Positions 1-64,000 of a stretch of 64,000 nt of DNA are shown here, in pieces. How positions within the stretch are numbered: position 1 is the stretch's first letter; each line of letters begins with the position of its first letter. This DNA comes from Candidatus Cloacimonadales bacterium. GTDB taxonomy: Bacteria; Cloacimonadota; Cloacimonadia; Cloacimonadales; JAIOQZ01. Under the pieces are notes generated by a model. It had not been told where the DNA came from. It did not search any database and saw only the letters and a program-made list of their open reading frames with translations. The position numbers were made by a program, and so were the translations under genes. Location: NCBI GenBank assembly GCA_963674825.1, contig OY771587.1, positions 3,552,001 through 3,616,000 on the forward strand, read 5' to 3'.

Positions 1-414
1 ATAGATCTTCTCGTTATAGCTGATATTAGCAAATGCCCGGACAATCATGTAGGTCTGACGTCCGATCAAATACAGGCTGAAGAACTGATATCCGCGGAAA
101 TGGGTGGTAATCAATACTGCGACGATCATCAGATCGATCAACATCGACCGGATATACCGTGGAGAAAAATTATGGCCGATCAATCGCATGATCAGGTACC
201 CAACGAAGTAAAGCATCGCCGAGACGGAGGTGATACGAGAGAAGGCCAGGAAGTTCTGATCGTCGGAATAATGATAGCTCAACAGCAGGATCGCAAGGCT
301 GATTAACGCAAAGATATGCAACAAGTGATGCATGGAAGACGCGAGCCGGCTGAAGAAGTCCAGGACGGCCCGAACGCCTTCACGCACGGAATGTCTGTTG
401 TTTTTCTGACTCAT
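1..414 (-). CDS. Polytopic membrane protein, N-terminal 138 aa only (runs off window start; not in ORF track)
   Basis: Manual translation from ATG at 414 (TAATG overlap with adk stop) is open to base 1: MSQKNNRHSVREGVRAVLDFFSRLASSMHHLLHIFALISLAILLLSYHY..., with several hydrophobic segments. Confidence 0.7.
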   Translation of the reverse strand, partial: MSQKNNRHSVREGVRAVLDFFSRLASSMHHLLHIFALISLAILLLSYHYSDDQNFLAFSRITSVSAMLYFVGYLIMRLIGHNFSPRYIRSMLIDLMIVAVLITTHFRGYQFFSLYLIGRQTYMIVRAFANISYNEKIY

Positions 415-1058
415 TAAGAAAGACTGATGTGTCGTTCATTGAGGACGCGCACCACCTCGCGGTGGATCACATCCGGTTTCTGATCGGCATCGATAACCCG
501 CAGCTTGCCTTGTTTGCGGAAATATTCGATCGCCTGATCGGTTTGGTTATGAAAATCCTGGATGCGCTTTGCGATCGCTTCTTCGTTGTCGTCGCTACGC
601 ATCACGAGCTTACCGCCGCAATGATCGCATATGCCTTCGACCTTTGGTTGCCTGAAAAGCACGTTGAAGTCGGCATGACAATTCGTGCATATTCTTCTCG
701 CCAGCAGGCGTTCCATCGATTTCTCGTCGGAGAGCAGAAAAAGAATCGCCAAATCGATGGGATAATGTTTATTGAGATATTCTGCCTGCGCAATGTTGCG
801 CGGGAAGCCGTCCAGCACGAAGCCTTTTGGACAGGTCTCCATTTTTTTATCGATCACATTGAACACTATTTCATCGGGTACCAGCAGTCCGTTTTCAATG
901 AAATAACGAACCTTTTCGCCAGTCTCGGTGCTATGCTTGATATGCCAGCGAAATTCGTCTCCAATGTTGATATGAAAGAGCTCGAAACGCTCCTGCATAA
1001 GTTCTGCCTGAGTACCTTTACCGCTGCCCTGGATTCCCATGAATACCAGATCGACCAT
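414..1058 (-). CDS. adk: Adenylate kinase with Zn-binding LID
   Basis: P-loop GIQGSGKGTQ, LDGFPRN, LID CTNC...CDHC, RSDDNEE; start MVDL at 1058 follows RBS AAGGGAGG. Confidence 0.95.
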   Translation of the reverse strand: MVDLVFMGIQGSGKGTQAELMQERFELFHINIGDEFRWHIKHSTETGEKVRYFIENGLLVPDEIVFNVIDKKMETCPKGFVLDGFPRNIAQAEYLNKHYPIDLAILFLLSDEKSMERLLARRICTNCHADFNVLFRQPKVEGICDHCGGKLVMRSDDNEEAIAKRIQDFHNQTDQAIEYFRKQGKLRVIDADQKPDVIHREVVRVLNERHISLS

Positions 1059-1306
1059 GGTTCCTCCCTTGTAGAATTCATATGAACTCACGTAAAACGA
1101 TAATTTCCACTATATAGCATTAATCGTCAAGTTTTCTGATTAAATATGAATGACAGGCGCGTTGCGTTATGCCAGAAACTCGAATGCACTTACTCGAAAA
1201 TCTAGCTATAGCAAGCGATAAAATGAATCGTTAACCGTCCCTTTATACAGCTCTTAACAATTCTGTGTAATGAGTCATAAAATAAAGATTGTGAGAGGAT
1301 GCTCTT

Positions 1307-3658
1307 ATGGCGAAGGTAGATATGCATGTTCACAGTAAGTATTCCGAACATCCTTCGGAATGGTTTCTACAGCGGCTCGGAGCTGCGGAGTCATACACGG
1401 ATCCGCAAGTTCTTTATCAGAATATGAAGAAACGCGGAATGGATTATATAACCGTTACAGACCACAACCGCATCGACGGTGCCTTGCTCTTGAAAGAAGC
1501 CTATCCAAACGAAGTAATCGTCGGCATTGAAGCTACTACCTATTTTCCGGAAGACGGCTGTAAAATTCACGTCCTTATTTACGGGCTTAACCAGGAGCAT
1601 TTCGAGAATATCCAGATACAACGTGTGAATATCTACAAGCTTCAGAAATATCTGGTTGAAGAAAATCTTGTTCACGCTGTGGCGCATCCCACCTACAACA
1701 TCAACGGCAAGCTGACAGTGGAGCACCTCGAAAAGCTCATATTGCTTTTCAATGTGTTCGAAGGGATCAACGGTGGTCGAAATGAATTGCATAACGACGC
1801 CTGGATGAACACCGTTCGTCACCTTACACCGTCGCATATCGAAAAGCTCTCCGAGAAGCACAATATCCAGGCCACAGGAGATAAACCATGGATCAAGGGC
1901 CTTATCGCAGGCTCTGACGACCACGCAGCCCTCTTTATGGGACAGACTTTCACCACCGCGACCGCGAAAAAACCTGAAGAATTTCTCGATGAGGTCAGAA
2001 ACCGGCGTTCGCAGGCTAATGGACGCAGCAACAACTTCCAGGCGTTCATCTTCACCCTCTACAAGATCGCCTGGGAATTCTATCGCTCCCGCAGTGGGGA
2101 ACTCTCTCGCAGCTTGATCGACCGTATTGGCGCAAGTCTGTTCGAAAATCGTTCGCTAGGTATCCTGGAACGTTGGAAATTGCGTCGCATCAAAACGGAA
2201 GTATACACATCGAACATCGAGTTCCAAAATAAGCTCCATGACATGGTAGAGTTGCTCAATAACCCAAAATCGGAAGACATCGAAGAAAAGCTTCACCTTC
2301 TTTACAACAAGCTTGCCGACATCGTAGATTCTTTCTTCTCTATCCTCTTCTATTCGTTCGAAAAAGATGTACGAAATGGTAACCTGCTCAAGATCGTTCG
2401 GAATATCTCATCTGCGATACCAGGCGTTTTTATGACATTACCGTTCTTCAGCAGCATCTGGCATCTCTACAAAGGACGTGACATGCTGATCGATTTGCAA
2501 TCACGCTTCGATTGCACGCCTTACACATCCGGCAAGCGCATTCTGTGGTTCACCGATACACTCGACGACCTCAACGGCGTCGCCATGACACTCAACAAGG
2601 TGTTGGAAATCTCGCGCAAAAAAAACTACCCTGTTACGGTTGTCAGTTCGCAGGTGAGTCGTGATGACGAGGATCATTACATTAACCTGCCGCAGGTTTA
2701 TAGCTTCGATCTGCCCTATTACGAGTCCTACCACATCTGCATTCCGTCATTCTTAAGGGCAATCGACCTTATTTACAATTACCGCCCGGACAAGATCATT
2801 ATCAGCACGCCGGGGCCAGTCGGGTTGATCGGGTTTGCTGTCGCCAAGATGATGCAAGTTGAGTGCGTGGGCGTCTATCACACCGATTTCACCGCGCAGG
2901 TCTCTGCGATCCAGGAAGACGAAGGCTTGGGCGGATTGATCGAGGAACTGTCGCACAGATTCTATCAGATGATGGACGAAGTGCGCGTTCCCACCAATGC
3001 ATATATCAACCTCCTTTCCGAGCGTGGAATCGAGCGAAACAAGATGAAATTTTTCCCGCGCGGACTGGAGACAGAGCTTTTCTCGCCGCGCAAACACTCG
3101 CGAACCTGGCTCCAGCACGAATACAAGCTCCAGGAAGGCTTTTACATGCTCTACACGGGACGTATCTCGCGTGATAAAGACCTCGACGTGATTCTCTACA
3201 CCTTCCATGTCCTTGAAAAGAAATACCCCAATATTTACCTCCTGATGGCTGGCGAAGGGCCGCACCGCAAGGAGTTCATGTCGCACTACAACAGCGATCG
3301 CATCGTATGGCTGGGACGCATGAACCGCGAGACGCTCCCCGACTTCTACTCAGGCTGCGACCTCATGCTCTTCCCAAGCACCACCGATACCTTCGGGATG
3401 TCTGTCCTTGAAGCACAGTCTTGCGGACTTCCTGCGCTGGTAAGCAGCCAGGGAGGTCCCAGGGAGATTATAATCGATGGCGAAAGCGGTTATGTGATGC
3501 CAGATACCTTCCCTGAAACGTGGAAAGCGAAAATTGAAGAGCTGATTAACATGAAAAAAGGAACCCCGGAACAACTGGATGACATGCGTAAAGTATCCCG
3601 TGAGAACGCAATCAATAAAGCAAGTTGGGAACGCTTTTTCGAAAGCTTTGTGGAGTAA
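1307..3658 (+). CDS. PHP-domain phosphoesterase fused to GT4 glycosyltransferase
   Basis: N-terminal DMHVHS, TDHN, AHP, GSDDH (PHP motifs); C-terminal YTGRISRDKD, PSTTDTFGMSVLEAQSCGLP (GT-B, GT4). Confidence 0.85.
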   Translation: MAKVDMHVHSKYSEHPSEWFLQRLGAAESYTDPQVLYQNMKKRGMDYITVTDHNRIDGALLLKEAYPNEVIVGIEATTYFPEDGCKIHVLIYGLNQEHFENIQIQRVNIYKLQKYLVEENLVHAVAHPTYNINGKLTVEHLEKLILLFNVFEGINGGRNELHNDAWMNTVRHLTPSHIEKLSEKHNIQATGDKPWIKGLIAGSDDHAALFMGQTFTTATAKKPEEFLDEVRNRRSQANGRSNNFQAFIFTLYKIAWEFYRSRSGELSRSLIDRIGASLFENRSLGILERWKLRRIKTEVYTSNIEFQNKLHDMVELLNNPKSEDIEEKLHLLYNKLADIVDSFFSILFYSFEKDVRNGNLLKIVRNISSAIPGVFMTLPFFSSIWHLYKGRDMLIDLQSRFDCTPYTSGKRILWFTDTLDDLNGVAMTLNKVLEISRKKNYPVTVVSSQVSRDDEDHYINLPQVYSFDLPYYESYHICIPSFLRAIDLIYNYRPDKIIISTPGPVGLIGFAVAKMMQVECVGVYHTDFTAQVSAIQEDEGLGGLIEELSHRFYQMMDEVRVPTNAYINLLSERGIERNKMKFFPRGLETELFSPRKHSRTWLQHEYKLQEGFYMLYTGRISRDKDLDVILYTFHVLEKKYPNIYLLMAGEGPHRKEFMSHYNSDRIVWLGRMNRETLPDFYSGCDLMLFPSTTDTFGMSVLEAQSCGLPALVSSQGGPREIIIDGESGYVMPDTFPETWKAKIEELINMKKGTPEQLDDMRKVSRENAINKASWERFFESFVE

Positions 3659-4415
3659 TTCAAACCTAAAATACTGCTGATGGGCAGGAACAGAGACCTT
3701 ATTCAGTGTCATGCTGCGTTGTGAGTTCTGCGAAGCAGCATGACATCAACATCGGCAAGGTTCCACTTATGCAGGACGCATATCTGTCCAAACAACCGGA
3801 GCCAAATCTACTAAACCAACTAATGCGCCCTTTACACCCGGTATGGATCTACTCATGCTTTCTTTCAGGATCAATGATATGTCTGATCATCGGGTACTTA
3901 TCAGTGGGAGGAGACCCTTTTCCCTTGTCAGTCTTTATGTACAATTTGTACCATGATTTGCTTTCTATTATTGTGCTGTAGATTTTATCTGTAAAAATTT
4001 CATCACTTTTTGTATTTGTGTTGACTTGACAGCTCTCTCATACAGGAAGAGCTTCACGAGACATGGCTATGCGATGTTTGCTCTGCATTTGCTGCTCATA
4101 ATAATCTGCTGGTATTACCGTGCAAAGAAGTGTACTGCCGGAAAACAAGCATACTGGAAGAATTGCTATCGTGACAATCGGTATTTTGCTGGTATTTTTC
4201 ATTGTATCCTCCATATCTTGAAGTAGATGTAATGCTCATTTAGTATGCTTCTACTCCGCAAGGCATCCTCCCTGCAATTGAAATCCATTTGTGCAGAATA
4301 TTAATGTTCTTTCAAGGTGTGTCAAGATCGTAATCAGATTTCGCCCAGGTCCAATTTCCCTTGACACCTCGGGCCTTCATAAAAAACATTAGAAAAAAAT
4401 ACCCTTGGAGGATCC

Positions 4416-5714
4416 ATGAACACTTTGTTTCGCATCATCGCGGTTATGGCGGCACTGAGTCTGCTGTTCGCTTGTTCCAATACATCCACCAACTTCGATC
4501 AGGACAACGACAATAACGGTCGGGTCGTCGGAAGCATTCACGGAGTTGTCTCGGATACCAATACCGGCGCAAGACTCAAAGACATCACCATCACCTACGC
4601 CGTGAAAGGCAAGATTTACACCACCAAGACCAACGACCTCGGCTATTACGCCGTCAATAGTCTCCCGTCGGGCTCCTATGAGCTTACCTTCTCAGGAAAC
4701 AGTGCTTATGCAATCAGCAGATCGTTCATCGTTATCCCGGATCTCGAAGACATCGGCATCTCGGATATCCCCACCAACGACGATTTCGAATACTCCGTAA
4801 CGCAGGATCGCGGCCTTTATACGCTGGATGCTACCGTTAACGGCACAATCATGGCGTTTGTTAACGGCCAGGAGATTTCAGACCTTACCGGTATACGCGT
4901 GATTGCCGACTACGGAATATACAGCTTCGCTCCGGACATCTACACCACCTACACGGATAGCGACGGTGTGTTTGCCTTTGCAGGCCTTCCGTCCACCGGC
5001 GAATTTTCGCTGCAGATCGATTCCTGGACTGATGGAACCCATACATTCGCTGCGCAGGATATTACCGTATATCCGGTTGTTTCAGGCGTTCTCAACCTCG
5101 AACCCATCTATCTGGATGTGGTCGCGGAAGAGGTTAACGTTGTCTCCAGCAACCTGTATGAATTCCCTATCACCGGCACCATCGAGATTACCTTCAATCA
5201 GTCGATTGCCCCGGATTACTTCGATGTTGAACTGGTAAACCAATCTGGCGGAATCGTAGATATCAGCTCTATCGAATGGACCTCTTCGACCCACGTGACT
5301 ATCGATCCTGACGAAGCGCTGCTTCTCGACCATACTTACGATCTCAACATCGATGGCATGACCGTCAACGCGAACGATTTCGTGTGGAATACTCAGTTCA
5401 TTACACAGCCGGGAATCATGATCGAAAGTACCAACATGGAGCTCTACGATGGTTATTACCAGATCACACCGAACAAAAGTATCGTGATTAACTTCACAGA
5501 GCAGGTGCTTCTCGGCTCGGCAAACAATGTGCTGGATATCACCGATTACCCCAACCCGATTATGAGCTGGTCGAACAACAACAAGACTCTGACCGTCACG
5601 CCACCGGACGATGGATATCAGACGAGTACCATCACTGTCGATATGGAATTCTTCTCGGTACTGGCTCCGTATGACTCGGTCGCCATGATCTACATGGTAG
5701 ACATCGCCGAATAA
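4416..5714 (+). CDS. Lipoprotein with carboxypeptidase-regulatory-like and Ig-like beta domains
   Basis: Lipobox LFAC; GSIHGVVSD...TNDLGYY...LPSGSYELTF; ITFNQSI / INFTEQV Ig-like segments; RBS GGAGG. Confidence 0.7.
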   Translation: MNTLFRIIAVMAALSLLFACSNTSTNFDQDNDNNGRVVGSIHGVVSDTNTGARLKDITITYAVKGKIYTTKTNDLGYYAVNSLPSGSYELTFSGNSAYAISRSFIVIPDLEDIGISDIPTNDDFEYSVTQDRGLYTLDATVNGTIMAFVNGQEISDLTGIRVIADYGIYSFAPDIYTTYTDSDGVFAFAGLPSTGEFSLQIDSWTDGTHTFAAQDITVYPVVSGVLNLEPIYLDVVAEEVNVVSSNLYEFPITGTIEITFNQSIAPDYFDVELVNQSGGIVDISSIEWTSSTHVTIDPDEALLLDHTYDLNIDGMTVNANDFVWNTQFITQPGIMIESTNMELYDGYYQITPNKSIVINFTEQVLLGSANNVLDITDYPNPIMSWSNNNKTLTVTPPDDGYQTSTITVDMEFFSVLAPYDSVAMIYMVDIAE

Positions 5715-5728
5715 AAGCCCTTTTCACT

Positions 5729-5757
5729 AAACCGCTCCTCACCCGGGGAGCGGTTTT
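5729..5757 (+). terminator. Intrinsic terminator
   Basis: AAACCGCTCC-loop-GGAGCGGTTTT just after stop at 5714. Confidence 0.8.
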
Positions 5758-5842
5758 CTATTACTCCGGTTATTATCTTTTCATTGACAAATCGAAAGCG
5801 ATTCCAATAAAATCCAATCCATGAAGTAATCTGGAGGAATGC

Positions 5843-6352
5843 ATGAAGAGGCACAAAGCCATCCTGTTTCTTATCGTATTGGGAACGTTGATATTCGGTT
5901 CACTCAACGCCATAAACAAAATCGAGAAGGTGTCTGTTACCGAAAATTATTTCGCGGTTCAGGAGGACGATGTTGTCTCAATCTACAGCATGAATTGCCA
6001 GATTCTTGGATCGAAGGACTTCTTCCTTGTCGAGCAGTTCTGGTATGAAAAATACTACATTGTGACTCTCAAGGATCACCAGCTCATTTTTTACAACACA
6101 CAGCTCAGCGAACTGGGTAAGCTCGATGTCTTCAACGCTGATGAATACTGGTTTCGTGACCAGTATATCGTGATTAAAACCGGCGATAATCTAACTACGT
6201 ACGACCTGAACCTCAATCGGCTCGGGTCGCGAAGCGCGTTTTTCGCCGATAACATCTACATGTATCCGGATCGCATCGTGATGCAGACCGCCGACCGCTA
6301 TACCGTTTACGACCTGACATTCAGGGAAATCTGCTCCAAAGAATTCTTCTGA
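5843..6352 (+). CDS. Secreted hypothetical protein made of four ~36-aa repeats
   Basis: Signal peptide MKRHKAILFLIVLG...; RBS GGAGG; internal repeats visible. Confidence 0.75.
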   Translation: MKRHKAILFLIVLGTLIFGSLNAINKIEKVSVTENYFAVQEDDVVSIYSMNCQILGSKDFFLVEQFWYEKYYIVTLKDHQLIFYNTQLSELGKLDVFNADEYWFRDQYIVIKTGDNLTTYDLNLNRLGSRSAFFADNIYMYPDRIVMQTADRYTVYDLTFREICSKEFF

Positions 6353-6368
6353 TCGCAAGGAGGCGAGA

Positions 6369-6686
6369 ATGCCTGGGGAACTTACTACTATTGAGCAAAA
6401 GATGGTCAAGAAGATCTATAATGGTAAGAAGCTGAGATCCATCTATCTGATCATTTCTGCTTGTTCAATGATTGCAGGTATTTACTTTATCATACGTGCA
6501 GTTAGAATTCTCTATTTTGGCGTGGAAACAACAATGTCTTACGAAACCGTTCGATATTCATTTTCATTGGCCATTTTTTTAGTTGTGATCGCATTTACAC
6601 TTTATGAACGTGCTCAAGAGCTCTTTGTTATGTCATCAATCCTAAAAAAACTAATACCATCTGAAGAGGAGAAAGACAAACCTTGA
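6369..6686 (+). CDS. Small two-TM membrane protein
   Basis: RBS AAGGAGG; two hydrophobic helices. Confidence 0.6.
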   Translation: MPGELTTIEQKMVKKIYNGKKLRSIYLIISACSMIAGIYFIIRAVRILYFGVETTMSYETVRYSFSLAIFLVVIAFTLYERAQELFVMSSILKKLIPSEEEKDKP

Positions 6687-7288
6687 CCCGTCTTCGTAAT
6701 TTCATCATCAATTCATTCATTGGCGGTATCCTTGTACTGCTGCCGCTGGTTGTAACCGGATCGATCATTGTGTGGATCATCATCCGGCTCGTACATATCA
6801 TCCGGCCGATCGTTGGAATCCTTGGCACCGATTCGAGGCTCGAGATCGCGCTGGCCTACCTCATCGTCATTGCAGGATTTCTTTTAATCTGCTTCATGAT
6901 CGGCGCAACAGTGAGAACTCGTTCCGGTACACGTTTGCATACGTTTCTGGAAAAACACCTTTTCAATCGCTTTCCCGGCTACAAGCTGATAACCGAGACG
7001 ATCAAGCTGCTTTTCGGCGACCGCAAGTTCCTCTTCTCTCGCGTCGCGCTCATCCAGCTCTACGAAAACAGTACGTATGTAACAGGTTACATTACCGACG
7101 AACACCCGAGCGGTCTTGTAACCGTATTCGTACCTACAGGCCCCAACCCCACTTCCGGCATGATCTATCACGTACAGAAACAGTATGTTCACCCGATTGA
7201 ATCCAAATCTGAAGAAACGATCAAAACGATCCTCAGTTGTGGTGCCGGCTCGAGCAAGTTGATCGATAAACTGAACCAACCTGAGTAA
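6683..7288 (+). CDS. DUF502 family membrane protein
   Basis: GGILVLLPLVVT; TVFVPTGPNPTSG signature. Confidence 0.85.
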   Translation: MTRLRNFIINSFIGGILVLLPLVVTGSIIVWIIIRLVHIIRPIVGILGTDSRLEIALAYLIVIAGFLLICFMIGATVRTRSGTRLHTFLEKHLFNRFPGYKLITETIKLLFGDRKFLFSRVALIQLYENSTYVTGYITDEHPSGLVTVFVPTGPNPTSGMIYHVQKQYVHPIESKSEETIKTILSCGAGSSKLIDKLNQPE

Positions 7289-7364
7289 CGCAAGACTGCA
7301 TGCTGTGCAAGCAGTTCGATCTCGAAGATACTCATTGCGCTTCGTCTGAAAGAAAGGAGATACC

Positions 7365-8552
7365 ATGAAATATTTTGCATTTCTTGTAGCGGCATTCATG
7401 ACATTGTGCCTGAATGCGTCGGATCTTACACAATGGGCGGACAGCACCAACGCTTTTTCCGCAGGATTATACCGGCAGATCAGCGAACCGGGTAAGAACC
7501 TGATTTATTCACCCTACAGCATCTCGTCAGCGCTCTCCATGACTTCCCTGGGTGCGCTGGGCGAAACCCGGGATGAAATGCAGAAGGTGCTTCATTCGGG
7601 CAGCGAGAGCTACAATCAGTCTTTCGGAACCGTATTCAAGACGCTGGAGTCGGTCGGAAAATTCGGCAACGTATCGCTCAATATCGCCAATTCAATCTGG
7701 GTGGAGAAAGAATACCGGCTGCGTCAGCGTTTCATCGACGCCAATCGCAAATATTATAACGCAGGACTATACTCGGTTGAGTTCAGCAAGAACCCCGAGA
7801 AGGCACGCAAAAAAATTAATGGCTGGATCGAAGAGCAGACCAACGACAAGATCAGGGATATGCTGGCGGAGAACGACCTCAGCCCGGTTACAAGACTTGT
7901 TCTGGCAAACGCCGTGTACTTCTACGGTCACTGGCTGCATGGGTTCGATCCCAATAAGACGGCAGACCAGAGCTTCTTCCCCACCGCCACCGATGAAATC
8001 TCAGCCCCGTTCATGCACATCAAAGAGCGCTTCCGCACACGCAGCGATAACATGATGACCGCGCTCGAAATTCAATATCTGGGTGAAGACGTCTCCATGA
8101 TTATCGTGCTGCCCAGGGAAAAAGACGGCCTCGCAAAGCTCGAAGAACGCATCGACTACCTGCGCGAATGGCTTCCCGTGAAAGATGTTGATCTCCGCCG
8201 CGAGATGAATGTCTATGTTCCGCGTTTCAAGTTCGAGGCATCGTTCAACCTGCGTGACGCGCTTATGGCGATGGGTATGGAGAAGGCGTTCACGGATCAG
8301 GCGGATTTCCGTGAGATCGAGCCCAACGGCGAGCTGTTCATCTCCCGGGTGAAGCACAAGGCATTCATTGAAGTGAACGAAGCCGGCACCGAAGCTGCAG
8401 CGGCGACGGTGGTAGAGATGCGACTCAAATCGGCTGCCGTACCGGAACAGACACCTGAATTCAGAGCCGATCACCCGTTTCTGTTTGTTATCAGACACAA
8501 TTTCACAGGCGCGATCCTGTTTGTGGGTAAGGTAGAGAATCCTCTGCAATAA
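7365..8552 (+). CDS. Secreted serpin (serine protease inhibitor)
   Basis: NLIYSPYSISSAL, LVLANAVYFYG.W, hinge EVNEAGTEAAAAT, FRADHPFLFVIR; signal peptide. Confidence 0.95.
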   Translation: MKYFAFLVAAFMTLCLNASDLTQWADSTNAFSAGLYRQISEPGKNLIYSPYSISSALSMTSLGALGETRDEMQKVLHSGSESYNQSFGTVFKTLESVGKFGNVSLNIANSIWVEKEYRLRQRFIDANRKYYNAGLYSVEFSKNPEKARKKINGWIEEQTNDKIRDMLAENDLSPVTRLVLANAVYFYGHWLHGFDPNKTADQSFFPTATDEISAPFMHIKERFRTRSDNMMTALEIQYLGEDVSMIIVLPREKDGLAKLEERIDYLREWLPVKDVDLRREMNVYVPRFKFEASFNLRDALMAMGMEKAFTDQADFREIEPNGELFISRVKHKAFIEVNEAGTEAAAATVVEMRLKSAAVPEQTPEFRADHPFLFVIRHNFTGAILFVGKVENPLQ

Positions 8553-8638
8553 ATTGCGAGCCATCCATGTTTTGCTGTAGGGGCAGGTCCCTGTGCCTGC
8601 CCTCTTGAAGAGCCAAGAGAGAAAAAATCGGAAGTTGA

Positions 8639-11163
<2,525 letters not shown>

Positions 11164-11214
11164 CAAAGAAACAGCAGAAGAATGGGCAATCACAGTGGAT
11201 TGTCCCTAAAGGAA

Positions 11215-11352
11215 TTTCGTTTTCACTTCGTGAAAGCCGATGTTCCACTAACATGACTTTTTTTCGCGGAATCCAGCGATCCACTCTCGCTATTTCGCTT
11301 GGCGAAAGGCTTTCGTTCGAAGTTTTCGTTTTCACTTCGTGAAAGCCGAAAA
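11215..11352. repeat. Two 26-bp palindromic direct repeats (REP-like); second may act as a bidirectional terminator
   Basis: TTTCGTTTTCACTTCGTGAAAGCCGA at 11215-11240 and 11324-11349, core hairpin TTTCAC-TTC-GTGAAA, between convergent genes. Confidence 0.75.
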
Positions 11353-11354
11353 TA

Positions 11355-14330
11355 CTATTTCAGCAGCAACATCTTCCGGGTACCGGCCACCTTACCATCA
11401 ACCTTGAGCTGATAGAAATAGACGCCCGTTGCGACATGCTTTCCACGGCCATCGGTTCCATCCCAGACAACGCTGTGCCTTCCGGGTGCAAACTGCTCAT
11501 CGAGTACCTTGCGAACCATCTGACCGCGGATGTTGTAAACCTTCAGTTCAGCGCGCGCGTAATTCTTCATACTGAATTCGATAGTCGTCTCGGGATTGAA
11601 CGGATTGGGATAGTTACCATGCAGAATCGCGTATTTCGGCGCGGTTGCCGACGATCCGGATCCTTGCGGCATCTCATGGTAATTGGTCTCTTCGTAAGCG
11701 ATGTTCAGGATTTCAACAGCGTCGGAAGTTCTTACCTCGATGTAGTAGTAATCGTTTGGCGCTTCGATCTCGGAAAATCCGCTGATATCATGCCAATCTT
11801 CCCATTCAACCAGGCTGACATCGTCAAACCAGTTGTAGCCGTCCGGATCGCTGTTGAACTCGCTGTATATCTGAACGTCAAAGAAGTTGGTTCCGTCCGG
11901 GGGATCGATCTCTTTCCAATAGTGGTGCCAGTCGGTTGTGCCTGAGATATCTTCATCAAGCGAGTATTCAGCTAGCATGGAGCCCTGGGTACGTGCCGTA
12001 TGATTGCGGATTTTCAGCGTAGCATACTCGGCTTCTTCCGTTTTGATGTAGCCTTGAAGCGTGAACATCGTGGTATCCGAATCGCATTTGATTCTATTAT
12101 CGAGGTTGACCGTCACGCCATCGCTGCCGCTCCAGAGCTGTTGCCGAAGTGAGCGTAAACCACGGTATGCAACGAAGTCGTCATAGTCCTCGTAGTTGCT
12201 GTTGAGGTTCCATAACGTGCATCCTTCATCTTCCATATTACCCCACCAGAGGCGTTCCCGTCCCACGCGATACTGGCAATTAGCCACAAGGTCAGCAACC
12301 TGAAGCGACGAGATGTTTCCCTGACGTGTGAGGCGAATCGGGCCCGACGTGCTCCAGTCGTCAACCTGCACCATATCGAGCGTCTCTTCATAAAGCTCAG
12401 TTTCAGTATCGAACTGGGTTGTGTCCATGATTACATAGGCAATAACTTCCTCGCGATCGACATCCAGCCAGGTGTCGAGTTCTTTCGATTTCTGCGCCAG
12501 ATAGTCCAGGATATAGAGCCCGAGTTCGTTTTGCGCCGGTTGCGTGATGTAGTCGTCAATAAAGGCCGGGACGATCGAGAAATTCTTGTAGCCGTCTTCA
12601 TCGACCTCCGCGTTGAGGATCATCGTGGGCATTGTTTCGGGATAATCAAGGTCGAAGACGTAGTTGCCGAGCGAATGCGCGATCAGCTTGCCGTTATATA
12701 CCTCGAGGCCGTGGATGATGTGCGGATGATGCACAATCACCAGGTCAGCGCCGTTATCGATTGCGAAGTGGCGCATTTGCCGATCCCACATCTGCGGAAC
12801 ATCGTAGAGTGGCGAATAATCTTCATCGGCATTGTTGTTTAAATCCGGTTCGTCTGGAAGGTCGTATTCGTTACCCGGTTCGGTGGAATATTCGCTACCT
12901 GCGTGCCATATCATGGTAATAATATCAGCGGTCTCCTGAACGGATTCGATCTGCTGCAGGACATTATACGGCGTCATGTAAGCGAATCCCGATTTATTGA
13001 GCCCCGCGTTGAGGTAAGGCTGGAAGTTGTTGTACTGTCCTGTGCGGTCGCTGGACATCAGGAAAGCCATGTTGATACCGGCGGGGTTGGCAAAAACGGG
13101 CTGGCTGGCTTCGTAGAGATCCATTCCCGCACCGCTGAACGCGATCCCTTCCTGAGTCAGCATCTGTTGCGTTTCGACGAGCCCTTCTTCCATATAATCA
13201 AGAATATGGTTGTTCGCGATGGTAACAATGTCGATTCCAGCGTATGTTAGGCCTTCGACATTGTCTGGATTTCCCTTGAAACAAACGGTTTTGGTCGGGT
13301 GCTGGTTATATGAATTTGTCAGCTGACACTCGAGGTTGGCGATGGTCAGGTCTGCGGCTTCACCAAGGATGGATAACGTGGGATCGAAGATCGCTTCGAC
13401 ACCCAGCGTGTTGATGATCCCATTCCAATCATCGTATCGTCTTGCCAGCATGATATCACCCACGAAATTAACCTTAATAGGCAGCGTGGTTTCGCCTTCA
13501 TCGACCCAAATCTCGCAGGTAGCTGTTCCCCACATTCCGCTATCGTCCCGCACCTGTAGCAGTACGGTGTAATCATGGTCATCTTCGATCGTGTAGGTAT
13601 GCAATGGTTCTGCTTCCTGGCTGGTTGCGCCATCGCCAAAGGACCAGAAATACTCAAATGTCTCGCTATCGGGATCCGTTACCTCTGCATGAAACTGGGC
13701 GGTAACGAAGCGGTCGCTGCGTGTAGGAACCTCGTAGCTTATCGCAACTGTCGGCTCAACCGGCAAATCTTCGGTGATGTTAACGATATGGTCAAAGTAA
13801 ACCTCGCCGGAATTGCTACCATCGTTGTCGTTTACATAGACAATGGAAGTTATTGTGGGATAGTATTCAAAACGCGCCATCCAGTCGTCAGCAACCGGTA
13901 GCAGGATAGTATTCCATTGATCTATCGGAAAAGCACCCTGATAGACGGTTACCCATTCATCGATGTCCAGTTCCTGGGAGCCGGCAAAGCTGTAGAAAAG
14001 TGTATGTGCGCTGTCTTGAAGCGCAAAGCCTTGAATCTCGCTGACATTATCCACGTAAACCGCGACCTGCCAGACATCGCCTTCCACTACATCGATCGAA
14101 TCGACAGCTTCAACCTTCCAGGTGTTACCAAACAGTTTAAGGGCGTATTCCGATTCGTTCCAAGTAGTAAGAGAATCGAGCGACCAGTCGTCCGGATCGC
14201 CGTCTTCATCGGCATATGATTCAAGTTCGATCAGTCCATCCTCGAAGTCTTCGATTACAACCTCGCGGTATCCAGTGGCGCTCAGGCCGATTATAAACAT
14301 GCTGAGAGCAAGAAGTATCAATGTGCGCAT
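11355..14330 (-). CDS. Secreted CapA/PGA_cap-family metallophosphoesterase with PKD domain and FlgD-like C-terminal domain
   Basis: FVGDIML, ANLEC, IANNHILDY, WHAGSE, GADLVIVHHPH, HSLGNYVFD; PKD WSFGDG...HTY; CTD NYPNPFNPETTIEF...RKMLLLK. Confidence 0.88.
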   Translation of the reverse strand: MRTLILLALSMFIIGLSATGYREVVIEDFEDGLIELESYADEDGDPDDWSLDSLTTWNESEYALKLFGNTWKVEAVDSIDVVEGDVWQVAVYVDNVSEIQGFALQDSAHTLFYSFAGSQELDIDEWVTVYQGAFPIDQWNTILLPVADDWMARFEYYPTITSIVYVNDNDGSNSGEVYFDHIVNITEDLPVEPTVAISYEVPTRSDRFVTAQFHAEVTDPDSETFEYFWSFGDGATSQEAEPLHTYTIEDDHDYTVLLQVRDDSGMWGTATCEIWVDEGETTLPIKVNFVGDIMLARRYDDWNGIINTLGVEAIFDPTLSILGEAADLTIANLECQLTNSYNQHPTKTVCFKGNPDNVEGLTYAGIDIVTIANNHILDYMEEGLVETQQMLTQEGIAFSGAGMDLYEASQPVFANPAGINMAFLMSSDRTGQYNNFQPYLNAGLNKSGFAYMTPYNVLQQIESVQETADIITMIWHAGSEYSTEPGNEYDLPDEPDLNNNADEDYSPLYDVPQMWDRQMRHFAIDNGADLVIVHHPHIIHGLEVYNGKLIAHSLGNYVFDLDYPETMPTMILNAEVDEDGYKNFSIVPAFIDDYITQPAQNELGLYILDYLAQKSKELDTWLDVDREEVIAYVIMDTTQFDTETELYEETLDMVQVDDWSTSGPIRLTRQGNISSLQVADLVANCQYRVGRERLWWGNMEDEGCTLWNLNSNYEDYDDFVAYRGLRSLRQQLWSGSDGVTVNLDNRIKCDSDTTMFTLQGYIKTEEAEYATLKIRNHTARTQGSMLAEYSLDEDISGTTDWHHYWKEIDPPDGTNFFDVQIYSEFNSDPDGYNWFDDVSLVEWEDWHDISGFSEIEAPNDYYYIEVRTSDAVEILNIAYEETNYHEMPQGSGSSATAPKYAILHGNYPNPFNPETTIEFSMKNYARAELKVYNIRGQMVRKVLDEQFAPGRHSVVWDGTDGRGKHVATGVYFYQLKVDGKVAGTRKMLLLK

Positions 14331-14485
14331 ACGCTATCCTTTGTTGAAGTTGGAGATCGTGTACCGATGTCATGTGTATCAAGATTCGTTCCACATTGCA
14401 AGAAAAATTATCATCGTACTCAGACGGGAATTCGTTTTCATTGACAGCGAGAGCGGCGACGAGGTTGTTTACCTGCGAGGTAAAA

Positions 14486-16420
14486 ATGAACGTAGTAGCA
14501 TATATCTCCGATCACGGCTTTGGCCACGCAACTCGTATGGAAGCGCTTGTGCGTCAACTAAACGACTTCGGTATCTTCTGCCATATCCGCACGGGCAGAC
14601 CGGAATTTCTATTCAATACGCTCAATGACCAGTTTTATCAATACGAGGATGTACGACTCGACGATGGCATGACCCACGAAAACTGGTGGACCATCGACAT
14701 GGAAACCACCCGGAAGCGGATTTTTGAGCGTTACAAGGATTACGAAGCGCTTGTGGAAGCCGAAGTTTCCTTCCTAAAAGAGAACCACATCGATCTGGTT
14801 ATCGCGGATGTCCCACCGCTCGCGTTCGAGATCGCGAAGCGTGCAGGTGTTTTCAGCATCGCAATCTCAAACTTCGACTGGCACTATATCTACCGCAATG
14901 TATTCACCCAAGATAAAGAGCTGAAGCCCCTCCTCGATCAGATCGCCTCGCTGTATGGCAAGGCTGACTGTTCTTTCCGACTTCCGTTTTCGGACAGTCA
15001 GAGCATCACCGGAGAAAAAAAAGGCGTTCTGGCCAGAAAACTTCCGCAGAATCGCGCAAAATTCTGTCGTGAGCACAATATCGATCCCAACGACCTCATC
15101 GTACGTGTTTCCTTCGGTGGTGAAGGCGGTAATCCCGTCGATATGGACAGCCTGCTGAAAGTGCCGGGTATCACGGTTCTCACCAACGATCAGCACGGCG
15201 AGGATCACGATAACTACCGCGCGCTTTCGGGAAACCAGGCTTTCACCGAAGCACTGGGTGCGACCGATGTCATCATCACCAAGCTCGGATACAGTACGCT
15301 GGCCGAGTTGACCCAAATGGGCATTTTCCTTATCTATACATACCGCGAAGACTACCCGGAAAACAAGATCCTGGAAGGCGATCTCGATGGTTACGCACGC
15401 AAAATCCACGTTCCGCTCGATCAAATCGGCAGCGCAGACTGGAACAACCTGCTCGATCAGGCTAAACAGCGGCTTCAAGAACCTTACAACGTACGCAAGT
15501 ACAGGAATCGAAATCGCGATATCGCGCTAAGCTGCATTCAGCGCTGCTTCGATGGCCGGACCGGCAAGAAAGCAGTCATCGATGTGGGAACCAACAACAT
15601 CCAAATGCTGTGGGCAATCGGTAAGGATGTAGTACACCGCGCATCACAAATATCAGCTCTGGGCAAAGGCATGAAAGACGGTATCCTGACCGGAGCTGCG
15701 ATCATTCGCGCCAAACACATCCTGCGAGACTACGTAGATTCCGCACGTGCCTTCACAGAAGATATCACCGTCACCGGAACCAGTTGCTCCCGCGAGGCAA
15801 AAAACATTCACCTGCTGTCCGACTGGCTTCATAAGCGCTACGGAATCGGCTATCACATCCTCTCCGAAAAAGAAGAAGCCGGGTTGAGCGCACTGGTGAT
15901 GCGGGTTGATTTCCCGGAGCATAAACGCCTGGTATCGTTCGATATCGGTGGTGGCAGTACTGAATTCAATCTTCTGCAAGACGGTGAATTGCTCGAATCG
16001 ATCAGCTTACCGGTGGGAATACGTCGCCTTGAAAACCTGTTCACATCGAATACCGAAGCAAAGATTGAGTACATCTCAAGCCAATTGAACCGTATAGCAA
16101 GCTGGAAAAGTGAGCCGGTGACACTCGTGGGAATCGGCGGAAGTATTGCAAATCTTGCTGCCGTGAAAGCCGGATTAATTCGCTACAATCCAGAAATTGT
16201 CCATAAAATGATCCTCAGCTCAGACGATATGAAGAATTTCATTGACACTTTCGGAAAATTAACCTACAAAGAAATCCAGGAACTGATGCCTTTCGAACCG
16301 GCTCGCGCGGATCTGATCCGAACCGGTTCCATATTTATTAAGATGGTTATGGACTTTTTCGACCAGGAAAGGGTGATTGTTAGCGACCGTGGCTTGATGT
16401 TTGGAGTGCTGTACCAGTAA
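14486..16420 (+). CDS. Fusion: GT-B (arabinokinase N-terminal-like) domain + Ppx/GppA phosphatase domain
   Basis: AYISDHGFGHATR...IITKLGYSTLAE; then AVIDVGTNN, EEA, FDIGGGSTE, VGIGGS, RADLI, VSDRGL; start 14486 after GAGG. Confidence 0.8.
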   Translation: MNVVAYISDHGFGHATRMEALVRQLNDFGIFCHIRTGRPEFLFNTLNDQFYQYEDVRLDDGMTHENWWTIDMETTRKRIFERYKDYEALVEAEVSFLKENHIDLVIADVPPLAFEIAKRAGVFSIAISNFDWHYIYRNVFTQDKELKPLLDQIASLYGKADCSFRLPFSDSQSITGEKKGVLARKLPQNRAKFCREHNIDPNDLIVRVSFGGEGGNPVDMDSLLKVPGITVLTNDQHGEDHDNYRALSGNQAFTEALGATDVIITKLGYSTLAELTQMGIFLIYTYREDYPENKILEGDLDGYARKIHVPLDQIGSADWNNLLDQAKQRLQEPYNVRKYRNRNRDIALSCIQRCFDGRTGKKAVIDVGTNNIQMLWAIGKDVVHRASQISALGKGMKDGILTGAAIIRAKHILRDYVDSARAFTEDITVTGTSCSREAKNIHLLSDWLHKRYGIGYHILSEKEEAGLSALVMRVDFPEHKRLVSFDIGGGSTEFNLLQDGELLESISLPVGIRRLENLFTSNTEAKIEYISSQLNRIASWKSEPVTLVGIGGSIANLAAVKAGLIRYNPEIVHKMILSSDDMKNFIDTFGKLTYKEIQELMPFEPARADLIRTGSIFIKMVMDFFDQERVIVSDRGLMFGVLYQ

Positions 16421-16458
16421 AGTCCTGTAATCGATCAATTCGACAATCGGGGTTTGTT

Positions 16459-18612
16459 ATGTCTTCTGCGATGAAAATAGAGCAATTACCGCGTGGCGGA
16501 ATAATCGTACGCTCTGGTGACGATTGTATCCAATATGGAGCACCACCCGAAACGATCAAGGACACCCAAAGGCGTTCTGAAGGCGTTCCAAGACACTATT
16601 TAATACCACATCAAATGTTCGATATCCAGCGCGGAATCTCGCTGGCTGATATGGAATTCCCCGTTTATTACAATTTTTTCCAGAGTGGTGGGAAGACCAT
16701 CATCATCTGTACTGAGGAGCAACGCAAACGCTTACAGATGATCCTTCGTGAATCTCTTTTCGGACCGGAAAAGCTTGAACCTGCCTATCTCGAATCTGAG
16801 ATACGCTATTTTCGCAATAACCCATTCAATCCCGGCCATCAGATGAACCTCTCGGACCTGGTTCAGTTCAGGGTATTCAAGAATCACGAGATAACGATCG
16901 GTGGTTTCAGCATTCGTCGTCACAATGACGGAAGCTTCGATGTTGTTGATAAGGATGGAAATCAAACAAACCTGGCCCAGAACGCAATTTTCGGGGAGCG
17001 TCCTCAGATCAGTGACGTTCATTATTATTCCTTTCGCCAACCAATCTACGGGATTACCATCCTTGGTGCAGGAGACGGTTTCAACCCCGATTCGATAACA
17101 TCTGGAATGATCGTCTGGGTAAACAGGCGCGGAATTATCGTCGATCCACCGGTAAACACTACCGAACGCATGGCTCGACTCGGAGTGAGCCCCAAGCTCA
17201 TCGATAGCGTGATCCTGACCCATTGTCATTCCGACCACGATGCCGGTACCATCCAGCAGCTCATGCAGGAAGGACGACTTAACCTCTATACAACGCAGTC
17301 TATCTTCTCAGGATTTTTGCGCAAAATCTCAGCGCTGACCTGCATCGAGAAGGATCATCTGCGCAAGATGGTCTCTTTCTACCCAGTGAAAATCGACGAA
17401 CCGCAACGCATCGGCGGAGCGGAATTCCGATTCCAGTACAACCTCCATTCGCTGCCTACGATATCTTTCAGGGTATCTCTGCACGGTATTGACATGGTCT
17501 ATAGTTCCGACACGCAAAACGATCCCGATTTCATCGAAAAGATGTATCGTGAAGGGTTTATCGATCAGAAGCGTCGTGATCAGTTACTGGATTTCCCATG
17601 GGACAGCGATGTTATATTTCACGAAGCAGGCTCCAAGCCGCTCCATACACCGATAGAATTTCTCTGCAACCTGCCAGAGGAAGTACGCCGCAAGATGTAT
17701 CTTCTGCACACCGACTTATCAAGAATTCCACCAGATTCCGGCCTGCGGATCGCCCCCACCGGATTGGCGAATACCATCACGATGGATGTCGGCGAGATGC
17801 CGCATGATGCTGCTATCGAAGTGCTCGATGTGCTCTCGCATATGGATATGTTCCGTGAGCTTCCCATCGAAAAAGCACGCGAGATTCTCATCTATATCAA
17901 ACGTCGGTCATACGCAAAATCCGAAGTGATTCATCGTGAAGGCGATCCGGCAGAGTACTTCAGCATCATCCTGCACGGTGCTGTGCGAATCGAAGTAAAT
18001 GGCAAACATATCACGACGCTGGGAAAGGGCGATTTTTTCGGTGAAAAATCGATGATGCTTGGGTTAAGCCATAGCGGTGACGCTGTTGCGGAAACTGATG
18101 TAGAACTGCTATCTATCGAGCGGGATGATTTTTACGCGCTGATTCAAGGTACCGAACTGCAAGACACGCTGGACCATCTGGCACGCATTCAGAACCTCGA
18201 GCTCTGGAAGCTGGTGCAAAACAATCCTGAATTCGCCAGTCTTACGCCTACTCAGATCAATCACCTTCATCGTATGTTCAATTCGGAAATTCTATCCATT
18301 GCAGCCGGAAAGAGATTCATCCGCCAGGGCGATCTGATCGATTCATGCTACGTTATAAAAAAAGGCAGTGTCGATGTGATTCAGAATAACCGGGTCATTG
18401 ACACGATTGGAGTGGGCGATATTTTCGGCGTGACTGCGATCTTCGATAAGGAACGAAAAGTTCACCACGGCTTTCGCTGTGTCGATGATGTCGAGCTGTA
18501 CTCGATCGGACGTGAAGCGATGATCGAATACATCGAGAAGAATCCCGGTGCATATGCCCGGCTATATTACTCGAACTATATCCAAAGTTCACCGGAGAAC
18601 AGATGCTTGTAA
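16459..18612 (+). CDS. Metallo-beta-lactamase-fold hydrolase with two C-terminal cNMP-binding domains
   Basis: THCHSDHDAG, HSLPT, YSSDT, FHEAG...LHT; two CNB domains (IHREGD...GDFFGE; FIRQGD...GDIFG). Confidence 0.85.
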   Translation: MSSAMKIEQLPRGGIIVRSGDDCIQYGAPPETIKDTQRRSEGVPRHYLIPHQMFDIQRGISLADMEFPVYYNFFQSGGKTIIICTEEQRKRLQMILRESLFGPEKLEPAYLESEIRYFRNNPFNPGHQMNLSDLVQFRVFKNHEITIGGFSIRRHNDGSFDVVDKDGNQTNLAQNAIFGERPQISDVHYYSFRQPIYGITILGAGDGFNPDSITSGMIVWVNRRGIIVDPPVNTTERMARLGVSPKLIDSVILTHCHSDHDAGTIQQLMQEGRLNLYTTQSIFSGFLRKISALTCIEKDHLRKMVSFYPVKIDEPQRIGGAEFRFQYNLHSLPTISFRVSLHGIDMVYSSDTQNDPDFIEKMYREGFIDQKRRDQLLDFPWDSDVIFHEAGSKPLHTPIEFLCNLPEEVRRKMYLLHTDLSRIPPDSGLRIAPTGLANTITMDVGEMPHDAAIEVLDVLSHMDMFRELPIEKAREILIYIKRRSYAKSEVIHREGDPAEYFSIILHGAVRIEVNGKHITTLGKGDFFGEKSMMLGLSHSGDAVAETDVELLSIERDDFYALIQGTELQDTLDHLARIQNLELWKLVQNNPEFASLTPTQINHLHRMFNSEILSIAAGKRFIRQGDLIDSCYVIKKGSVDVIQNNRVIDTIGVGDIFGVTAIFDKERKVHHGFRCVDDVELYSIGREAMIEYIEKNPGAYARLYYSNYIQSSPENRCL

Positions 18613-19604
18613 TTTTAAAACCAAAGATAGATCCCGAGTTGGAGAAAGATTTCATTCGGCACATCCTGGAGATGAAGCTGGATTACTACCAGTATGAGCT
18701 ACCTGACAGGCATGCAATCTATGTCCGTCACGATATTCCGCCCCAAGACCTTAACATTCTGACGCATCATGAAGCCGTCGAGAATGTCGTGCGACTCAGT
18801 GGTCAGCAGAAGCAGGTTTCCAGTTCTCAGCCTCCGGTTGCAATTGAAATTGGTGACGAAGCTATCTCTCGTGAGACTTTCACGATTATGGCAGGACCCT
18901 GTACGTTCATCGATGAGAGCGACCTTTCCGCTGTTGCGGAGAAGCTTGCCGAAGAGGGAGTTAAGTTCTTGCGCGCAGGTGTTTTTAAGTTGCGAACGTC
19001 TCCTTATTCATACCCGGGACCCGGAGTGAAGGGTCTGGATATCCTTCGTCGCGTCACCGAGAAATTCGGGATGCATTCGATTACTGAGGTCACATCGATC
19101 GAGGATGCAAAGATGTCAGCTCAATATGTGGATATCTTGCAGGTTGGTACGCGGAACATGTACAATGTGCCGATGCTTTCGACACTGGGTAAGATCGGGA
19201 AACCGGTGCTGCTGAAGCGAGGTCTTTCGAGCACCTACGAGGAATGGCTGTACGCTGCAGAGCATATTGCGGTTCAAGGTTGTACGGATATTATTCTGTG
19301 TGAACGGGGGATTCGCACCTACGATAGCTATTTACGCAACACGCCGGATATCGCGGCGATACCTGTTATGAAATCGATGAGTAGATTGCCGGTGATTTTC
19401 GATCCGTCGCATGCGACAGGTAAAAGGGAGATGGTCAGACCGCTCTCACTTGCGGCGTGTGCGGCTGGAGCGGACGGACTTCTGATAGAAGTCCACCCGG
19501 AGCCGAATCGCTCACCGATCGATGCACATCAGACGATAGGCATTGACGAACTGAGCGGAATATTACGAGATATCAAGACGATTCGATCGATCTATAACAG
19601 CTGA
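18603..19604 (+). CDS. aroF: DAHP synthase, type I-beta, with N-terminal regulatory extension
   Basis: MAGPC, FKLRTSPYS, QVGTRNM, LLKRG, LCERGIRT, DPSHATG, EVHP. Confidence 0.88.
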   Translation: MLVILKPKIDPELEKDFIRHILEMKLDYYQYELPDRHAIYVRHDIPPQDLNILTHHEAVENVVRLSGQQKQVSSSQPPVAIEIGDEAISRETFTIMAGPCTFIDESDLSAVAEKLAEEGVKFLRAGVFKLRTSPYSYPGPGVKGLDILRRVTEKFGMHSITEVTSIEDAKMSAQYVDILQVGTRNMYNVPMLSTLGKIGKPVLLKRGLSSTYEEWLYAAEHIAVQGCTDIILCERGIRTYDSYLRNTPDIAAIPVMKSMSRLPVIFDPSHATGKREMVRPLSLAACAAGADGLLIEVHPEPNRSPIDAHQTIGIDELSGILRDIKTIRSIYNS

Positions 19605-19606
19605 GA

Positions 19607-20323
19607 TTAGTCCAGATTGCTCTTACCGACTTTGATGATGTCGCCAGAGCCATGGACCGACTGACTGATCGATTCGGGAGATCCCTGATAATAGACATCG
19701 CCGGAACCATTCACAGACACAGCCAGTGCGTTATCAACCGCGATCTTTACATCGCCTGAACCATTGATGGTCACACTTGCGCTGCTTGAATTCATATCGA
19801 ATGCATTGACGTCACCCGAGCCATTGATCGAAACCTTGTGGCTACCGGTATTGCCTTTGAGAAGGACATCGCCTGAGCCCGAGATATGGGTTTCGACATC
19901 TTTGTAATCGACCGTCAATGAAATATCGCCAGAACCGTCGACCGCAATATAGAGCTGTTTGCCAGTGATCTTTCCATTGGAATCGATATCACCGGATCCG
20001 GCAACGCTGAGGCGTCTGACTTCAGGCATCTCGATCCTGATTTTAATGCTCTTGTGAGAGCGGATGTTGGCTTTTCTTTTAAAGGACAATACCAATGCAC
20101 CGTTATCCACTTCAGTCTCAATGAGCTCCATCAGGTTGTCTTCTGCGATAATCTCGCATGAAAAGCCATCACCTTGCGTCACGGTTACATCGGCAGACAT
20201 ACGGAGTGAAATCGAATCGAAATCCGAAACGTCACGGTTTTCCGTGATGACATTGCCCGAACCGACAATCGCGAATGTGAGTGTTGAAAAAAGGCTTAAA
20301 ACGAAAACCGCCAATCCTTTCAT
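19607..20323 (-). CDS. Head GIN domain (DUF2807) secreted protein
   Basis: GSGNVITENRDVSDF; repeated GSGDI/GSGDV; YYQGSP end. Confidence 0.9.
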   Translation of the reverse strand: MKGLAVFVLSLFSTLTFAIVGSGNVITENRDVSDFDSISLRMSADVTVTQGDGFSCEIIAEDNLMELIETEVDNGALVLSFKRKANIRSHKSIKIRIEMPEVRRLSVAGSGDIDSNGKITGKQLYIAVDGSGDISLTVDYKDVETHISGSGDVLLKGNTGSHKVSINGSGDVNAFDMNSSSASVTINGSGDVKIAVDNALAVSVNGSGDVYYQGSPESISQSVHGSGDIIKVGKSNLD

Positions 20324-20386
20324 GGTTACCTCCTGTTTGTTTTCTGCCGAAACAAGAGCTTATTTCTGACTCTTTCTGAGATTTCG

Positions 20387-20647
20387 TTATCTACCTTTGC
20401 GAAGTTTTTTGTCCAAATGCAGCATCGTGAACTGCCTCTTCACACGATGATTGGCAATTCGTTCCAGAACAAAGAACACAAGAATACCAATTGACAGCGA
20501 TAATACACTACATAACAACAGGAATTCGTTTTCTGTGTCCCGGAAGAACTCCAATGCCAAAATAATGCCGCCTAACAAGCCAATTACAAATATAGTAACC
20601 CCGACAATCACCATCTGTTTGCTTGACTTAGCCGTTTTGGTGAACAT
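20387..20647 (-). CDS. Small two-TM membrane protein
   Basis: RBS AAGGAG before ATG 20647; two hydrophobic helices. Confidence 0.6.
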   Translation of the reverse strand: MFTKTAKSSKQMVIVGVTIFVIGLLGGIILALEFFRDTENEFLLLCSVLSLSIGILVFFVLERIANHRVKRQFTMLHLDKKLRKGR

Positions 20648-20868
20648 AAACACTCCTTAATAAGATCAGTAAAGCAATGTTCAGTGTAATGTCAAGAAGA
20701 TTCGGCAAGTCAATGGAAAATGATTTGAGTTCACATGACAAATCCTGTATATTTTTAATATGCAATATTTGAATGCTCTGAGGTCGGAAAACTTGCCGAA
20801 AAAAAGGTTGCGTAAATCCCATGAGAAAAATAGATTGAATAAGTGAAAAATGAATATTGGGATGAAGT

Positions 20869-21561
20869 ATGTTTAATTTGAAAATCATGATTCCGCTACT
20901 GATTCTGCTTCTGCTTTCTGCTGCTGTAATTTCCTACAAAGTCTTTGTTTACGAGAGTAAAGACAAGCTCGTCCCGCGCGTTTCCGTGCTGAATCTCGAC
21001 GAGGCAATTGCGGTTCTGGAATCGCGTGGACTCGATTATCGAGTTACCAAAATTGGTGATACCGAGCCCAATCCGGACGATCCGGTTATTCGGCAGGAGC
21101 CGATCGCTGGAACGCGTGTATGGGATGATATGGTCGTTGAGTTGATTGTCTCGAACCGGCCTATGCCGCTTCCGGAAATTGACTCACTCAATGTAGCTGA
21201 AGCCGTTCGGTTGACCAACGAATATGGTTTCGAGGTTGCCGACACACTGTACGCTTACGACGATTACATCCCTGAAGGATTAGTTGTAGGCTACAAAGAT
21301 CGCAGCACGACGACTGTTTTGAAAACACCGGTGACGATCATTGTCTCCAAAGGTGTTTCCTGGGGCACGATACCGAGAGTTACTGGTATTCACGCTCAAA
21401 GAGCCGAGAAAAAGCTTCGAGACGCTGGTTTCTCGAACATAGAATTTTCAATGAAACCGGATAAAAAACTACTGGAAGGATATGTATTGGATGTCCAACC
21501 CAGTAGTGGAAGATATAGAAGAGACACGACGATCCACGTCACTGTATCAAGTGGATCGTGA
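20869..21561 (+). CDS. Membrane-anchored triple PASTA-domain protein
   Basis: TM anchor then VPRV...QEPIAGT...LIVS; LPEI...IIVSKG; IPRVTG...VQP...VTVSSG. Confidence 0.85.
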   Translation: MFNLKIMIPLLILLLLSAAVISYKVFVYESKDKLVPRVSVLNLDEAIAVLESRGLDYRVTKIGDTEPNPDDPVIRQEPIAGTRVWDDMVVELIVSNRPMPLPEIDSLNVAEAVRLTNEYGFEVADTLYAYDDYIPEGLVVGYKDRSTTTVLKTPVTIIVSKGVSWGTIPRVTGIHAQRAEKKLRDAGFSNIEFSMKPDKKLLEGYVLDVQPSSGRYRRDTTIHVTVSSGS

Positions 21562-21606
21562 TCTGATCAGCCTTAACTTTCCCCAACGGTATAAGAAGAC
21601 CCGATC

Positions 21607-23808
21607 ATGAATCGCGTATTGATCATCGAAGACGAATCCAGCATGAGGGATCTCTACAAGAGCCTGCTGGAAGACCAGTTTTATGAACTGTCGGAAGCGG
21701 AGAACGGCACGCAAGCGCTCGAAATGGCGAAAGAAGAGCCGTACGACCTCTATATAACCGATATCATGATGCCCAAGATGAGCGGAATGGAATTCCTTCG
21801 TGAGCTTAAAAAAGCCGACCCCAACGCGCATGTGATCATCGTCACCGGCTACGACGACATCTCGTACAACCGCAAGGCAATCGAATATGGCGCTTGGCGG
21901 TATCTGGTCAAGCCGGTCTCACGCGGAGAGTTTCTCAACGTCGTACGCATGGGTCTGATCGAACATAACAAGCTCGTAGATCCCGATTTCATGGATTTCG
22001 AACAAGTTCCGCAGCCAGTGCCTGAACCTGATAGCGAGTCTACCTCTGATTCAGCTCCGGAAGCTGAGCCTGAAGGAATCCTGGCGAATGAGCCGCTCCT
22101 CAAGGATATCACCTTTAAAAAGCTCGAACAGCTCAACGCCGAAGACGCCCTGGATATCTACCGTGAGAGCGAAGAAGACTTCCTCGAATTCGTTGAAATG
22201 CCACTCCAGCAACTTCTGGAAGAGATCGCGAATCAGCTACCCGAGTACATGCAATCCGTTCTAGAATCTGAAGAAAAGCTCTTCGAGCCGATTGTTCGTA
22301 AGCAAATGAAGAAAGAATTTGCCGTAAACTATTATTATGGCGCATTTTACCCGAAGGGTGGCAACAAGAGTCAGGACGGGCAACTCTATGTGGCCATCAA
22401 CGAAGATCGCTTCGAGTATGGTTTCATCATCGGAGAATACGGCGACGATCAGCGGCTTGTATTCATTGGCAACCTTCGCAATCATAAGGACCAATTGGTC
22501 GAGGATCTCGAAGACATCGTAAAGGATAGCTCCATTACGATGGGCTCACTTCTGGCAAAGCTCATGGATGCTGGTGAGATTGATCAGGATGAGATGACTC
22601 CCATCCTTTCTACGCCGAACAGCAGTCCCGGCGGTACGCATGCTTGCTATCAAATTCCGCGAGAGAAGGCAATCACTTATACGCTTGAATCAATGGTTGA
22701 GTTGGTTCTCGCCGGTTTTATTAAACTCTATCCTCTCCTGGTTCTAACGACCGGCAGCGATGCTCTGGAGAAGCTGAATCGGTCATCCAGCTTTATCCCA
22801 TCGCAGGAAGAGCTCGAATCCTGGTTGGAGAAAGAAATAACAACCGACACCTTTCAACAACAGGCACAACCCCAACTCCAGCCCAGACCTGCCAGTATTA
22901 CCGAGTTCCCAGCTGTCGAGACGCGTGAACCTGAGCCGTCAAGGCCAATTGTGCACGTTCCGGAGAGAAGATACGAGCCTCCAGCAGCGAGAATAGAGCC
23001 GGTTTACGAAAGCAGTTTTCTATTCTATCAGCCACGTTTTCTAGCTGACGAAGAACCAATTATCCCCGAACCTCCAGCTCGCTGGAAATCACTTCTCAAA
23101 CGCCGTCATCAGATATTCCTGCGCGGTGGATCAGATGTCCAGTACATGGCCGAAAACCTCGCACGGTTGATGATCAAAGATACTCAGGGCTTCCGTGACA
23201 CACTCATTTTGCATCCGTCTTTGAAATACAGCGATCTGGTCAGACAACCGAAATCAATCTATCCGGACGGCTTTATGCCGTTGTTCTTTGAGGCAGCCGG
23301 CAATACCGAAGAACCCTGTGTGTTGATTCTGAACCACTTCGATACCAGCGATCAGCTTGAAATCCTGGGAGAATACATCTATTTGCTTCAAAATCGCGGA
23401 ACCAAGCTTTCCATCACCCGTTCCAGCGAATTCCTTGTCGTGCCTAAAAACGTATATCTGATCGCGACCGGTAACGGCCCAATCGAAGACACGCGCGTGA
23501 GGGAGGTCTTCCCCACTATCGAATACAAACCCGATTATACGATCCTTGGCAACTACCTGCCAGACGAAAAGGCAATGGATTTGCTCAGCTTGCTGCAAGA
23601 GCTTTTCAACATGCAGCCAGAGCTGGAAAACGCGATCGGAGTTCAGCCGTTCCTGCGTGAGCGCGATGAGCTTGAAGAACTGATGCCAGATATCTGGGAC
23701 ATCGACATCCTGCCACTTTTTACCGCAACACTCCAGCAGAACGGCCTGAAACCTTCCGAATACAACTGGGAAAGGCTCGTTGAAACCAAGCTATCGAGCT
23801 GGAAATAA
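21607..23808 (+). CDS. Receiver domain fused to degenerate McrB-like protein
   Basis: REC (IEDE, TDIMMP, VTG, KP); C-terminal McrB-like AAA+ scaffold (HPSLKY, CVLIL, ILGEYIYLL, VPKNVYLIATGN) lacking Walker A/B. Confidence 0.75.
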   Translation: MNRVLIIEDESSMRDLYKSLLEDQFYELSEAENGTQALEMAKEEPYDLYITDIMMPKMSGMEFLRELKKADPNAHVIIVTGYDDISYNRKAIEYGAWRYLVKPVSRGEFLNVVRMGLIEHNKLVDPDFMDFEQVPQPVPEPDSESTSDSAPEAEPEGILANEPLLKDITFKKLEQLNAEDALDIYRESEEDFLEFVEMPLQQLLEEIANQLPEYMQSVLESEEKLFEPIVRKQMKKEFAVNYYYGAFYPKGGNKSQDGQLYVAINEDRFEYGFIIGEYGDDQRLVFIGNLRNHKDQLVEDLEDIVKDSSITMGSLLAKLMDAGEIDQDEMTPILSTPNSSPGGTHACYQIPREKAITYTLESMVELVLAGFIKLYPLLVLTTGSDALEKLNRSSSFIPSQEELESWLEKEITTDTFQQQAQPQLQPRPASITEFPAVETREPEPSRPIVHVPERRYEPPAARIEPVYESSFLFYQPRFLADEEPIIPEPPARWKSLLKRRHQIFLRGGSDVQYMAENLARLMIKDTQGFRDTLILHPSLKYSDLVRQPKSIYPDGFMPLFFEAAGNTEEPCVLILNHFDTSDQLEILGEYIYLLQNRGTKLSITRSSEFLVVPKNVYLIATGNGPIEDTRVREVFPTIEYKPDYTILGNYLPDEKAMDLLSLLQELFNMQPELENAIGVQPFLRERDELEELMPDIWDIDILPLFTATLQQNGLKPSEYNWERLVETKLSSWK

Positions 23809-24978
23809 GTTCACTTTCACCAGATTGATTTCTTCTACTTCACCATTTACGAGACGTGTAAGCTTCAGTTCTTTTACGCTGGGATCATCAATCCACTCCT
23901 GGATCTGGTGATTATCGAGCGCTGTAGCTTCTAATCCATTGATCGTCAGAATTTCATCTTCTGGATTGATACCAGCCAGATCAGCGGGAGATCCTTCCCA
24001 GACTCCTCGTACAATGAGCTTGTCCAATCGTCTAATAATACTCACGCCTGTTGAGAAGGATAGAGATTGCTCGATCGGATCAGTCTCTTGCAGCAGAACC
24101 ATGCGGTTGGGATAATCCAGTGTGGTTCGGTAGTCGTCCAGGAAGTGCTTACCAATGAGCATGGTGCCCTCATCAAGCATGTTTGGCAGATCGGCGAAGA
24201 GAACCGGGACATCCTTCAGCACTTTGTCGCCGATACGAATCTCATCAATCAGAGCGAGCGCGTTGCGCTGCTGCTCCGTAAATGGCCACTTCGCGAAGAA
24301 TCCCTTTGCTTTCATTACCCTGGCATCCGGAAACTTCTCGAGGAGTTCGTACGGTAAAACAAAGGCGTGATTCAGCCCGGTGTCGATCATACCATTGAGC
24401 TTCATCTTGCTGTTGACCTTCGTTTGCACTGTAGGGAAATAGGGCGCGATGATCTTCATTTTAAGCAGCAAATCACCCTGGTTCTCTTTGGTAAGCTTGG
24501 ATGGATTGCGGAAGGTGATTTCATTTCGGTTGTAATCGAACGTGACCTGGAAGAAGCGCAGGAAATCGGATCCGAGCATTCCATCGAGCTTGATATTGCT
24601 GATCTTGAAGGTATCGCCAAATGGCATAACTGCGGCTTTGAGGTTGCGCACTTCGACGCCGTTCAGTCGGATGCTTTCAACTTTGGCCAGCGAAACCCCT
24701 TCTTGTGGAGTTGCATGCAGTTCGAGGTTCAAGGTATCCGCCACTTCACGCCCGATCATGGTCATGCCTCCAGTATCCAGCACGATTGGAATTTCGCGGC
24801 CATTGAATTCGGGATGCAACGTGATAACATGCGCTGAATTCAATTCGAACGGCACGAGTTTCTCGCCGTCCAGAGGGCTCACTTCTCCACCCTTAGCCTG
24901 TTCAACAAGTTTTACTTTTACGTCACTGCACCCCATCATGCTAACGAGTAAAAGGATCATTAAAATTATAAGTCTCAT
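23791..24978 (-). CDS. Lipoprotein aspartyl protease (two retropepsin-like domains) with PDZ domain
   Basis: Lipobox MMGC; VLDTGG and MIDTG; GMLGSDFL; GSPADLAGI...EILTING (PDZ). Confidence 0.88.
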   Translation of the reverse strand: MRLIILMILLLVSMMGCSDVKVKLVEQAKGGEVSPLDGEKLVPFELNSAHVITLHPEFNGREIPIVLDTGGMTMIGREVADTLNLELHATPQEGVSLAKVESIRLNGVEVRNLKAAVMPFGDTFKISNIKLDGMLGSDFLRFFQVTFDYNRNEITFRNPSKLTKENQGDLLLKMKIIAPYFPTVQTKVNSKMKLNGMIDTGLNHAFVLPYELLEKFPDARVMKAKGFFAKWPFTEQQRNALALIDEIRIGDKVLKDVPVLFADLPNMLDEGTMLIGKHFLDDYRTTLDYPNRMVLLQETDPIEQSLSFSTGVSIIRRLDKLIVRGVWEGSPADLAGINPEDEILTINGLEATALDNHQIQEWIDDPSVKELKLTRLVNGEVEEINLVKVNLFPAR

Positions 24979-25592
24979 GCGTCCTCCCTATTGGGTTTGA
25001 GTAGTGTTGTCAGTAATTCGTATATATCATTCACCTGTTTGTCTATGTCCGATTCACGATCGAATGATTGGATCATTGGCAGCCCCTCGATTATCGCATG
25101 GATCATGAGAGCAAGGGTTGCTGCATCGATATCATTGCGTATGACACCTTCTCGCTGTGCTTGCTCGATCAGCAGTTTTTTAGTCTCTTCCGTTCTCTTG
25201 AAGATGCGATCAATCTTTTGGCGGATATTGTCGTTATCACGTGCAAGCGCCATACAGAGATCGTTGAATCCCATGCTGAAATCGTCAGTCTTTTCTCGAT
25301 CCAGAAGGATGTTCTCAATATGATAAAACTGTGGGATAGTAATGATGAAGTATCGCATGAAATCGTGGAACGTATTTGCTTTCATAATATTCCGTTGACT
25401 CCATGCATACGCTTTTTCTTCGAAGTAATCGATCACGCTTTCGGCAAGAATCTGCTTACTTTCGAAATGGTGATAAACCGCAGGCTTGGATATCCCTACC
25501 TGTTTAGCGATTTCATTCATGGACGTACGGTCGTATCCATACTTGAGGAATCGTTCGAGCGCGGTTCTGATAATAATCTCTTTGGTATCCAA
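24975..25592 (-). CDS. TetR/AcrR family transcriptional regulator
   Basis: FLKYGYDRTSMNEIAKQVGISKPAVYHHFESK; TTG start after AGGAGG. Confidence 0.93.
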   Translation of the reverse strand: MDTKEIIIRTALERFLKYGYDRTSMNEIAKQVGISKPAVYHHFESKQILAESVIDYFEEKAYAWSQRNIMKANTFHDFMRYFIITIPQFYHIENILLDREKTDDFSMGFNDLCMALARDNDNIRQKIDRIFKRTEETKKLLIEQAQREGVIRNDIDAATLALMIHAIIEGLPMIQSFDRESDIDKQVNDIYELLTTLLKPNREDA

Positions 25593-25601
25593 ATCAACCT
25601 C

Positions 25602-25617
25602 CTTACCGGTAGGTAAG
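25602..25617. promoter_or_regulatory. Probable TetR autoregulatory operator
   Basis: Inverted repeat CTTACC-N4-GGTAAG abutting the tetR RBS; TTGACA on minus strand at 25639-25644. Confidence 0.6.
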
Positions 25618-25714
25618 TAATTCTGTGGCGATACTACATGTCAAGAGTTTTTATCAAACATCGTACGCTGGCTGCTATCGCCTTCGCGCCGCTCATTACT
25701 TCCCTGAATTGCAC

Positions 25715-25740
25715 AAAAAAAGGGCGAATCGCTTCGCCCT
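25715..25740 (-). terminator. Intrinsic terminator after OTCase gene
   Basis: Minus strand AGGGCGAA-GCGA-TTCGCCCT followed by a T tract. Confidence 0.85.
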
Positions 25741-25759
25741 CAAGATATATACCTTCGGA

Positions 25760-26758
25760 TTAACCGAGTGTGGCAACCATCACGGCTTTGATGGTGTGCA
25801 TACGGTTCTCGGCTTCCTGGAAGACGTGTGACTGAGGGCTTTCGAAGACCTCGTCAGTTACTTCCATTTCAGTGATTCCGAATTTCTCGAAGATTTCCTT
25901 ACCGACTTTGGTATCGGTATTGTGGAATGAAGGCAGGCAGTGCAGGAAGATGGTTCCCGGTTTACCGGTCTTGTTCATGAGTTCGCGGTTGATCTGATAC
26001 GGTTTGAGCAGAGTGATACGCTCTTCCCAAACTTCTGCCGGTTCGCCCATGGATACCCAGACGTCGGTGTAGATTACGTCTGCGCCTTTGACGCCCTCAG
26101 CGGTGTCGTCGGTGACGGTGATCTTCGCGCCGGTTTCTTTGGCGATTTCCTGGCATTTGAGGAGCAGTTCGGCATTCGGCTGAAGGCTCTTGGGGCCCAC
26201 AGCGCGGAAGTCCATACCCATCTTGGCTGCGCCAACCATCAGCGAGTTGCAAACGTTGTTGCGAGCGTCTCCGACATATGCGAATACGATGTCTTCATAG
26301 GGTTTGCGCAGGCATTCGTGCGCGGTGAGGAAGTCAGCCAGAACCTGCGTCGGATGAAATTCGTCGGTCAGTCCGTTCCAAACGGGGACGCCTGCGTTAT
26401 CGGCGAGTTCTTCCACGATTTTCTGTCCGTAGCCGCGATATTCGATACCGTCGTACATTCCGCCCAGAACGTGCGCGGTGTCTTTCATGGTCTCTTTATG
26501 TCCGATCTGGCTTCCCGAAGGTCCCAGATAGGTTACGTGTGCACCCTGATCGTACGCTGCCACTTCAAATGCGCAGCGAGTGCGGGTCGATGATTTCTCG
26601 AAAATAAGTGCGATGTTTTTACCGGTGAGCTGTTTCTGTTCGATACCGGCGTACTTGGCGTTTTTCAGGTCCCTTGAAAGGTCCAGCAAAAAGCGGATTT
26701 CTCTCGGCGTAAAATCCAGCAGGGTCAAGAAATGCCTGTTTTTCAGGTTGAAAGCCAT
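25760..26758 (-). CDS. arcB: Ornithine carbamoyltransferase (probably catabolic ArcB type)
   Basis: SSTRTR, HPTQ, DVWVSMG, HCLP; start [11 protein letters not shown] at 26758 after AAGGAGG; DGIEYRG. Confidence 0.9.
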
Positions 26759-26988
26759 ACACTCCTCCTTGGATTGATTGACGTCAAACTTCCTGTTTAA
26801 CGATAGATGGCAAGAAAAATCTTGTGCGTTATCATGCGTTTGGAAAATGTGTTCGGTGGTTACCCTCTCCAAACTTCTAAATGTTTGGATAGCGTCTGAT
26901 AAACTTCCGACAATATAGTACCCTCTGAATCTGATCAAGGCGATGCAATGGTACTTATATTGTTGGGTATAATAAAAAGGAAATTGCT

Positions 26989-28878
26989 ATGAGTCTTGTA
27001 CAAGTATCGGGGCTGACGCACCATTTCGGTGGTTTCACCCTGTTCGATAATCTATCGCTCTCCATCGAGCATAACACCCGCATCGGGCTGGTGGGGCGCA
27101 ACGGAAGCGGAAAGACCACTTTGCTGGAAATGATCTTGGGTCGCATGACACCCACGGATGGAAAGCCGCAGGTCGCCAATCGCTGCCGAATCGCATACCT
27201 TACTCAGGAACCCGAATTACCAGAAGACCAGACCGTCTATCAGTACGTGTCCGGCGCAAGACAGGATATTCTCGATCTGCATCAGGAAATTCGCGATACA
27301 GAGCATGCGCTGGCGGAGGACAACACCACCGAAAACCAGATCCGTCTGGCGGAGCTCAACGATCACTTTCTCGCACTTGACGGATTCGGCTACGAAAACC
27401 AGCTCGAGATCGTTCTGACCAAGCTCAATTTGTTGCGTCCTCTTTGGGATCGCAAAATCGGGCTGCTCAGTGGTGGCGAAAAGACTCGCACCCAGCTTGC
27501 ACGCATCCTTCTGGAACCTTTTGATTTGCTCCTCATGGACGAGCCCACCAATCATCTCGATTTTAGCATGATCTTCTGGCTGGAGAAATACCTGCCGTCT
27601 CTGGGCAAGCCATATCTCATCATCAGCCACGACCGCCATTTCCTGGACGCGACGGTCACCAAGATCGGCGAAATCCGCGAGAAGCGGCTCTTCCTCTACG
27701 GTGGAAACTACTCGCAGTACGAGTTCGAGAAGAATCGTCAGGAGGAGACACAGCTCAAGCAGTTCAAGCAGCAACAGAAGCTGATCGCCAAGACCGAGGA
27801 TTTCATCCGCAAGAATATGGCCGGCCAAAAGGTGCAGCAGGCGAAATCTCGCCTCAGGATGCTGGAAAAGATGGATCGGATCGAGAAACCGATGACCGAA
27901 TCGGTCGTCAAACTGCGCATCGACAGCCAGGGGCGTAGCGGTAACGACGTTTTCCGGATGGATAACTGTAGAATCGGCTTCCCGAATCTCACACTTGCAG
28001 ACAAGGTCGATCTCAACGTCTTCTACCAGGATCGCATCGCCATCATCGGGCGAAATGGAAGCGGTAAGACGACACTCCTGAGAACCCTCATCGGAGAGCA
28101 GAATATCCTCGGCGGCAAGCTCTATCGTGGAGCCAGCCTCAATATCGGATATTACGACCAGATGCATATCAACCTCACCAACGGCAAGACCATTCGCGAG
28201 ACCATATGGGAACTTATGCCCGGCGCGCCACAGGGTGAGGTGATCGGTTATCTTGCGCGTTTCGGCTTCTACGGCGACGCGCTTGAGAAGATGGTGGACG
28301 TGCTGAGTGGTGGTGAGAAGGCAAGGCTCTATCTTTCCGTGCTGATCATGCAAAAACCCAACCTGCTCATACTCGACGAGCCCACCAACCACCTGGATAT
28401 CCTCACAGTAGGTAATCTCGAAAAAGCGCTTCAGGATTATACCGGCACCGTGATCTTCGTCTCGCACGACCTCACCTTCGTGGAGAACGTTGCCACCCGT
28501 AAATGGTTCTTCGGCGGTGGCAAGGTAGAAGAGACTGAGCTTTCCATTCAGGAACTCTTCGATCTCGAGCGGAAAGTCGATAAGAAGACTGACCGTTCCG
28601 ACAAGACGCAGCGAACCAATCCGCGCAAGGCTCGAACCAACCCCATCGTGCTCGAACGTCTGATGGACGAGATCGACGAGAAGGGAATCGAGATTCAGAA
28701 TAAACGGGATCAGCTCCACGAGAAGGAGATTACTTACGCCGATCCTTCTACTTACAGCGATTCCGAGAAAATCAGGACGCTCCAGGTGGAAATCAACGAC
28801 CTCAAGGTCGAGATCGAACGGCTGTCTCTGGAGAAAGAAGAAATGGAAGATCGATACCTCGAGATGAGTAGCGAATAA
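26989..28878 (+). CDS. ABC-F family ATPase (Uup/YheS-like)
   Basis: Two GRNGSGKTT, two LSGGEK, two DEPTNHLD; no TM; coiled-coil tail. Confidence 0.93.
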   Translation: MSLVQVSGLTHHFGGFTLFDNLSLSIEHNTRIGLVGRNGSGKTTLLEMILGRMTPTDGKPQVANRCRIAYLTQEPELPEDQTVYQYVSGARQDILDLHQEIRDTEHALAEDNTTENQIRLAELNDHFLALDGFGYENQLEIVLTKLNLLRPLWDRKIGLLSGGEKTRTQLARILLEPFDLLLMDEPTNHLDFSMIFWLEKYLPSLGKPYLIISHDRHFLDATVTKIGEIREKRLFLYGGNYSQYEFEKNRQEETQLKQFKQQQKLIAKTEDFIRKNMAGQKVQQAKSRLRMLEKMDRIEKPMTESVVKLRIDSQGRSGNDVFRMDNCRIGFPNLTLADKVDLNVFYQDRIAIIGRNGSGKTTLLRTLIGEQNILGGKLYRGASLNIGYYDQMHINLTNGKTIRETIWELMPGAPQGEVIGYLARFGFYGDALEKMVDVLSGGEKARLYLSVLIMQKPNLLILDEPTNHLDILTVGNLEKALQDYTGTVIFVSHDLTFVENVATRKWFFGGGKVEETELSIQELFDLERKVDKKTDRSDKTQRTNPRKARTNPIVLERLMDEIDEKGIEIQNKRDQLHEKEITYADPSTYSDSEKIRTLQVEINDLKVEIERLSLEKEEMEDRYLEMSSE

Positions 28879-28894
28879 AAGAGGTTCGTGTACG

Positions 28895-29860
28895 ATGAAA
28901 AAAATAGGATTTACCTCGTCATTCCCGGTTGAAACCGTCTTTGCGGCCGGTATGAAGCCGGTTGATCTGAACAATATCTTCATCACCGGCAAGGCGGCCG
29001 GATTCGTAGAATCGGCAGAGTTCGACGGCTTTCCAAGAAACGTCTGCGCCTGGATCAAGGGACTCTATTCTGTGGGTAGAAGTGAGTTCGATACCATCGT
29101 GGGAATCACCGGTGGCGACTGCTCCAACACCCATTCACTCATGAGTCTGTACCAGGAGCACGGCGTCGAAGTCATCCCATTCTCTTTTCCTTACGAGAAG
29201 AACCGAGAAGAATTGGATCGTGAAATCAGCCGTCTGGAAGCCAGATTCGGAATCGATAGAATGCAGACCGAGTTTGCCAAACAAAGGCTCGACAAGATTC
29301 GCAAACGGCTCATCGAACTTGATCGCATGACCTGGCAGGATGGCGTGGTTACCGGCTGTGAAAACCACTTCTGGCTGGTCAATTCCTCTGATTTCGAAGG
29401 TGATCCAGACGATTTCGAGACTCGCCTGAACGAATTCATCGTGCTGGCCGCGCGACGCAAACCGGAAAAGGATCGCGTTCGTCTCGGATTCATCGGCGTC
29501 CCCCCTATTATCGACGATCTGTACGACTTCCTGGAAAAAAACGGTGCTCGTATCGTTTTCAACGAGGTGCAACGGCAATTTGCAATGCCATATCTGGAAG
29601 AGGATATCCTCGATCAATACCTACACTACACCTATCCGTACACGGTTTTCGACAGGCTTCAGGACATTACTCAGGAGATTGAGCGCCGTAAACTTGACGG
29701 CATCATAAGCTACACGCAGGCATTCTGTCACAGACAGATCGACAACATCGTCCTCAAACGCCACATCGATATCCCGACGCTGACCCTGGAAGCTGACCGC
29801 CCCGGTAGCCTGGATTCGCAGGCACGTCTCCGCATCGAAAGCTTTCTGGAGATGCTCTGA
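28895..29860 (+). CDS. 2-hydroxyacyl-CoA dehydratase family subunit
   Basis: FPRNVCAWIKG, GGDCSN, YTQAFCHR, LRIESFLEML. Confidence 0.8.
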   Translation: MKKIGFTSSFPVETVFAAGMKPVDLNNIFITGKAAGFVESAEFDGFPRNVCAWIKGLYSVGRSEFDTIVGITGGDCSNTHSLMSLYQEHGVEVIPFSFPYEKNREELDREISRLEARFGIDRMQTEFAKQRLDKIRKRLIELDRMTWQDGVVTGCENHFWLVNSSDFEGDPDDFETRLNEFIVLAARRKPEKDRVRLGFIGVPPIIDDLYDFLEKNGARIVFNEVQRQFAMPYLEEDILDQYLHYTYPYTVFDRLQDITQEIERRKLDGIISYTQAFCHRQIDNIVLKRHIDIPTLTLEADRPGSLDSQARLRIESFLEML

Positions 29861-30083
29861 TTCCATATTGATCGGTCATTTTGAATGATTCACTCATTTT
29901 GAACGAATCACTCATTTTGACCGCTCGCCCCTGAAACACTCCTATATTACTGCACAATAGCGTCTTACAACTATATCCAGGTAATCGTCTGTTTTGGCAT
30001 CACTAATGCGATATACTGATTCTGTATTCATAATGAGGTGTAACGTGAAAAAACACAGAAACAGTATTGAACGAGGTGGTTAC

Positions 30084-30266
30084 ATGCAAATTGATAACAC
30101 AACATACGCTTGCGATGTTTCAATCGACGCGGAAGAATTCTACAATGTCCGCCTGATTCCGGATGTGCAACAGGCTGAAACCAGGCTTTTTGAAATTAAT
30201 TATCCGGATACTGCTCAGTCTATGAATCTGCGCGGAACAGGATTACCGCGCGTGAATCGTATATAA
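30084..30266 (+). CDS. Possible 60-aa hypothetical protein
   Basis: GAGGTGG RBS before ATG 30084; no recognisable motif. Confidence 0.35.
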   Translation: MQIDNTTYACDVSIDAEEFYNVRLIPDVQQAETRLFEINYPDTAQSMNLRGTGLPRVNRI

Positions 30267-30510
30267 AGATATTTATCCCGGAATCTCCGACATATTTTAT
30301 CCATCCTCCTTATCAACTATTCATTAAATTACTTATAAACTGCATTGATTCAATAAGATAAAAAACGCGCCCTACATTACAGATTATTTCATGCATAAAA
30401 TGAGACTCACTCACTATTAATATATACACGACCTACTCGGTGGATTATTCTTGACAGACGCTTCACGAATTTCATATTTATTATATTTCGTTGATGAACA
30501 GGAGGCTCCT

Positions 30511-32673
30511 ATGAGTACGCAATCATCATCTCGGAAGTTCGCAATGCACGCCACCCTCACGCTCTTGTATTTCACTATCCCAGGGATTGTCGCTCTGCTT
30601 GCGATCTCCAGCATAAATGACCATTCAAATGAATCTGCAAACACATGGCTCGTTTCCTATCTCATTGTTTTCATTACTTGTTTGAGTTTTCTTACCTGGA
30701 AACTCGTCTCCCGGCATCGTAAGCAGAATCGTGCTCTCCAGCAATTACTGGACGAAACCGGAAGCATGGCTCGAGCAATCAAGGCAGGTAATCTCTCGTA
30801 TCGTGCTAATCCAACAAATGTCGAAAATCAATACTCGCAAATCATTAATGACTTCAATCGCATGATATCCACCTGTCACGGACCGATGAAAATCATGCAG
30901 GATCACATCGAGCAGATTGCCACGGGACAGATACCGCCCAAAATCGAAGAGGAATATAGCGGTGAACTGGATCAAATCAGACGTAGCATCAATAAGGCGG
31001 TCAGCGTAACGGAGAACCTACTTGGTGAAGCAAGACTCTTGATCATCGCAATCAAAGCCGGAAAACTCGATGTTCGTGGCGATTGGTCAAAGTTCGAGAA
31101 TCGTTGGGCAAAGCTGATCTATGGTATCAACGAAGTCGTAGAAAACTTTGTCGAGCCCATCCAGATCACATCCGAAAAAATCCTTGCGATCAGTCAGGGT
31201 GTTATCCCAAAGAAGGTCGAGCAGAAGTTCGAGGGTGATTTCAACATTCTGATATCCAGCATCAACACTGCCATTGACGGGCTGCAAGCACTTGAAAACG
31301 CAAACCGCATCTTGCAGAAAGTGGCGGTGAACGATCTGACCGAAAGGGCATCCGAAAACTACCACGGTATCTTCAACAACATTTCGGGAGCGGTAAACGC
31401 TGTGATCGAGAACCTGCATAAAATCGAAGATGCTTCCGAGAAGTTGTCACGTGGTGATATGAGAGCCCTCACCGACTTCCAGAAGATGGAACGGCTCTCG
31501 AAAAACGATATCCTAACGCCATCGCTGCAATCTATGATCGCGGCGATCAATTCCATGGTGGAAGAGGCACGCAGCCTGATGCGCGCCGTACTGATGGGCG
31601 ACCTTAAAAATCGTGCGGATCTCGAACAGTTTGATGGCGAGTTCAGGACTGTCATCAGTGGGATCAACCAGATCATGAACGTCATCATGAAACCGATCGA
31701 AGAAGTAATGTGCGTGATGGAGCGAATCGCCGAGAAGGACCTTACGCCTTGCGTTAAGGGCAACTACAAGGGTCAACTGGCTGAGTTCCAGGAGAACGTG
31801 AACAATGCCGCATCCAATCTACGCAACGCGTTACAGCAGGTCGAATCATCCGTGTCGCAGATCGATTCGGCGTCGATACAGATTTCCGACGGTGCTCAAA
31901 ATCTGGCGCAGGGAGCATCTCAACAGGCGGAATCGCTTCATGGGGTGAATGACAACGTGAAGGAGATGGAACGTCTCACGCAGCTCAATGCGGAAAATGC
32001 ACAAGTTGGCGCGAAGCTCGCTAAAGAAACACTCGAGAAGGTCGATGCCGGCACAAACGCAATGAATCGAATGAACGAAGCGATATCGGCAATTGCGGCA
32101 TCATCTGAGGAGACAGGTAAGATTCTCAAGACCATCGATGAAATAGCATTCCAGACCAATATACTGGCATTGAACGCTGCGGTGGAAGCTGCACGGGCCG
32201 GGGCGGCAGGAAAAGGCTTTGCCGTTGTTGCGGAAGAAGTGAAAAACCTCGCGCAGCGAAGTGCATCCGCTGCACACGACACCGGAATTCTGATCGAAGA
32301 AGCCAAGCGAAACGCGACAAGCGGTGTATCGATTGTCAGCGACGCTACGACGCGCTTTGAGGAGATTCAGGAGAGCATCGAGAAGGTTAACGGAATCATA
32401 CAACAAGTCAGCGAGATATCTCAGGCGCAGACCTCCGAGATCCGCAATATCAATTCAGCTCTCGGTGAGCTGAACCACGTGACGCAGGCGAATGCTTCCA
32501 ACGCCGAAGAATCCTCGAGCGCTTCCGAAGAATTACGCAGTCAGGCTCATGAGCTCAAGGCGATGGTGGCGCAATTCGATATTGAGGTTGATCCTGATCT
32601 CGAGCCAGACAGGCATCTCCCCCAACCCGAGCGTCGAATCAAAGAAATCGAGTTTATGGAGGACGAAGCCTGA
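30511..32673 (+). CDS. Methyl-accepting chemotaxis protein with poly-HAMP linker
   Basis: [43 protein letters not shown]; two N-terminal TMs; repeated HAMP-like units; ATG 30511 after AGGAGG. Confidence 0.93.
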
Positions 32674-32760
32674 TATCGACCAATCGACAATAAGCAGATA
32701 TTGTTTAGAATCCCTTCGAACGTAATTTGATTAGGAAGAAAGCTCAGAGATAGTATAAAC

Positions 32761-34428
32761 CTACTGATACGATCTCAGCGCTTCAGCGATATTGAGCGAG
32801 TGGTCGCCGATATGCTCCAGATGTCGCAGAAGGTCGATGTAGAGCAATTCAGCACGGACATCCGCACCTTCCTGGATTCGTTTCTGTGCGCCTTTTTTCA
32901 GCTTATGGCGAGATTGATCGACCTTTTTCTCCAGCTCGAGCGCCAAGTATAGTTCATCTTCGCTCAAGTGTCGAATCATACGTTCCTGCACGAAAATGAT
33001 AAACTTCATGACGATGCTGGAAAACGCTGTGATCTCTTCATCGGCAGCAGGATGAAGCTCAATCTTTTTGTGGCGTTTCTTTTCGATTAGCAAAATCAGC
33101 CGGAAAGCGCTGTCAGCGATGTTCTCGAGCTCGTGCGTGATGCGCAGCATAGCGTTGATGTTATTGGTGGTTTTCTCCCCCACACCTTCTTCCAAACAAT
33201 GTACCAGGAACATTGATATCTGTTCCTGCATTTGGTCCGTGTAATCTTCGCGCTGCTTGATCTCATCGACAGTCTCGCCCATGTGCTTATCGGGATTGTG
33301 AAACACCTCGATCGCGCTGGCAACCATATCAGCACCGATACGAGCCATCTTCTTGATCTCGGATTGCACCTTGAAAAGGTTCATCTGTACGGTGTCCTGA
33401 ATACCTGATGATATATACGCAAGCTTGTATACGCGTGATATCTCGTCTTTGCGTTCCTTCACAAGCTTATTCACAAGCTGTGCAAAAGGCGTTATAAAGG
33501 GTAGAAACACGAGTGTGTTACTGATATTGAATATTGTGTGGAAAAGTGAGAGATTGAGCGGAAGATTCTCCTGGAGAGTCGCGTCCCACGGCGCAAGCCA
33601 GAGGATGAATCGAAGGAAGGCATTGAAGATAAACGTCAGCCAGATCACTCCGAAGACGTTGAACAGGAAGTGCGCTCTCGCAGCCCGTCGCGCGTGAACA
33701 TTCGTCCCAATCGAGGCCAGGTAGGCCGTGATTGTCGTGCCAATATTCTCACCCAGTACGATCGCGGCTGCGGTCGGGAAATCGATCCAGCCTTTGAAAG
33801 CCATGGTTACGGTTACCGCCATCGCCGCGCTGGAAGACTGCACGATAATCGTGAGTACCGTTCCCACCGCAACGAAAATCAGGTACGACCAGAAACCCAT
33901 GCTGGAGTAGTTTTTGAGAAATTCGAGGATTTCGGGATGGTTCTTGATATCGGGGACTGAATCTTTAAGGAATGTCAGGCCGAGGAAGAGAAGGCCGAAT
34001 CCGACCAGCACCATACCGAAGTTTTTATAGCTGTGTTTACGAGAAAGGACAAACGGGAAACCGACACCGATAATCGGGATCGCAATTGCGCTGATCTTGA
34101 ACTTGAAGCCAAAGTAGGATACGATCCAGGTCGTGACCGTGGTACCGATATTCGCGCCCATGATCACGCCGATCGCCTGTTGCAGATTCAACAGCATGGC
34201 GTTGACGAAGCTGACGACCATCACGGTCGTCGCGGAGGACGATTGAACCAGGGCAGTAATCATGAAACCGGTGAGAACAGCGACGACCCTGTTGCGCGTC
34301 ATGAAATTCATGATCGCCTGCATGCGGTCGCCAGCAAGTTTCTGTATGCCGTCGCTCATCACGCGCATACCGTACAAAAAGACTCCAAGCGCTCCAACGA
34401 GGTGTAAAATCGTAACGATTACATCCAT
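32761..34428 (-). CDS. Na+/Pi cotransporter (NptA/PhoU-domain family)
   Basis: Two QSSS motifs, GANIGTT / GENIGTT; C-terminal PhoU-like LENIAD / LEHIGD. Confidence 0.93.
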   Translation of the reverse strand: MDVIVTILHLVGALGVFLYGMRVMSDGIQKLAGDRMQAIMNFMTRNRVVAVLTGFMITALVQSSSATTVMVVSFVNAMLLNLQQAIGVIMGANIGTTVTTWIVSYFGFKFKISAIAIPIIGVGFPFVLSRKHSYKNFGMVLVGFGLLFLGLTFLKDSVPDIKNHPEILEFLKNYSSMGFWSYLIFVAVGTVLTIIVQSSSAAMAVTVTMAFKGWIDFPTAAAIVLGENIGTTITAYLASIGTNVHARRAARAHFLFNVFGVIWLTFIFNAFLRFILWLAPWDATLQENLPLNLSLFHTIFNISNTLVFLPFITPFAQLVNKLVKERKDEISRVYKLAYISSGIQDTVQMNLFKVQSEIKKMARIGADMVASAIEVFHNPDKHMGETVDEIKQREDYTDQMQEQISMFLVHCLEEGVGEKTTNNINAMLRITHELENIADSAFRLILLIEKKRHKKIELHPAADEEITAFSSIVMKFIIFVQERMIRHLSEDELYLALELEKKVDQSRHKLKKGAQKRIQEGADVRAELLYIDLLRHLEHIGDHSLNIAEALRSYQ

Positions 34429-34614
34429 CCACTCTACTCCGAAAGGATTGTTTGTGTGCTTTTTGCGAAGATCCTTACATACCGTCAACAAATAAATCGG
34501 GAACGGTTGTCCGACCCCGACACGAAACCGTTGTAAAAACAGTAATAGGTTCCAATTGGTGACGTTGCTTTTTTTCTCTTATAATCTGTGGTACAACATT
34601 ATCATGGAATAAGG

Positions 34615-35289
34615 TCAGGAAAACAGTTTTCCCGTGGCAATTATCAGCTCGTCAAGCTGATTCGCGACCAGATGCGCATCCTGCTCGATGGCTTCCCACT
34701 CGTGTTTTGCATGTATATCGCGCACCGCAAAGACACGCATACCTGCATTGAGTGCGGCCTTGACGCCAGCATGAACATCCTCGAATACCAGGCATCGTTC
34801 TGGCTCTACGCCGATAAGCTCCGCGGCTTTCAGGAAAATGTCTGGATAGGGCTTGCCGCGCAGCTCGCCTTCACCGGCCACGATCGCGTTGAAATATCGA
34901 AGGACGTGGTTTGCCTTCAACACTTTTTCCGCCAGAAACTTTGAGTTGCTGGTTCCAACGGCAATGCGAATGTCGTTATCCTCGAGCAGTGCCAGGAGTT
35001 CCAGTGTACCTTGCTTCAATCCGATATCGCAGCAGTAGTGATGAGCGACCATATCGGTCCATTCCTGGATGATCTCCTCTGGGGATTCGGGAAGCCCGAA
35101 TTTCTGCTTGAAATACAAAGCTACTTCGAAGAAGCTGTTTCCTTCTTTGAGGTCTTGAAAAAGATCGTCAGGGACCGCGATCCCACGCTTTTCGAGGAAT
35201 TCCACATCAACCTGCGTCCACACGCCCATCGAGTCGATCAGCGTTCCGTCCAGGTCAAAGATTACTGCGTCTATCTGTCGTTTCATCAT
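34615..35289 (-). CDS. HAD family phosphatase (beta-PGM/CbbY-like)
   Basis: IFDLDGTLIDS, GTSN, GKPYPDIF, FED; ATGA overlap with phnE stop; upstream part of track ORF is spurious. Confidence 0.9.
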   Translation of the reverse strand: MMKRQIDAVIFDLDGTLIDSMGVWTQVDVEFLEKRGIAVPDDLFQDLKEGNSFFEVALYFKQKFGLPESPEEIIQEWTDMVAHHYCCDIGLKQGTLELLALLEDNDIRIAVGTSNSKFLAEKVLKANHVLRYFNAIVAGEGELRGKPYPDIFLKAAELIGVEPERCLVFEDVHAGVKAALNAGMRVFAVRDIHAKHEWEAIEQDAHLVANQLDELIIATGKLFS

Positions 35290-36278
35290 ATATCCAATAG
35301 TTTTGCCCTGACTTTTCCACTCACAAGATCCATCAGCCACACAGTCAGCGCGATAAGCCAGATGATCACACCGACATTTTGCCATGCAAGCATCTGCTGT
35401 TGCTGCTGGAGGGCCAGCCCGATACCGCCGCCGCCTACGAAACCGACGATGGTCGCCATACGGACGTTGATATCCCAACGATAGATGGTGAAAGCCAGGA
35501 AGGGTGAAAGAATTTGCGGGATTACCGCATACCACCAGACCCAGAAACCGCCTGCGCCCGTGGCTTTGATGGCCTCGACCGGGCCCGAATCGATGTTCTC
35601 GATCTGCTCGGAATATAGCTTGGTCAACGCTGCGATAGAATGGATCATCAGCGCCAGCATACCGGCAAATGGCCCAATGCCGACCCATACCGAAAAGATG
35701 ATAGCCCAAACGATCGCCTCCACGCTACGAAAGATTGTTGCAATGGTGCGTATCAGTAAATAGATACTGTTGCCAAGAAAGGTGCGCGGCATAAGGTTCC
35801 TTGATGCCAGGAAACTGAATCCGAACGCGAAGGGAATCGCGAGAACCGTTGCCAGCAACGCCAGGAAGATGGTCTCCATAAGCGCTTTGAGCAGCGGCAT
35901 CATGAGCTTGAAATTGGGCTGAAAGAGTCCCGAGACGATATGCTTTGCGTTACCCGCCCGGGTGAAAAGCTTATAGGGGTTGATCTCCACGACGACCCAT
36001 CCCACCACGAACGTAATCACGATCGTGAGAATAACCGTCCAGGTTCCGACGCTCTTGAACCAAGGAGTATCGTTCTTCCCCATGATATAGCGGCATCCGG
36101 GACTGTGTCCGGTCAGATTCAGGATCACGGCCGGAAGCCAGCCGAAGAGGCCGTAATGCCAGATGGTGGCATCGGGAAGAAACCAGTGGTTGATAAGATA
36201 GGTGATGCATCCGCCGAGGTACATCCAGATGAGGATATCCATCCCCATCGCCTGTGTGCGCTTCTTCTGGCCTTTCAT
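35286..36278 (-). CDS. phnE: Phosphonate/phosphite ABC permease
   Basis: GIGPFAGMLAL, KLYSEQIENID.GPVEA, RWDINVRMATIVGFVGGGGIG. Confidence 0.92.
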   Translation of the reverse strand: MKGQKKRTQAMGMDILIWMYLGGCITYLINHWFLPDATIWHYGLFGWLPAVILNLTGHSPGCRYIMGKNDTPWFKSVGTWTVILTIVITFVVGWVVVEINPYKLFTRAGNAKHIVSGLFQPNFKLMMPLLKALMETIFLALLATVLAIPFAFGFSFLASRNLMPRTFLGNSIYLLIRTIATIFRSVEAIVWAIIFSVWVGIGPFAGMLALMIHSIAALTKLYSEQIENIDSGPVEAIKATGAGGFWVWWYAVIPQILSPFLAFTIYRWDINVRMATIVGFVGGGGIGLALQQQQQMLAWQNVGVIIWLIALTVWLMDLVSGKVRAKLLDI

Positions 36279-37033
36279 CGGATCTCAACCTCCTCCGCGT
36301 CCTCACCGTAGATTTCGCGGAATCGCTCATTATCGACAGTCGACGGTGCGCCGTCATACACGACCTTCCCATCTTTCAGCGCCACGACGCGCGATCCGTA
36401 TTTTCTTGCCAAACTCAAAAAGTGTAGCGAGCAGACCACCGTGATGCTGTCTTTGCGGTTGAGTTCGCCCAGATAGCGCATGACCGTATCCGCCGTGGCG
36501 GGATCGAGGCTTGCTACCGGCTCATCGGCGAGGATAAGCTGCGGCTCCTGCATCAGCGCTCTGGCGATGGCCACACGCTGCTGCTGTCCACCGCTGAGGT
36601 TGCGCACCTGGCGCGACGCGAAATCGGTCAGACCGACACGCTCCAGCGCGACTCTGGCACGGGCAATCTCATCCCGTTTCCAGGGCAGTGTCAGCGAGCC
36701 GAAACCGTTCATCGACCCCAAGCGTCCGGTCAGGACATTAGTCATTACACTGAGATTGCGCACAAGGTTGAATTGCTGGAATATCATGCCGATACGATGC
36801 CTGATTTCACGCAGTTCTTTAGATGAAGCCTTCTCGACATGTTTATCGTCGAATACGATCTCGCCGCTGGATGGTTCGATCAGCCTGTTGATGCACCGGA
36901 GCAGCGTCGATTTACCCGAGCCGGAAAGCCCGAGCAGAATAACGAATTCACCTTTCTCTACCTTTAGGTCGATACCCTTAAGCGCATGTGTGCCATCAGC
37001 GTAGTATTTATGTAATGACGAGATATACAGCAT
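36275..37033 (-). CDS. phnC: Phosphonate ABC ATPase
   Basis: [41 protein letters not shown]. Confidence 0.93.
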
Positions 37034-37035
37034 AG

Positions 37036-37938
37036 TTATTTTACGAACGAATCAGCCGTTATATTGAGCGTTTCGAGCGTCTTGCGCACAACGTCGTAAT
37101 CCGAATCTTGCGCCCTTACGAAACCGTCGATCTCATATAGATTGTACATGATATCATGGCCTTTTTCGGTCTCCACGATCTCGAGCAGCGCATTAACAAT
37201 CTGCTCTTTCAGGTCTTCCGGGAATTCCGCGCGGAAGGTGACGGTGTCGTTCGGAATCCATTCAGTGTAGGCGAACGGAACCACTTTCTCCATAACATCG
37301 GGGTAGGTCTGCAAGACGTGTGTACGCGCATCCTGGGGCTTGCCGTCTTTGTCCGGCGACCAATAGGTGCAACCGACATCGGCATTACCTTCGTAAACCG
37401 CAAGTATGGATTGAGGATGGCCACCCGAGAAGTAGTAGTTCTCCGGCTCCACGCCGAGTCCCTTCAGCATTGCCGAGGGATAGATATGGCCGGAAGTGGA
37501 TGCCGCGTCGGTGTAGGCAACGATCTTGCCCTGAACATCCTCGAGCGTCTCGATTCCGCTGCCTGCGCGGGACACGAACTGTCCGCGATATTCTTTAAGA
37601 CCGTTGCGCACGACGGTAAGCCCGACGTGAGCGTTGTATTTCTGATTCGCCAGCACATACGCAAAAGTCGCGAGCCAGCCGATATCGGCTTCTTTTGTGT
37701 TCATGGTTTCGATCACAGCCGCGTAGCTGGTCGGAACGCCCACTTTGAAGAAAAGCCCCGTCTTCTCGTGAAGAAGCTCGGAGATGGCCTCAGCGCCGGT
37801 GATTACACGTCCCGCCTCCATTGACGGCACGAAGTACATTTTGATCGGGTTGTCCTTGGATCCCAACGGACCCTTTTCCGCGCTGCATCCCGCAAGCAGG
37901 AACGCTACAACGACCAGTAAATACAATATGTTTCTCAT
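37036..37938 (-). CDS. phnD: Phosphate/phosphite/phosphonate ABC substrate-binding lipoprotein
   Basis: Lipobox LAGC; DAASTSGHIYP, GGHPQSI, IPND. Confidence 0.9.
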   Translation of the reverse strand: MRNILYLLVVVAFLLAGCSAEKGPLGSKDNPIKMYFVPSMEAGRVITGAEAISELLHEKTGLFFKVGVPTSYAAVIETMNTKEADIGWLATFAYVLANQKYNAHVGLTVVRNGLKEYRGQFVSRAGSGIETLEDVQGKIVAYTDAASTSGHIYPSAMLKGLGVEPENYYFSGGHPQSILAVYEGNADVGCTYWSPDKDGKPQDARTHVLQTYPDVMEKVVPFAYTEWIPNDTVTFRAEFPEDLKEQIVNALLEIVETEKGHDIMYNLYEIDGFVRAQDSDYDVVRKTLETLNITADSFVK

Positions 37939-38099
37939 GTTGTCTCCATCGATGATTTTTCATGCCAAGAATGGTAGAGTGCACTGCCGGAAGCAAGTTA
38001 TTTTCTTTTCGCTAGGGTACGCGGACACCTCGCTTGCATTTCTCCTTTCTAACCCTCGCCATTTTCTCAGGGAGAGGGTCGGTTCGACGAAGGAGAACG

Positions 38100-39707
38100 C
38101 TATTTCAACAGCGTCACCTTCCTTGTGCTTAGCTGCTTGCCCTCTGCGGTTAGCTTGCAAGTATAGATCCCACTCGCTTTGTCTTCTGGCTTCCAGACTG
38201 CGGTTTCACCGGCATGATCGACCGCAATCGTTTCCACCTTTTGCCCTCGTATGTTATAGATTTCTATCGTCAGATCATGATATTCAGCATCCGTCTTGAT
38301 CTCGAATGAAATCTCCGGGTTGAACGGGTTGGGGTAGGCGTTGAAGGTGATATCAGCCAGCGGAACCGTCTCGTCATCTATCGGATCAAGGTCTTGTTCA
38401 ACAAGATCCTCATGGCCGCCGTAAACGTACACATAACCAAAGTTATTAGGTGAAGCGCTACCCGCATCGCCATAGGCTCCCACCGCAATATCGTCATAGC
38501 CGTCGTTATCGAAATCGCCAACGGCATGACCACTACTTGTACCATACCCGGGTTCGAATGTGTAGCCATAATAGTCCCAGGTACCGTTCTGATCGCCTAT
38601 ATAAAAAAACAAGTATCCCGCATCGCCCGTTGAGATAATATGAGTATCTACCAGATCTCCCTTGCCATCCCCATTGATATCGCCGAATGAAGGATTGAAA
38701 TAGGAGTAGAATTCAATATGGCCATACCAGTCCCAGTGAATGGTTTCGCCTCCACGCCACAGGCGACAACCAGGGGAAACACTGCCATCATCGGTAGCGT
38801 CGTAATAAGATAGGACAAAGTCATCGTACCCATCTCCGTTCCAATCTCCGGCAGGATTAAGTTCATACCATAAATTGAGTGTCGAATGATAATCTAGACT
38901 ATAATCAGGAGTGGTATCTTGGGTTGTGCCACCGTAGAAAAAACGATTAAAAAAACACCACAATAACGAACCGTCAGGTTGTTCGATATAATCTGGTTGA
39001 AAGTAATAGCTAAAATCATCATAACCGTCACCATTCACATCGCCAAGACCGCGAAAACCCTTGCCATTTCGTGTGTAGATTCCTTCCACAAACCCCACCT
39101 TCTCGAAGCTGCCGCCATACACGATGGAGTAGGTAAGGTAGTGATTGCCTTCGGTTATTCCCGCATCATCGTATCCGTCGCCGTTGATATCGCCAAGCGG
39201 GTGGATTTCGGCGTATGTATCACTGATTTCATATTCGTAGTCAGGGATCGTATCGTTGACGGTGTTGCCGAGAAGGATACGCATCTGTCGATATGTGTGA
39301 TAAAGACCGTCAAAGGTAACTTCGATATAATTGTAACCAATATCGTCACACCCATCATTGTTCATGTCGCCAAGATTACTGATATACTCAGATGCAATGA
39401 TGTGATGAAATGCGGTGTCCGCCGGTGCTGATATTGACAAATCAGGTGTCTCTGGCAAACCCGTATCTGATCCGAAATAAATATAGAGTTTTCCCCTATG
39501 TAGAACATGATCAGGATCATTATAATATTTCCTTGCATTTACAGCCAAATCATCAATGCCATCACCATTGAAGTCAAGGGCAATTACCATTTTCCCAAAC
39601 TCATCACTAGGTAATTCGCCTTGCATCTGCCAGACAACATCGAGCTGGTTTTCGGCGTATATCAGTACGCTCATGGCTAGTAAAATCAATATATGTAGGT
39701 AACGCAT
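38100..39707 (-). CDS. Secreted FG-GAP repeat protein with FlgD-like CTD, copy 1 (535 aa)
   Basis: Signal peptide MRYLHILILL; seven DxNxDGxxD loops; AYPNPFNPE...RKVTLLK. Confidence 0.9.
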   Translation of the reverse strand: MRYLHILILLAMSVLIYAENQLDVVWQMQGELPSDEFGKMVIALDFNGDGIDDLAVNARKYYNDPDHVLHRGKLYIYFGSDTGLPETPDLSISAPADTAFHHIIASEYISNLGDMNNDGCDDIGYNYIEVTFDGLYHTYRQMRILLGNTVNDTIPDYEYEISDTYAEIHPLGDINGDGYDDAGITEGNHYLTYSIVYGGSFEKVGFVEGIYTRNGKGFRGLGDVNGDGYDDFSYYFQPDYIEQPDGSLLWCFFNRFFYGGTTQDTTPDYSLDYHSTLNLWYELNPAGDWNGDGYDDFVLSYYDATDDGSVSPGCRLWRGGETIHWDWYGHIEFYSYFNPSFGDINGDGKGDLVDTHIISTGDAGYLFFYIGDQNGTWDYYGYTFEPGYGTSSGHAVGDFDNDGYDDIAVGAYGDAGSASPNNFGYVYVYGGHEDLVEQDLDPIDDETVPLADITFNAYPNPFNPEISFEIKTDAEYHDLTIEIYNIRGQKVETIAVDHAGETAVWKPEDKASGIYTCKLTAEGKQLSTRKVTLLK

Positions 39708-39789
39708 GGTTGCCCTCCATTCTGTGCTGCTGTTGTGTCTTCTCAACCCTACGCAACTTAAAAACACAATTTATTCCAATTTTCAAGCG

Positions 39790-41397
39790 CTATTTCAGTA
39801 GCGTCACCTTCCTTGTGCTTAGCCGCTTGCCCTCCGCAGTAAGCTTGCATGTATAGATCCCACTCGCTTTGTCTTTCGGTTTCCAGGTTACGGTTTCACC
39901 GGCATGATCGACCGCAATCGTTTCCACCTTTTGCCCTCGTATATTATAGATTTCTATTGTTAAATCATGGTATTCGGCGTCCGTCTTGATCTCAAACGAC
40001 ACCTCGGGGTTGAACGGGTTGGGGTAGGCGTTGAAGGTGATATCAGCCAGCGGAACCGTCTCGTCATCTATCGGATCAAGGTCTTGTTCAACAAGATCCT
40101 CATGGCCGCCGTAAACGTACACATAACCAAAGTTATTAGGTGAAGCGCTACCCGCATCGCCATAGGCTCCTACAGCGATATCATCGTAGCCATCGTTATC
40201 GAAATCGCCAACGGCGTGTCCATTACTTGTACCATACCCGGGTTCGAATGTGTAGCCATTATAGTCCCAGGTACCGTTCTGATCGCCTATATAAAAAAAC
40301 AAGTATCCCGCATCGCCCGTTGAGATTATATAAGGATTAACCAGATCTCCCTTACCATCCCCATTGATATCGCCGAAAGAAGGATTCAGATTGGAATAGA
40401 ATTCAATATGGCCATACCAGTCCCAGTGAATGGTTTCGCCTCCGCGCCACAGGCGACAACCAGGGGAAACACTGCCATCATCGGTAGCGTCGTAATAAGA
40501 TAGGACAAAGTCATCGTACCCATCTCCGTTCCAATCTCCGGCAGGATACAACTCATAAAGAAAATTAATGATCGTGATATAATCCATACAATAGTCTGGC
40601 TCTGTGCTTAAGGTTGGGCTGCCGAAAAAAAAGTCATTTCGATAATGGTAAAGAAAAGAGCCGTCCGGTTGTTCTACCGGATCAGGTTGATGATTGTAGT
40701 AAAAATCATCAAAGCCATCACCATTCACATCACCAAGACCACGAAATCCTTTATCTTGCCATGTATATAGATTCTCCACAAACGTCACCTTCTCGAAGCT
40801 TCCGCCATACACGATGGAGTAGGTAAGGTAGTGATTGCCTTCGGTTATTCCCGCATCATCGTATCCGTCGCCGTTGATATCGCCAAGCGGGTGGATTTCG
40901 GCGTATGTATCACTGATTTCATATTCGTAGTCAGGGATCGTATCGTTGACGGTGTTGCCGAGAAGGATACGCATCTGTCGATATGTGTGATAAAGACCGT
41001 CAAAGGTTCGGTAGGTCGTTCTATATCCTATGTCATCGCAACTATCACCGTTCATGTCGCCCAGGTTCTGGATAAATCCCCATGAATCATGATACACAAA
41101 TGTTGTGTCAACCGGAGTAGATATCGTCATGTCGGGAGAATCCCCCAAACCATCATCAGAGCCAAAATATATATAAAGCTTGCCTCTTTGGTTTGTATAA
41201 TTTTCATTCAAGTAGTATTGATATGCTGTTACAGCCAAATCATCGATATTATCACCGTTGAAATCAAGCGATTCAACATAATAACCGAAGCAATCACTTG
41301 ATTGTTCACCTTGCATCTGCCAGACAACATCGAGCTGGTTTTCAGCGTATATCAGTACGCTCATGGCTAGTAAAATCAATATATGTAGGTAACGCAT
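39790..41397 (-). CDS. Secreted FG-GAP repeat protein, copy 2 (535 aa)
   Basis: Same architecture; 1690 bp offset from copy 1. Confidence 0.9.
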   Translation of the reverse strand: MRYLHILILLAMSVLIYAENQLDVVWQMQGEQSSDCFGYYVESLDFNGDNIDDLAVTAYQYYLNENYTNQRGKLYIYFGSDDGLGDSPDMTISTPVDTTFVYHDSWGFIQNLGDMNGDSCDDIGYRTTYRTFDGLYHTYRQMRILLGNTVNDTIPDYEYEISDTYAEIHPLGDINGDGYDDAGITEGNHYLTYSIVYGGSFEKVTFVENLYTWQDKGFRGLGDVNGDGFDDFYYNHQPDPVEQPDGSFLYHYRNDFFFGSPTLSTEPDYCMDYITIINFLYELYPAGDWNGDGYDDFVLSYYDATDDGSVSPGCRLWRGGETIHWDWYGHIEFYSNLNPSFGDINGDGKGDLVNPYIISTGDAGYLFFYIGDQNGTWDYNGYTFEPGYGTSNGHAVGDFDNDGYDDIAVGAYGDAGSASPNNFGYVYVYGGHEDLVEQDLDPIDDETVPLADITFNAYPNPFNPEVSFEIKTDAEYHDLTIEIYNIRGQKVETIAVDHAGETVTWKPKDKASGIYTCKLTAEGKRLSTRKVTLLK

Positions 41398-41479
41398 GGT
41401 TGCCCTCCATTCTGTGCTGCTGTTGTGTCTTCTCAACCCTACGCAACTTAAAAACACAATTTATTCCAATTTTCAAGCG

Positions 41480-43087
41480 CTATTTCAGTAGCGTCACCTT
41501 CCTTGTGCTTAGCTGCTTGCCCTCTGCGGTAAGCTTACAGGTATAGATTCCGCTCGCTTTGTCTTTGGGTTTCCAGGTCACGGCTTCACCGGCATGATCG
41601 ACCGCAATCGTTTCCACCTTTTGCCCTCGTATGTTATAGATTTCTATTGTTAAATCATGATATTCGGTATCCGTCTTGATCTCAAACGACACCTCCGGAT
41701 TGAACGGGTTGGGGTAGGCGTTGAAGGTGATATCCGCAGGCGAAACGGTCTCGTCGTCGGCATCATTCGTGTCTTGTTCAACAAGATCCTCATGGCCGCC
41801 GTAAACGTACACATAGCCCCAGTTCCAGTCTGATGTTCCGCCGTCACCGTAAGCTCCTACTGCGATGTCATTGAAACCGTCGTTGTTGAAGTCGCCTATG
41901 GCACGTCCCGCGCCATAGCCATCTTCGTATGTTGAACTACTGAAATCTTTGGTTCCATTCTGATCGCCAAGATATACATAAAGGTACCCCAAATTCCCAG
42001 ATGCAAAAGTAAAGGAATTCACCAAATCACCGTGACCATCGTTATTTAGATCGCCATATACCGGAACGAAGATTGAGTAATATTCCACATGACCGTACCA
42101 ATCCCAGTGAATGGTTTCGCTACCACGCCACAGGCGGCACCCGGGAGACGTACTTCCATCCTCTGGAACGTCGTAACCTGAAAGAACAAAATCGTCGTAG
42201 CCATCGCCATCCCAATCACCTGCCGGATACAGTTCATACCATAAATTGACAGGAGACAAAATATTCAACCTATAGTCGGGAATCGTATCCTGGACAGTGC
42301 TACCTAAAAAAAAACAATTATGAAAACTGGCACGCAATGTGTTATCAGGCATGACAACGTTGTCAGTCTGGTAATAATAGTTGAAGTCGTCATACCCATC
42401 CCCATTTACATCACCCAAGCCACGGAAGCCTTTGCCGTTAAGTGTATAAATCCCATCCACAAATGTCACCTTCTCGAAGCTGCCGCCATACACGATGGAA
42501 TAGGTAAGAATGTTGTTGCGAAACTCTGTTATTCCCGCGTCGTCGTAGCCGTCACCGTTGATGTCGCCGAGGGGATTGATCTCACTTTCTGAGTAATTCA
42601 CTTCGAATTCGTAATCGGGAATGGTGTCGTTAACTGTATTCCCGCAAAGAATACGACAACAATAATAAGAAACAGAAGGGCGTCCATCATAGAATATTTT
42701 CTCACGGAAGAAATATCCAATGTCATCACACCCATCATTATTCATATCGCCCAAGTTACGAATTTTCATCCATGAGTATTGCCAATCAAGCAAGGTATCT
42801 ACAACAGCGGAAACATGTAAGTTTGGTTCGTTAGGTAAGCCATTATCTGAACCATAATATATATAAAACTTGCCATGTTGGTTCGGGTAGCTAGTGTCGT
42901 TACGATACATCCAGGCACTTACTGCTAAATCGTCAATTCCATCACCGTTGAAATCAAGCGATTCAACATAATAACCGAAGCAATCACTTGGTTGCTCGCC
43001 TTGCATCTGCCAGACAACATCGAGCTGGTTTTCAGCGTATATCAGTACGCTCATGGCTAGTAAAATCAATATATGTAGGTAACGCAT
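41480..43087 (-). CDS. Secreted FG-GAP repeat protein, copy 3 (535 aa)
   Basis: Same architecture; 1690 bp offset from copy 2. Confidence 0.9.
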   Translation of the reverse strand: MRYLHILILLAMSVLIYAENQLDVVWQMQGEQPSDCFGYYVESLDFNGDGIDDLAVSAWMYRNDTSYPNQHGKFYIYYGSDNGLPNEPNLHVSAVVDTLLDWQYSWMKIRNLGDMNNDGCDDIGYFFREKIFYDGRPSVSYYCCRILCGNTVNDTIPDYEFEVNYSESEINPLGDINGDGYDDAGITEFRNNILTYSIVYGGSFEKVTFVDGIYTLNGKGFRGLGDVNGDGYDDFNYYYQTDNVVMPDNTLRASFHNCFFLGSTVQDTIPDYRLNILSPVNLWYELYPAGDWDGDGYDDFVLSGYDVPEDGSTSPGCRLWRGSETIHWDWYGHVEYYSIFVPVYGDLNNDGHGDLVNSFTFASGNLGYLYVYLGDQNGTKDFSSSTYEDGYGAGRAIGDFNNDGFNDIAVGAYGDGGTSDWNWGYVYVYGGHEDLVEQDTNDADDETVSPADITFNAYPNPFNPEVSFEIKTDTEYHDLTIEIYNIRGQKVETIAVDHAGEAVTWKPKDKASGIYTCKLTAEGKQLSTRKVTLLK

Positions 43088-43168
43088 GGTTGCCCTCCAT
43101 TCTGTGCTGCTGTTGTGTCTTCTCAACCCTACGCAATTTTATGCACATTTTATTCCAATTTTCAAGCG

Positions 43169-44761
43169 CTATTTCAATAGCGTCACCTTTCTTGTGCTTA
43201 GCTGCTTGCCCTCTGCGGTTAGCTTGCAAGTATAGATCCCACTCGCTTTGTCTTTGGGTTTCCAGGTCACGGCTTCACCGGCATGATCGACCGCAATCGT
43301 TTCCACCTTTTGCCCTCGTATATTATAGATTTCTATTGTTAAATCATGGTATTCGGCGTCCGTCTTGACCTCGAACGACACTTCCGGATTGAACGGGTTG
43401 GGGTAGGCGTTGAAGGTGATATCCGCCAGCGGTACGGTCTCGTCGTCGGCATCATTCGTGTCTTGCTCCACCAAATCTTCGTGACCTCCATAGACAAACA
43501 CATGACCAAAATTATTAGGCGAGGAACTGCCTTCATCGCCATAGGCTCCCACCGCAATATCGTCACAGCCGTCGTTATCGAAATCGCCAACAGCGTGGGT
43601 ATAATACCCGCCATAGCCTTCTTCCGGGGTATAACCATTATAATCCCAAGTGCCGTTCTGGTCGCCTATATAGAAATATAGGTATCCCGCATTGCCCGTA
43701 GAGATAATATAAGAATTAATCAGATCTCCTTTACCGTCGCCATTAATGTCGCCGTGGGATGGAAAGAATCTTCCGTAATATTCAATATAACCAAACCAGT
43801 CCCAATGAATGGTTTCTCCTCCGCGCCACAAGCGGCAACCAGGGGAAGGATTGCCATTTTCTCCTGCTTCAAAATAGCTATAGAAAGCGAAATCATCATA
43901 TCCGTCCCCATTCCAATCTCCCGCTGGAACGAGCATAAGATTATATCCCGCAGTCGATTCATTTACCATATGGTAATCAGCTACCGTATCTTGTGTTGCC
44001 GCTCCATAGAAAAAACAATTATGAAATGTGCTGTGCTCATCATATGGATCTTCATAGTTATACATGAAATCATCAAAACCATCTCCATTCACATCACCTA
44101 AGCCCCAAAAACCTTTACTTCCTCGTGTATATCTACCTTCCACAAACCTCACCTTCTCGAAGCTGCCGCCATACACGATGGAGTAGGTAAGAGAATAATT
44201 GCCTTCGGTTATTCCCGCATCATCGTATCCGTCGCCATTGATATCGCCCAGCGGATGAATTTCGGCGTATGTATCACTGATTTCATATTCGTAGTCAGGG
44301 ATCGTATCGTTGACGGTGTTGCCGAGAAGGATACGCATCTGTCGATATGTGTGATAAAGACCGTCAAAGGTAACTTCGATATAATTGTAACCAATATCGT
44401 CACACCCATCATTGTTCATGTCGCCAAGATTACTGATATACTCAGATGCAATGATGTGATGAAATGCGGTGTCCGCCGGTGCTGATATTGACAAATCAGG
44501 TGTCTCTGGCAAACCCGTATCTGATCCGAAATAAATATAGAGTTTTCCCCTATGTAGAACATGATCAGGATCATTATAATATTTCCTTGCATTTACAGCC
44601 AAATCATCAATGCCATCACCATTGAAGTCAAGGGCAATTACCATTTTTCCAAATTCATCACTAGATATTTCACCCTGCATTTGCCATACAATATCGAGCT
44701 GGTTTTCGGCGTATAGCAGTATACCGCTACTGAGTAGAATCAATATATAAAGGTATCGCAT
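43169..44761 (-). CDS. Secreted FG-GAP repeat protein, copy 4 (530 aa)
   Basis: Same architecture; distinct signal peptide and upstream sequence. Confidence 0.9.
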   Translation of the reverse strand: MRYLYILILLSSGILLYAENQLDIVWQMQGEISSDEFGKMVIALDFNGDGIDDLAVNARKYYNDPDHVLHRGKLYIYFGSDTGLPETPDLSISAPADTAFHHIIASEYISNLGDMNNDGCDDIGYNYIEVTFDGLYHTYRQMRILLGNTVNDTIPDYEYEISDTYAEIHPLGDINGDGYDDAGITEGNYSLTYSIVYGGSFEKVRFVEGRYTRGSKGFWGLGDVNGDGFDDFMYNYEDPYDEHSTFHNCFFYGAATQDTVADYHMVNESTAGYNLMLVPAGDWNGDGYDDFAFYSYFEAGENGNPSPGCRLWRGGETIHWDWFGYIEYYGRFFPSHGDINGDGKGDLINSYIISTGNAGYLYFYIGDQNGTWDYNGYTPEEGYGGYYTHAVGDFDNDGCDDIAVGAYGDEGSSSPNNFGHVFVYGGHEDLVEQDTNDADDETVPLADITFNAYPNPFNPEVSFEVKTDAEYHDLTIEIYNIRGQKVETIAVDHAGEAVTWKPKDKASGIYTCKLTAEGKQLSTRKVTLLK

Positions 44762-44768
44762 GGTTGGA

Positions 44769-46493
44769 CTACCAATATCGCTTTCGCATGATGTCGATCA
44801 TCTTGGTCAGGCGGTGGCGATAGGTCTCGTTTTGAGTGATGCGACGATAGGCATTTTGCGCGTATTTTTCACGTATGTCGTCATGTTCGAGATAGAACCG
44901 CACCAGATCGGGAATTTCCTCCACATCGTTAAAGAAGACCACTTCTTCCCCATGCGTGTCGAAGATCTCTTCAAGCTGCTGTTTGTAGTCTGTCAGCAGG
45001 AATTTCCCGCACGCCGGGACGTCAAACACGCGCTGATTGACGGCGTTCTTCATCTGTCGGCTGGTCATGTTGAAATTGATGCGACTGGTATTGTAAACCT
45101 CGGGCAGATTGTCGTAATACATCACTTCGCGTTCGATGCGGTAGCGGCTGTCCAGCAGGCTATCCCAGTTCGGATCGCCAAAGATGGTCGGATAGAAATT
45201 CGCGAGCTTCTGCACACCGCTCATGCGGTAGATTTGCGTGGCACGCCACAGCACGGCTGCCTCGAAATCGAGTTGCTGCTCCAGGCTGTCAAAACGAAGC
45301 TCCGTGCCAGCTTCGCGGACGTTTTCGATCGTCTGCCGAACGTAGCGACTGTTCAGCTTGAGAAATTCCTCCGCGACCGTGTCTAGATGGTAGAGCAAGT
45401 CGCGTCGGAAAACCATGCTGCGCAGGTTCTTGTGCGTGCTGTAAACCATGCTGCTGCCCACGAAGGAGACGTCGCAGCGATAGGGTAATCCCATGGGCTT
45501 GAAGAGCTCCGGCATCGTGGCTAAAGGAAGGTAATCGACATACGGGTAACCAGCGTCGAGGACATCCTGGATGTAGTCACGATCCCAGACGAATATGTTG
45601 CAGAAATCGCTGATGTTGGTGCCTTTCCCGCTCAGGACGACAGTTGGGCTATCGACGTACCATGAGATATAAGGGATCTCGAGTTCACTGAGTAGTTCCG
45701 TCATGCGGCCTTCCTGATCGAAACCGAGATGGTTGATGGTGAGTACGAAATCGGGATGGAACTGGGCGATGAGGGTCAGAAAATTGCGCACGAACTCGTC
45801 GTACTGGTAGTTTTCCTTGTCGATGTGGATGTACTGTACGTCGTGACCGAGCTGCTGAAGCGCTGTAAGACACTCCTTTGTCAGCACATAGCCGCTATCG
45901 ATGTAGATTACCTTAACCTTGCGTGGGTCGCTGAACTTCGGGTACTTCCACTTGTCGCTAAGCTCGAACACGGGCCGCCCATCAAGTCGTCTTCGTAGGG
46001 CGTCGAAATAGCGCGGCATCAGCCGGGTGCGTTGCTTGAGCTCTGCAATACAGAAACTCCCGGCATCACCCATGAGTGCGGGGATTTCGAAATCCTCGTA
46101 GCCGATAATGAAGGTCACGTCTCCGGGTAAATCTCCCAGTTCGATGTTGTGCATGGCGAGATTGAAGAGGTGTTTATCCGGCTCTATCACAGTGATGCGC
46201 TTGCCAGGAAAACGCTCCGAAAGCGGTTTCAAGCCGTAGCCAAGTCCCATTCCGAAGCAAACTATGAGGTTTTTATCACTGCGTACACTTTCCGCCCAGC
46301 GATCGGCCTCGCGCATCGGGTAATAACTACTGTGGATCGTCACTTTCTCACCGTCGGCTTCCAGCAGAAGGCCTGGAGCTTCCTCTTTGCTTTCAACCAG
46401 CGTGAACTCCTGCGTAAAACGGCAATGGCCCGGCTTAATGTGTATATTCTCGCGACCTGTGATGATCTCGTGATTGCGCTCAAATCGACTCAT
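44769..46493 (-). CDS. CgeB/YkvP-like glycosyltransferase with Maf-like N-terminal domain
   Basis: IHSSYYPMREA...FGMGLGY...IEPD; SWYVD, YLPLA, DVSFVGS, INFN, NQRVFDVPACGKFLLTD, TYRHR. Confidence 0.8.
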   Translation of the reverse strand: MSRFERNHEIITGRENIHIKPGHCRFTQEFTLVESKEEAPGLLLEADGEKVTIHSSYYPMREADRWAESVRSDKNLIVCFGMGLGYGLKPLSERFPGKRITVIEPDKHLFNLAMHNIELGDLPGDVTFIIGYEDFEIPALMGDAGSFCIAELKQRTRLMPRYFDALRRRLDGRPVFELSDKWKYPKFSDPRKVKVIYIDSGYVLTKECLTALQQLGHDVQYIHIDKENYQYDEFVRNFLTLIAQFHPDFVLTINHLGFDQEGRMTELLSELEIPYISWYVDSPTVVLSGKGTNISDFCNIFVWDRDYIQDVLDAGYPYVDYLPLATMPELFKPMGLPYRCDVSFVGSSMVYSTHKNLRSMVFRRDLLYHLDTVAEEFLKLNSRYVRQTIENVREAGTELRFDSLEQQLDFEAAVLWRATQIYRMSGVQKLANFYPTIFGDPNWDSLLDSRYRIEREVMYYDNLPEVYNTSRINFNMTSRQMKNAVNQRVFDVPACGKFLLTDYKQQLEEIFDTHGEEVVFFNDVEEIPDLVRFYLEHDDIREKYAQNAYRRITQNETYRHRLTKMIDIMRKRYW

Positions 46494-46691
46494 AGTCAAT
46501 ATTCCTCCCGTGGGATCAAGTGGCTTATTTACTGCCCTATGGCTCTGTTACCACGATCATCGTCAGAGCCCGACGCGTGTCAAGAACCAAATCGGGAAGC
46601 GGTTCCTAAAAGCGGCTTCGGGCCTTTTCCTACAGCCGCGATGAAGCTTTTCTTGACACGGAAAGCCGGAAAATTTTCATGGAGAAGGTTG

Positions 46692-46768
46692 GCCCCCGTA
46701 GCTCAGGTGGATAGAGCAGTTCCCTCCTAAGGAAAAGGTCGCACGTTCGAGTCGTGCCGGGGGCGCCA
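46692..46768 (+). tRNA. tRNA-Arg(CCT)
   Basis: Acceptor GCCCCCG/CGGGGGC, D-arm GCTCAGGTGGATAGAGC, anticodon loop CT-CCT-AA, T-loop GTTCGAG, encoded CCA; TTGACA at 46653. Confidence 0.96.
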
Positions 46769-46832
46769 CTTAAAATGCTGATTTTTCCCTTATATACAAT
46801 AACTTACGCACCAACGCACATTCCATGCTTTT

Positions 46833-47354
46833 TATAAAGTGTCAGGCAAATTTCCAAAAAGTTGCAAGTAGTTTTCCAAATTGAAGAAAGGCAACCCGTC
46901 GAAATGAATTGCCTTATTATCGTAGTGTATTGTTTATCAGTTAGTTAGCGCTGTGTTAGCAAAATCCATTATATCATTGACTGATTGCTATCCTCTCTGG
47001 GTATTATTGGGAGGAATAGAAAAAAGCCGCGAAGATCTTCAATGTCTGATTTCTCGAAACAAGGTGCGATATGAAAAAACCATGTGTTATCTATGCCAGT
47101 ATAAAGTGTCAGGCGAATTATAAAGTGTCAGGCAAATTTCTAAATTGTTGCAAGTAGTTTTCCAAACGGCATCAGCGCCAAGGCGGCGCAATAAGCAATT
47201 CAGGCTCGTATCCAGCATCATATCAGTAAGATAATACCGTGTTGCAAGAAGTTTTCCAAATTTAAGAAAGGCGACCCATCGAAATGAACCGCCTTTTGAT
47301 TGTAATGTCTTGTTTATCAGTTAGTTAGTGCTGTGTTGCAAGTGGTTTTCCAAA
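46833..47354. repeat. Composite direct-repeat array
   Basis: GTTGCAAG(T/A)(A/G)GTTTTCCAAA at 46861, 47147, 47241, 47335; TATAAAGTGTCAGGC at 46833, 47100, 47119; 46861-46957 duplicated at 47241-47337. Confidence 0.9.
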
Positions 47355-47399
47355 TTCAGGTTTGATTTTGATGATCTCATTTCCATAACTCCATTATAT

Positions 47400-47615
47400 T
47401 CAGTCGGTTGGGTGTGGATTGCACGAGTTTTCTAAATCATCAGGGATGATGAGCGATTCGGCTTGGATCTTCGTCTGGATCTCTTCGAACGTATCGGCTT
47501 CAAAAGCCGGGTTATTGGTTGTTGTTATTGTTCCTGCAGGAAACTCATCACAACAACGAATTACCTGCGTTTTAGCATCCCATATGAGTCTGTATGTCTT
47601 TGTTAGTTGCACCAC
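47400..47615 (-). CDS. Small hypothetical protein downstream of LRR fragment
   Basis: RBS AGGAGG before GTG; follows LRR ORF stop closely. Confidence 0.55.
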   Translation of the reverse strand: MVQLTKTYRLIWDAKTQVIRCCDEFPAGTITTTNNPAFEADTFEEIQTKIQAESLIIPDDLENSCNPHPTD

Positions 47616-47624
47616 AATAACCTC

Positions 47625-48265
47625 CTACGAATCCAACGTGATATCCCAACTGCGAGCGATCAGCGTATTATAAGCTGCCTGTCCGCTTGCATCGAGATCG
47701 GCATAAGTCGTGCCACATTCGCCATAGTTCAGAGATCCACTGCTGTTACCGATTGCCTCTACATCCACAAGCATCTGCGAGATCTCGTGCGTGCTCAAGC
47801 CCGTCAGGCCCCTGAAATTGGCTTCAAGCACAACCCACGAAAGCGTTGCCGCTGTATAGGTATCGACCTGCGAACCATCCAGACGCAACAGATCCAGCGC
47901 TCTCCCGGCAAGAACAGCGATGTCGCCGTCAATCAGCGTGTTTGAGCAGGAGAAACGAATCAGGTCAGTTAATCCTCCGAGGTCGCTCAATGAGCCCGTC
48001 AGAAGCGTATTTGTGCTTATATCGACGATCTGAAGATCGACCTTATCCGAGAGCACAAAGAGATCCCCGGTGAGGGCGGTCGGATTGTTCTGCTTGGCAT
48101 AGAAGATCTTGAGTTGTGTAAGGGGAGCCAGGCCGACCGATAGGTCACCGAATGCCGCCGAAAGATGGATGTACAGATTGACGACTGATACCAGGTGCCG
48201 AAGCGTTTCGACCCGGACACCCACCCAGCTTTGATTGTACAAGTAGAAGCGCTCGATCTGGTTCA
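47625..48265 (-). pseudogene. 5'-truncated leucine-rich-repeat-like gene (possibly phage structural)
   Basis: Repeats FGDLSVGL..L, LTGDLFVL..., LTGSLSDL..L, IDGDIAVL; frame extends upstream of the track start to a junction with the sirtuin remnant; no convincing RBS/start. Confidence 0.55.
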
Positions 48266-49706
48266 GAGCTCTTGTAATCCTGATATATTTATCTCGAACA
48301 GAGCAAACAGACAGCGTTCATAGTATATCCGAGCCTGATGTAATGGCAGCAATTTACTCCATCCCTGAATAAAACCTTTGTTCACAACATCCCATTCTTT
48401 GTGCAATCCATCTTCTCTATAGAAGCGTAAAAGATGAAGTCCAAGCTCAATACTCATTTGTCGCACTTCTTTGCTAACTCTTGCATCGGAGATATACATC
48501 CACTTGTATTTTTTCCATGTACTTGCGAAAAAATCTATCTGTTCATTGTAGATTGGGCAAAGGCTCTTATCCATCCTCCATAATTATTCAAATGCCCAGT
48601 TTAAATCGATTCTACTGCTATTGTCAGCAATATTCCCATGAAACTGACACCATTCTTCTGTGAACATTCAGATCTTTTTCCGCACTTCTTCAGGGGCGAT
48701 AACCCATCCTGGATATGATTCGCGTTGAACTTTCCAAGCTTTCAGAGTGGTTTCAATTTGCTTTTCCTTGTCAGCATCTTTACCATGCTTTGGAGATAAG
48801 GGAGAAGAAGTCGTTGGCCAGTTAAGAGCTGCCTGAGAGTTATCTTTGGACTTCAGATATTCTAAAAACCTCATCAATCCCTTATAATGTTCATCCTCTC
48901 GAATATCGTTGCAATCAGCCATGTTGATTACGACAATATTCCGTGCCTCAAGAAGCTTTTGTTGAGCTATGGACAAATTAATAACACCAACCAGGAAGAT
49001 CTTGGGGGAATAATCTCTACCTAAATTGTCTCGTATCCAGCCAATCCAACTAAGAAAATTGGGATCATCCCCAGAGAAACCAATAAGACACAACGTATTT
49101 TCCAGCAAAGACTGTTGAACCATATTGACGAACGGGGCATTCTCTTTGGGGTATATCCGGTAGTCTTCTTCCGTGATCACAAAGGGTCTGATTGACGGAA
49201 AACTACCATGTAATTTCACGATACGAGGTTGCGAGGAATGTGTAATATCCTCCTTTGTTTTCACGATATCGTATCTGCGATCAAATACCTTCGCTGTTGC
49301 TCTTTCAAGCAAAGTGTCATAATTCGTAGTAAACACATCAGACCAGGGTAAATTCAATAGCTCCGTATGCAATTCAGATGGCTCGTATTCTTTATCTGAA
49401 ATCGCATCCTGTAGTAATTGATCGAGCGTTGGCCTCCCAAATGCAGCTTGAACTTCCTCAGCTAATTTCAGCACATTCAGATACTTGACTTGCTTCCCTG
49501 GATGATTCCTATAGACCTTCTCGTAAAATATATCCCCCAATTCTGCCCAATCGGGAAAGTTATTGCACATCTCGCTATTGGGTTGTCCGTTTTTTACTAA
49601 AGCCAGATCCTACCATTACAGCTGCATGCTCTGACCAAAGTCTTTCAGCAATCTCATCGAGATAAGGGCGTATATTATCGGCTACTTGTACATTTTGCTC
49701 ATCCAT
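48263..49706 (-). pseudogene. Dsr1-like defence-associated sirtuin pseudogene
   Basis: Start 49706 MDEQ...RPYLDEIAERLWSEHAAVMVGSGFSK; +1 frameshift in A6 run (49590-49595); TTNYDTLLE, KLHGS, IGFSGDDPNF; in-frame TGA 48668-70 and TAA 48584-86; truncated near 48265. Confidence 0.85.
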
Positions 49707-49723
49707 GAAGGGACTCCAGGAAG

Positions 49724-50122
49724 TTAGTTATTTAGGTTTAGAACATTAACGACATTATTGGAGAGATGATGAGATATCGAGCAATAATTACTGAGCAGCT
49801 TACGAAGTACTTCCAGCCTATCCCGCATCAACCCAAGCCAAATGCTGTGCTCTACCCCGTCATCGTAGTGGTCGAAGGCATTGCCGGTATTGTAGGGCGG
49901 ATCGATGTAGATGCACTTCACCTGCCCGGCGTATTCCTCTTCGAGAGCCTTGAGCGCGAGAAGGTTGTCCCCGTGGATGAGGATGTTGTCGAAGATGTCG
50001 TCCTGGGTCACGTGGTGCGGTGCGTGGTAACTGTATTGCGGGTTTTCGAGAAGGATGCGCGGCTCCAGCCGTGGCTTGTTCTCCTTCCCGATCCATGTCA
50101 GTTCGAGCTTTTGGTTGGGCAT
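49724..50122 (-). pseudogene. Truncated type III R-M Mod methyltransferase (N-terminal ~110 aa)
   Basis: KLELTWIGK, LIHGDNLLALKAL, CIYIDPPYNTG, WLGLMRDRL; ends without FxGxG motif or TRD. Confidence 0.88.
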
Positions 50123-50163
50123 TGGGATTCGTCCTTATAGATATTTTCTTATTCAAATAATTG

Positions 50164-51864
50164 TTAGCTTCTGATTCTTGTCAATGCAACACTGTATCCC
50201 ATCGAGCGAATTGCTTGTACCCTGCCAATTAGATCAATTTTCGCAAACAACGTCAATGTACCTGAGAAATTCTTCAATGTTGTGTCGGCATTTGCAGGTA
50301 TAGAATGTTTTTCATCGTAAATAGCAAATACAATGCATATCTCTTCCCTCATTGCGGATTTAAGATCTTTCAGTTGGTGCTTATCTTTCGCTGACAAATC
50401 TGCTTTTCCATCCAAATCCGAATTATGAACCTTATCTCTAAATTCACTGTGGTGATGATATTCTTGAATCGATAGTAAACCTTGAGAAAAGAGTTCTCTG
50501 AGTGACGCTCCTGAATCATGTTTTATATGAATCAAAAGCTGTTTGTTTACTTTTTCTCCGAGTAAATCACAGAATTCGATTGTATCAAAACCACCCACAG
50601 AGCGGACAAAATGCTTATGTAAAATCGTAAATTTCGTTGCGCAACTGCTGATGTAGTCGTCTTCCGTCTTGCATGCAGTCGTCCATGATGGCATCCCGAT
50701 TTCTGTCGGACTATAGCACTTAATGCCGTTGATCTCTTTATCTATCAATTGGATGAATGCCCTATTTGCTTGATACCATCGATTGCCAATTACAAAATAC
50801 GTTTCATTTTGATATGTGACATCCCCGCAAATGTACTCCGAAAGGAGTTTTCTTGGTGTTGAGGGTCGATCATCGGAATACTTACAAACAACCTGTATTT
50901 CGCCTAACTTAGCGTTTTGGTTCAGCGAAAGGTAATCCGATACTTTGGTCATTACCTCATCTGGATCGGAAGCCGATTCCTTCCATGGACCGTCATTGAT
51001 TCTAAACTCTTCGACCTGATCAGATAGAAATCCTGTTTCCATATCATCCAGATACAATTCCCCAAGCCTGCTACCACTTTTCACCATGTTGTGTAATGCC
51101 TGAACAAGGCTATTCACCAATCTCATGCGTGTTTTAGGGTCTATGAAATCAAGTTCGGGCAAGTCGTCCGACGTTTTGCCAGTATTCCAGATATTATCAA
51201 TATCGTAGATAAATTGATGCACCTCGTCAAGGCTCTTCTTGCCCGTAATTTGCAATGAATCACCAGCAATGATACTCCTCCCTATTTCGATATCTTTTCC
51301 CTTGTATTTATGCTTGATTGTTTTTTCGCTATTTGCCGGTATTGCTCGAATATGCGTGATAATTCTATGCAAGTTGTCTATATCACCTTTCGGCCTGTAG
51401 TTTCCCTTGAAAATCCGGTCGATGCTGTTCAATATTCCATGCGTCTCTTTCTGGTTTAATCCGCGTAAGTGCAAGCTACCTAATATCTTCTTTGCTAATG
51501 TGATGCCAAATCTTGGTTCATGGTACTTCTGCGCAGTTATAGCGTGGAATCCTGTTCCCCCTGTACAGGCATAGATATTGTTCCCAACCTTAATCAAATA
51601 AACGAATCCTGAAGATTTTACTTGTGGAGGGATTCCACCGAACTCTGACAGATCCACACCCTTTCCTTTAAACAAAGTGTACCAGGGAGCGTCATTATCT
51701 TTCTGTGTTTTGAAATACAGCTCAGAGTAGAACTCAGTATTATCGAAGTGAGCGACCTGCACAAAGCCAGGAAAAGATATCGTCTGAGAGTCAACATCTT
51801 GATTTAGTTTATAAAGCGTGATTTTCTTAGCAATGTTTTCAGATTTGTTTTTGTTCTCTGTCAT
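50164..51864 (-). CDS. DUF6119/TIGR04141-like protein with putative C-terminal nuclease domain
   Basis: TGGTGFHAI...EPRFG; YFVIGNRWY; IEFCDLL...LIHIK...ASLRELFSQG; TLFAKI; ATG 51864 after AGGAGG. Confidence 0.7.
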   Translation of the reverse strand: MTENKNKSENIAKKITLYKLNQDVDSQTISFPGFVQVAHFDNTEFYSELYFKTQKDNDAPWYTLFKGKGVDLSEFGGIPPQVKSSGFVYLIKVGNNIYACTGGTGFHAITAQKYHEPRFGITLAKKILGSLHLRGLNQKETHGILNSIDRIFKGNYRPKGDIDNLHRIITHIRAIPANSEKTIKHKYKGKDIEIGRSIIAGDSLQITGKKSLDEVHQFIYDIDNIWNTGKTSDDLPELDFIDPKTRMRLVNSLVQALHNMVKSGSRLGELYLDDMETGFLSDQVEEFRINDGPWKESASDPDEVMTKVSDYLSLNQNAKLGEIQVVCKYSDDRPSTPRKLLSEYICGDVTYQNETYFVIGNRWYQANRAFIQLIDKEINGIKCYSPTEIGMPSWTTACKTEDDYISSCATKFTILHKHFVRSVGGFDTIEFCDLLGEKVNKQLLIHIKHDSGASLRELFSQGLLSIQEYHHHSEFRDKVHNSDLDGKADLSAKDKHQLKDLKSAMREEICIVFAIYDEKHSIPANADTTLKNFSGTLTLFAKIDLIGRVQAIRSMGYSVALTRIRS

Positions 51865-51891
51865 TCTAGTCCTCCTGGGCATGGATGGTTT

Positions 51892-54747
51892 CTATTTTAT
51901 ATCCCACCTTACACTGAACAGCACCTCTTTCGAGGTCTGCTGAACCAGTTTATTCTCGATTTCTTTGATGAAATTGTCGCGTTTCCGATCGATATCATCC
52001 TGTGCATCAAACAGCGACCTTCTCTTCTGGCTTCTTTGGGTTTCGAGAGCCCGGAGCTTTCGCTGCCCTTCGAGCTTTTCTTCAAGGGTTGGCGAAAGGG
52101 TCGTTGCACGGCGCACTTCTCTGATTTCCCTGTCGATATCCTTGATATCCCTTTCGAGCTCGGATTTCAGGTCTTCCGCCCATTCGTCCAGCTTCATTGC
52201 CTCGGTATCGTAGAACTGGGTATTCCTTTTCTCAACCTCTTTCTGTATAGCTTCATACCGTCCCGTGAGGCGTTCGTGGCAGAACTCATCAAAGAGGATT
52301 TCGGTCAAATCCTGCACCATTGTGGCGGGGACGTCGAACATTCTTCGGGCAATTTCCGGATCAATGATTTCTCCGGCATCCGTGCAGCAATCGAGAACGA
52401 TGTATTCTTCTGTCACATTCATAGATTCGATTGTGAATAGCACTGCTCGCAGTACACCTGACCACCCGATGTAAGGTTCGAGAGACGTGATTTTACCCTC
52501 ATACTCGCTGAGGTGGAAGGAAATGGACGCTGGTTGTAATTCGCGCCTTGTTGCCCTTTTCAGAAGGTATTGCGCCATCGGATGTGAGGGTCTGTATAGC
52601 ATCGCATGACCGGATCTCCGCGGTAATTCGTACAAACCCAAGTCGAATTGTTTGCCGTCCGGATTTGAAAGCAATGTGAAGGATGACTCCGAGTTGAATT
52701 GCGCATGATCGCCCAATTCGATTTTCGTGAACCGTATCAGAAGCTTTTCGAACTTCGACAGGCATTCATTGGATCTTTTATCCCGGACTCGTAGCTTCTC
52801 CCTGACTTCATCGTCGAAGTTTTCCATCAACTTCTGACTCGTCTGCGTCATTTCATCATCGATTTCCTGGGACATCTCTTCACGGAGCTTAGCAAACGCT
52901 TGCTCGATCTCTTCCTCCGTTCTGCATTTCTGATAGATATCCACAATCCGTTTCTCGAAATCTACACCCGACTCAATTGAGCCAAGAACCTCGTCGCTCG
53001 ATCCGAATACACCTTCGAACAGCTTGAATTTCTCGGAGAGCAGTTCGAATACACGCTTATCAGCGGCGTTCTTGGTATTCAAAAAATTGACCACGACAAC
53101 ATCATGCTTCTGACCATAGCGATGGCAGCGACCGATCCTCTGTTCTACGCGCTGAGGATTCCAAGGCAGATCATAATTCACCACCAATGAGCAAAACTGC
53201 AAGTTGATACCCTCTGCACCGGCTTCGGTTGCAATCATGATTTTCCCTTCATCACGAAAATAATCTACGATTGCTGAGCGTTTGTCCGCTGTTCGACTCC
53301 CCGTAACTCGATCAGTACCTTTGTTTTTCTCTTTCCAATCCTGATAGATTGTCTTCGATCGTTCATCGTTGTTGGACCCGTTGAATAGAACGATTCCTTC
53401 AGAAAACGGGCTATTGGAAAGCAAATCGACCAAATAATTCTGCGTTCTTTTCGATTCGGTAAAGATGATTGCCTTCTGAGGTGCTCCAAATTCTTCAGCA
53501 TACTCAAACGCCCGTTGCAATACTTGAAGTAGGGATTGACCTTTTTCATTGATTTTGATCGATTCTGCCAAGTCACGGTATTCTCCTAGATCATCAATCT
53601 CCTTCTTGAGTGCAATGATATCGGAATCCGTTAGAACTTCATCCTGGGAATCCTCTTCCCATTCATCAGACTCTTCTGTGTATGATTCGAAATCTTCGGA
53701 CAATTCCTGAGCAATGATGTCCTGTGCTTCTTCGTGCCGATTCAACTTAGATAGAAGACGCTTTCTCATCGTATCCAGTGCACCGGCAATCGCGTAGGAT
53801 GAAGAAGCTAGTTGCTTCCTTAAAACCAGGATGATAAGTGTTCGTTGGCTGTTTGGTAAAGCCTGAAGGTTTTCTCGTCGTAGATACTCAGAAACGAGAT
53901 CATACAGCCTCATCTCTGTTTCGCTTGGTGTGAATTCTTGAAGCATGGGGTGCCGTTTGGTGTATTTGATATAAGGCTCCACCTGCCTGCGAAGTGTGCG
54001 ATGGCAGAATGGCTTGATTCGCAAACGCAGATGTTCGAATACTCCTTTGTCTCTTACCTTGGCATACCTGTCACGGAAGCTTCTGACGTCTCCAAATGCC
54101 TGGTCATCCAGAATACTTATCAATCCGTACAGTTCAAGGAGTGAGTTTTGCAAAGGTGTTGCTGTTAATAGTAATTTCTGACTACTTCGCAGAGTGTTTT
54201 TCAGCACGTTTCCGATCACGTTTGATGGTTTGTAAACATTGCGAAGTCTGTGCGCTTCGTCAATTACAACGAGATCCCATGGTATGCTTCGAACATCTTC
54301 AGCCTTCGACTTCGCGAAATGATAAGAACAAATGATGATCTTATCACTGCTGAATGGATTGATATTGCGCTTCTTCAGTATCTGGTTGTAGGTTTTTGAT
54401 TCTAAGATGGAAGAATCCAGGAAGAATTTATCCGCCAGCTCCTGGTACCACTGCTTCCTGAGATTTGCCGGTGTGATGATCAGGATTTTCCTCTTTCGCT
54501 CAGCCCATCGTTGAGAAATAACAAGCCCAGCCTCAATCGTTTTTCCCAAACCCACTTCATCGGCTAAGATTACACCTTTTGTGAGTGGAGAATGAAAAGG
54601 GAATAACGCGGCATCTATCTGGTGTGGATTCAGGTCGATCGTGGCATCAGCCAGAGTTCCTGTCATTTTCTCGAGACTATCAGATGCATATTGGCGCATC
54701 AACTCAGTAGCAAAAAGCTTGGAATGGTATTTCGTCTGTGCTTCCAT
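51892..54747 (-). CDS. SNF2-family helicase/ATPase (type III R-M associated type)
   Basis: ILADEVGLGKT, IDEAH, LLTATPLQN, AGAEGINLQ, YDLPWNP, QRIGRCHRYGQ; coiled-coil C-terminus. Confidence 0.92.
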   Translation of the reverse strand: MEAQTKYHSKLFATELMRQYASDSLEKMTGTLADATIDLNPHQIDAALFPFHSPLTKGVILADEVGLGKTIEAGLVISQRWAERKRKILIITPANLRKQWYQELADKFFLDSSILESKTYNQILKKRNINPFSSDKIIICSYHFAKSKAEDVRSIPWDLVVIDEAHRLRNVYKPSNVIGNVLKNTLRSSQKLLLTATPLQNSLLELYGLISILDDQAFGDVRSFRDRYAKVRDKGVFEHLRLRIKPFCHRTLRRQVEPYIKYTKRHPMLQEFTPSETEMRLYDLVSEYLRRENLQALPNSQRTLIILVLRKQLASSSYAIAGALDTMRKRLLSKLNRHEEAQDIIAQELSEDFESYTEESDEWEEDSQDEVLTDSDIIALKKEIDDLGEYRDLAESIKINEKGQSLLQVLQRAFEYAEEFGAPQKAIIFTESKRTQNYLVDLLSNSPFSEGIVLFNGSNNDERSKTIYQDWKEKNKGTDRVTGSRTADKRSAIVDYFRDEGKIMIATEAGAEGINLQFCSLVVNYDLPWNPQRVEQRIGRCHRYGQKHDVVVVNFLNTKNAADKRVFELLSEKFKLFEGVFGSSDEVLGSIESGVDFEKRIVDIYQKCRTEEEIEQAFAKLREEMSQEIDDEMTQTSQKLMENFDDEVREKLRVRDKRSNECLSKFEKLLIRFTKIELGDHAQFNSESSFTLLSNPDGKQFDLGLYELPRRSGHAMLYRPSHPMAQYLLKRATRRELQPASISFHLSEYEGKITSLEPYIGWSGVLRAVLFTIESMNVTEEYIVLDCCTDAGEIIDPEIARRMFDVPATMVQDLTEILFDEFCHERLTGRYEAIQKEVEKRNTQFYDTEAMKLDEWAEDLKSELERDIKDIDREIREVRRATTLSPTLEEKLEGQRKLRALETQRSQKRRSLFDAQDDIDRKRDNFIKEIENKLVQQTSKEVLFSVRWDIK

Positions 54748-54990
54748 CCAATATCCTTATCGGTTAATCTGGATCGTTAATCAAGCAATTCGGACATAAT
54801 CATTAGAGGCAAGCAATTGTTAACCAATAGGAATTTTTGGATTGTTCTTGTCAATCTTATATCTTTTTCTGAACTTGATCGCTGTATATAAATGAATAAT
54901 GTGAAGTTGTTCAAAGTGCTTCTACACACCACTCTTCCCTACCTCACGAACCACCAACATTCACAACAATGCACAGACATTCACAGGCTG

Positions 54991-55011
54991 TTTGTCAGTC
55001 ATTTGTCAGTC
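54991..55011. repeat. Tandem 10-bp direct repeat, candidate integrase arm-type sites
   Basis: TTTGTCAGTC at 54991-55000 and 55002-55011. Confidence 0.5.
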
Positions 55012-55327
55012 GGGTTGTTTTGGTAGGGGCTATCCTGTTATGGTTGTGTAGATTGCGAAAAGCGCTGTTTGGCTTCTAAGGGATATGGCGTGTTATTACA
55101 CAGCATTATTTCATAGACCAGAGAACAGAGATCATCCACATGCATTGAAAACGATAGGATACAATGGTTCGCCACGAAATCGTGAATATTTTCCGATAAA
55201 CAGAAAATATTTCTTGCCATAATCGTGAAAGCTTTTATGCTTTGGGCATAACCTGCTGATAAATAGTCATTAAAAGGGATGACTGATCAGTGGCACATTT
55301 CATGCATTTCATATTTGCGAGGTTATC

Positions 55328-55690
55328 ATGAAGAAATTTCTGATTGTCGATGATCAAGTTCTATATTTGAAGTCGCTGAAAGCTTTGTTCTCGAAGAACT
55401 ATAAGGTTGTAACGGCTTCTTCTTATGATGAAGCGATTGAGCAGTTACAGAATCCTGTTGATATCGCATTGATCGATATACGCCTTGATGAGGACGACGA
55501 GAATAATGCTGATGGGCTGAAATTGCTGAAGTGGATTCAGCAAAACAGCCCGTCAATCTCGTGCTTTACCATGAGTGCATACACGGATTTCGGATACACA
55601 GAGAAAGCGCTTTCATCAGGAGCCAGGTATTTCTTCAGGAAACCCATCGATATAAAAACGCTGACAGATATCATCAAGGAAAAGGGATAA
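55328..55690 (+). CDS. Stand-alone receiver-domain response regulator
   Basis: LIVDD, LIDIRL (phospho-Asp), DGL, MSA, RKP; RBS GAGG. Confidence 0.92.
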   Translation: MKKFLIVDDQVLYLKSLKALFSKNYKVVTASSYDEAIEQLQNPVDIALIDIRLDEDDENNADGLKLLKWIQQNSPSISCFTMSAYTDFGYTEKALSSGARYFFRKPIDIKTLTDIIKEKG

Positions 55691-56559
55691 TGCTACAACA
55701 GCTGTTGGTGAATGGTTTTATCCTTGGGTCTGTCTATTCGATGATGGCTTTAGGATTTGCTCTGATTTACAATACGACTCACATTTTCCATATTGCATAT
55801 GCAGGTGTATATATTGTCAGTCCATACCTTTTCATGGCTTGTGTGGCCATGGTTGGGCTTAATCCTGTCTTATCGTTTGTTATCGCTCTCCTCCTGTCTG
55901 TCATCGTAAGCCTGTCAATAGAACGAATCGCGTATTATCCTCTTGAAAAACGACGCAGTCCATCGACAGTTATCATGATCAGTTCATTGGCGTGTATGAC
56001 AATCATTATCAATGTGATTGCTATGATCTTCGGAAATGAAACCAAAATCATCAATTCCTCGATATCGGGTTCGCTGGTAATCAATGACTTGATTATCACG
56101 CGCCCTCAGTATATTCAGCTGTCAGTATCATTATTCATCATTGCAGGAATTATTGCGCTGATCAACAGAACTGGGATCGGGATTGCGACGCGCGCGCTCA
56201 GTAATAATAAATTACTCTGTCAGGTGATGGGGTTAAAGGTTTATCGCTTTCGCTTGCTCTTGTTTGCTTTAAGCGGATTTATTGCAGCCGTTGGTGGGTT
56301 ACTGATTGCTTATGATGTCGGGATTGATCCTTATGTTGGTATGTCGATGCTGCTCGTATCAATCGTAGCGGTGATTATCGGCGGAGTTGGAAACTTCTAT
56401 GGTCCAATTCTGGGCGGTTTTATTCTTGGGATTCTTCAGGCTTTGACGATTGGGTTTTTCTCTTCACGTTGGCAAAATGTGGTTACGTTTGCCCTGCTGA
56501 TTATCTTCTTGCTTCTCAGACCTCAGGGTTTGCTTGGTGAGAAGCAGAGGATGGCCTGA
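55690..56559 (+). CDS. livH: HAAT (branched-chain amino acid type) ABC permease
   Basis: QQLLVNGFILGSVYSMMALGFALIY; IIGGVGN; RPQGLLG; ATG 55690 overlaps receiver TAA. Confidence 0.88.
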   Translation: MLQQLLVNGFILGSVYSMMALGFALIYNTTHIFHIAYAGVYIVSPYLFMACVAMVGLNPVLSFVIALLLSVIVSLSIERIAYYPLEKRRSPSTVIMISSLACMTIIINVIAMIFGNETKIINSSISGSLVINDLIITRPQYIQLSVSLFIIAGIIALINRTGIGIATRALSNNKLLCQVMGLKVYRFRLLLFALSGFIAAVGGLLIAYDVGIDPYVGMSMLLVSIVAVIIGGVGNFYGPILGGFILGILQALTIGFFSSRWQNVVTFALLIIFLLLRPQGLLGEKQRMA

Positions 56560-57431
56560 TGAACTACGTCATGCATCTTGTGGTGATGATCAACATCTAC
56601 ATCGTTCTGACCACGAGTTCAAATCTACTTGTGGGCATGACGAATCTCCTTTCACTCGGACAGGCAGCTTTCTATGGTTTGGGTGCATATTTTGTTGTGT
56701 TGGGTCTCGTTGTGCTGCATCTTCCGTTTTTACCGACTCTATTGCTTGCCATGCTTTTAAATGCAGGCTTCGGGTTGTTGCTCGCATTGCCTTCGATACG
56801 TCTTAAGGGCGATTACTTTGTTTTTGCTACTCTGGGATTTCAGCTGATAACTTACACGATATTGTATAACTGGGTTTCGCTAACTCGTGGTCCTTATGGC
56901 GTTCCTGGAATACCTGCCCCAAAACTGCTGGGCGTGCTGGAGATATCCGGGCTTGTTCAATACTGTATTTTGAGTCTTGTATTGGCATTTCTGGTGATTT
57001 TGGTTTTCAATCGGCTGATAAAATCTCCATTTGGCCGAGTATTGAAGGGTATAAGGGAAGACGAGTTATCTGTTTTATCACTCGGTCGAAACGTGACGAT
57101 GTATAAGATTGAAGTATTTGTTATCACCTGTGCATTCATCACGATATCTGGTTTTTTGTATGCAACATACGTTACCTACATTGATCCAACAAGCTTTACG
57201 CTTGATGAATCGATTTTTATCCTTTCGGCTCTGCTTATCGGTGGAACGGGCAATCTGAAAGGGCCTATCGTCGGTGCAGTTTTTGTTGTCCTTCTTCCTG
57301 AGGTGATTCGGTTTCTCGGCTTACCCGAAGGAATCGCGGCCAATCTCAGGCAGATCATTTATGGATTCTTCCTGTTGGTGTTGATGTACTTCAGACCGCA
57401 AGGTATAGCTGGAAATTATCAGGTGAAATGA
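56559..57431 (+). CDS. livM: HAAT ABC permease
   Basis: LSLGQAAFYGLGAY, RLKGDYF, SPFGRVLKGIREDE, RPQG. Confidence 0.88.
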   Translation: MNYVMHLVVMINIYIVLTTSSNLLVGMTNLLSLGQAAFYGLGAYFVVLGLVVLHLPFLPTLLLAMLLNAGFGLLLALPSIRLKGDYFVFATLGFQLITYTILYNWVSLTRGPYGVPGIPAPKLLGVLEISGLVQYCILSLVLAFLVILVFNRLIKSPFGRVLKGIREDELSVLSLGRNVTMYKIEVFVITCAFITISGFLYATYVTYIDPTSFTLDESIFILSALLIGGTGNLKGPIVGAVFVVLLPEVIRFLGLPEGIAANLRQIIYGFFLLVLMYFRPQGIAGNYQVK

Positions 57432-58267
57432 TGAACGAAGATATACTGCAAATCCAGGATTTGTCGAAGGCTTACAGCCGTCAGGTTGTCAATATCGATG
57501 GTGTCGAGACAAACGAGCGATACAATATCATTTTCGATCTGGATCTTGATATCCCTCAGAATACAATAACTGCGCTAATTGGAGGAAACGGAGCGGGTAA
57601 GACAACTCTATTCAACATTATAAGTGGAATAACAGAAGCGGATAGCGGCTCAATCATGTATTGCACAAAGAACCAGAACAGCTGGATCAGCCTGCTGAAT
57701 CAACCCCCTCACAGGATGAAAAAGATCGGTATTGGACGTCTTTTTCAAGATAATCACATATTTCTTCAAATGTCCGTCCTTGAAAACATGATGATCGCAG
57801 ATAGCAATGAATGGGGAGAGATGCCATTTGTATCCTTATTCAATCGTAAAAAAAACAGGGAAATCGAGCAATTTCGCATGAAGAAGGCTAAGGACACATT
57901 TGAGTTGTTGTTTGGCAGAGACAATCCGTTCTGGCAGAAAAGAGATGATCTCGCTTCAACATTGTCCTATGGTCAGCAACGGCTTCTGGGACTTGCTCGT
58001 TTGTTGATGGGAAAATACCGGCTCGTCTTGTTGGATGAGCCTACGTCCGGTGTTAATCCCATGCTGGCAAATACGATATGCTCTGTTATCAAGAAGATGG
58101 TCGATGAGGAAGGAATCACCGTGTTCCTGATCGAGCATAACATGAAGATCGTGGAAGAAATAGCTGATTATTGCAGCTTCATGAGCCACGGGAAAATAAC
58201 TGCCTTTGGTTATCCGAGAGATGTCATCGGTGATGAAACCGTACGGAAAACGTATCTGGGGATGTGA
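57428..58267 (+). CDS. livG: HAAT ABC ATPase
   Basis: GGNGAGKTTLFN, GIGRLFQ, LSYGQQR, LDEPTSGVNP, IEHNM. Confidence 0.88.
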   Translation: MMNEDILQIQDLSKAYSRQVVNIDGVETNERYNIIFDLDLDIPQNTITALIGGNGAGKTTLFNIISGITEADSGSIMYCTKNQNSWISLLNQPPHRMKKIGIGRLFQDNHIFLQMSVLENMMIADSNEWGEMPFVSLFNRKKNREIEQFRMKKAKDTFELLFGRDNPFWQKRDDLASTLSYGQQRLLGLARLLMGKYRLVLLDEPTSGVNPMLANTICSVIKKMVDEEGITVFLIEHNMKIVEEIADYCSFMSHGKITAFGYPRDVIGDETVRKTYLGM

Positions 58268-58974
58268 TGATGGATGCTAAGAACGTGATGAAAATCCGTG
58301 ATCTTTACGCTGGATACGTAAAAGGTAACCATATTCTTCAGGGCGTGAATCTGGATGTTCATGAGAATGAGATCATCGCGATCGTCGGCCAGAACGGAGC
58401 AGGGAAATCGACCCTCGCGAAGGCGATTATGGGTTTTATTCCTGAACGCTCCGGAGCGATCGAGTTAATGTCTCATGCTGCTCCTCACAAGGATATCGTT
58501 GGGGCCATCGGCTTTCTGATGCAAAACGACAATGTTTTCGACAACATGACGATATCCGAAAACTTGCGTTTCGCGGGTAGAAAGCTTGACAAAAACGCTT
58601 TCACAAACGAATTGAATACTGTTCGGGAGCTTTTCGACGTGCTGCTAAAAGATGGTTATGCACGTCGCAAGGCATCCTATCTAAGTGGCGGAGAGAAGCA
58701 TCAACTTGCACTCGCAATGGTTATGCTTCAAAATCCTGCACTCTACGTCTTGGACGAGCCATCTGCCGGTCTTTCACCCGACAACCGGAAGAAGATATTC
58801 GCGAGCATCCGTGAGTTGCGCTCCCTGTCCGGGAAAAGCATTATCCTGATCGAACAGAACGTCAACGAAGCGATCAAAATCGCCGACCGCGTCGCTCTGC
58901 TTAAGCTTGGTAAAATCGATAAAATAGAATACACAAACAAAATACAAAACATTGATGAGTTCTTCTGGAAATAG
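58264..58974 (+). CDS. livF: HAAT ABC ATPase
   Basis: GQNGAGKST, LSGGEK, LDEPSAGLSP, IEQN. Confidence 0.88.
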   Translation: MMMDAKNVMKIRDLYAGYVKGNHILQGVNLDVHENEIIAIVGQNGAGKSTLAKAIMGFIPERSGAIELMSHAAPHKDIVGAIGFLMQNDNVFDNMTISENLRFAGRKLDKNAFTNELNTVRELFDVLLKDGYARRKASYLSGGEKHQLALAMVMLQNPALYVLDEPSAGLSPDNRKKIFASIRELRSLSGKSIILIEQNVNEAIKIADRVALLKLGKIDKIEYTNKIQNIDEFFWK

Positions 58975-58993
58975 GACCCATCAAGGAGGAAAA

Positions 58994-60154
58994 ATGAGAA
59001 ACAAAACTATTGTTTCAATTCTCGCAATACTTTTCTTGGTAGCGTTGTTTGCAGGATGCGCGAAGAAGGAACCCAAGATTACGGTTGCATGTAATCTGCC
59101 ATTAACGGGTGATTTTGCTACATACGGTACAGCAATACAGAACGGTGCGATGCTGGCGCTTGATGATCTGGAAAAAGAAAACCCTGAATTACGTAATCGA
59201 ATAGAATTTCTTTGGGGCGATAATGCTGGAAAGGCAAACCAGACAGTTAACCTTCTCAATCAGCAATTGATGCAAAATCCAGATATCTACGTATCCGGAG
59301 TGAAGCCACAGACGATGGCGATTTTCGATAAATTGCACGAAATGGGATTACCGCATTTTGTGTGGATCTTTGATGCATTTATCACTCAGAAAGGCGATGA
59401 TGTGTTTAGAACATGGGTGAATTATAAATATGAGCCGAAAATGTATCTGAATTATGCTAAGCAATTTCTTGATGATAAGCTTAATGTGGAGGCTAGACAA
59501 TCACCGAGATTGGCAATTATTTACGTAAATTTCCCGCATGTATTGGAAGAGGTTGAGGAAATAATGAAGCCAGAACTTCAGGAAATGGGAATTAACGGAG
59601 ACAATCTATTCATCGAGAACTATAACTGGGAAGAAAAAGATTTCAAAAACATTGTTACAAAGCTTTCGAAGTTCAATCCTGATCTCATCATCATTAACGG
59701 TTTCCAGGGGAATCTTGTTGGATTGACAAAAGCCTTGAGGACATATCGCATGATAAAGGACGGGAATGTTATCGCAACATATGATATGCTTGATGCAGCT
59801 GAGATACTCACACCGGATGAACTTGAAGGTATTCGCGTTGTTGTTCCTGCTTACAACGTTGATAACTCAAAACAATTGGAAGATTGGAAGAGTGATTATT
59901 CGGAGAAGTATGGAAAATCACCGCTGTATACAGATGCCTATGCTTATGATATGGCTATGATTATATCCGACGCTATTTCCCGGACTGAAATGCCTTACTC
60001 CAAGGAGAAGTGGTGCTCAGCAATAATGGAAACCGATATAGAGGGACTTACCGGTAGATTGAAGTTTGATGACACTGGAGATCTTCTGCTCTCATTAAAG
60101 ATTGCTGTGTTTAAAGATGGCAATCTTGTTGAAGATGTTTCAATCAAGCAATAG
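58994..60154 (+). CDS. HAAT ABC substrate-binding lipoprotein (LivJ/K-like)
   Basis: RBS AAGGAGG, lipobox FAGC; LPLTGDFATYG; AYAYD; GLTGRLKFD. Confidence 0.85.
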   Translation: MRNKTIVSILAILFLVALFAGCAKKEPKITVACNLPLTGDFATYGTAIQNGAMLALDDLEKENPELRNRIEFLWGDNAGKANQTVNLLNQQLMQNPDIYVSGVKPQTMAIFDKLHEMGLPHFVWIFDAFITQKGDDVFRTWVNYKYEPKMYLNYAKQFLDDKLNVEARQSPRLAIIYVNFPHVLEEVEEIMKPELQEMGINGDNLFIENYNWEEKDFKNIVTKLSKFNPDLIIINGFQGNLVGLTKALRTYRMIKDGNVIATYDMLDAAEILTPDELEGIRVVVPAYNVDNSKQLEDWKSDYSEKYGKSPLYTDAYAYDMAMIISDAISRTEMPYSKEKWCSAIMETDIEGLTGRLKFDDTGDLLLSLKIAVFKDGNLVEDVSIKQ

Positions 60155-60167
60155 TGCGGAGGCATGT

Positions 60168-61058
60168 TTGAAAGCCCATGACATAACAATGTTCGATGAT
60201 TATGTGGAGTTTGACTCTATAAAATTGAAGGTTGATCCCGTCAATCGTAAGTGTCCGGTAAAACATGACAATGTTATGGCCATCTTTTTTGAGGAGCAGC
60301 CCATCATGTGGCTGCTCCTTAAGGAGAAAATCGAAAACAAATTGCAAGAATTAGGTCATGTCAAAGAAGCAGTTGATTTTCTTGATGTCGGTTGTGGTTC
60401 AGGTTTTTGGGGGGTGATGCTTCGAAAGCATTTCAATTGCTCTGTTATTGCGTTAGACAAACTGGAAAGAGCTGTGAGGCTATGCAGAGAGAATGCAAAG
60501 CTGAACAATGTCACATTGCATGTTGTTCATAGCACTTATGAACAATGGGCACAGGGACATAGCAAAGCAAAAATTATTGGTTTATATCCTCCATATCATA
60601 TATATCCTCCAGCTACAGAAGATATGATACCTTTTCACGCAAGGGGTGGATCAAATGGAACAGAAGAATTCTATTCTCAGTTAAAAATTTCTTCAGATGT
60701 GTTGGTTGAAGATGGTATGGTGATTTTCAACATGATGTCAATAGGGGATGAGGCTGGTCCAGAGTATGTAAAAAGATACAAGGAATTATTGGGTCGGAAT
60801 GCCTCTCTTTCATATACAAATATATTTCAGCCCTTAGACACAAGTTATTTTTTAAGAAAACTTTACGGTCGGAATCACATGGAGTTTCAAGTGCGTATTG
60901 CCCAGGGGTTTCCGAAAATATATTACACAATTGGCACGATAACGAATGATAATAGGGGGCAAGTTACGTGTGAACCATTAAAAATTGATTTGACAACAAG
61001 AAGTTGGGCTGATCGAATTGCTTTACATAAGGAGATAAATTCACATGTCTCCTTGTAA
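60168..61058 (+). CDS. Class I SAM methyltransferase, HemK/PrmC-like
   Basis: LDVGCGSG, ALD...AV...ENAKLN, LYPPYH (NPPY-like), GGSNG; TTG 60168 after GGAGG. Confidence 0.8.
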   Translation: MKAHDITMFDDYVEFDSIKLKVDPVNRKCPVKHDNVMAIFFEEQPIMWLLLKEKIENKLQELGHVKEAVDFLDVGCGSGFWGVMLRKHFNCSVIALDKLERAVRLCRENAKLNNVTLHVVHSTYEQWAQGHSKAKIIGLYPPYHIYPPATEDMIPFHARGGSNGTEEFYSQLKISSDVLVEDGMVIFNMMSIGDEAGPEYVKRYKELLGRNASLSYTNIFQPLDTSYFLRKLYGRNHMEFQVRIAQGFPKIYYTIGTITNDNRGQVTCEPLKIDLTTRSWADRIALHKEINSHVSL

Positions 61059-61071
61059 AGGAGTATTGACT

Positions 61072-64000
61072 ATGCCTAAGGTCAGATCACAGAGGGGTTA
61101 TGTTGAAGAGCTGAAACGTATTAATCTTGTTCGAGCTAAGACTTGTGATGTTAAAGACTCTTTCGTTCTATCTGGCGCTTCATTATTAACGGATATTATT
61201 CATCAGTCTTTCGACGCTTCTTTTTTTTGGTTTGATTTTAGTTTGGTTACTTCTGGTATGGAAGATGATATTCTTTCAGATTACCATGTTATCAGTACCG
61301 AATCCAACGATCCGATGATTCAAGGGATTTATAAGAGGGCTCAAGAGATTCAATTTGCTCGCAGTTTAATGACATGTTATAATGGGATGAGAGATTCAGG
61401 TCAGGCAATATATTATAATACGAGTTTTTTCGCCAATTCGTCGGACTATGTGTTTTATATTAGTGATAGCAGTTCCACTGAATACAAGGAAATGGCGAAT
61501 TCCAGCGTGGTGAAATTAGTTGAAAACGATAGTAAATTAAATGCATCGGATAACGCTTTTATCGATATTAATAACAATACGCTTTTTGCAGACTTCAGGC
61601 TCAATGTTGATCGGCGATTTTTTGAGAATTATATGCCAGATCAAGCCAGTAAGGAAAACAATGATAGCAAGGTAAATGCTAATATCGATGAGTTGGGGCA
61701 CTTGTTTCACTACATTATTAAATCACGCGTATTTAAAGTCGCAGATCTAAAAACCTACCTTTTAAGTATTCCCATACTTGGGGCGAATGCTCAGAAAGAA
61801 CATGAAGAAACACTGAGGGGTACAGGGGCTCTCTTTGTAATGTTTTCACCTGCCGAAGGAAAGACGGTGGGTAGAGAAGAATTAACCAGGGTCGCCGATG
61901 AGCTAAGTTACGCTGTGAAGGACATATCTCTAAACTACCTTTTCTATTCTGGAATGATGCTGAAGTTAAGGTTGCTTAAGCAGTTGATAAAAGGTGCAGT
62001 ACAGACCATCCTCATCGATTCCTACGCGCACAACATCAGTGCGCACAGCCTTGCGGCGTTGTCGTGGTGGTTCGAGAAGCGACGCAAGATGCTGGACAGA
62101 CGTTTCAACGGTTTCCTGGAAGACGGAGAAGTGGTGGAGAAAGGGAAACTAACGGGTTTGCAGCCCGAATCAATCGAGAAACTTCAGGACAATCAGGATA
62201 TCTTCGACTACTATGCGATTCAGGGACTTGAAGATGGCACGTACAACGGCAACTTCTATTCTCTTCATGACTACATGCAATTTATGCCGGATGAAGCGTT
62301 TAAAGAATTCCTGGCATTCAATAGGCTTGTTCACTATAAAAGCAGGAAATATAAACTGCGATTCCCCGCTCCACTTGATTATGCCCTTGCACCGCTATTC
62401 CGGTTCTTGCGTGACAAGGGTGCGTTTTGGAGTGGGGTGACTCGGGATCATGCGTATGGAGGGGAATCGAAGACTCTGTATCAGATTCTTTGGAACGATT
62501 TCGCCAACAATCCTCTTTATCTTGGTACTATCGCGCGGACAGAGGGTGTGGACAAGGTTAATATCGATCTGCATGTTATGCATGAAGACAAATGGAAGCG
62601 GGGCAGATTCCTTACCATCGATTTGTCGCTGATCGATTACGAAGACCATCTTATGGATGGAAATGGAAGCCATACCGAAGGTAAAGGGGAACTGGAGAAT
62701 CACAATCGCAAAGAATGCAAGTGTAACTGCTTTGAACACAAAGCGGACTCTGCTGGAAACAATGACGATGACAAGGTGGATCTGAAGGAACTCAAATGTG
62801 AAGATGAAAGATTCGAAAACTGTGAGGAAAAAGGTAAGTCGAGAAAGCACTGGCTTAAGCCTGAGAAATACTCGAAGTATGCACTTGTAAGGTTTGGGCC
62901 TTGTTTTGAATGCTTCAGGAAAATTCTTGATACCGATGAATACCGGGTTTATTTGCCGGGTGGTATCGTTGGTGAACATGCCATCTTCACCATTCTCGAG
63001 AACACGCTTCGCAATATCAAACATTACAAAGATAAAGAGACTGTTGAAGATGTTCAGAAAAATGGGCTCAGTTTCCATATCTCAATCGAGCCGGAGAACC
63101 TTGAAGTCGATAAGGGGAATGAAGGAAAGTCAACAAACCGGAAGCAAGAGCTATTCAAGATTGGTACCTGGCTCGGGCATGAGATTAGAAACAACAAGGA
63201 AAATCAAGAGACTATTGATGAGTTAGTTAATCGAGTAACTGCCCTTTCGAAAGAATCGATCATTGATAGAGAGTCGAGTCCAAGAATGGGCGGGAATTCT
63301 CAGGATAAAATATGTGCTGCAATGCTGTTGAACAATAACTTCAGTCACGTTGAATCCCAAAATGAGTCTGAACGGGATAAAAAGTATTATCCTTGGATTC
63401 ATTATACCAATGGTTTAATGGGCGCCGAAGGGAATTATTTGCAGAAGTACTTCTATGTCTGGCGCAGTGAGGTATTTTACTTCCTGGATGACATCAAGAA
63501 GATCGAGAAAGAAAATATATCCAGGTTCAAGTTCCTGGGCATTCCTGATTCACCGGATTCGGATGCGCTTTTCAAGGCCGCGCGTGAAAATGGTGTCGTG
63601 AGGATATTGAAAGGTGATAGGTCTGTCCTTGCAAAAGGTGAGCATGAGTCGTATGATGAGCACATATCAAGGCTGTATTCGCTTTGGTTTAAAGAGTGGT
63701 TTGGTATGGGGAATTGGGCCATCAGTTACTTTAAGGATGATGATAAATGTGCGTTAGACTATTTAGACGGTAATGTTTCTTGGGTCAGCTACGGTGAAAT
63801 AGATAATGTGCGAGATCGTTTACGAACCAAAATTCGCTTTTCACATGGCGGTTCCGATGAAGACACGAGCTGCAATGTGAGAAGTCACGGTGTTTTTTGG
63901 AGTCATTATTTCTCAGAAGTAGCCAAGAAGGATCCGGTGGAGCTGGAAAAGATAGGGGCTGATTATACGGCAGCGGGAAAAGCTATAAGCATGTACGATA
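61072..64000 (+). CDS. Very large divergent histidine-kinase-like protein, 3' end beyond window (not in ORF track)
   Basis: RBS AAAGGAG, ATG 61072; manual translation gives 976 codons with no stop; H-box-like DSYAHNISAHSL, N-box-like HAIFTILENTLRNIKH, G-box-like PRMGGNSQDKICAAML. Confidence 0.8.
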   Translation, partial: MPKVRSQRGYVEELKRINLVRAKTCDVKDSFVLSGASLLTDIIHQSFDASFFWFDFSLVTSGMEDDILSDYHVISTESNDPMIQGIYKRAQEIQFARSLMTCYNGMRDSGQAIYYNTSFFANSSDYVFYISDSSSTEYKEMANSSVVKLVENDSKLNASDNAFIDINNNTLFADFRLNVDRRFFENYMPDQASKENNDSKVNANIDELGHLFHYIIKSRVFKVADLKTYLLSIPILGANAQKEHEETLRGTGALFVMFSPAEGKTVGREELTRVADELSYAVKDISLNYLFYSGMMLKLRLLKQLIKGAVQTILIDSYAHNISAHSLAALSWWFEKRRKMLDRRFNGFLEDGEVVEKGKLTGLQPESIEKLQDNQDIFDYYAIQGLEDGTYNGNFYSLHDYMQFMPDEAFKEFLAFNRLVHYKSRKYKLRFPAPLDYALAPLFRFLRDKGAFWSGVTRDHAYGGESKTLYQILWNDFANNPLYLGTIARTEGVDKVNIDLHVMHEDKWKRGRFLTIDLSLIDYEDHLMDGNGSHTEGKGELENHNRKECKCNCFEHKADSAGNNDDDKVDLKELKCEDERFENCEEKGKSRKHWLKPEKYSKYALVRFGPCFECFRKILDTDEYRVYLPGGIVGEHAIFTILENTLRNIKHYKDKETVEDVQKNGLSFHISIEPENLEVDKGNEGKSTNRKQELFKIGTWLGHEIRNNKENQETIDELVNRVTALSKESIIDRESSPRMGGNSQDKICAAMLLNNNFSHVESQNESERDKKYYPWIHYTNGLMGAEGNYLQKYFYVWRSEVFYFLDDIKKIEKENISRFKFLGIPDSPDSDALFKAARENGVVRILKGDRSVLAKGEHESYDEHISRLYSLWFKEWFGMGNWAISYFKDDDKCALDYLDGNVSWVSYGEIDNVRDRLRTKIRFSHGGSDEDTSCNVRSHGVFWSHYFSEVAKKDPVELEKIGADYTAAGKAISMYD

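Follow-up and report, generated by a model that had tools for sequence, protein, structure and literature searches.

The locus raises a two-part question: what does the long open reading frame at the right-hand end of the window encode, and what does its product sense? The window, i.e., the whole stretch of 64,000 nucleotides that was analyzed, holds this frame on the forward strand from 61072 to 64000; positions above 64000 continue the window numbering, and contig numbering is obtained by adding 3,552,000. The frame begins with an ATG at 61072, downstream of an AAAGGAG sequence, and encodes 1155 amino acids (61072-64539), with its stop codon at 64537-64539, past the window end. An earlier sequence-only reading had proposed a hidden frame of more than 976 residues; the frame is real and longer than that, and it stays open past the window end with no missed stop codon. 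The motifs quoted in that reading each lie in frame at the residue it gave, namely LLSIPILG..GTGALFVMF (residues 230-257), AVQTILIDSYAHNISAHSLAAL (H320 codon at 62029, H325 codon at 62044), FLRDKGAFWSGVTRD and DFANNPLYLGTIA, LPGGIVGEHAIFTILENTLRNIKH (N644 and N648), and PRMGGNSQDKICAAML (from residue 737). What it missed were the C-terminal 180 residues and the operon, and it is these that carry the main finding. An independent assembly, possibly from the same sample, spans the stretch in full with 0 differences. The frame goes far beyond what chance would give: among 7997 candidates scored, we found 362 homologs; the relatives form 328 clusters at 50% identity (E ≤ 1e-30) and share overall identities of approximately 30-45%. 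No relatives were found in viral contigs or plasmids. Searches with the protein gave no match in Pfam at E ≤ 0.1 and nothing meaningful in NCBIfam, PADLOC, or PDB sequences. Our literature search found no description of the kinase family or its cassette, although supplements of conflict-system papers, which lay outside this search, could list the family; the parts of PMC7159879 and PMC8195603 cited here likewise contain no such description.

The predicted fold is that of a soluble hybrid histidine kinase. Structure comparison of an AlphaFold model (pTM 0.75) returned histidine kinases or related GHKL kinases/phosphotransferases in 50 of 50 among the matches listed, the best being 9qq6 (Z 9.6, rmsd 3.4, 171 aligned), and these matches, to DHp-CA or CA regions, fall within model residues ~300-800. 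Foldseek alone, run with this model and with the sensor model of a sister subfamily, gave no match at E ≤ 0.001. Like the class I histidine kinases NifL (9qq6), GanS (6swk), HK853 (5uht), and CckA (5idj) (Z 9.6-8.2), the protein has a DHp histidine helix followed by a Bergerat fold with an N-box asparagine. The DHp region (61991-62445, from the model and alignment) comprises an H-box helix with D316, S317, H320, N321, and H325, a variable insert at ~343-435, and a second helix at 436-458; H320 sits on a helix modeled as 268-319/324-342, and DHp-CA structures align there. The Bergerat-fold CA domain (residues 464-800; 62461-63471, from structure comparison and alignment) carries the N-box residues E643, N644, R647, N648, K650, and H651, a leucine (L701) at the G1 Asp position, and a lid reading G740-G741-x-x-Q744-D745-K746-x-C748. 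H320, N321, H325, E643, R647, K650, and H651 are present in 246 of 246 relatives, N648 in 243, and N644 in 237; for H320, N321, and H325 the row-selection motif itself accounts for part of this count, but an alignment made without that selection shows all three as invariant too. The atypical GHKL/HisKA kinase suggested from sequence is therefore upheld by the predicted fold and by near-invariant H- and N-boxes. So is its unusually long spacing between these boxes, which had been put at ~320 residues: H320 and N648 are 328 residues apart, and the family has a median of 266 (range 187-440, n = 243), because two variable inserts intervene. The maximum hydropathy of 1.44 indicates no transmembrane helix, and in this crude window test 14 of 246 relatives reach 2.0, the highest being 2.15.

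The kinase gene belongs to an operon, encoded throughout on the forward strand, in the order receiver, LIV-type ABC importer, binding protein, enzyme, kinase, relay proteins, and sigma-54 activator. It starts with a single-domain response regulator (55328-55690; PF00072, E 4e-19) in which the acidic pocket, Asp, Ser, and Lys are intact. The importer follows (55690-58974), with two permeases and two ATPases, and with Walker A and signature motifs in the sequence; we take its four genes to be LivH/M/G/F-like. Downstream are a LivK-like lipoprotein solute-binding protein (58994-60154; PF13458, E 3e-23) and, in what we term the enzyme slot, a SAM-dependent methyltransferase with a YPPY motif (60189-61058; best matches HemK/MJ0882-like), separated by 13 nt from the kinase. 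Past the window end lie the F1 partner gene (64536-65385), G250 (65380-66123; 247 aa), a predicted phosphotransferase with an invariant H128 (90/90), an NtrC-type sigma-54 activator (66104-67498), the receiver-containing F6 (67507-69324; 605 aa), and two membrane proteins (69321-71114 and 71124-71459). In hhalign comparisons with receivers, the F6 receiver gave the only significant match; the kinase C-terminal domain, its middle region, F1, G250, and the F6 N-terminus gave none otherwise. Alignments of G250 and F1 matched no consistent family in Pfam. Promoter scans were at chance level, and two sigma-54 consensus patterns had no match in 54000-73000. F1 contains an in-frame TGA at 65082-65084, for which assembly error is an unlikely origin, the independent assembly (possibly from the same sample) being identical. 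Because of this stop, the operon copy in this genome may be impaired. The cassette forms a low-GC island (0.40-0.43 vs. 0.496) that adjoins the remains of an integrase as well as DrmD- and Dsr2-like genes.

Comparison of related loci shows that the binding protein, the enzyme, and the sensor end of the kinase are exchanged as one block between conserved flanks. In 496 pairs drawn from 32 loci, sensor and slot were both similar in 11, the sensor only in 0, the slot only in 1, and neither in 484. Locus pairs with similar sensors hence shared the enzyme in 11/11 cases and other pairs in 1/485, counts whose significance is overstated since the pairs are not independent. LivK identity follows the same pattern (64% within a module, 25% between), while the kinase core is nearly as similar between modules (39%) as within them (43%). 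On a FastTree tree of the core, there are seven cases in which a group or pair with the same module does not branch as sisters, and the modules of several sister cores differ. At the DNA level, identity in three locus pairs ends at or just inside the livK start and resumes 42-66 nt before the codon of the H-box histidine. The importer forms the conserved left flank of the block. Adjacent genes can also travel together through linkage. We infer that the three swapped parts share one ligand. Exchange of the sensor end along with the enzyme and the binding protein makes it likely that the signal read by the kinase is a private small molecule, much as in quorum-sensing dialects.

The right part of the swappable block is the variable N-terminal sensor region of the kinase (residues 1 to ~306; 61072-61990), delimited by the model, covariation, and DNA comparison. 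No homologs of this region were found, and sensor alignments matched no consistent family in Pfam. An indication of its nature comes from the sister subfamily linked to a prenyltransferase-like gene, whose sensor is modeled with a GAF fold (pLDDT 82.5) and matches GAF structures at Z 9.1, 8.9, and 8.4 (best 3eea, rmsd 3.8, 145 aligned). For this protein itself the signs are fainter: pLDDT is below 50 for most of residues 1-217, residues 219-290 form a strand-strand-helix of low confidence, and the region scored 8.8 bits on a leave-one-out profile (exceeded by 1 of 500 shuffles), with no significant alignment to the GAF subfamily sensor profile (E 0.13). The GAF-like N-terminus read from the letters thus stands for the sister subfamily by model and weakly for this kinase, whose N-terminal domain is probably GAF.

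The gene upstream of the kinase divides the family. Among 159 loci, it is LivK in 36 and a polyprenyl-synthetase-like gene, with a degenerate first Asp-rich motif, in 80; 28 loci had too little DNA, nine had no long kinase frame, and six had other genes. The prenyltransferase-linked form has cultured carriers, Flavilitoribacter nigricans and Haliscomenobacter hydrossis. An enzyme occupies the slot in 33 of the 36 LivK loci (two by weak matches and two by homology to a scanned gene), two others have no Pfam match there, and one is cut off. Enzyme slots contain methyltransferases, radical-SAM, PLP, aldolase, dehydrogenase, ThiF, NAD-synthase-like, or prenyltransferase-like genes. Where enough downstream DNA was available (91 loci), F1 was found in 83, G250 in 80, and NtrC in 75, and downstream genes include receivers fused to LRR, EAD11, TIR, caspase, CHAT, or HD-CE domains.

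On balance, we lean toward a quorum-sensing-like cassette as the explanation of these loci. In this reading, a small-molecule signal would be synthesized or completed by the neighboring methyltransferase and brought into the cytoplasm by the LivK-like binding protein together with the LIV-type ABC transporter. There it would be bound by the N-terminal, probably GAF, domain of the kinase, and binding would switch phosphorylation of H320. Phosphate might then reach the sigma-54 activator and F6 by way of the Asp-bearing receivers of the operon and the invariant G250 histidine.

Several known systems share parts of this arrangement. The staphylococcal agr locus is a pherotype locus in which a signal-processing enzyme neighbors a kinase whose N-terminal sensor varies and whose cytoplasmic core is conserved. 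In the parts cited here, a census of ComQXP pherotypes describes a variable ComP N-terminus and a signal-processing enzyme next to the kinase, identifies ComQ as an isoprenyl transferase, and places comQXPA nowhere outside Firmicutes (PMC4008528). As in agr and in Bacillus ComQXPA, enzyme and sensor N-terminus co-vary between conserved flanks in the cassette, and one subfamily has a polyprenyl-synthetase-like neighbor that parallels ComQ. In contrast to both, the sensor here is a predicted soluble GAF-type domain rather than a membrane one, the importer binding protein swaps too, the enzyme changes between unrelated superfamilies, and the regulator is a sigma-54 activator rather than LuxR-type. 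A ComX-like precursor peptide was sought in 77 enzyme-kinase gaps, several of them below 20 nt, and no small frame was conserved. The Lsr system for AI-2 uptake combines an ABC importer and its binding protein with an enzyme that modifies the molecule and a sensor inside the cell, a repressor. The same set of importer, enzyme, and intracellular sensor recurs here, but the sensor is a histidine kinase relay and the chemistry is polymorphic. The phcBSR operon combines a methyltransferase that acts as signal synthase with its sensor kinase, a likeness to this locus at the level of enzyme class. Its Ralstonia PhcB/PhcS group by signal type independently of phylotype, but in the cited part of that account phcBSR has no described importer, a fixed enzyme class, and a LysR-type output (PMC11960443).

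We advance only tentatively the wider proposal that such loci, across Bacteroidota, Ignavibacteria, Cloacimonadota, and other groups, constitute a widespread, unnamed class of cassettes for chemical dialects. LivK, signal-making enzyme (of about ten families), and GAF sensor would be swapped together in them. The kinase that reads the signals would lack the adenine-binding Asp, perhaps working with a different nucleotide, and would be wired to sigma-54 transcription and in many loci also to immune or death modules (TIR, caspase, CHAT, EAD11). If true, dozens of unknown small-molecule signals are implied, and the loci supply sets of three parts that belong together (enzyme, binding protein, and receptor), mostly from uncultured bacteria without described quorum sensing of such type. 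Pherotype-style polymorphism would extend from peptides to non-peptide chemistry, and a density or cue signal would be linked to immune-type effectors in Saprospiraceae-type loci.

The best-surviving alternative, though we consider it unlikely, is that a molecule from outside, released by another organism or present in the environment, is imported and converted by the enzyme into the active ligand that the GAF kinase reads, as happens to AI-2 in the Lsr system. The same co-swapping data speak for this account, and no exporter was seen in the cassette. In 7 of the 36 LivK loci, slot and kinase form one fused protein, and several of these proteins retain radical-SAM CxxxCxxC and methyltransferase motifs. 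A signal that the cell makes itself would be short-circuited by such a fusion, which is just as compatible with an enzyme that converts what the importer takes up. However, the larger subfamily (80/159 loci) has its prenyltransferase-like gene with no LivK upstream, which suggests a cell-made diffusible product, and many unrelated chemistries swapped between conserved flanks resemble private dialects more than one cue that stays the same.

The nucleotide pocket and C-terminal domain raise a different doubt, part of which (a possible pseudo-kinase) the sequence-only reading had voiced: within the same cassette, the protein may be a pseudokinase or phosphatase-only scaffold that has lost phosphate transfer from ATP and whose signal is a change of conformation or the removal of phosphate from receivers. 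Aligned residues indicate that the pocket is remodeled. As read from the letters alone, there is no DxGxG, and this holds family-wide: the G1 Asp position is Leu or Ile in 244 of 246 rows (197 and 47, respectively). L701 aligns with the G1 Asp of a sister family, the unnamed SHNIGSH kinases (L172, L181-L183). Their H-box, N-box, and C-terminal domain are homologous to those here (hhalign probability 97%, E 7e-12), the importer-enzyme-kinase layout is the same in 4/4 loci inspected (one with an NMT1-type importer), and their kinase core likewise has no Pfam match. One partner in the SHNIGSH family has a sub-threshold iREC match. Unlike the kinase here, these proteins keep the G1 Asp, a full N-box (RNxAKH), and a longer lid: our N-box is one residue shorter, and the invariant GGxxQDK lid two residues shorter. 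In addition, the receiver-like domain of the kinase (residues ~983-1155; 64018-64536, past the window end) has D989, T/S1081, and K/R1123-P1124 but an invariant histidine, H1038, at the phospho-Asp position as placed by hhalign (239/239 ungapped rows). Its strand/helix order in the model fits a receiver, the profile comparison is not significant (E 0.063), and ESM gives OKR_DC_1_N (0.88) as a lead only. Further departures from class I histidine kinases are the H-to-N distance of ~190-440 residues, the second histidine at +5, and an asparagine (N321) in place of an acidic residue after the phospho-His position, with an invariant D316 four residues before H320. Despite these losses, we judge the pseudokinase account rather improbable: H320, N648, R647, E643, G740, G741, Q744, D745, and K746 are near-invariant at ~30-45% identity, the partner receivers retain DD/D, G250 retains its invariant histidine, and the cassette showed no second kinase gene. 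The kinase would show whether a GHKL kinase works without the adenine-binding Asp.

An infection-triggered anti-phage or conflict system, with enzyme and importer as accessories, appears improbable as the primary role. It would accord with the patchy distribution of the cassette (1/40 relatives, 0/3 in the same genus), with the DrmD- and Dsr2-like neighbors and integrase remnant of the low-GC island, and with the effector-type domains downstream in many loci. The nearest ESM feature cluster (0.90) is HisKin-conflict (PF22561), a retron-associated family with iREC in the cited part of its description (PMC13712802), which likewise combines a divergent kinase with atypical receivers. However, PF22561 had no match in the Pfam scan, nor in the kinase gene genome-wide at E ≤ 1, and the HisKin-conflict example L165 differs in its motifs, its length (~410 aa), and its position beside a reverse transcriptase. 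The kinase, F1, G250, and F6 have no PADLOC match, it is the ligand-input side that varies, and in Saprospiraceae many copies have their flanking genes in common. Such a role can coexist with the quorum-sensing-like cassette, as its output.

An importer, an enzyme, and an NtrC-type regulator are also ordinary catabolic logic, and a cluster for using a food molecule, in which the slot enzyme would begin its catabolism under the control of a sensor and a sigma-54 activator, would explain the aldolase, dehydrogenase, or PLP enzymes of some slots. We find this very improbable given that most slots hold SAM-consuming methyltransferases or radical-SAM enzymes, or ThiF, NAD-synthase-like, or prenyltransferase-like genes; each locus has one to three slot enzymes and no full pathway, and the receivers downstream are fused to LRR, TIR, and the other domains named above.

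The CA domain also contains a Cys-rich insert (62626-62913, together with C611/C614), with CKCNC at 62716-62730 and CFEC at 62902-62913, both in frame. The metal or redox sensor that had been suspected on this basis (there are seven Cys here) is highly improbable and finds no support as a family trait, since the insert region has no Cys in 182 of 243 relatives, ranges from 11 to more than 150 residues, and is unconfident in the model (residues 532-580), and 181 of the 186 more distant relatives have neither C611 nor insert Cys. The Cys pattern belongs to a subclade: of the 59 closest relatives, 25 combine C611 with two or more insert Cys, 23 have neither feature, and 11 have only one of the two. 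This three-Cys pattern makes a subclade metal site possible.

The predicted kinase belongs to an unnamed family within a proposed ligand-swapping signalling cassette. Its frame, which the sequence-only reading had described as a hidden ORF of more than 976 aa, has its ATG at 61072, continues for 539 nt beyond the window until the stop codon at 64537-64539, and encodes 1155 aa with every quoted motif at the residue assigned to it; positions above 64000 extend the numbering of the window. An independent contig, possibly from the same sample, showed no difference from 60000-68000. Searches with the kinase gave no Pfam family at E ≤ 0.1, a single spurious NCBIfam row (E 0.07), no PADLOC match and nothing useful by PDB sequence search. 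The structure model (mean pLDDT 72, pTM 0.75) aligns over residues ~300-800 with DHp-CA and CA structures of histidine kinases (best Z 9.6, rmsd 3.4, 171 aligned); this predicted fold supports the proposal of an atypical GHKL/HisKA-type kinase.

From 290 rows we removed 17 without the H-box pattern and merged identical ones, which left 246 distinct cores for the alignment. E643, R647, K650 and H651 are invariant, N648 is kept in 243 cores, and G740, G741, Q744 and C748 in 245; a 115-row alignment not selected by the H-box pattern likewise shows H320, N321 and H325 without exception. The H-box-to-N-box spacing is long, as had been noted (328 in the window kinase; median 266, range 187-440 among relatives), and the alignment attributes this to two variable inserts, in the DHp hairpin and the CA domain. 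Loss of the canonical DxGxG likewise held: L701 occupies the G1 Asp position, with Leu or Ile in 244/246 cores. A distant sister family with the H-box SHNIGSH (homologous by hhalign, probability 97%) retains this Asp, aligned with L701; relative to that family, the window kinase family is shorter by one residue in the N-box and by two in the lid. Judged from these alignments, the nucleotide pocket of the family is remodelled. The C-terminal 180 aa are receiver-like in strand order, D989, T/S1081 and K/R-P, with His in place of Asp in all 239 ungapped rows; the match to the receiver profile is not significant (E 0.063), and by ESM the receiver-type assignment is a lead only.

Metal/redox sensing through the Cys-rich insert was not borne out as a family trait, as the region is Cys-free in 182/243 relatives. 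Of the 59 closest relatives, 25 have both C611 and at least two insert Cys, 23 have neither and 11 have only one of the two features; 181 of 186 more distant relatives have neither. The insert is not a defining feature of the family, and the Cys cluster may be a subclade metal site.

The window genome encodes, in order, a receiver, four LIV-type transporter genes, a binding lipoprotein (LivK), a methyltransferase and the kinase, followed by F1 (64536-65385), G250 (65380-66123), an NtrC-type sigma-54 activator (66104-67498), F6 (67507-69324) and two membrane proteins (69321-71459); gene ends mostly abut or overlap, and rpoN is present. Of 159 loci, 36 carried LivK upstream of the kinase and 80 a polyprenyl-synthetase-like gene; the others had too little DNA (28), no long kinase ORF (9) or something different upstream (6). 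Downstream, the 91 loci with enough DNA had F1 in 83, G250 in 80, NtrC in 75 and F6 in 33. G250 has a single invariant His (90/90). In F1 of the window genome, residue 182 is followed by an in-frame TGA (65082-65084; L001:6082-6084), identical in the independent contig; frame and profile match continue for ~100 codons beyond it, and it represents a nonsense change or readthrough. F6 relatives or neighbours downstream of the activator carry LRR plus EAD11, TIR, caspase or CHAT domains (L010, L015, L032, L038, L041, L059, L066). Receiver-HD-CE, deaminase, asparaginase or vWA genes are found at other loci; a Pfam scan of F6 at the present locus gave no such effector-domain match. Defence-island remnants lie upstream on the minus strand (48668-54747): a DrmD-like SNF2 helicase (51892-54747), a DUF6119 gene (50164-51882), a DNA methylase fragment (49724-50122) and a 300-aa Dsr2-like SIR2 fragment (48668-49570). 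A truncated tyrosine-integrase-like gene marks the island's right end (about 71973-72857; L001:12973-13854).

A slot beside LivK, mostly in the LivK-kinase interval, or fused to the kinase (7/36 LivK loci), holds an enzyme in 33/36 LivK loci, including two weak matches and two assigned by homology. Its occupants are class I methyltransferases, radical-SAM enzymes (with B12 or BATS domains), HMGL-like, HpcH aldolase, ThiF, SDR plus PLP enzyme, FAD oxidoreductase plus NAD-synthase-like, isocitrate-dehydrogenase-like and polyprenyl-synthetase-like proteins. In the last of these (family F3; L054:2570-3931), fused to the kinase in protein P0168, the first Asp-rich motif is degenerate, reading mostly HNQILD, and the second is NDxxD; the sequence possibly indicates a new reaction on a terpene-synthase fold. 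A stand-alone 130-270-aa gene resembling the sensor end, possibly a signal sink or co-sensor, separates the prenyltransferase-like gene from the kinase in L042, L044, L049, L079, L108, L109 and L144, and an NtrC-type gene from the kinase in L056.

LivK, slot enzyme and sensor end exchange as a module. In 32 loci (36 LivK loci minus three near-duplicates and one without a slot), sensor and slot were both similar in 11 of 496 locus pairs; no pair was similar in the sensor alone, 1 in the slot alone and 484 in neither. Median identity within versus between modules was 64% versus 25% for LivK, 43% versus 39% for the kinase core and 69% versus 65% for LivM. Since locus pairs are not independent, we relied on counter-example loci. 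The cores of L007 and L099 are 88% identical and their modules unrelated, each sharing its module with a distant core (L002, L084); the core tree places seven same-module sets apart as non-sisters and three as sisters. DNA identity breaks at or just within the livK start in L017/L013, L099/L007 and L082/L095 and returns 42, 58 and 66 nt, respectively, ahead of the H-box His codon; the exchanged block therefore comprises exactly the three parts that might contact a ligand. In L005/L183, flanks are 85-91% identical and the modules differ, the kinases even belonging one to the window kinase family and one to the SHNIGSH sister family.

The N-terminus of the prenyltransferase-linked subfamily forms one family (154/245 rows), and its model (pLDDT 82.5) aligns with GAF domains (best Z 9.1, rmsd 3.8, 145 aligned). 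The GAF-like N-terminus proposed earlier thus found support in that subfamily; for the window kinase, whose N-terminus had no homolog among 3458 candidates, a low-confidence model and weak profile support, GAF is at most likely. Hydropathy predicted no transmembrane helix in the window kinase, which fits with the need for an importer.

We somewhat favour a cassette in which the slot enzyme would make or finish a small molecule, the LIV-type importer would take it up, the GAF-type sensor would bind it, and H320 would feed a relay that reaches the sigma-54 activator by way of Asp receivers and G250. Such a cassette would work in like manner to Lsr. It would also resemble comQXP pherotype loci (PMC4008528) and phcBSR (PMC11960443). 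In the features that define these systems it differs, having no peptide gene, membrane sensor or fixed enzyme class. The main rival, that an imported foreign cue is converted by the enzyme and then sensed, draws on the slot-kinase fusions and on the cassette having no visible exporter, and we hold it to be rather unlikely. A catalytically altered or dead kinase, compatible with either signalling reading, is a little more doubtful. We give less weight still to nutrient use, direct phage defence and Cys-based redox sensing. Membership in HisKin-conflict (PMC13712802) was rejected.

With residues 300-800 as query, 362 homologs emerged from 7997 candidates scored; a 65-row profile retrieved 1110 clusters at E ≤ 1e-3, of which 463 reached 1e-10 and 328 reached 1e-30. 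Named carriers are mainly Saprospiraceae and other Bacteroidota, Ignavibacteria, Cloacimonadota and Aminicenantes. Occurrence is patchy (1/40 relatives of the window genome), and in one phylum sample 3/301 genomes matched: the window genome itself, one distant homolog and one spurious match. The locus lies within a low-GC island (0.40-0.43 vs. 0.496). A full-text search of the main text of open papers found no description of the kinase family or cassette; passages of PMC7159879 and PMC8195603 deal with receivers in conflict systems and do not name the cassette. Several Saprospirales genomes carry two kinase copies at most ~10 kb apart (L054, L062, L066), and a reverse transcriptase gene lies immediately upstream of a family kinase at L148:7951-9339. 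SHNIGSH sister kinases, themselves an unnamed family, share the importer-enzyme-kinase layout in L172, L181, L182 and L183, with an NMT1-type importer and a SLOG-like domain at the kinase N-terminus in L181. L007, an 8.3-kb contig labelled Promethearchaeota archaeon, holds a complete LivK-radical SAM-kinase cassette and may be misbinned or transferred. The L051 and L052 kinases share 99.8% identity, and their contigs carry the labels Ignavibacteriaceae and Bacteriovoracaceae, reflecting misbinning or recent transfer.
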